DNA of 15,674 nucleotides from Synechococcus sp. (GTDB lineage: Bacteria > Cyanobacteriota > Cyanobacteriia > Thermostichales > PCC-7336), in NCBI GenBank assembly GCA_051439425.1, contig JBFRWD010000150.1, positions 1 to 15,674 on the forward strand. Direction: 5' to 3'. Shown piece by piece: positions 1 through 15,674 of this stretch. Under the pieces are notes generated by a model. It made no database searches and was not told the origin of the DNA. It saw only the letters and a program-made list of their open reading frames with translations. Both the position numbers and the translations under genes were made by a program. Numbering within the stretch: the first letter of the stretch is position 1; each line of letters starts with the position of its first letter.

Positions 1-300
1 TCCCTGAGCCTAGTTCCGAGGTTGGTCAAGCTCCTTGCCAGGTCGGGCAAAAAGGCATCGGGTCGACTCTCGGCCAGCTGGCGATAAATCTCAACGGCTT
101 GTTCCGCCGCGCGTAACGCCTCTTCCCGTCGCCCCAAATCCCTGAGCATAATTCCGAGGTTGGTCAAGCTCCTTGCCAGGTCGGGCAAAAAGGCATCGGG
201 TCGGCTATCGGCCAGCTGGCGATAAATCTCAACGGCTTGTTCCGCCGCGCGTAACGCCTCTTCCCGTCGCCCCAAATCGCTCAGCCTAACCCCAAGATTG
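1..300 (-). repeat. Intragenic tandem repeat, 138-bp unit (46-aa TPR-like unit); two full copies plus a diverged partial one, continuing off the window
   Basis: 1-138 and 139-276 differ at only 4 positions (10/148, 13/151, 66/204, 69/207); 277-300 is a more diverged partial copy. Confidence 0.95.
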
Positions 301-2087
301 CTAAGCAATCGAGCTTTTTCAGAACGTTCAATAACTGTACGTTTTAAAGCTTGTTCAGTTACAGCAACTGTTAATTCACGTAAAGCAACGGTTTCTCTTG
401 GCAAATTAGATTCGAGTTCGGCTGCAAGCTCAAGATTGCCAGAGTCATCGATACAACTTGCTAGGACCCGACCAATTGGGTCACCCCCTTCAATTGCTAC
501 TTCAATTCCAGCTTTTGCTGCTCGTTCGAAGTCAGCTTGTAGCACATTGCCGAGCCATTCTTTAGCCTCAGATTTCCGAGCTGCCAAACGATTCAAAACG
601 GTCAGGCCATTTTGTAATTCTTCAGAAAAACTTGGTTGTACCCAAGCTGTTCGAAATGCCTCATTCTCCTGAAAAATATTTGATAGAAGTTGCTCCCCCA
701 ACAAATCTGGCTGCAAAGGTTCGACTCGTTTGCCTACCTCGTACAGATCGATAAATACTTGCCCTAAAGCTTCTCGGCTTAGGGGAGTTTCTGGGGCCAG
801 CTTTGGCACCCTTTTTACCACTTCACCCACCCGATCGCGATCGCATCCTCCCGCCAACACGATTGCCGCCGCCGCTTCCGGCAACACCCGCTTGAGATGT
901 TGGGGAAAATCGTCTGAATTGTCTGCAGTACGTTCCCAGTACTTCCGTTCTCTGGAGATGGCAAACTCCAATAGCCGATCGCGCTCTTCAATTTCCACAC
1001 CAGACGCCGCTGCTAACGCTGCCAAATGGATAAATAGCACACGTTCAAATTCATCCGAAGATAAATCCGGTGGTTCAATCACTGGGTGCAACTCGGACAT
1101 TTCTTTGCGAAACGACCGCTCTGCCTGTCGATAAATCTCGTCGCGAGCCTCTATCTCCATCGCCAAAGGAGGCAACCGCTCGGGTAATGTTGATGCCCCC
1201 AACAGCTCCTCATATTCAAAGTTGTCTTCAATCAGGTTCTTCCACCAATCCCCCTCCGACCTTGCCAACAGCAAAAGCCGCACCTTACGGTTTCCCTGCT
1301 CCGACAGCACCGCATCCAACAGCGCCTTCACCTGCTCCCGGCGAGTCTCCGCATAGTCCACCACTAGCAGCACGTCCCGCCGCAAGCGCAACAGCTCTCC
1401 TGCTATTCCCGGATCGGCCTGCAACAATTTGCCAAATTTACGATCTACAAACCCCGTTTCCCAGCTCTTTTCTCCAAGCTGAAGTTGAATGCAAGCCTCA
1501 ATTGCCAGCCGCGTCTTGCCCGACCCGCCAGCACCTACTAGCAACCGAGCTGCAAAATCGCGATCGCTATTGCACCAATCTATAAAATCTTTCAGCCATT
1601 GGGTGCGCCCATAAAACGGCACCACCCCATACTCCGCTCGCAGTAACTTACTTGGCTGTTCGCTTCCTGCAGGCAGTTCCCGCACCGGATTCTTAAAAAT
1701 CTGACGAATCTTCTTCGGATTGGGCCGCATTAGTGGCTTTTCTGCCTGAATGCGGCTCAGCTCTGGGGGCAACGGTGTATCGTCTAGGCGATCTATCAGT
1801 AGAGCGCCATCCCCCTTCTTCAACGCCTCCGTATACTCGCGCCTCACCCAACCCGACTGAGCCGAATCCCGCGACCACAACAGCCAAACCAGCTCGGCTT
1901 CAGCAATTTTTGTCAGCAACACATCCGACCAAGCCGCCCCTGCGTCGATGCGATCCAAATCGAGAAAAACTATCTTACCCGCAGCCCGCAGCACCCGAGT
2001 CCGCTCGCGAGCCCAAACTTCGTCTTCACGCGCATAGCTAATGAAGACCGTTTCAGCATTCAGACTGGTGCTTGACCCCTCAGTCAT
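1..2087 (-). CDS. TIR domain + STAND-like P-loop NTPase + TPR repeat protein (NLR-like); 3' end lies beyond the left edge of the window
   Basis: Hand translation from ATG at 2087 (in-frame TGA upstream at 2109-2111, alternative GTG at 2108) stays open to position 1. TIR-like N-terminus VFISYAREDEVWA...VFLD...GAAWSDVL...LLWSRDSAQSGWVRREY (Glu84 at 1836-1838). Pre-P-loop VVPFYGR, Walker A GAGGSGKT (1512-1535), Walker B LLVVDYAE (1347-1370), sensor-1-like RLLLLAR, later PLQPDLLGE. C-terminal TPR units LARSLTNLGIMLRDLGRREEALRAAEQAVEIYRQLA. Confidence 0.93.
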   Translation of the reverse strand, partial: MTEGSSTSLNAETVFISYAREDEVWARERTRVLRAAGKIVFLDLDRIDAGAAWSDVLLTKIAEAELVWLLWSRDSAQSGWVRREYTEALKKGDGALLIDRLDDTPLPPELSRIQAEKPLMRPNPKKIRQIFKNPVRELPAGSEQPSKLLRAEYGVVPFYGRTQWLKDFIDWCNSDRDFAARLLVGAGGSGKTRLAIEACIQLQLGEKSWETGFVDRKFGKLLQADPGIAGELLRLRRDVLLVVDYAETRREQVKALLDAVLSEQGNRKVRLLLLARSEGDWWKNLIEDNFEYEELLGASTLPERLPPLAMEIEARDEIYRQAERSFRKEMSELHPVIEPPDLSSDEFERVLFIHLAALAAASGVEIEERDRLLEFAISRERKYWERTADNSDDFPQHLKRVLPEAAAAIVLAGGCDRDRVGEVVKRVPKLAPETPLSREALGQVFIDLYEVGKRVEPLQPDLLGEQLLSNIFQENEAFRTAWVQPSFSEELQNGLTVLNRLAARKSEAKEWLGNVLQADFERAAKAGIEVAIEGGDPIGRVLASCIDDSGNLELAAELESNLPRETVALRELTVAVTEQALKRTVIERSEKARLLSNLGVRLSDLGRREEALRAAEQAVEIYRQLADSRPDAFLPDLARSLTNLGIMLRDLGRREEALRAAEQAVEIYRQLAESRPDAFLPDLARSLTNLGTRLR

Positions 2088-2173
2088 TCCACACGCGCGA
2101 TCGGGCACTCAAACTCTATCAGGACCATTCCAAATCGCACTGACACTCAACGCAATCTTTTCAAATTGCACCA

Positions 2174-3745
2174 CTACTCCCACTCCGCAAAAATCCGTTC
2201 GATCTTGGCGATCGCCCAATCCGCAGCTTGCCGCGACGTTAACGGTCTCCCATTTCTGTAAGGCAACCGAGCAATCATCCCATCCGTCCAACGATTTTCT
2301 CGCAACTGTTCCGCAGGTAACGTACTCAAAATCGCCTGCTCCCACACCCGCTCGTACAACACACGCCCATACGCAGGATGCAACGACTGATACGCCGGTT
2401 GCGTCTCTCCCCCCAACATCTCCACCGCCACCGCCACATGCGGGTCTACATCACTGCGCCAATGGGCATGGGCCAACAACGACTCCCGCACCGGCAACAA
2501 CCGCCCCCTGCCCTCCTCCAGCAACCGAGCCAGATTATTGGGTTGAATGAGAAAGCTGAGCAGATCCTTCGCCGCTGCCACCCGCTCTTCATTCGCGCTA
2601 TCAAACACCACCGCTTGCTTAATCGTCACAATCGGCACAATCTCCTGCCCGTTCACCCCACGTGGCCAACTCACCGTCCGCATTTGCTCGAAATACAGTT
2701 GTCGCGACAGTTGGTTGTATTGGTTCTCCGGCTGCCACTGCGTGAGAGGAATCGACAAACTACTGTTGGCCGTCATAAACGACTGGCCCTGCAAAAAACT
2801 GTTGTTATTGCCCGTATCGTTCCACGTCACCGCTCTGGGGGGGACTTGCCCACCCAGATAGAGAGAGCGATAGCGATCGATCGCCCCAATTACCCCAGCC
2901 CGCATCACCTCTCCATCCAACCGCAAGGCCCCATCCGGCCCCACCGGTTTCACACCATACCCCTCCAGCACGTACTCAAACGCCCAAAAGGTATCGTTAC
3001 CAATCCGCGACATTGGCAATCCAGCGCCATACATTGTGGAGGCTTGGCCCTCGGGATTTTGAGTTTGAGAAATCGCCTCCTGTGCCTGTCCCAAAAACCG
3101 CCAAAACTCCCGCCACTCTCCCGGCACCTCTGCTCCCTCCAGCGCCGTTCCCTCCAATGCCCCCATCCACAGATGCAGCATCACCACCTGCTGCCCAATT
3201 GGTACCGCGTAATAATGACTGCCGACGCGAACGCGATTCAAATACGACACCGCATCCTGCGCCGTATCGCTCAGATCGCCCTCCAGCGGCTGCACTACCT
3301 CCGTCACATCAGCCAAAGCCCCCTGCCACGCCAGTTCGGGAATCACACTGGCTTCTAACTGGTGTCCGAATAAGATATCCGGCGGAAATCCAGCGGCCAA
3401 CGCCCGTTCGACATTGGCTATCTCCCCAGCATTCGCCACCAGCGTCAGCTCCGTTTCCCAGCCCGACTGTCGCTGCCATTCCTCTACCAGTTGCACGATG
3501 GCAATATTTTCTTGAGGTAAAAAACTTTGGGGCCACCAGATATGCAGGAGATCGCGATCGGTGCGTGCCTGCTGATTCATCTGGTGCAACTGCGCATCCG
3601 GAATGCAGGCGGTGAGACCAACCGACAGCAGCAGTCCGACCCCGAGTTGGAATGTATGAAAAATGGGGAGTCTCAAAAGACTAGATTCAGCGATTGAAGG
3701 AACAGCTGAATGGAGAAGATGCACTAGCGATCGCGACAGCAGCAT
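2174..3745 (-). CDS. ABC-type extracellular solute-binding lipoprotein (family 1, sugar-binding-like)
   Basis: Long ORF with hydrophobic stretch and lipobox GVGLLLSVGLTA-C; family-like motifs PPDILF, LADVTEV, YYAVPIG, WNDTGNNNSFLQG, AKDLLSFL. Start is uncertain: ATG 3745 chosen, ORF track begins at 3772, and a later start is possible. Confidence 0.85.
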   Translation of the reverse strand: MLLSRSLVHLLHSAVPSIAESSLLRLPIFHTFQLGVGLLLSVGLTACIPDAQLHQMNQQARTDRDLLHIWWPQSFLPQENIAIVQLVEEWQRQSGWETELTLVANAGEIANVERALAAGFPPDILFGHQLEASVIPELAWQGALADVTEVVQPLEGDLSDTAQDAVSYLNRVRVGSHYYAVPIGQQVVMLHLWMGALEGTALEGAEVPGEWREFWRFLGQAQEAISQTQNPEGQASTMYGAGLPMSRIGNDTFWAFEYVLEGYGVKPVGPDGALRLDGEVMRAGVIGAIDRYRSLYLGGQVPPRAVTWNDTGNNNSFLQGQSFMTANSSLSIPLTQWQPENQYNQLSRQLYFEQMRTVSWPRGVNGQEIVPIVTIKQAVVFDSANEERVAAAKDLLSFLIQPNNLARLLEEGRGRLLPVRESLLAHAHWRSDVDPHVAVAVEMLGGETQPAYQSLHPAYGRVLYERVWEQAILSTLPAEQLRENRWTDGMIARLPYRNGRPLTSRQAADWAIAKIERIFAEWE

Positions 3746-3931
3746 GATCGAGACTCTGGGGCACGAGCACAAAAATCATACTGACAACTAGTGAGAGAAG
3801 CCCGAGCGCATTTCTGCTCAGAAATGTAAGAACATCACGTTGAACAGTTCAGCCAAATACAGAGGAGTAAAACGACCAAAACCGCAGGAAATTTCCTCTC
3901 AGCTCTCTCGATGTCTGCCAGGTACATACGC

Positions 3932-4597
3932 CTAACCTTCAAGCGGTTGCTGGTTGGTCAACATGCCGACTAAACCATCCACCAAACGCTCCCGCTCCAT
4001 CGGCATCACGTCTTTACCAAACAGCATTTCTTGAAAAATGACGTAGTGAATCAATGTGCCAATAAAGATGCGGGACGAAACTTCCGGGTCAGGCAGATTT
4101 AGATCGGGGTGCTCGGTTAAGTATCGACCGATCAGCTTGAGTGCATTTGAGGGCGTTTCCGTCACAAATGCTTTGGCCAATTGTGGAAAGCGCTCCGACT
4201 CGGCCATCACCAATCGCATAAACGCGATCGCCATCGGATCGCTGGCGATTGCATCCAGCATGCCAAGAGCGATTCGCTTGAGCACCTCCTGCGGGGTTCC
4301 CTCCAAACGGTGAGATTCAAGCGGCCCGAAGATCGCGTTGAATTTCTGCTCCCTCATGTGCTGAATCATGCCAATAAACAGCCCCTCTTTGTCTTTGAAA
4401 TGGCTGTAGACCGTGGCTTTTGAGACACCGGCAGTAGCAGCAACGCGATCCATACTGGTGGCCGCATATCCCCGCGCCAAAAATTCCTGCATCGCCCCCT
4501 GCAAAATTGCCCTCGCTTTCTCGGGGGATAGCTGTCGGGTGGGGGCAACGTTTTGTCCCATGACGGGTGCCTCTAACTCAAAATCTCTTGCGGACAT
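3932..4597 (-). CDS. TetR/AcrR family transcriptional regulator
   Basis: N-terminal TetR HTH ILQGAMQEFLARGYAATSMDRVAATAGVSKATVYSHFKDKEGLF; C-terminal RLVMAESERFPQLA. Start ATG 4597 (or 4561); the ORF-track extension to 4711 looks non-coding. Divergent from devBCA. Confidence 0.93.
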   Translation of the reverse strand: MSARDFELEAPVMGQNVAPTRQLSPEKARAILQGAMQEFLARGYAATSMDRVAATAGVSKATVYSHFKDKEGLFIGMIQHMREQKFNAIFGPLESHRLEGTPQEVLKRIALGMLDAIASDPMAIAFMRLVMAESERFPQLAKAFVTETPSNALKLIGRYLTEHPDLNLPDPEVSSRIFIGTLIHYVIFQEMLFGKDVMPMERERLVDGLVGMLTNQQPLEG

Positions 4598-4742
4598 AAC
4601 TCTGTGCTCGTAAAAAGCCACACACCCAACTCGTACTGCCTCTCCACCGAAAGCAGGGAACCCACCTACACCACAAGCATCTCCGATAGTACCAAGTCCG
4701 TTACCACCCAATTTGCAAACGCGAAGAATGCGGCACCACCTA

Positions 4743-4771
4743 TTGACTTACTAAACTAGTCGGTTTAGCTT
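4743..4771 (+). promoter_or_regulatory. Predicted sigma70-type promoter of devBCA
   Basis: TTGACT (4743-4748), 17-nt spacer, TAGCTT (4766-4771, TAnnnT), 47 nt upstream of the devB ATG. Confidence 0.65.
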
Positions 4772-4802
4772 GATCGTAGCAGAACTAAACTGTTCAGTTC
4801 AT
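4751..4802. promoter_or_regulatory. Two putative TetR operator sites (CTAAAC-N6-GTTTAG)
   Basis: Perfect inverted repeat CTAAAC-tagtcg-GTTTAG at 4751-4768 overlapping the promoter spacer and -10; second imperfect copy CTAAAC-tgttca-GTTCAT at 4785-4802. Both lie between divergent tetR and devB. Confidence 0.7.
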
Positions 4803-4818
4803 TCTGAGGTGGCAGAGC

Positions 4819-6006
4819 ATGGTGGCCCATACAGGTGTTGAGCGCTCTTTTCCTTGGCCCGGTCGTCGGTGGATTGCGCTGCTGGTTGCTGCTGGCGTAG
4901 TGGTGGGTGGTGCAGTAGTCGTTGGTTCACGCGTTCGTAGGCCGGTGGTCAATTCGGAGCCGGTAGCATTACCGGAAATTACCACTGTGACAGCGTTGGG
5001 GTGGTTGGAGCCGCAGGGAGAGATGGTGGAGCTGTCGGCCCCCAGCTCCACAAACGGCAACCGCATCGCTGAATTGTTGGTGCGAGAGGGCGATCGCGTT
5101 GAAGCCGGTCAAAGCATTGCCATCCTGGATAACTACGCACAACGGGAGGCGGCTTTAGTTGAGGCCCAGGCTCAGGTAGAGATTGCCGAAGCCAATTTGG
5201 CGGTGGTTCGAGCAGGGGCCAAGACCGGGGAGATTGAAGCTCAGCGGGCGGCTGTGGCCCGATACGAGGCGGAGCTGCTGAACAATACAGCGGCTCAACA
5301 GGCGACCGTGGCTAGGCTGGAGGCGGAACTGCAGACGGCGGAAGCGGATGAGAATCGCTACCGGCAACTGTACGAGGAAGGGGCAATTTCGTCTTCAGAA
5401 TGGGATAGTCGGCGGCTGGCGACAGAGGAAGCGCGGCGGCAGGTGGAGGAAGGACAGGCCAATTTGGCCCGCATCCAGTCGGGGCAGCAGCAGCAGTTAA
5501 ACGAGGCGATCGCCACTCTAGATCGCATTGCTGAAGTTCGACCAGTTGACGTCAATGTTGCAGCGGCGGAGGTGCGGGCAGCGCGAGCAGCTGTTGTGCG
5601 GGCTCAGGCAGAACTAGATTTGGCGGCGGTCAAAGCTCCGCAAGCCGGTCAAATCATCAACATTTACGCTCGCCCTGGTGAAGTAATTTCTGATGGCATC
5701 GCCGACATAGGGCGCACCAGCCAAATGATGGCGGTGGCCGAAGTATACGAAAGCGATATTCGCAAAATCCAGTTGGGACAGGCAGTTCAGGTGACTAGTT
5801 CTGCATTGCCGGGGGTGGAGCTGGCTGGCGAGGTGGAACAGATTGACCTGGAGGTGCGACGCCAGAGCGTCATTAACGAAGATCCATCCGCCAACATCGA
5901 CGCCAAAACGGTTGAAGTGCGAGTGCTGCTCGATGAAACATCCAGTCAGCAGGTTTCCGGGCTCAGCAATCTCAGGGTCATCGTCACGGTCGATACCCAG
6001 ACCTGA
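4819..6006 (+). CDS. devB: DevB-family ABC exporter membrane fusion protein (HlyD-like)
   Basis: N-terminal TM segment, VTALGWLEPQGE, LLVREGDRVEAGQ lipoyl-like motif, long coiled coil, VAEVYESDI, DPSANIDAKTVEVRV; first gene of a devBCA-type operon. Confidence 0.92.
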   Translation: MVAHTGVERSFPWPGRRWIALLVAAGVVVGGAVVVGSRVRRPVVNSEPVALPEITTVTALGWLEPQGEMVELSAPSSTNGNRIAELLVREGDRVEAGQSIAILDNYAQREAALVEAQAQVEIAEANLAVVRAGAKTGEIEAQRAAVARYEAELLNNTAAQQATVARLEAELQTAEADENRYRQLYEEGAISSSEWDSRRLATEEARRQVEEGQANLARIQSGQQQQLNEAIATLDRIAEVRPVDVNVAAAEVRAARAAVVRAQAELDLAAVKAPQAGQIINIYARPGEVISDGIADIGRTSQMMAVAEVYESDIRKIQLGQAVQVTSSALPGVELAGEVEQIDLEVRRQSVINEDPSANIDAKTVEVRVLLDETSSQQVSGLSNLRVIVTVDTQT

Positions 6007-6146
6007 TATAGCAATCAGCTCGAAACACTCTGTAGCGGATTGCCGATCGCCACATATCACGAGCTCGGTAGTGAATCGGACATTCTCGTTAGTTCATCTC
6101 TTGCAAAGAGGCCCATCCTGTTTCGGCCATCAATCGGATTCCTCTC

Positions 6147-7319
6147 ATGAACCTACTCACCGCAATCAAACGCCGCACCCCACTGGGATGGCTGCAACTC
6201 AAACGCGATCGCACCCGATTGCTGACAGCGATCGCTGGAATCGCTTTTGCCGACATTCTCATCTTCATGCAGCTGGGCTTTATGGATGCGCTGTTCAAAA
6301 GCAACACGCAGTATCCCCGCAAGCTGTTAGCCGACATCGTTCTGATCGGTACCGAAGCGGACAACCTAAACAATCTGCGCACGTTTCCTCGCCGCCGACT
6401 GTACCAATCACTCGACGTTCCTGGAGTTGAAACGGCAGAAACCCTCTACATTGGTTCCGTGGATTGGCGCAACCCGATTACGCGGGACAAATCCTCCATG
6501 ACGATCTTCGGGCTCAATCCCGAACAGCCGGTATTTGATTTGCCAGAGATGAACCGACAGTTGGATCGGGTAAAGCTGCCAGATACCGTGCTGTTCGATC
6601 GCGCTTCGCGCGGAGACTACGAAGAGCTGATTGCCGAATTGGATCGGGGACAAAGGGTTGATACCGAAATTGGACGACGAACGATTTCGATTGACGGACT
6701 GTTTGAAGTAGGAGCTTCGTTTGCTGACGATGGCGCGCTAATTGCGAGCGACACCACGTTTATGCACCTATTCCCTCGTCGCGATGTCGCAACGGTGAGC
6801 TTGGGGTTGCTGGAGTTAGAGCCAGGGGCTGATGTGGAACAGGTGAGAACGGCGCTGGAGGCTCATCTCCCCGAAGACGTTCAGGTGTTTACCAATCAGG
6901 GGTATGTCGACTACGAACTCAACTATCTGAAAACAAACAGCGCCATTAGCTTTGTGTTCACCTTAGGGAGTGCGATGGGGTTCATTGTTGGTGTGGTGAT
7001 CGTGTATCAGGTGCTGTCCACAGACGTTAACGACCACTTAGCGGAATACGCCACCTTCAAGGCAATGGGGTATCGCTCGCAGTACCTGCTGGGTATTGTC
7101 TTTGAGGAAGCCGTAATTCTGTCGCTGTTTGGCTTTATTCCCGGAGTATCGATAGCGCTCGGACTCTATAGCCTGACTGCATCGGCAACGGCCCTCCCCC
7201 TGGTTATGCCTTGGGGGCGAGCAGCAACAGTGTTGACTCTCACCATTGTCATGTGTGGCCTGTCGGGGGCGATCGCTACCCGCAAACTGCAATCTGCCGA
7301 TCCAGCCGATATTTTCTAG
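6147..7319 (+). CDS. devC: DevC-family ABC transporter permease (FtsX-like)
   Basis: RTPLGWLQL...AIAGIAFADILIFMQLGF, IVGVVIVYQVLSTDVNDHLAEYATFKAMGY and C-terminal KLQSADPADIF are DevC-typical. Confidence 0.95.
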   Translation: MNLLTAIKRRTPLGWLQLKRDRTRLLTAIAGIAFADILIFMQLGFMDALFKSNTQYPRKLLADIVLIGTEADNLNNLRTFPRRRLYQSLDVPGVETAETLYIGSVDWRNPITRDKSSMTIFGLNPEQPVFDLPEMNRQLDRVKLPDTVLFDRASRGDYEELIAELDRGQRVDTEIGRRTISIDGLFEVGASFADDGALIASDTTFMHLFPRRDVATVSLGLLELEPGADVEQVRTALEAHLPEDVQVFTNQGYVDYELNYLKTNSAISFVFTLGSAMGFIVGVVIVYQVLSTDVNDHLAEYATFKAMGYRSQYLLGIVFEEAVILSLFGFIPGVSIALGLYSLTASATALPLVMPWGRAATVLTLTIVMCGLSGAIATRKLQSADPADIF

Positions 7320-7346
7320 AGTTGCTATTTCTTCGGGACAATTCTC

Positions 7347-8060
7347 ATGCAACGTGTAAACCAACAATCGCCCGCGATCGACATTCAGCATCTCGATCAT
7401 TCCTTTGGTCAGGGACAATTGCGCAAGCAGGTGCTGTACGACATCAACCTGAAAATCTACCCGGGTGAAATTGTCATTCTGATGGGTCACTCTGGGTCGG
7501 GAAAAACCACACTCCTGACGCTAGTGGGTGGTTTGCGTTCGGGACAATCCGGTAGCCTCAAGATCCTGGGGCAAGAACTCTGCGGTGCATCTCCGGAACA
7601 GCTAGTGTTGGCCCGCCGCCACAACGGATATATTTTCCAAGCACACAACCTACATCGCAGCTTGACTGCACTGGAGAATGTCGGCATGGGGCTGGAAGTG
7701 CACGGCCATCTATCCAAACACGAACGGATGGAGCGGGCTGCTGCCATGCTCGAACATGTGGGGCTTGGAGATCGCATTGACTACTACCCCGATAATTTGT
7801 CTGGGGGTCAGAAGCAACGGGTGGCGATCGCGCGTGCTTTGGTCAGCCATCCGGCGATTGTGCTGGCGGATGAACCGACCGCAGCTCTAGATAGTCAGTC
7901 GGGACGGGATGTGGTCAATCTCATGCAAACACTGGCGCAAGAGCAGGGCTGCACAATCCTGTTGGTGACTCACGACAACCGTATTTTAGATGTGGCCGAT
8001 CGCATCATCACGATGGAAGATGGGGCTTTGGTAGACCCCCTTGCTGCAACTGCTGCGTAA
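7347..8060 (+). CDS. devA: DevA-family ABC transporter ATP-binding protein
   Basis: Walker A GHSGSGKT, Q-loop IFQAHNL, signature LSGGQKQR, Walker B VLADEPTAALD, H-loop VTHDNRI. Confidence 0.96.
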   Translation: MQRVNQQSPAIDIQHLDHSFGQGQLRKQVLYDINLKIYPGEIVILMGHSGSGKTTLLTLVGGLRSGQSGSLKILGQELCGASPEQLVLARRHNGYIFQAHNLHRSLTALENVGMGLEVHGHLSKHERMERAAAMLEHVGLGDRIDYYPDNLSGGQKQRVAIARALVSHPAIVLADEPTAALDSQSGRDVVNLMQTLAQEQGCTILLVTHDNRILDVADRIITMEDGALVDPLAATAA

Positions 8061-8270
8061 GCAAATGTCGATATCTTAACTCCGATCGATTGCACAATCC
8101 CGGATATTTCTTACCCCTGTAGATGTTGTAATTCTGTAGAGTTCAGAACTCTGCATTCAAAACTAGATTTAGCGCTATACCATCCTCAAACAGCCGCCGC
8201 TATCCTAGATATAGATAGGCGGTGATGTCTGCAATAGGACTCACCACCATGGTTCACTCCGCTGGTTGAG

Positions 8271-9002
8271 GTGATGAATATGCGTACTGGCTTAACACGA
8301 TCGTCGATCGCTCCTCGCATAGGTATGGCATCCGGAGCGGGAATAGCTCTGGGGATGGGCATGGCACTCGCTCTAACCCTATCGGCGCGGGCCGAGACCG
8401 ATGCTTACGCTCCATTTCACGCCATTATGAACACCGGCAGTTGCATCGAGTGCGACCTGGAAAATGCCAATCTGCAGGGGGCCGATCTCAGCTACACCAA
8501 CCTGCAAGGAACCAACCTGCAAGGGGCCAAGCTCTATCGTGGTGGGCCGCAGCCAGCTAGCTTGGAAGGTTCCAACTTGGAGGCGGCTAACTTGCAGCTA
8601 GCCGATCTGCGTAACGTGAATCTACGCGGTGCCAATCTAGCGAGAGCCGATTTGACCCAGGCAAATTTGTTCGGTAGCGACTTGCGCGGAGCCAACTTGG
8701 AGGGGGCCGATTTGCGCGGAGCTAATCTCGATCGGGCTCAACTGTTTGCATCCAGCCTGGACTCCACTCTTGTTAGCTTCAATCCTGCTCTCCAGAACGC
8801 AGCCCACCTCGAAGACGCCCCCGCGATCGCCCATTCCCAAGGAACAGTCGTTGCCGCTGGGGATATTCTGTCGCTGATGCTGAGCGCCAATCGCGACTCT
8901 AAAGCCTTAGCCGTCCAGTTGAACGGGGCGCTCTTCGATCGCAGTACCCAATTTCCGGATGGCTTCGATCCAGAAAAAGCAGGGATGACCTTCATGCCTT
9001 GA
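8271..9002 (+). CDS. Exported pentapeptide repeat protein
   Basis: Signal-peptide-like N-terminus ending ARA-ET, TGSCIECDL cap, many A(D/N)Lxx repeats, C-terminal GALFDRSTQFPDGFDPEKAGM. Start could be GTG 8271, ATG 8274 or ATG 8280. Confidence 0.9.
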   Translation: MMNMRTGLTRSSIAPRIGMASGAGIALGMGMALALTLSARAETDAYAPFHAIMNTGSCIECDLENANLQGADLSYTNLQGTNLQGAKLYRGGPQPASLEGSNLEAANLQLADLRNVNLRGANLARADLTQANLFGSDLRGANLEGADLRGANLDRAQLFASSLDSTLVSFNPALQNAAHLEDAPAIAHSQGTVVAAGDILSLMLSANRDSKALAVQLNGALFDRSTQFPDGFDPEKAGMTFMP

Positions 9003-9049
9003 AATGGATAGTGTGCAAGATCGTTAGTCTTGGAGACGGAGCTTTCGAC

Positions 9050-9295
9050 TCAGTCCTGGCCAGTTACCTCTTCTGCAGATGCCATATCAACCTGGCTGGC
9101 GGGAACGACCCAGGTGCGGTCGTCTACGGTAACGCGATCACCAGCCACTAACTTCTTGCGGCGGCGGCTCTCTTCCTCACCATTGACCAGCACAAACCCA
9201 CTTTGAATCAGGTATTTGGCTTGACCTCCAGTGGCGGCGGCTCCCACCAGCTTGATAAATTGCCCCAGCTCAACCACAGTCATCGGTTCGTTCAT
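9050..9295 (-). CDS. RNA-binding S4 domain protein (YaaA/YbcJ-like)
   Basis: ELGQFIKLVGAAATGGQAKYLIQSGFVLVNGEEESRRRKKLVAGDRV. Start ATG 9295 or 9283; the ORF track extends to 9349. Confidence 0.9.
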   Translation of the reverse strand: MNEPMTVVELGQFIKLVGAAATGGQAKYLIQSGFVLVNGEEESRRRKKLVAGDRVTVDDRTWVVPASQVDMASAEEVTGQD

Positions 9296-9434
9296 TCCCT
9301 CGTTCCCATCTGTTTTCAAGTCAGAGACAAGAAACCCGGCGCTGTTCACTCATCCAAACAACACCGGGTCAGGTTAATACGCAAATGGCATGACTGACCG
9401 TCAAGAGCGATCGCCTCAACCATCCCCAATCGAG

Positions 9435-9752
9435 CTAGCCACCCATTCCCATTTCATTGGCCTCTGCGAATCGCTCCATGAAGCGTAGGAAGCGTTCCCA
9501 ATCGGCGGGATCGGGCATTTCGTAAATAGCTTCGATTGCCTTAAATTTGCCGTCAGCGAACTTAACCCGGACGTCGCGTGTGACCAACTCCCCCTCTTCG
9601 TCGAACATCTTCATGCCAGGAACTTCGAACATATCGGTCTCAGGGTCCTCGAATATGAACACGGCCGAACCGCGGCTACCGTCTTTGCTCCGCATTACGC
9701 GAACGTTGGAGGGAATCTCGGAGACGCCAGGAGTTAGCTCGATCTTGGCCAT
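9435..9752 (-). CDS. psb28: Photosystem II assembly factor Psb28
   Basis: [12 protein letters not shown]...[21 protein letters not shown]...[27 protein letters not shown]...[15 protein letters not shown] follows the Psb28 family pattern; 105 aa from ATG 9752. Confidence 0.92.
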
Positions 9753-10113
9753 ATATATGCATTTTTTTAAGAAGAGTTGTTTTATCATACGACATTCGAC
9801 TCAGAACCAATCACTGCAGTTCTTTACCCCCTGGGATCGTCGGGAAGAGCTGGGTACGAAAATGAGTATCTGTAGCGTAGGAGTGATGGATGCTCGCTCT
9901 CTTTCTCAGGCTTGCTGCCAATGCATTCGTCGTTTAATGACCCCCTCCATAACCAACCTGGCCGACTATCAGGCAGATGGTTGCACACAATATAAACACT
10001 TCCAGGCAAGATCCCCGAGCAAGCTTTTGTTGCGAATACCTTTGGTAATTAAGAGCAATTCCTGTGTCTTCTGCGAGCGTTGCCTTCTTTCCGTTTCACC
10101 CCACACAGAATTC

Positions 10114-10461
10114 ATGTCCGAGCAGCAAGCCATTACTCCCGTCACTCCAGTTGAACTGAATACCATTGCACCTTCCCCCAATATGCTGGGGGCGATCGCC
10201 CAGCTGATCCAGAACCTGCAGCCCCCTTCTCCTGCTGCCGACCCGATCGCTCATATCCGTGCTCTAGAAGATGCCTATCAGAACCACTGGATTTTGGGGA
10301 CCAGCGAGCTGGCTCAATTGCTCAAAATTACGCCTAAGACTTTAGTGCGTCACGAAACGATGGAACGCTATGGATTTGTGTGCGAGCGATCGGGACAGAA
10401 TGGTACGGAATTAGGTTGGCGAGTTCGCAAGCCTAAAACGAAAGGAAAAAAGAAGTCGTAA
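10114..10461 (+). CDS. Small hypothetical protein, possible HTH DNA-binding domain (115 aa)
   Basis: 3' part of ORF 9547..10461 from ATG 10114; WILGTSELAQLLKITPKTL is HTH-like, followed by GFVCERSG...GWRV and a Lys-rich tail. The upstream part of the track ORF is antisense to psb28. Confidence 0.75.
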   Translation: MSEQQAITPVTPVELNTIAPSPNMLGAIAQLIQNLQPPSPAADPIAHIRALEDAYQNHWILGTSELAQLLKITPKTLVRHETMERYGFVCERSGQNGTELGWRVRKPKTKGKKKS

Positions 10462-10591
10462 AGAGCCAACTGAAATTCCCAGTTCAGTCAATCGTTCCCA
10501 TCAATTGTTTGGAATTTCTTACCCCTGCAAAGTTGTGGAGACAACATTTGGCCTGAATTCACTCAGTTAGTCTACGTCGATCGGTGAACTC

Positions 10592-10605
10592 GTATAAATT
10601 GTTAC
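10592..10605. promoter_or_regulatory. Possible NtcA-type site (GTA-N8-TAC)
   Basis: GTA-TAAATTGT-TAC followed by A, in an AT-rich intergenic region. No TAN3T box was found at the canonical ~22-nt distance. Confidence 0.25.
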
Positions 10606-11226
10606 ACCAATCAGATATTATCAATCGCCAAATTCAAATGCCGATCGACTAGCACCTGCGTCAATCTGTTTTGGCGATGTTGTGACTCCAGTGGCTGGGT
10701 CAATGTCATGGCAATCCGCTGTAAGGCCTGGAGTGCGAAGACTGCTGAACGCTTTGATTTACAAGAAATATGATTCGAAAACCCTTCATAGAGGCTGGCC
10801 AAATGCTAAAGGCCAGACTGCTTTCTCGACTGAAGAACTTCAGGTGAAGTCGGCCAACCTTATATGTTTCTTTTTACAGAGTTTTACGATCGCGAAGACA
10901 TATTGAATACATATAAGTTGAATGAACGGAACGGCAAACGTTAGATGTCATTCTCAAATACATGAATATATGTATCGAAACTATCAAGAAGTTACTGCAA
11001 AACGTTTGCAGGATTTTGACCCAAATGGAGCGTGCGATGAGCTAGAAACATCGTGTATCCATTGAGATTGTCAAGAGCAGTGGTGGTTGATAGCATCCCA
11101 CTAGTAAAGTTTCCTAGATTGAGATTCAGCCTCTGCATTAGTTTCCTATGACCCATTGGGTAATGGCGATAAAAGTGCGGTCAGTGTGTAGAGCGTTGAT
11201 GTTGTGTTGGAGTGCAAAATTGTCAC

Positions 11227-11787
11227 ATGCTAAAGTCCGATCGATCGATTGTTATGCAACCCGCGCTGACTACCGCGTTGGCGCTAGAAACGATTTCAAT
11301 TGAGCTCGATGCACGGCATGTTCAACTGCTTCCAATTGATGTTGAGCGAGATCGAGATTTCTTATTTCAAGTGTATTCATCCACTCGCGAAGCGGAATTG
11401 AGTGTAGTGGGGTGGCCGGAGGAGCAAAAATCTGAATTCTTGCACCTGCAATTTGACGCGCAGCGAGGGTACTATCAAACGCGGTATCCGCAGGCTGAAT
11501 ACTTATGTGTTTACGTGGATCGTCGCCCGATAGGTCGTCTATATCTCGATCGCCAAGCCGGCGCATTTCGCATCTTAGACATTACCCTACTCAAACAGTT
11601 TCGAAGGCAAGGGATTGGAACAGCTATTTTGACGTCTATTTTGAAGTTGGCCAATCGAGAAAAGAAGATAGTGACGGTTCTTGTTGAACGCTACAATCCA
11701 GCGCTTCGTTTATACCGGCGATTGGGATTTCGTCAGTGTCGCGAGGCAGGGGTGTCCTATGTGATGGAATGGTCTGCAATGAATTAG
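11227..11787 (+). CDS. GNAT family N-acetyltransferase
   Basis: Acetyl-CoA motif A FRRQGIGTAIL and motif B NPALRLYRRLGF; N-terminal FLHLQFDAQRGYYQTRYP and IGRLYLDR...ILDITLL. Start could be GTG 11212, ATG 11227 or ATG 11254. Confidence 0.9.
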   Translation: MLKSDRSIVMQPALTTALALETISIELDARHVQLLPIDVERDRDFLFQVYSSTREAELSVVGWPEEQKSEFLHLQFDAQRGYYQTRYPQAEYLCVYVDRRPIGRLYLDRQAGAFRILDITLLKQFRRQGIGTAILTSILKLANREKKIVTVLVERYNPALRLYRRLGFRQCREAGVSYVMEWSAMN

Positions 11788-11943
11788 AGGCAACGAAAAC
11801 AAAGCATAGACGTGGGTGCAATTGCTTCTGAGGTCTATAGCAATCCGCTCTAAGGTCTAGAGTGTTGAGAAAGCTAGAATCCCTTATTGGCAAGGAAAAG
11901 TGCTTGGGAAACTCCCCATAGCAGATTGCCGATCGCCATAGTT

Positions 11944-14046
11944 CTAAACCCACCCCTTAACTTCCCCGTCTGTTAACGATTGTTCCAGTTTTACATACTC
12001 ACTTTTTGCCGATTGTAATAGGTGTTTCATCTGGATGGGTTCTTTGTTGTCTGCCGCAAAAAATGCGGCATTTAAGGCAATATTGCGAATATTCCCCCCC
12101 GCGACATGCAGTTTGGCCAGCTTTTTGCAGTCCAATCCCTCTGTGGGAGTTTGAGCCGGAAACATCCGTTGCCAAATGGCCTCCCGCTGGGCAGCATCGG
12201 GAAACGGAAATTGCACCACAAATCGAATTCGACGTAAAAAGGCTCGGTCGATCGCGCTCTTGATATTTGTCGTCAAAATGGCCAATCCGCGATATGCTTC
12301 CATCCGCTGCAATAGATAGCTGACTTCGATATTGGCATGGCGATCGTGGCTATCTTTCACCTCCGTACGTTTGCCAAACAACGAATCCGCCTCGTCAAAG
12401 AGCAAGATGACCCCGCCCCCCTCGGCTGCGTCGAATACCCGCCGTAAATTCTTCTCCGTTTCGCCAATGTACTTGCTGACCACGGAACTCAAATCGATGC
12501 GATACACATCCAATTGCAAGTGATGCCCTAGCACTTCTGCCGCCAAGGTCTTTCCCGTTCCACTTCCTCCGGCGAACAGGGCCGAAATTCCCAATCCTCT
12601 GCCGCTTTTGCTGCCAAACCCCCATCGTTCGTACACCTGCGATCGGTGCTGGATGTGGGTGGCAATATCTTTCAATATCCCGCGCTCCTTGTCCGGTAGC
12701 ACTAAATCCTCCCAACCTGCCGATGAATCAATCCGTTGGGCTAGCTCGTCCAATCGCGGTCGCGCCTGTTCTCGACACACCGTCCATAACTGCTGCGATA
12801 ACTGTGCCGCAGATTCGCCACGAGACTCATCGTGATTCGATTCGTCGTTCCCGGATGATGTCTGATGATTCGGTCGTGTTTGGTTGCCAGATAATTCCCG
12901 ATCGCTCGATACTGCCTTGCTATTGCTATGCCAACCATCGATTTTGAGCGATGCGGACTGAATCGCTGTTGCACTCATATTGAAATGGGACACCAACGCA
13001 TCGATATGTCCGTTCAACTGATTGGCTCGTTCTCCCAATGCCCCCTGCCATGCTTGCCGTTGCTCGGCAGTGCTTGGAGCGGTGACATCAAACGTGACGC
13101 AGGTTCGCATTCGTTGAGGCCGCCGAACTTGGCTGGCGATTATGCATGGGGTCGATAGAGCATCTAAAAATTGAGCGATTGCTCGATTGCGATCGTCCTC
13201 GCGCACGTCCACCCAATCGCAATCCAGCAGCACCACCCGCTTGCTCAAATGCCACTCTCGCTCGCACAAACAGCGCACCAACTGCAACTGAGTGCTATCC
13301 GTCGGTAAGGCTTCCGAGGACAGGACAAAGGGAACAAGTTCTAATGTTTGGCACGTATGAATGCCGATCGCCCGTTTGCCCTCCACATCGCTACCGCATA
13401 ATTGCAGATTGGGCAGGTCGCGATCGCGTTTCGACGCCTGCAGCCATGTATTCGCCATCTGGATGACGAGGTGTTGGTGAGAGGGCACCAGTGTAGTTTT
13501 GGACGATAGGGGGAGTTCGAGCTGTTGCAGGCGGGAGTCCAGCGAGTGCATCTCCATCAGTGCATTCAAGACTCGCTCGTCAATCCGCAATACGCTACTC
13601 GCCAGCGAATTTCCTGCTCCGATGTCGAGTAGATGCCAGCGTCGCAATGCCGCAGTAGGCGACAACGCTCCCCAATAGGCGTTCGGAAAGACGGCCAGTG
13701 CCAGTTGAGCGGTGGGATACGTTTTATGGGGGTGCCCCTGTGCCTCGGCCAACAGTTGCTCCCAATCCCCCTCCAATTCCATCCCCGCACACAGGAGCAA
13801 CACATCTCGTTCGAAAGGGGACAGGCTGAATGTCTGGCACAGTTTTTCTAGCGAGCTGAGGGGGGAGAGTTCGGAAGGTTCGAGAGGGGGAAGAGCAATG
13901 GGCTGAGGGGGATCGTCGACGTTACGCAAGATGTGAGCGTTGAGAGCGGTGCGGATGCGGGCGATCGCCTGTACCAGATACTCCTGGTTTGCCTCAAGCC
14001 AGACTGACAATTGTGTTGGTGGGGCGGATGGAGTGGAGATAGGCAT
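11944..14046 (-). CDS. AAA+ ATPase, Afp15/Pvc15-like (eCIS-associated)
   Basis: N-terminal FSLSPFERDVLLLCAGMEL...ALSPTAALRRWHLL...LRIDERV; C-terminal WEDLVLP, GLGISALFA, Walker A GGSGTGKT (12547-12570), IDLSSVVSKYIGETEKNL, Walker B LLFDEAD, DRHANIEVSYLLQRME, DRAFLRR, GGNIRNIALNAAF. Directly downstream of a DUF4255 gene. Confidence 0.9.
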   Translation of the reverse strand: MPISTPSAPPTQLSVWLEANQEYLVQAIARIRTALNAHILRNVDDPPQPIALPPLEPSELSPLSSLEKLCQTFSLSPFERDVLLLCAGMELEGDWEQLLAEAQGHPHKTYPTAQLALAVFPNAYWGALSPTAALRRWHLLDIGAGNSLASSVLRIDERVLNALMEMHSLDSRLQQLELPLSSKTTLVPSHQHLVIQMANTWLQASKRDRDLPNLQLCGSDVEGKRAIGIHTCQTLELVPFVLSSEALPTDSTQLQLVRCLCEREWHLSKRVVLLDCDWVDVREDDRNRAIAQFLDALSTPCIIASQVRRPQRMRTCVTFDVTAPSTAEQRQAWQGALGERANQLNGHIDALVSHFNMSATAIQSASLKIDGWHSNSKAVSSDRELSGNQTRPNHQTSSGNDESNHDESRGESAAQLSQQLWTVCREQARPRLDELAQRIDSSAGWEDLVLPDKERGILKDIATHIQHRSQVYERWGFGSKSGRGLGISALFAGGSGTGKTLAAEVLGHHLQLDVYRIDLSSVVSKYIGETEKNLRRVFDAAEGGGVILLFDEADSLFGKRTEVKDSHDRHANIEVSYLLQRMEAYRGLAILTTNIKSAIDRAFLRRIRFVVQFPFPDAAQREAIWQRMFPAQTPTEGLDCKKLAKLHVAGGNIRNIALNAAFFAADNKEPIQMKHLLQSAKSEYVKLEQSLTDGEVKGWV

Positions 14047-14132
14047 GGGCTTGCGTTACTGCCGGTTAGAAGTCCTGTCATGTGTCAGCGGAACCACAAT
14101 GGGGCAATCGCTCGCCACCAGGCTTGCTGCAT

Positions 14133-15419
14133 TTAATCCAGAGTGATTTTGGGAGCGGAATACCAGCGGAAGGTGGGGCTGTTTGGCTCGGTGTCAATGC
14201 TGAGGGGGGACGACGCTCCATCCACCTGGAGGCGGACTAGGTACGAGCCCGCCCGCACGTTACGCAATGAAAAGGCGACGGTGTGGGACGGTGTGGGGCG
14301 AGTATGGGCTTCAAATTGATAGGCGACAGGATGTTGGACCGACCACTCGTTGAGAGCCAACACAACCGTTTGTTCGGGGGACAATGACAGGTCGATGTGG
14401 AGGACTAGTTCTGCATCTCGTTCATCGTCCCCAACATCGTCTAAATCGCGCAATTGCAGGTCAGTGATTTGGGGACAAAGAACGAATGGCATGACATTTG
14501 ACTGCACCAGTTGGCGATCGATGACAGTGGTTCCGACGCTACCCGTAGGCGAGGAGGGGCGGTGAATGACATTGAGAGTTTGCACTCCAGCTCGCAACCG
14601 ATTGCGATCGAGGGTTGATAGGGCAACGGTGAGCTGGCCCGGTTGAATGTCGGTGGGTCCTGCCTCTAGGTCCCCAATCCGCACCACAGTCTCCGGCCCC
14701 TGCAGTTGCTTGCCCACAATTGACAGCGTGCTGGTGGCCACGATGGGGGAAAAGCGGCCTGTTTGGGCCACCACTTCGTCCACCTCCGGTTGACCGCGAT
14801 AGGGCAAGGCCGAATAACTCGGAAGTTCGCGCACGGGGAGTGCCCGCTTGAGCAACTCTTCCCCCTCCACGATCGCCACTGAGGCTTTGTAGGCCACCGA
14901 CAGGGCATATGGAGTTTGGAAGAACACCGACCAGACTTTCGACAAGTCGTCTAGCGACATATCCAGCGGAGAAATGGCGATGTCTTCCACTTGATGGGCT
15001 AGATCCGAGTCTGCTAAATACGAAAATGTACTATCGCTAATGGCATCTTGAATGGCTTCGGTGTCGAGAGTGCTGAGATCGGAGAGGGTGCGGATGGTGC
15101 TGCCCAGCAAACGCTGCGGTTCGTGTTCACCATCGTTGCCGTAAAAGCTGAGCATGTAGTGCAAATCCAGGCCAGTCCGCGATCGCTTGGCCATGGTGCC
15201 CTTGCGCTGGCGACCGTGCAATTCGGCAGTGGTATGCCAGACATGGTTGGGGGTGACTTGAAAGAGGTAGAGATTGACGCCAATTTCCAATACCCCACTT
15301 TCTACCGCATTGGGGCGAGACACTGTGACGCGGGCTCCATCCACATCCCGTTGGACTGCGGCCTGAATTTTTTTCTGCAGTACTGCCGTAACTGTGGCGA
15401 TCGCCAAGTGGTTACTCAT
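14133..15419 (-). CDS. DUF4255 / Pvc16(Afp16)-like protein with C-terminal Ig-like extension (428 aa)
   Basis: MSNHLAIATVTAVL, VNLYLFQVTPN, LDLHYMLSFYG, QRLLG, MSLDDLSKVWSVF, YALSVAYKASV are DUF4255-like; beta-rich C-half (LSIVGKQL, SNVMPFVL, GSYLVRLQVDGASS). ATG 15419 is preceded by a GAGGA RBS. Confidence 0.85.
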   Translation of the reverse strand: MSNHLAIATVTAVLQKKIQAAVQRDVDGARVTVSRPNAVESGVLEIGVNLYLFQVTPNHVWHTTAELHGRQRKGTMAKRSRTGLDLHYMLSFYGNDGEHEPQRLLGSTIRTLSDLSTLDTEAIQDAISDSTFSYLADSDLAHQVEDIAISPLDMSLDDLSKVWSVFFQTPYALSVAYKASVAIVEGEELLKRALPVRELPSYSALPYRGQPEVDEVVAQTGRFSPIVATSTLSIVGKQLQGPETVVRIGDLEAGPTDIQPGQLTVALSTLDRNRLRAGVQTLNVIHRPSSPTGSVGTTVIDRQLVQSNVMPFVLCPQITDLQLRDLDDVGDDERDAELVLHIDLSLSPEQTVVLALNEWSVQHPVAYQFEAHTRPTPSHTVAFSLRNVRAGSYLVRLQVDGASSPLSIDTEPNSPTFRWYSAPKITLD

Positions 15420-15674
15420 ATCCGTCCTCAACCTGAGTTCGATAGCCCACACCAGCCCCTCTTCCACTCTCTGCCAGTGTGACGGAGTCTTATCGGCCTG
15501 TGCAGTCAACAAAAGTCGAGCATGGAGTGGGATGAAGGCAGACAGATGAGATGACGTTAGCCCGACCTAAGTTCGCTAAACCTCATCCCCAGCCCATCAC
15601 CCACATTTGGAGTAGGGAGCAAGATACAATAAAAAAAAATAGTTTAGTTGATCTATTATCCATTGATTATAAAT

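Follow-up and report, generated by a model that had tools for sequence, protein, structure and literature searches.

The window analyzed here, a 15,674-nt stretch of Synechococcus sp. DNA, carries on its minus strand the 5' part of a gene that encodes a TIR domain, a STAND NTPase module and the first units of a TPR array. We consider it probable (roughly 0.6) that this gene specifies an NLR-like sensor that works alone and is of the type found in bacterial conflict or defense. As such a TIR sensor it is plausible, and it is a fairly ordinary candidate from a large, catalogued family.

Reading frame and assembly of the gene

When open-ended frames are admitted to the ORF listing, a single uninterrupted frame occupies 3..2087(-), with 695 codons from an ATG at 2087 and no stop, as the initial annotation had described in reporting a minus-strand frame of at least 695 codons. 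An in-frame GTG at 2108 offers an alternative start, giving an ORF of 702 aa (3..2108(-)) that likewise meets no stop before the first base of the window. We favor the ATG because orthologs begin with the same MTEGSS. It is separated by an 86-nt spacer (2088..2173, minus strand) from the stop of an upstream solute-binding-protein gene on the same strand, and simple scans of positions 1900-4000 detected neither a sigma-70-like promoter nor an intrinsic terminator, a result that carries little weight in a cyanobacterium. The gene was missing from the ORF list because its frame runs off the contig end and the list drops open-ended frames. It was not hidden, as had been proposed, having already been called in the protein collection as a 702-aa protein (P0002). 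The open frame and its domains are far beyond chance, with a TIR_2 match at E 1.7e-15, a TPR_10 match at E 2e-15 and 3,339 representative clusters matched at E <= 1e-10 by the NTPase module alone.

Since the window is an entire contig (G000:C150), the gene has been cut inside its repeats by the assembly. The same TPR repeats are present at three other contig ends of the genome. By comparison with a same-genus genome, the missing C-terminus is assigned to contig C41, a putative join made on synteny only. The C41 tail is in frame, has a proper stop and shares 61-73% identity with those of intact orthologs, and the TPR array probably ends there in a short conserved tail. None of the contigs from sequencing runs X1, X2 and X4 bridges the contig end; in run X1 a clean contig spans the unique part of the gene and shows zero differences. 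Summed depth over the repeats was 42-119, against about 15, a value that is not a copy number. Intact orthologs comprise 766 aa (P0003) and 1,008 aa (P0249). The ortholog in the same-genus genome G003 has an in-frame TAG within its TPR array, indicating that the gene can decay.

Domain anatomy and the NTPase family

The AlphaFold2 model of the protein (mean pLDDT 93.3, pTM 0.87), the Pfam domains and the structure matches all bear out the TIR, P-loop STAND NTPase and TPR architecture first proposed, and the TIR, Walker A, Walker B, VVPFxGR and PLQPDLLGE motifs quoted with it are all present at the minus-strand coordinates given below. The TIR domain (residues 14-114; 1746..2048(-)) begins with VFISYARED (residues 14-22, nt 2022-2048). 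The initial annotation had left room for an N-terminus that matches no TIR profile; in a Pfam profile search TIR_2 (PF13676) matched these residues at 58 bits, against a cut-off of 28. In structure comparisons the nearest solved TIR folds, at 24-26% identity, were those of SPARTA TIR-APAZ (8qlo; Z 15.2, rmsd 2.7, 114 aligned residues) and SARM1 (6o0u; Z 14.5, rmsd 2.7, 110 aligned residues). The motif SGWVRREY (residues 78-85) contains E84 (nt 1836-1838), which aligned, in a weak alignment (E 0.066), with the Glu of the SARM1 'HKE' motif (DWVHKE), a residue we take to be the SARM1 catalytic E642. E84 is conserved in the N-termini of 23 of 24 relatives; the one N-terminus that lacks it, that of P0235, cannot be aligned as a TIR. 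This agrees with the catalytic position first suggested for it: a glutamate of the W-x-x-x-E type, in helix C, is present, and its sequence makes the domain a candidate NADase.

Predicted self-association of the TIR domain gave a median ipSAE of 0.75, while the best of three controls reached 0.02. The partner had a pLDDT of at least 65, and the runs shared at least 25% of their contacts. In the calibration, which was made on two copies and not four, the ipSAE mark was reached by 20/30 proteins solved as pairs and by 1/23 solved as single chains. The pass may stem from likeness, because solved TIR assemblies exist. The predicted TIR-TIR interface involves helix A (residues 24-38). One of the three runs was low (0.75, 0.09 and 0.75).

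The STAND NTPase module (residues 136-580; 348..1682(-)) was recognized by conserved motifs and structure matches, with a Pfam NTPase model (PF25199) scoring below its cut-off. Its motifs are VVPFYGR (residues 155-161), the Walker A sequence GAGGSGKT (residues 185-192, nt 1512-1535; K191 at nt 1515-1517), the Walker B sequence LLVVDYAE (residues 240-247, nt 1347-1370), LLLARS with the sensor Arg R276 (nt 1257-1274) and, in the helical and winged-helix part, PLQPDLLGE (residues 457-465, nt 693-719). In an alignment of 80 family sequences, G188, G190, K191, R193, D244, R270, R276, W281, P460 and E465 were invariant, so that Walker A and Walker B are intact, as first read. The module thus combines what defines a STAND NTPase, namely Walker A (GxxxxGK[ST]), Walker B (hhhhD), the sensor Arg after strand 4, and helical and winged-helix domains, and residues 131-549 align with Apaf-1 and NLRC4. 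Structure comparison of the module returned Apaf-1 (3sfz; Z 14.6, 313 aligned residues, rmsd 6.2), NLRC4 (4kxf; Z 14.3) and the NRC1 NB-ARC domain (8bv0; Z 13.8). The best Foldseek matches were likewise STAND proteins: 6mfv, SAMD9, EfAvs5, RPP1 and Avs3.

The initial annotation had raised the possibility that this NTPase represents an uncharacterised subtype. We found instead that its family is large, with 5,791 representative clusters, and that the sole Pfam NTPase model matched there was PF25199 (nSTAND_NTPase5), detected at E <= 1e-6 in 19/50 sampled members and with scores of at least 34 bits in nine of these. The window protein itself scored 27.3 bits (E 3.7e-6) with this model, below the gathering cut-off of 34. 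NB-ARC (PF00931) and NACHT (PF05729) gave no match at E <= 0.1 to the window protein or at E <= 1e-6 to 50 homologs, and a search of the module against the sequences of solved structures returned nothing relevant, with one match at E 1.2. The nearest ESM Atlas clusters, all bacterial, carry PF25199 or nSTAND3, and public orthologs are already annotated as 'TIR domain-containing protein'. By its sequence, the NTPase appears to be a member of an nSTAND_NTPase5-type clade and not a new subtype.

Among 50 evenly sampled representatives of this family, 17 carry a death-type enzyme head (TIR_2 in six, CHAT in five, PNP_UDP in three, Trypsin_2 in two and Metallophos in one), and 29 have a TPR_10/12 tail. 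The N-terminal heads (TIR, CHAT, PNP, trypsin) are swappable. Some members have HTH heads (e.g., P0077 and P0117), which argues that the STAND chassis is not solely immune.

The first TPR units, of the TPR_10/TPR_12 type, lie at 3..332(-) and were recognized by the TPR_10 profile, period analysis and structure matches; TPR_12 was also matched, and TPR domains were returned at Z 16-17.7, with LGN at Z 17.7. The TPRs of the initial annotation therefore stand, with their period corrected to 46 aa. The genome contains two paralogs, which are 66% identical in amino acids and 75.5% in nucleotides in their TPR part, against 42-51% and 51-58%, respectively, elsewhere. TPR units on different contigs have a mean nucleotide identity of 83%. 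In this genome, where only eight full units are assembled, unit variability is highest at positions 42, 43 and 35; in the units of relatives, only 35 and 43 of these again rank with the most variable positions. The total length of orthologs, from 766 to 1,008 aa, may reflect a differing number of units, although unit counts are unreliable. We offer, as a tentative idea that we think is probably wrong, that the two paralogs form a small diversifying receptor set. Recombination or gene conversion, acting inside each gene and from one to the other, would homogenize the near-identical units, and specificity would come from a few variable positions and the unit number, a mode of evolution proposed for fungal NLRs whose internal repeats are highly conserved. 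If true, bacteria would here have a means of diversifying receptors, in a STAND clade with a predicted TIR NADase output. The higher TPR identity between the paralogs is explicable by scaffold constraint alone.

Genomic setting and proposed function

No defense genes were seen on either side of the gene or of its paralog, in keeping with the absence of another defense gene on one side of it reported earlier. The neighbors on both sides are genes for a solute-binding protein, a TetR protein and an ABC exporter, and metabolic genes. Relatives without a TIR head were surveyed with PADLOC at 13 loci, covering 122 of 237 flanking ORFs from 24 loci chosen among 80, with neither a control set nor an enrichment statistic. 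Of these 122 ORFs, 11 matched at E <= 1e-8, mostly to generic models (ABC ATPase, TPR). None of the 13 loci was seen to contain a known defense system in complete form. Effector-type neighbors occurred at three of the 13: a TPR-CHAT protein at L026 and L035, and a double-TIR protein with an AAA_22 ATPase at L032.

The gene is found in 3/41 related genomes, its own included, and in one of the three other genomes of the genus, a patchy distribution typical of accessory genes. Relatives are concentrated in Actinomycetota, Myxococcota, Cyanobacteria and Acidobacteriota. On plasmids, nearly all matches to the NTPase family come from actinobacteria, and the tally of organisms includes no Escherichia. 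A set of 50,697 phage records contains no member of the family.

For the mode of action, the anatomy, the conservation and the predicted TIR self-association come from the protein itself, whereas analogy with Avs proteins and plant TIR-NLRs supplies the proposed ligand, the dependence on nucleotide, the NADase activity and the protection against phage. In Avs proteins, the C-terminal repeats are reported to sense viral components, the STAND domain to oligomerize and the N-terminal effector to act; an NAD+-degrading head is among the effector types proven there. By this analogy, the resting protein would be a closed, autoinhibited monomer, whose TPR array would bind a ligand, in all likelihood a protein of foreign (phage) origin. 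Binding would open the NTPase module, leading to nucleotide exchange or binding and to oligomerization, and the oligomer would gather the TIR domains into composite active sites. NAD+ cleavage at these sites would then stop the infected cell from growing or kill it, a form of abortive infection.

The same STAND switch might have a non-antiviral task, in programmed cell death, self/non-self recognition or stress regulation, in a cyanobacterium whose life habits are complex; the TIR would then respond to an endogenous ligand, either by NADase activity or by serving as an interaction module. Both copies lie amid housekeeping and metabolic genes, the phyla of the relatives fit the 'multicellular bacteria' bias reported for such systems, and the members with HTH heads resemble STAND transcription regulators. 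We nevertheless judge this unlikely: conservation is strong at the catalytic Glu and in the motifs of the NTPase, the swapping of death-type enzyme heads is the pattern by which STAND clades have been called defense-associated, and this analysis indicated no endogenous ligand. Nor do we expect, with rather lower odds, that the TIR of such a chassis, like those of Thoeris-type signaling, makes an NAD-derived molecule that switches on an effector from another locus. Bacterial and plant TIRs have been reviewed as makers of signaling molecules, and the TIR models of ThsB and of Thoeris type III ThcB4 gave weak matches (E 1e-3 and 3e-7; PADLOC and NCBIfam), far under their cut-offs. However, neither paralog has a candidate receptor or effector gene beside it, and in other members the place of the TIR is taken by enzymes that act directly (CHAT, trypsin, PNP).

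That the copy in this genome is decaying or broken, its open frame a functionless remnant, would accord with the unassembled 3' end, the in-frame stop in the TPR array of the G003 ortholog and the occurrence of the gene in just one of the three other genomes of the genus. We give this very little credence, as 695 codons are open and retain every invariant family residue, the C41 tail continues in frame to a proper stop with the noted 61-73% identity to the tails of intact orthologs, and the clean run X1 contig covers the unique part without a difference. A stand-alone NLR-like sensor remains the reading that we prefer.

Comparison with known defense systems

PADLOC-DB includes AVAST, bNACHT and TIR-NLR models. 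None of the Avs or NLR models in version 2.0.0 matched the NTPase or sensor part of the protein, which the initial annotation had likewise been unable to assign to a named Avs type. There were eight PADLOC matches at E <= 0.1, seven being TIR-only (residues 9-91) and one a TPR match at E 0.046; in NCBIfam we obtained far sub-threshold TIR and TPR matches only. The literature searched contained no experiments on this protein or its NTPase clade, and the nSTAND papers within it mention nSTAND1 and nSTAND2 only. A STAND survey (Nature, 2026) describes a 589-clade tree with 198 defense-associated STAND clades and the systems Avs7-Avs24, and six homolog accessions did not occur in seven of its supplementary files, the clade tables apart.

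The gene adds no new principle, because its architecture, head swapping and likely mechanism are established for related families. STAND or NLR-like sensors with NAD+-cleaving heads connect bacterial, plant and animal immunity, and cyanobacterial examples are little studied, since the systems tested come mostly from Enterobacteriaceae. Together with P0003 and P0249, the window protein is a compact, well-modelled representative of a very large NTPase clade and is usable to ask what regular TPR arrays sense.

The window protein shares with the PF25199 family the invariant NTPase motifs, the setting of variable heads and the TPR_10/12 tails; it differs in scoring under the cut-off, and its TIR head is that of 6/50 sampled members. 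What drives the TIRs of SPARTA and SARM1 is Argonaute/guide binding or ARM/SAM domains, whereas the TIR of the window is paired with a STAND NTPase. Escherichia coli TIR-II is reported as a single-protein TIR+TPR system that protects against phage, about 30% of cases having an ATPase domain. The window protein is likewise a single-protein TIR+TPR, a likeness that, given that the plasmid matches are almost all actinobacterial and that no Escherichia was tallied, is one of architecture only.

TNP-like TIR-NB-TPR proteins have been reported in bacteria, and the domain order of plant TNPs (TIR-NB-ARC-TPR, the NB-ARC bearing TTR, GLPL and MHD motifs) is common to the window protein, the two being likened by order alone. 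A link to plant TNPs was considered; no NB-ARC profile matched, and the nearest Atlas clusters are all bacterial. The plant TIR-NLR RPP1 has the same order of TIR, NTPase and repeats and a catalytic TIR Glu, and its Foldseek match spans TIR and NTPase; identity in the structural alignment is 13%, and the window protein has no Pfam NB-ARC match. The SIR2- and NIR-headed Avs2 and Avs5 systems combine an effector, a STAND NTPase and a helical-repeat sensor, as the window protein does, and EfAvs5 and Avs3 were among its Foldseek matches. The sensors differ: those studied for Avs7-24 are large (at least 400 aa), whereas that of the window protein is a short array of near-identical 46-aa TPRs.

Gene structure and the assembly break

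The minus strand at the left end of the window contains a single ORF (3..2108), which is open at the window's first base when open-ended frames are allowed and runs for 695 stop-free codons from the ATG at 2087, the codon from which residues are numbered here. All of the motifs named in the initial annotation were found, namely, VFISYARED (residues 14-22), SGWVRREY (78-85, containing Glu84), VVPFYGR (155-161), GAGGSGKT (185-192, containing Lys191), LLVVDYAE (240-247), and PLQPDLLGE (457-465). Pfam searches placed TIR_2 at residues 14-114 (58 bits, cut-off 28) and TPR_10 and TPR_12 at the C-terminal end, while nSTAND_NTPase5 (PF25199) matched residues 174-283 with 27.3 bits, below its cut-off of 34 (E 3.7e-6). 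The annotation was also right about the TIR, STAND NTPase, and TPR architecture and the active-site residues. Its description of the gene as hidden did not hold: the protein had already been called as the 702-aa P0002, and the gene is cut by the contig end.

The window spans the whole of contig C150 from a draft genome (182 contigs, 4.80 Mb, 96% complete, 1.1% contaminated), and the gene is therefore interrupted by the assembly. The break falls within repeats that are also present at three other contig ends. The end of contig C41 (163 codons) and the start of contig C148 (192 codons) both contain the same TPR units, which lead into a conserved tail (..LLPFFE..RNY..ADRQPD..) that is closed by a stop. 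In the same-genus genome G003, the genes upstream of the ortholog are collinear with the window and those downstream with C41:3802-11573. Compared with the tails of orthologs P0249 and P0003, the C41 tail is 61 to 73% identical and the C148 tail 43 to 47% identical. Based on this synteny and these tail identities, the window gene is most likely continued by the end of C41, and C148 is most likely the continuation of a paralog on contig C145. A contig bridging the C150 end was not found in sequencing runs X1, X2, or X4; the unique part of the gene (558-2068) was covered without differences in X1.

Structure and conservation of the TIR domain

An AlphaFold2 model built on an 80-sequence alignment had a mean pLDDT of 93.3 and a pTM of 0.87. 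The top Foldseek matches were STAND proteins (6mfv STAND-TPR, SAMD9, EfAvs5, the TIR-NLR RPP1, Orc1/Cdc6, MalT, and Avs3), with low TM-scores because the domain arrangement differs. We then compared the model with solved structures domain by domain (VIA). The TIR domain matched SPARTA TIR-APAZ 8qlo (residues 10-123; Z 15.2, rmsd 2.7, 114 aligned) and SARM1 TIR 6o0u (residues 11-123; Z 14.5, rmsd 2.7, 110 aligned). The NTPase matched Apaf-1 3sfz (residues 131-549; Z 14.6, rmsd 6.2, 313 aligned), NLRC4 4kxf (residues 134-545; Z 14.3, rmsd 4.7, 323 aligned), and the NRC1 NB-ARC 8bv0 (residues 153-474; Z 13.8, rmsd 5.5, 271 aligned), and the TPR part (residues 550-695) matched the LGN and KLC TPRs (Z 16 to 17.7, rmsd 2.3 to 2.9, about 134 aligned).

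In a weak phmmer alignment (E 0.066), Glu84 pairs with the Glu of SARM1 DWVHKE, which we take to be the catalytic E642. Among 24 N-termini chosen by a loose motif, Glu84 is present in 23, the exception being P0235, which does not align as a TIR; F15, S17, and Y18 are each found in 23, G50 and W80 in 22, and S78 in 21. In a second, narrower alignment, these residues show no variation across the 20 relatives that carry a TIR. When four copies of residues 1-135 were modeled together, the predicted self-association passed our mark, with a median ipSAE of 0.75 (runs 0.75, 0.09, and 0.75; best of three controls, 0.02), a partner pLDDT of at least 65, and at least 25% of contacts shared between runs; the contacts predicted with most confidence run symmetrically across helix A (residues 24-38). 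In the calibration of that mark, which used two copies rather than four, 20 of the 30 proteins with structures solved as pairs reached it, as did 1 of the 23 solved as single chains. Since solved TIR assemblies exist, the pass may reflect likeness to these.

The same genome encodes another TIR protein, the third, with 650 aa (C63:392-2344, plus strand, locus L021; TIR_2 E 2.2e-24) and with its Glu in ..CKREY... It also has an extended linker of low complexity, a hydrophobic stretch that is potentially membrane spanning, and, at the C-terminus, an FGE-sulfatase domain (E 1.4e-55). No P-loop was found in this protein.

The NTPase family and the TPR array

Searched exhaustively with HMMER, residues 136-580 retrieved 5,791 representative clusters at E <= 0.001, of which 3,339 reached E <= 1e-10 and 705 reached E <= 1e-30. 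Residues G188, G190, K191, R193, D244, R270, R276, W281, P460, and E465 are invariant in the 80-sequence alignment, and the STAND NTPase catalytic set is therefore intact. The NTPase subtype that the initial annotation could not assign thus belongs to a very large family, and PF25199 is the sole NTPase model matched by its sampled members: among 50 representatives (every third of the best 150, scanned with Pfam at E <= 1e-6), 19 matched it, 9 of them at or above its cut-off. TPR_10/12 was found in 29 of the 50, and further domains were TIR_2 (6), CHAT (5), PNP_UDP_1 (3), Trypsin_2 (2), and Metallophos, HTH_3, and TCAD9 (1 each); DUF4062 heads occur in the family too (P0031 and P0109). The closest ESM Atlas clusters are all bacterial and carry either no name or nSTAND_NTPase5 or nSTAND3. 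For the window protein, PADLOC returned no Avs or NLR model, only TIR-level matches and one weak TPR match (E 0.046), and neither NCBIfam nor a sequence search of solved structures added anything for the NTPase.

The TPR repeat has a period of 46 aa. Between the window protein and the C145 paralog, identity is 42.5% in the TIR and 43.5 to 51.4% over the NTPase module; the TPR parts of the two paralogs share 66% aa and 75.5% nt identity, compared with 42 to 51% aa and 51 to 58% nt in the other domains. TPR units on different contigs average 83% nt identity. Variability within the unit is highest at positions 42, 43, and 35 in this genome; in relatives, only positions 35 and 43 were again among the most variable. 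Such a pattern would fit a diversifying sensor array under concerted evolution, and scaffold constraint would account for it equally well.

Genomic setting, mechanism, and known systems

Upstream of the TIR gene lies a solute-binding-protein gene (2174-3772, minus strand). At the syntenic site in G003 it is missing, leaving a 31-residue remnant with a stop; all that related genome G001 has is a 102-aa piece, and the homolog in G002 is 43% identical. A TetR gene divergent from a HlyD/FtsX/ABC-ATPase exporter, presumably DevBCA-like, follows at 3932-8060, a block that retains 88 to 91% nt identity in G003. Other neighbors include a Psb28 gene (9435-9788), which marks the genome as cyanobacterial, a pentapeptide-repeat protein, an S4-domain protein, and a GNAT acetyltransferase. 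GC content is 0.44 to 0.46 across 9547-11500 and 0.51 to 0.59 elsewhere, and a 304-aa ORF at 9547-10461 (plus strand) has no Pfam match. At the far end (11944-15512, minus strand), two adjoining extracellular contractile injection system genes encode a 459-aa Pvc16_N protein (E 1.4e-37) and a 700-aa AAA ATPase with a winged-helix domain, which we take to be Pvc15-like; the cluster runs off the right contig end. Downstream on C41 are genes for PNPOx, glyoxalase, alpha/beta hydrolase, Crp, a YHS protein, an oxidoreductase, TetR, and gamma-glutamyltranspeptidase. The first seven lie in C41:11573-17717 (locus L018), a stretch of ~6 kb that separates the synteny block from the TPR tail and is absent from G003.

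The best-supported reading is that the window gene encodes a stand-alone NLR-like sensor. What the data show is its anatomy, its conservation, and a predicted self-association of the TIR. By analogy with Avs proteins and TIR-NLRs, from which we infer that there is a ligand, that nucleotide is needed, that the TIR is an NADase, and that the protein may protect against phage, the TPR array would bind a ligand, the NTPase module would open and then oligomerize, and the clustered TIRs would cleave NAD+. As the initial annotation had noted for one side, there are no other defense genes beside the TIR gene, on either the window or the C41 flank, or around the C145 paralog. A rival reading is that the TIR makes a signal for a distant effector. 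At 13 loci drawn from the best 80 of the relatives described below, examined without a control set, 11 of 122 flanking ORFs had a PADLOC match at E <= 1e-8, mostly generic, and no complete known defense system was seen. Large effector-type genes adjoin non-TIR NTPase relatives at three loci: a TPR-CHAT protein of ~1,080 aa and then a Peptidase_C25-like protein (L026, 2220-6865), a TPR-CHAT protein and then a 485-aa protein without a Pfam match (L035, 2064-6810), and a protein of 1,191 aa in which TIR_2 matches two stretches and then an AAA_22 ATPase (L032, 2294-7386). These may be multigene versions of the system.

The protein could instead be a non-antiviral death or regulatory switch; metabolic or regulatory genes surround the C145 paralog as well. 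Of 41 related genomes, counting the window's own, 3 contain the NTPase; with that genome set aside, it is present in 1 of 3 genomes of the genus and 2 of 6 of the family. It was also found in 51 of 72,556 plasmid records, Streptomyces accounting for 42 of these, and in none of the 50,697 phage records. A pattern-based selection from one-per-species genomes gave 220 stretches that encode relatives; the best 80 come from Cyanobacteria, Acidobacteriota, Myxococcota, Actinomycetota, Desulfuromonadota, Planctomycetota, and others, and the match starts within the first 14 residues in 5 of them and inside the TIR in 2 more. A further rival is a decaying gene. An in-frame TAG within the TPR array of the G003 ortholog (locus L014, G003:C24, 9553-9560), where P0249 has Gln, splits it into ORFs of 776 and 225 aa and could be a true nonsense mutation or a sequencing error; the orthologs P0003 (766 aa, 85% identical to the window protein) and P0249 (1,008 aa) are intact.

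Our literature search found no experiment on a PF25199-type TIR-STAND-TPR protein. Earlier reports describe several related systems. Kaur et al. 2021 (PMC8195603) named nSTAND1 and nSTAND2 and described how the STAND conflict systems found in multicellular bacteria swap their heads, and Johanndrees et al. 2022 (PMC9806590) reported TIR-NB-TPR proteins in bacteria and described the origin of the plant TNPs as unclear. Lee et al. (Nature 2026, PMC13581612) surveyed 589 STAND clades, of which it called 198 defense associated and labeled some 'nSTAND', and gave triggers for Avs7, Avs8, and Avs10-21, picked from sensors of at least 400 aa. DUF4062 is an NADase head of Avs2 according to a 2026 preprint (10.64898/2026.09.04.749371), and a 2024 survey (PMC11350192) validated TIR-II, a TIR+TPR system of E. 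coli in which nearly 30% of the members have an ATPase domain as well.
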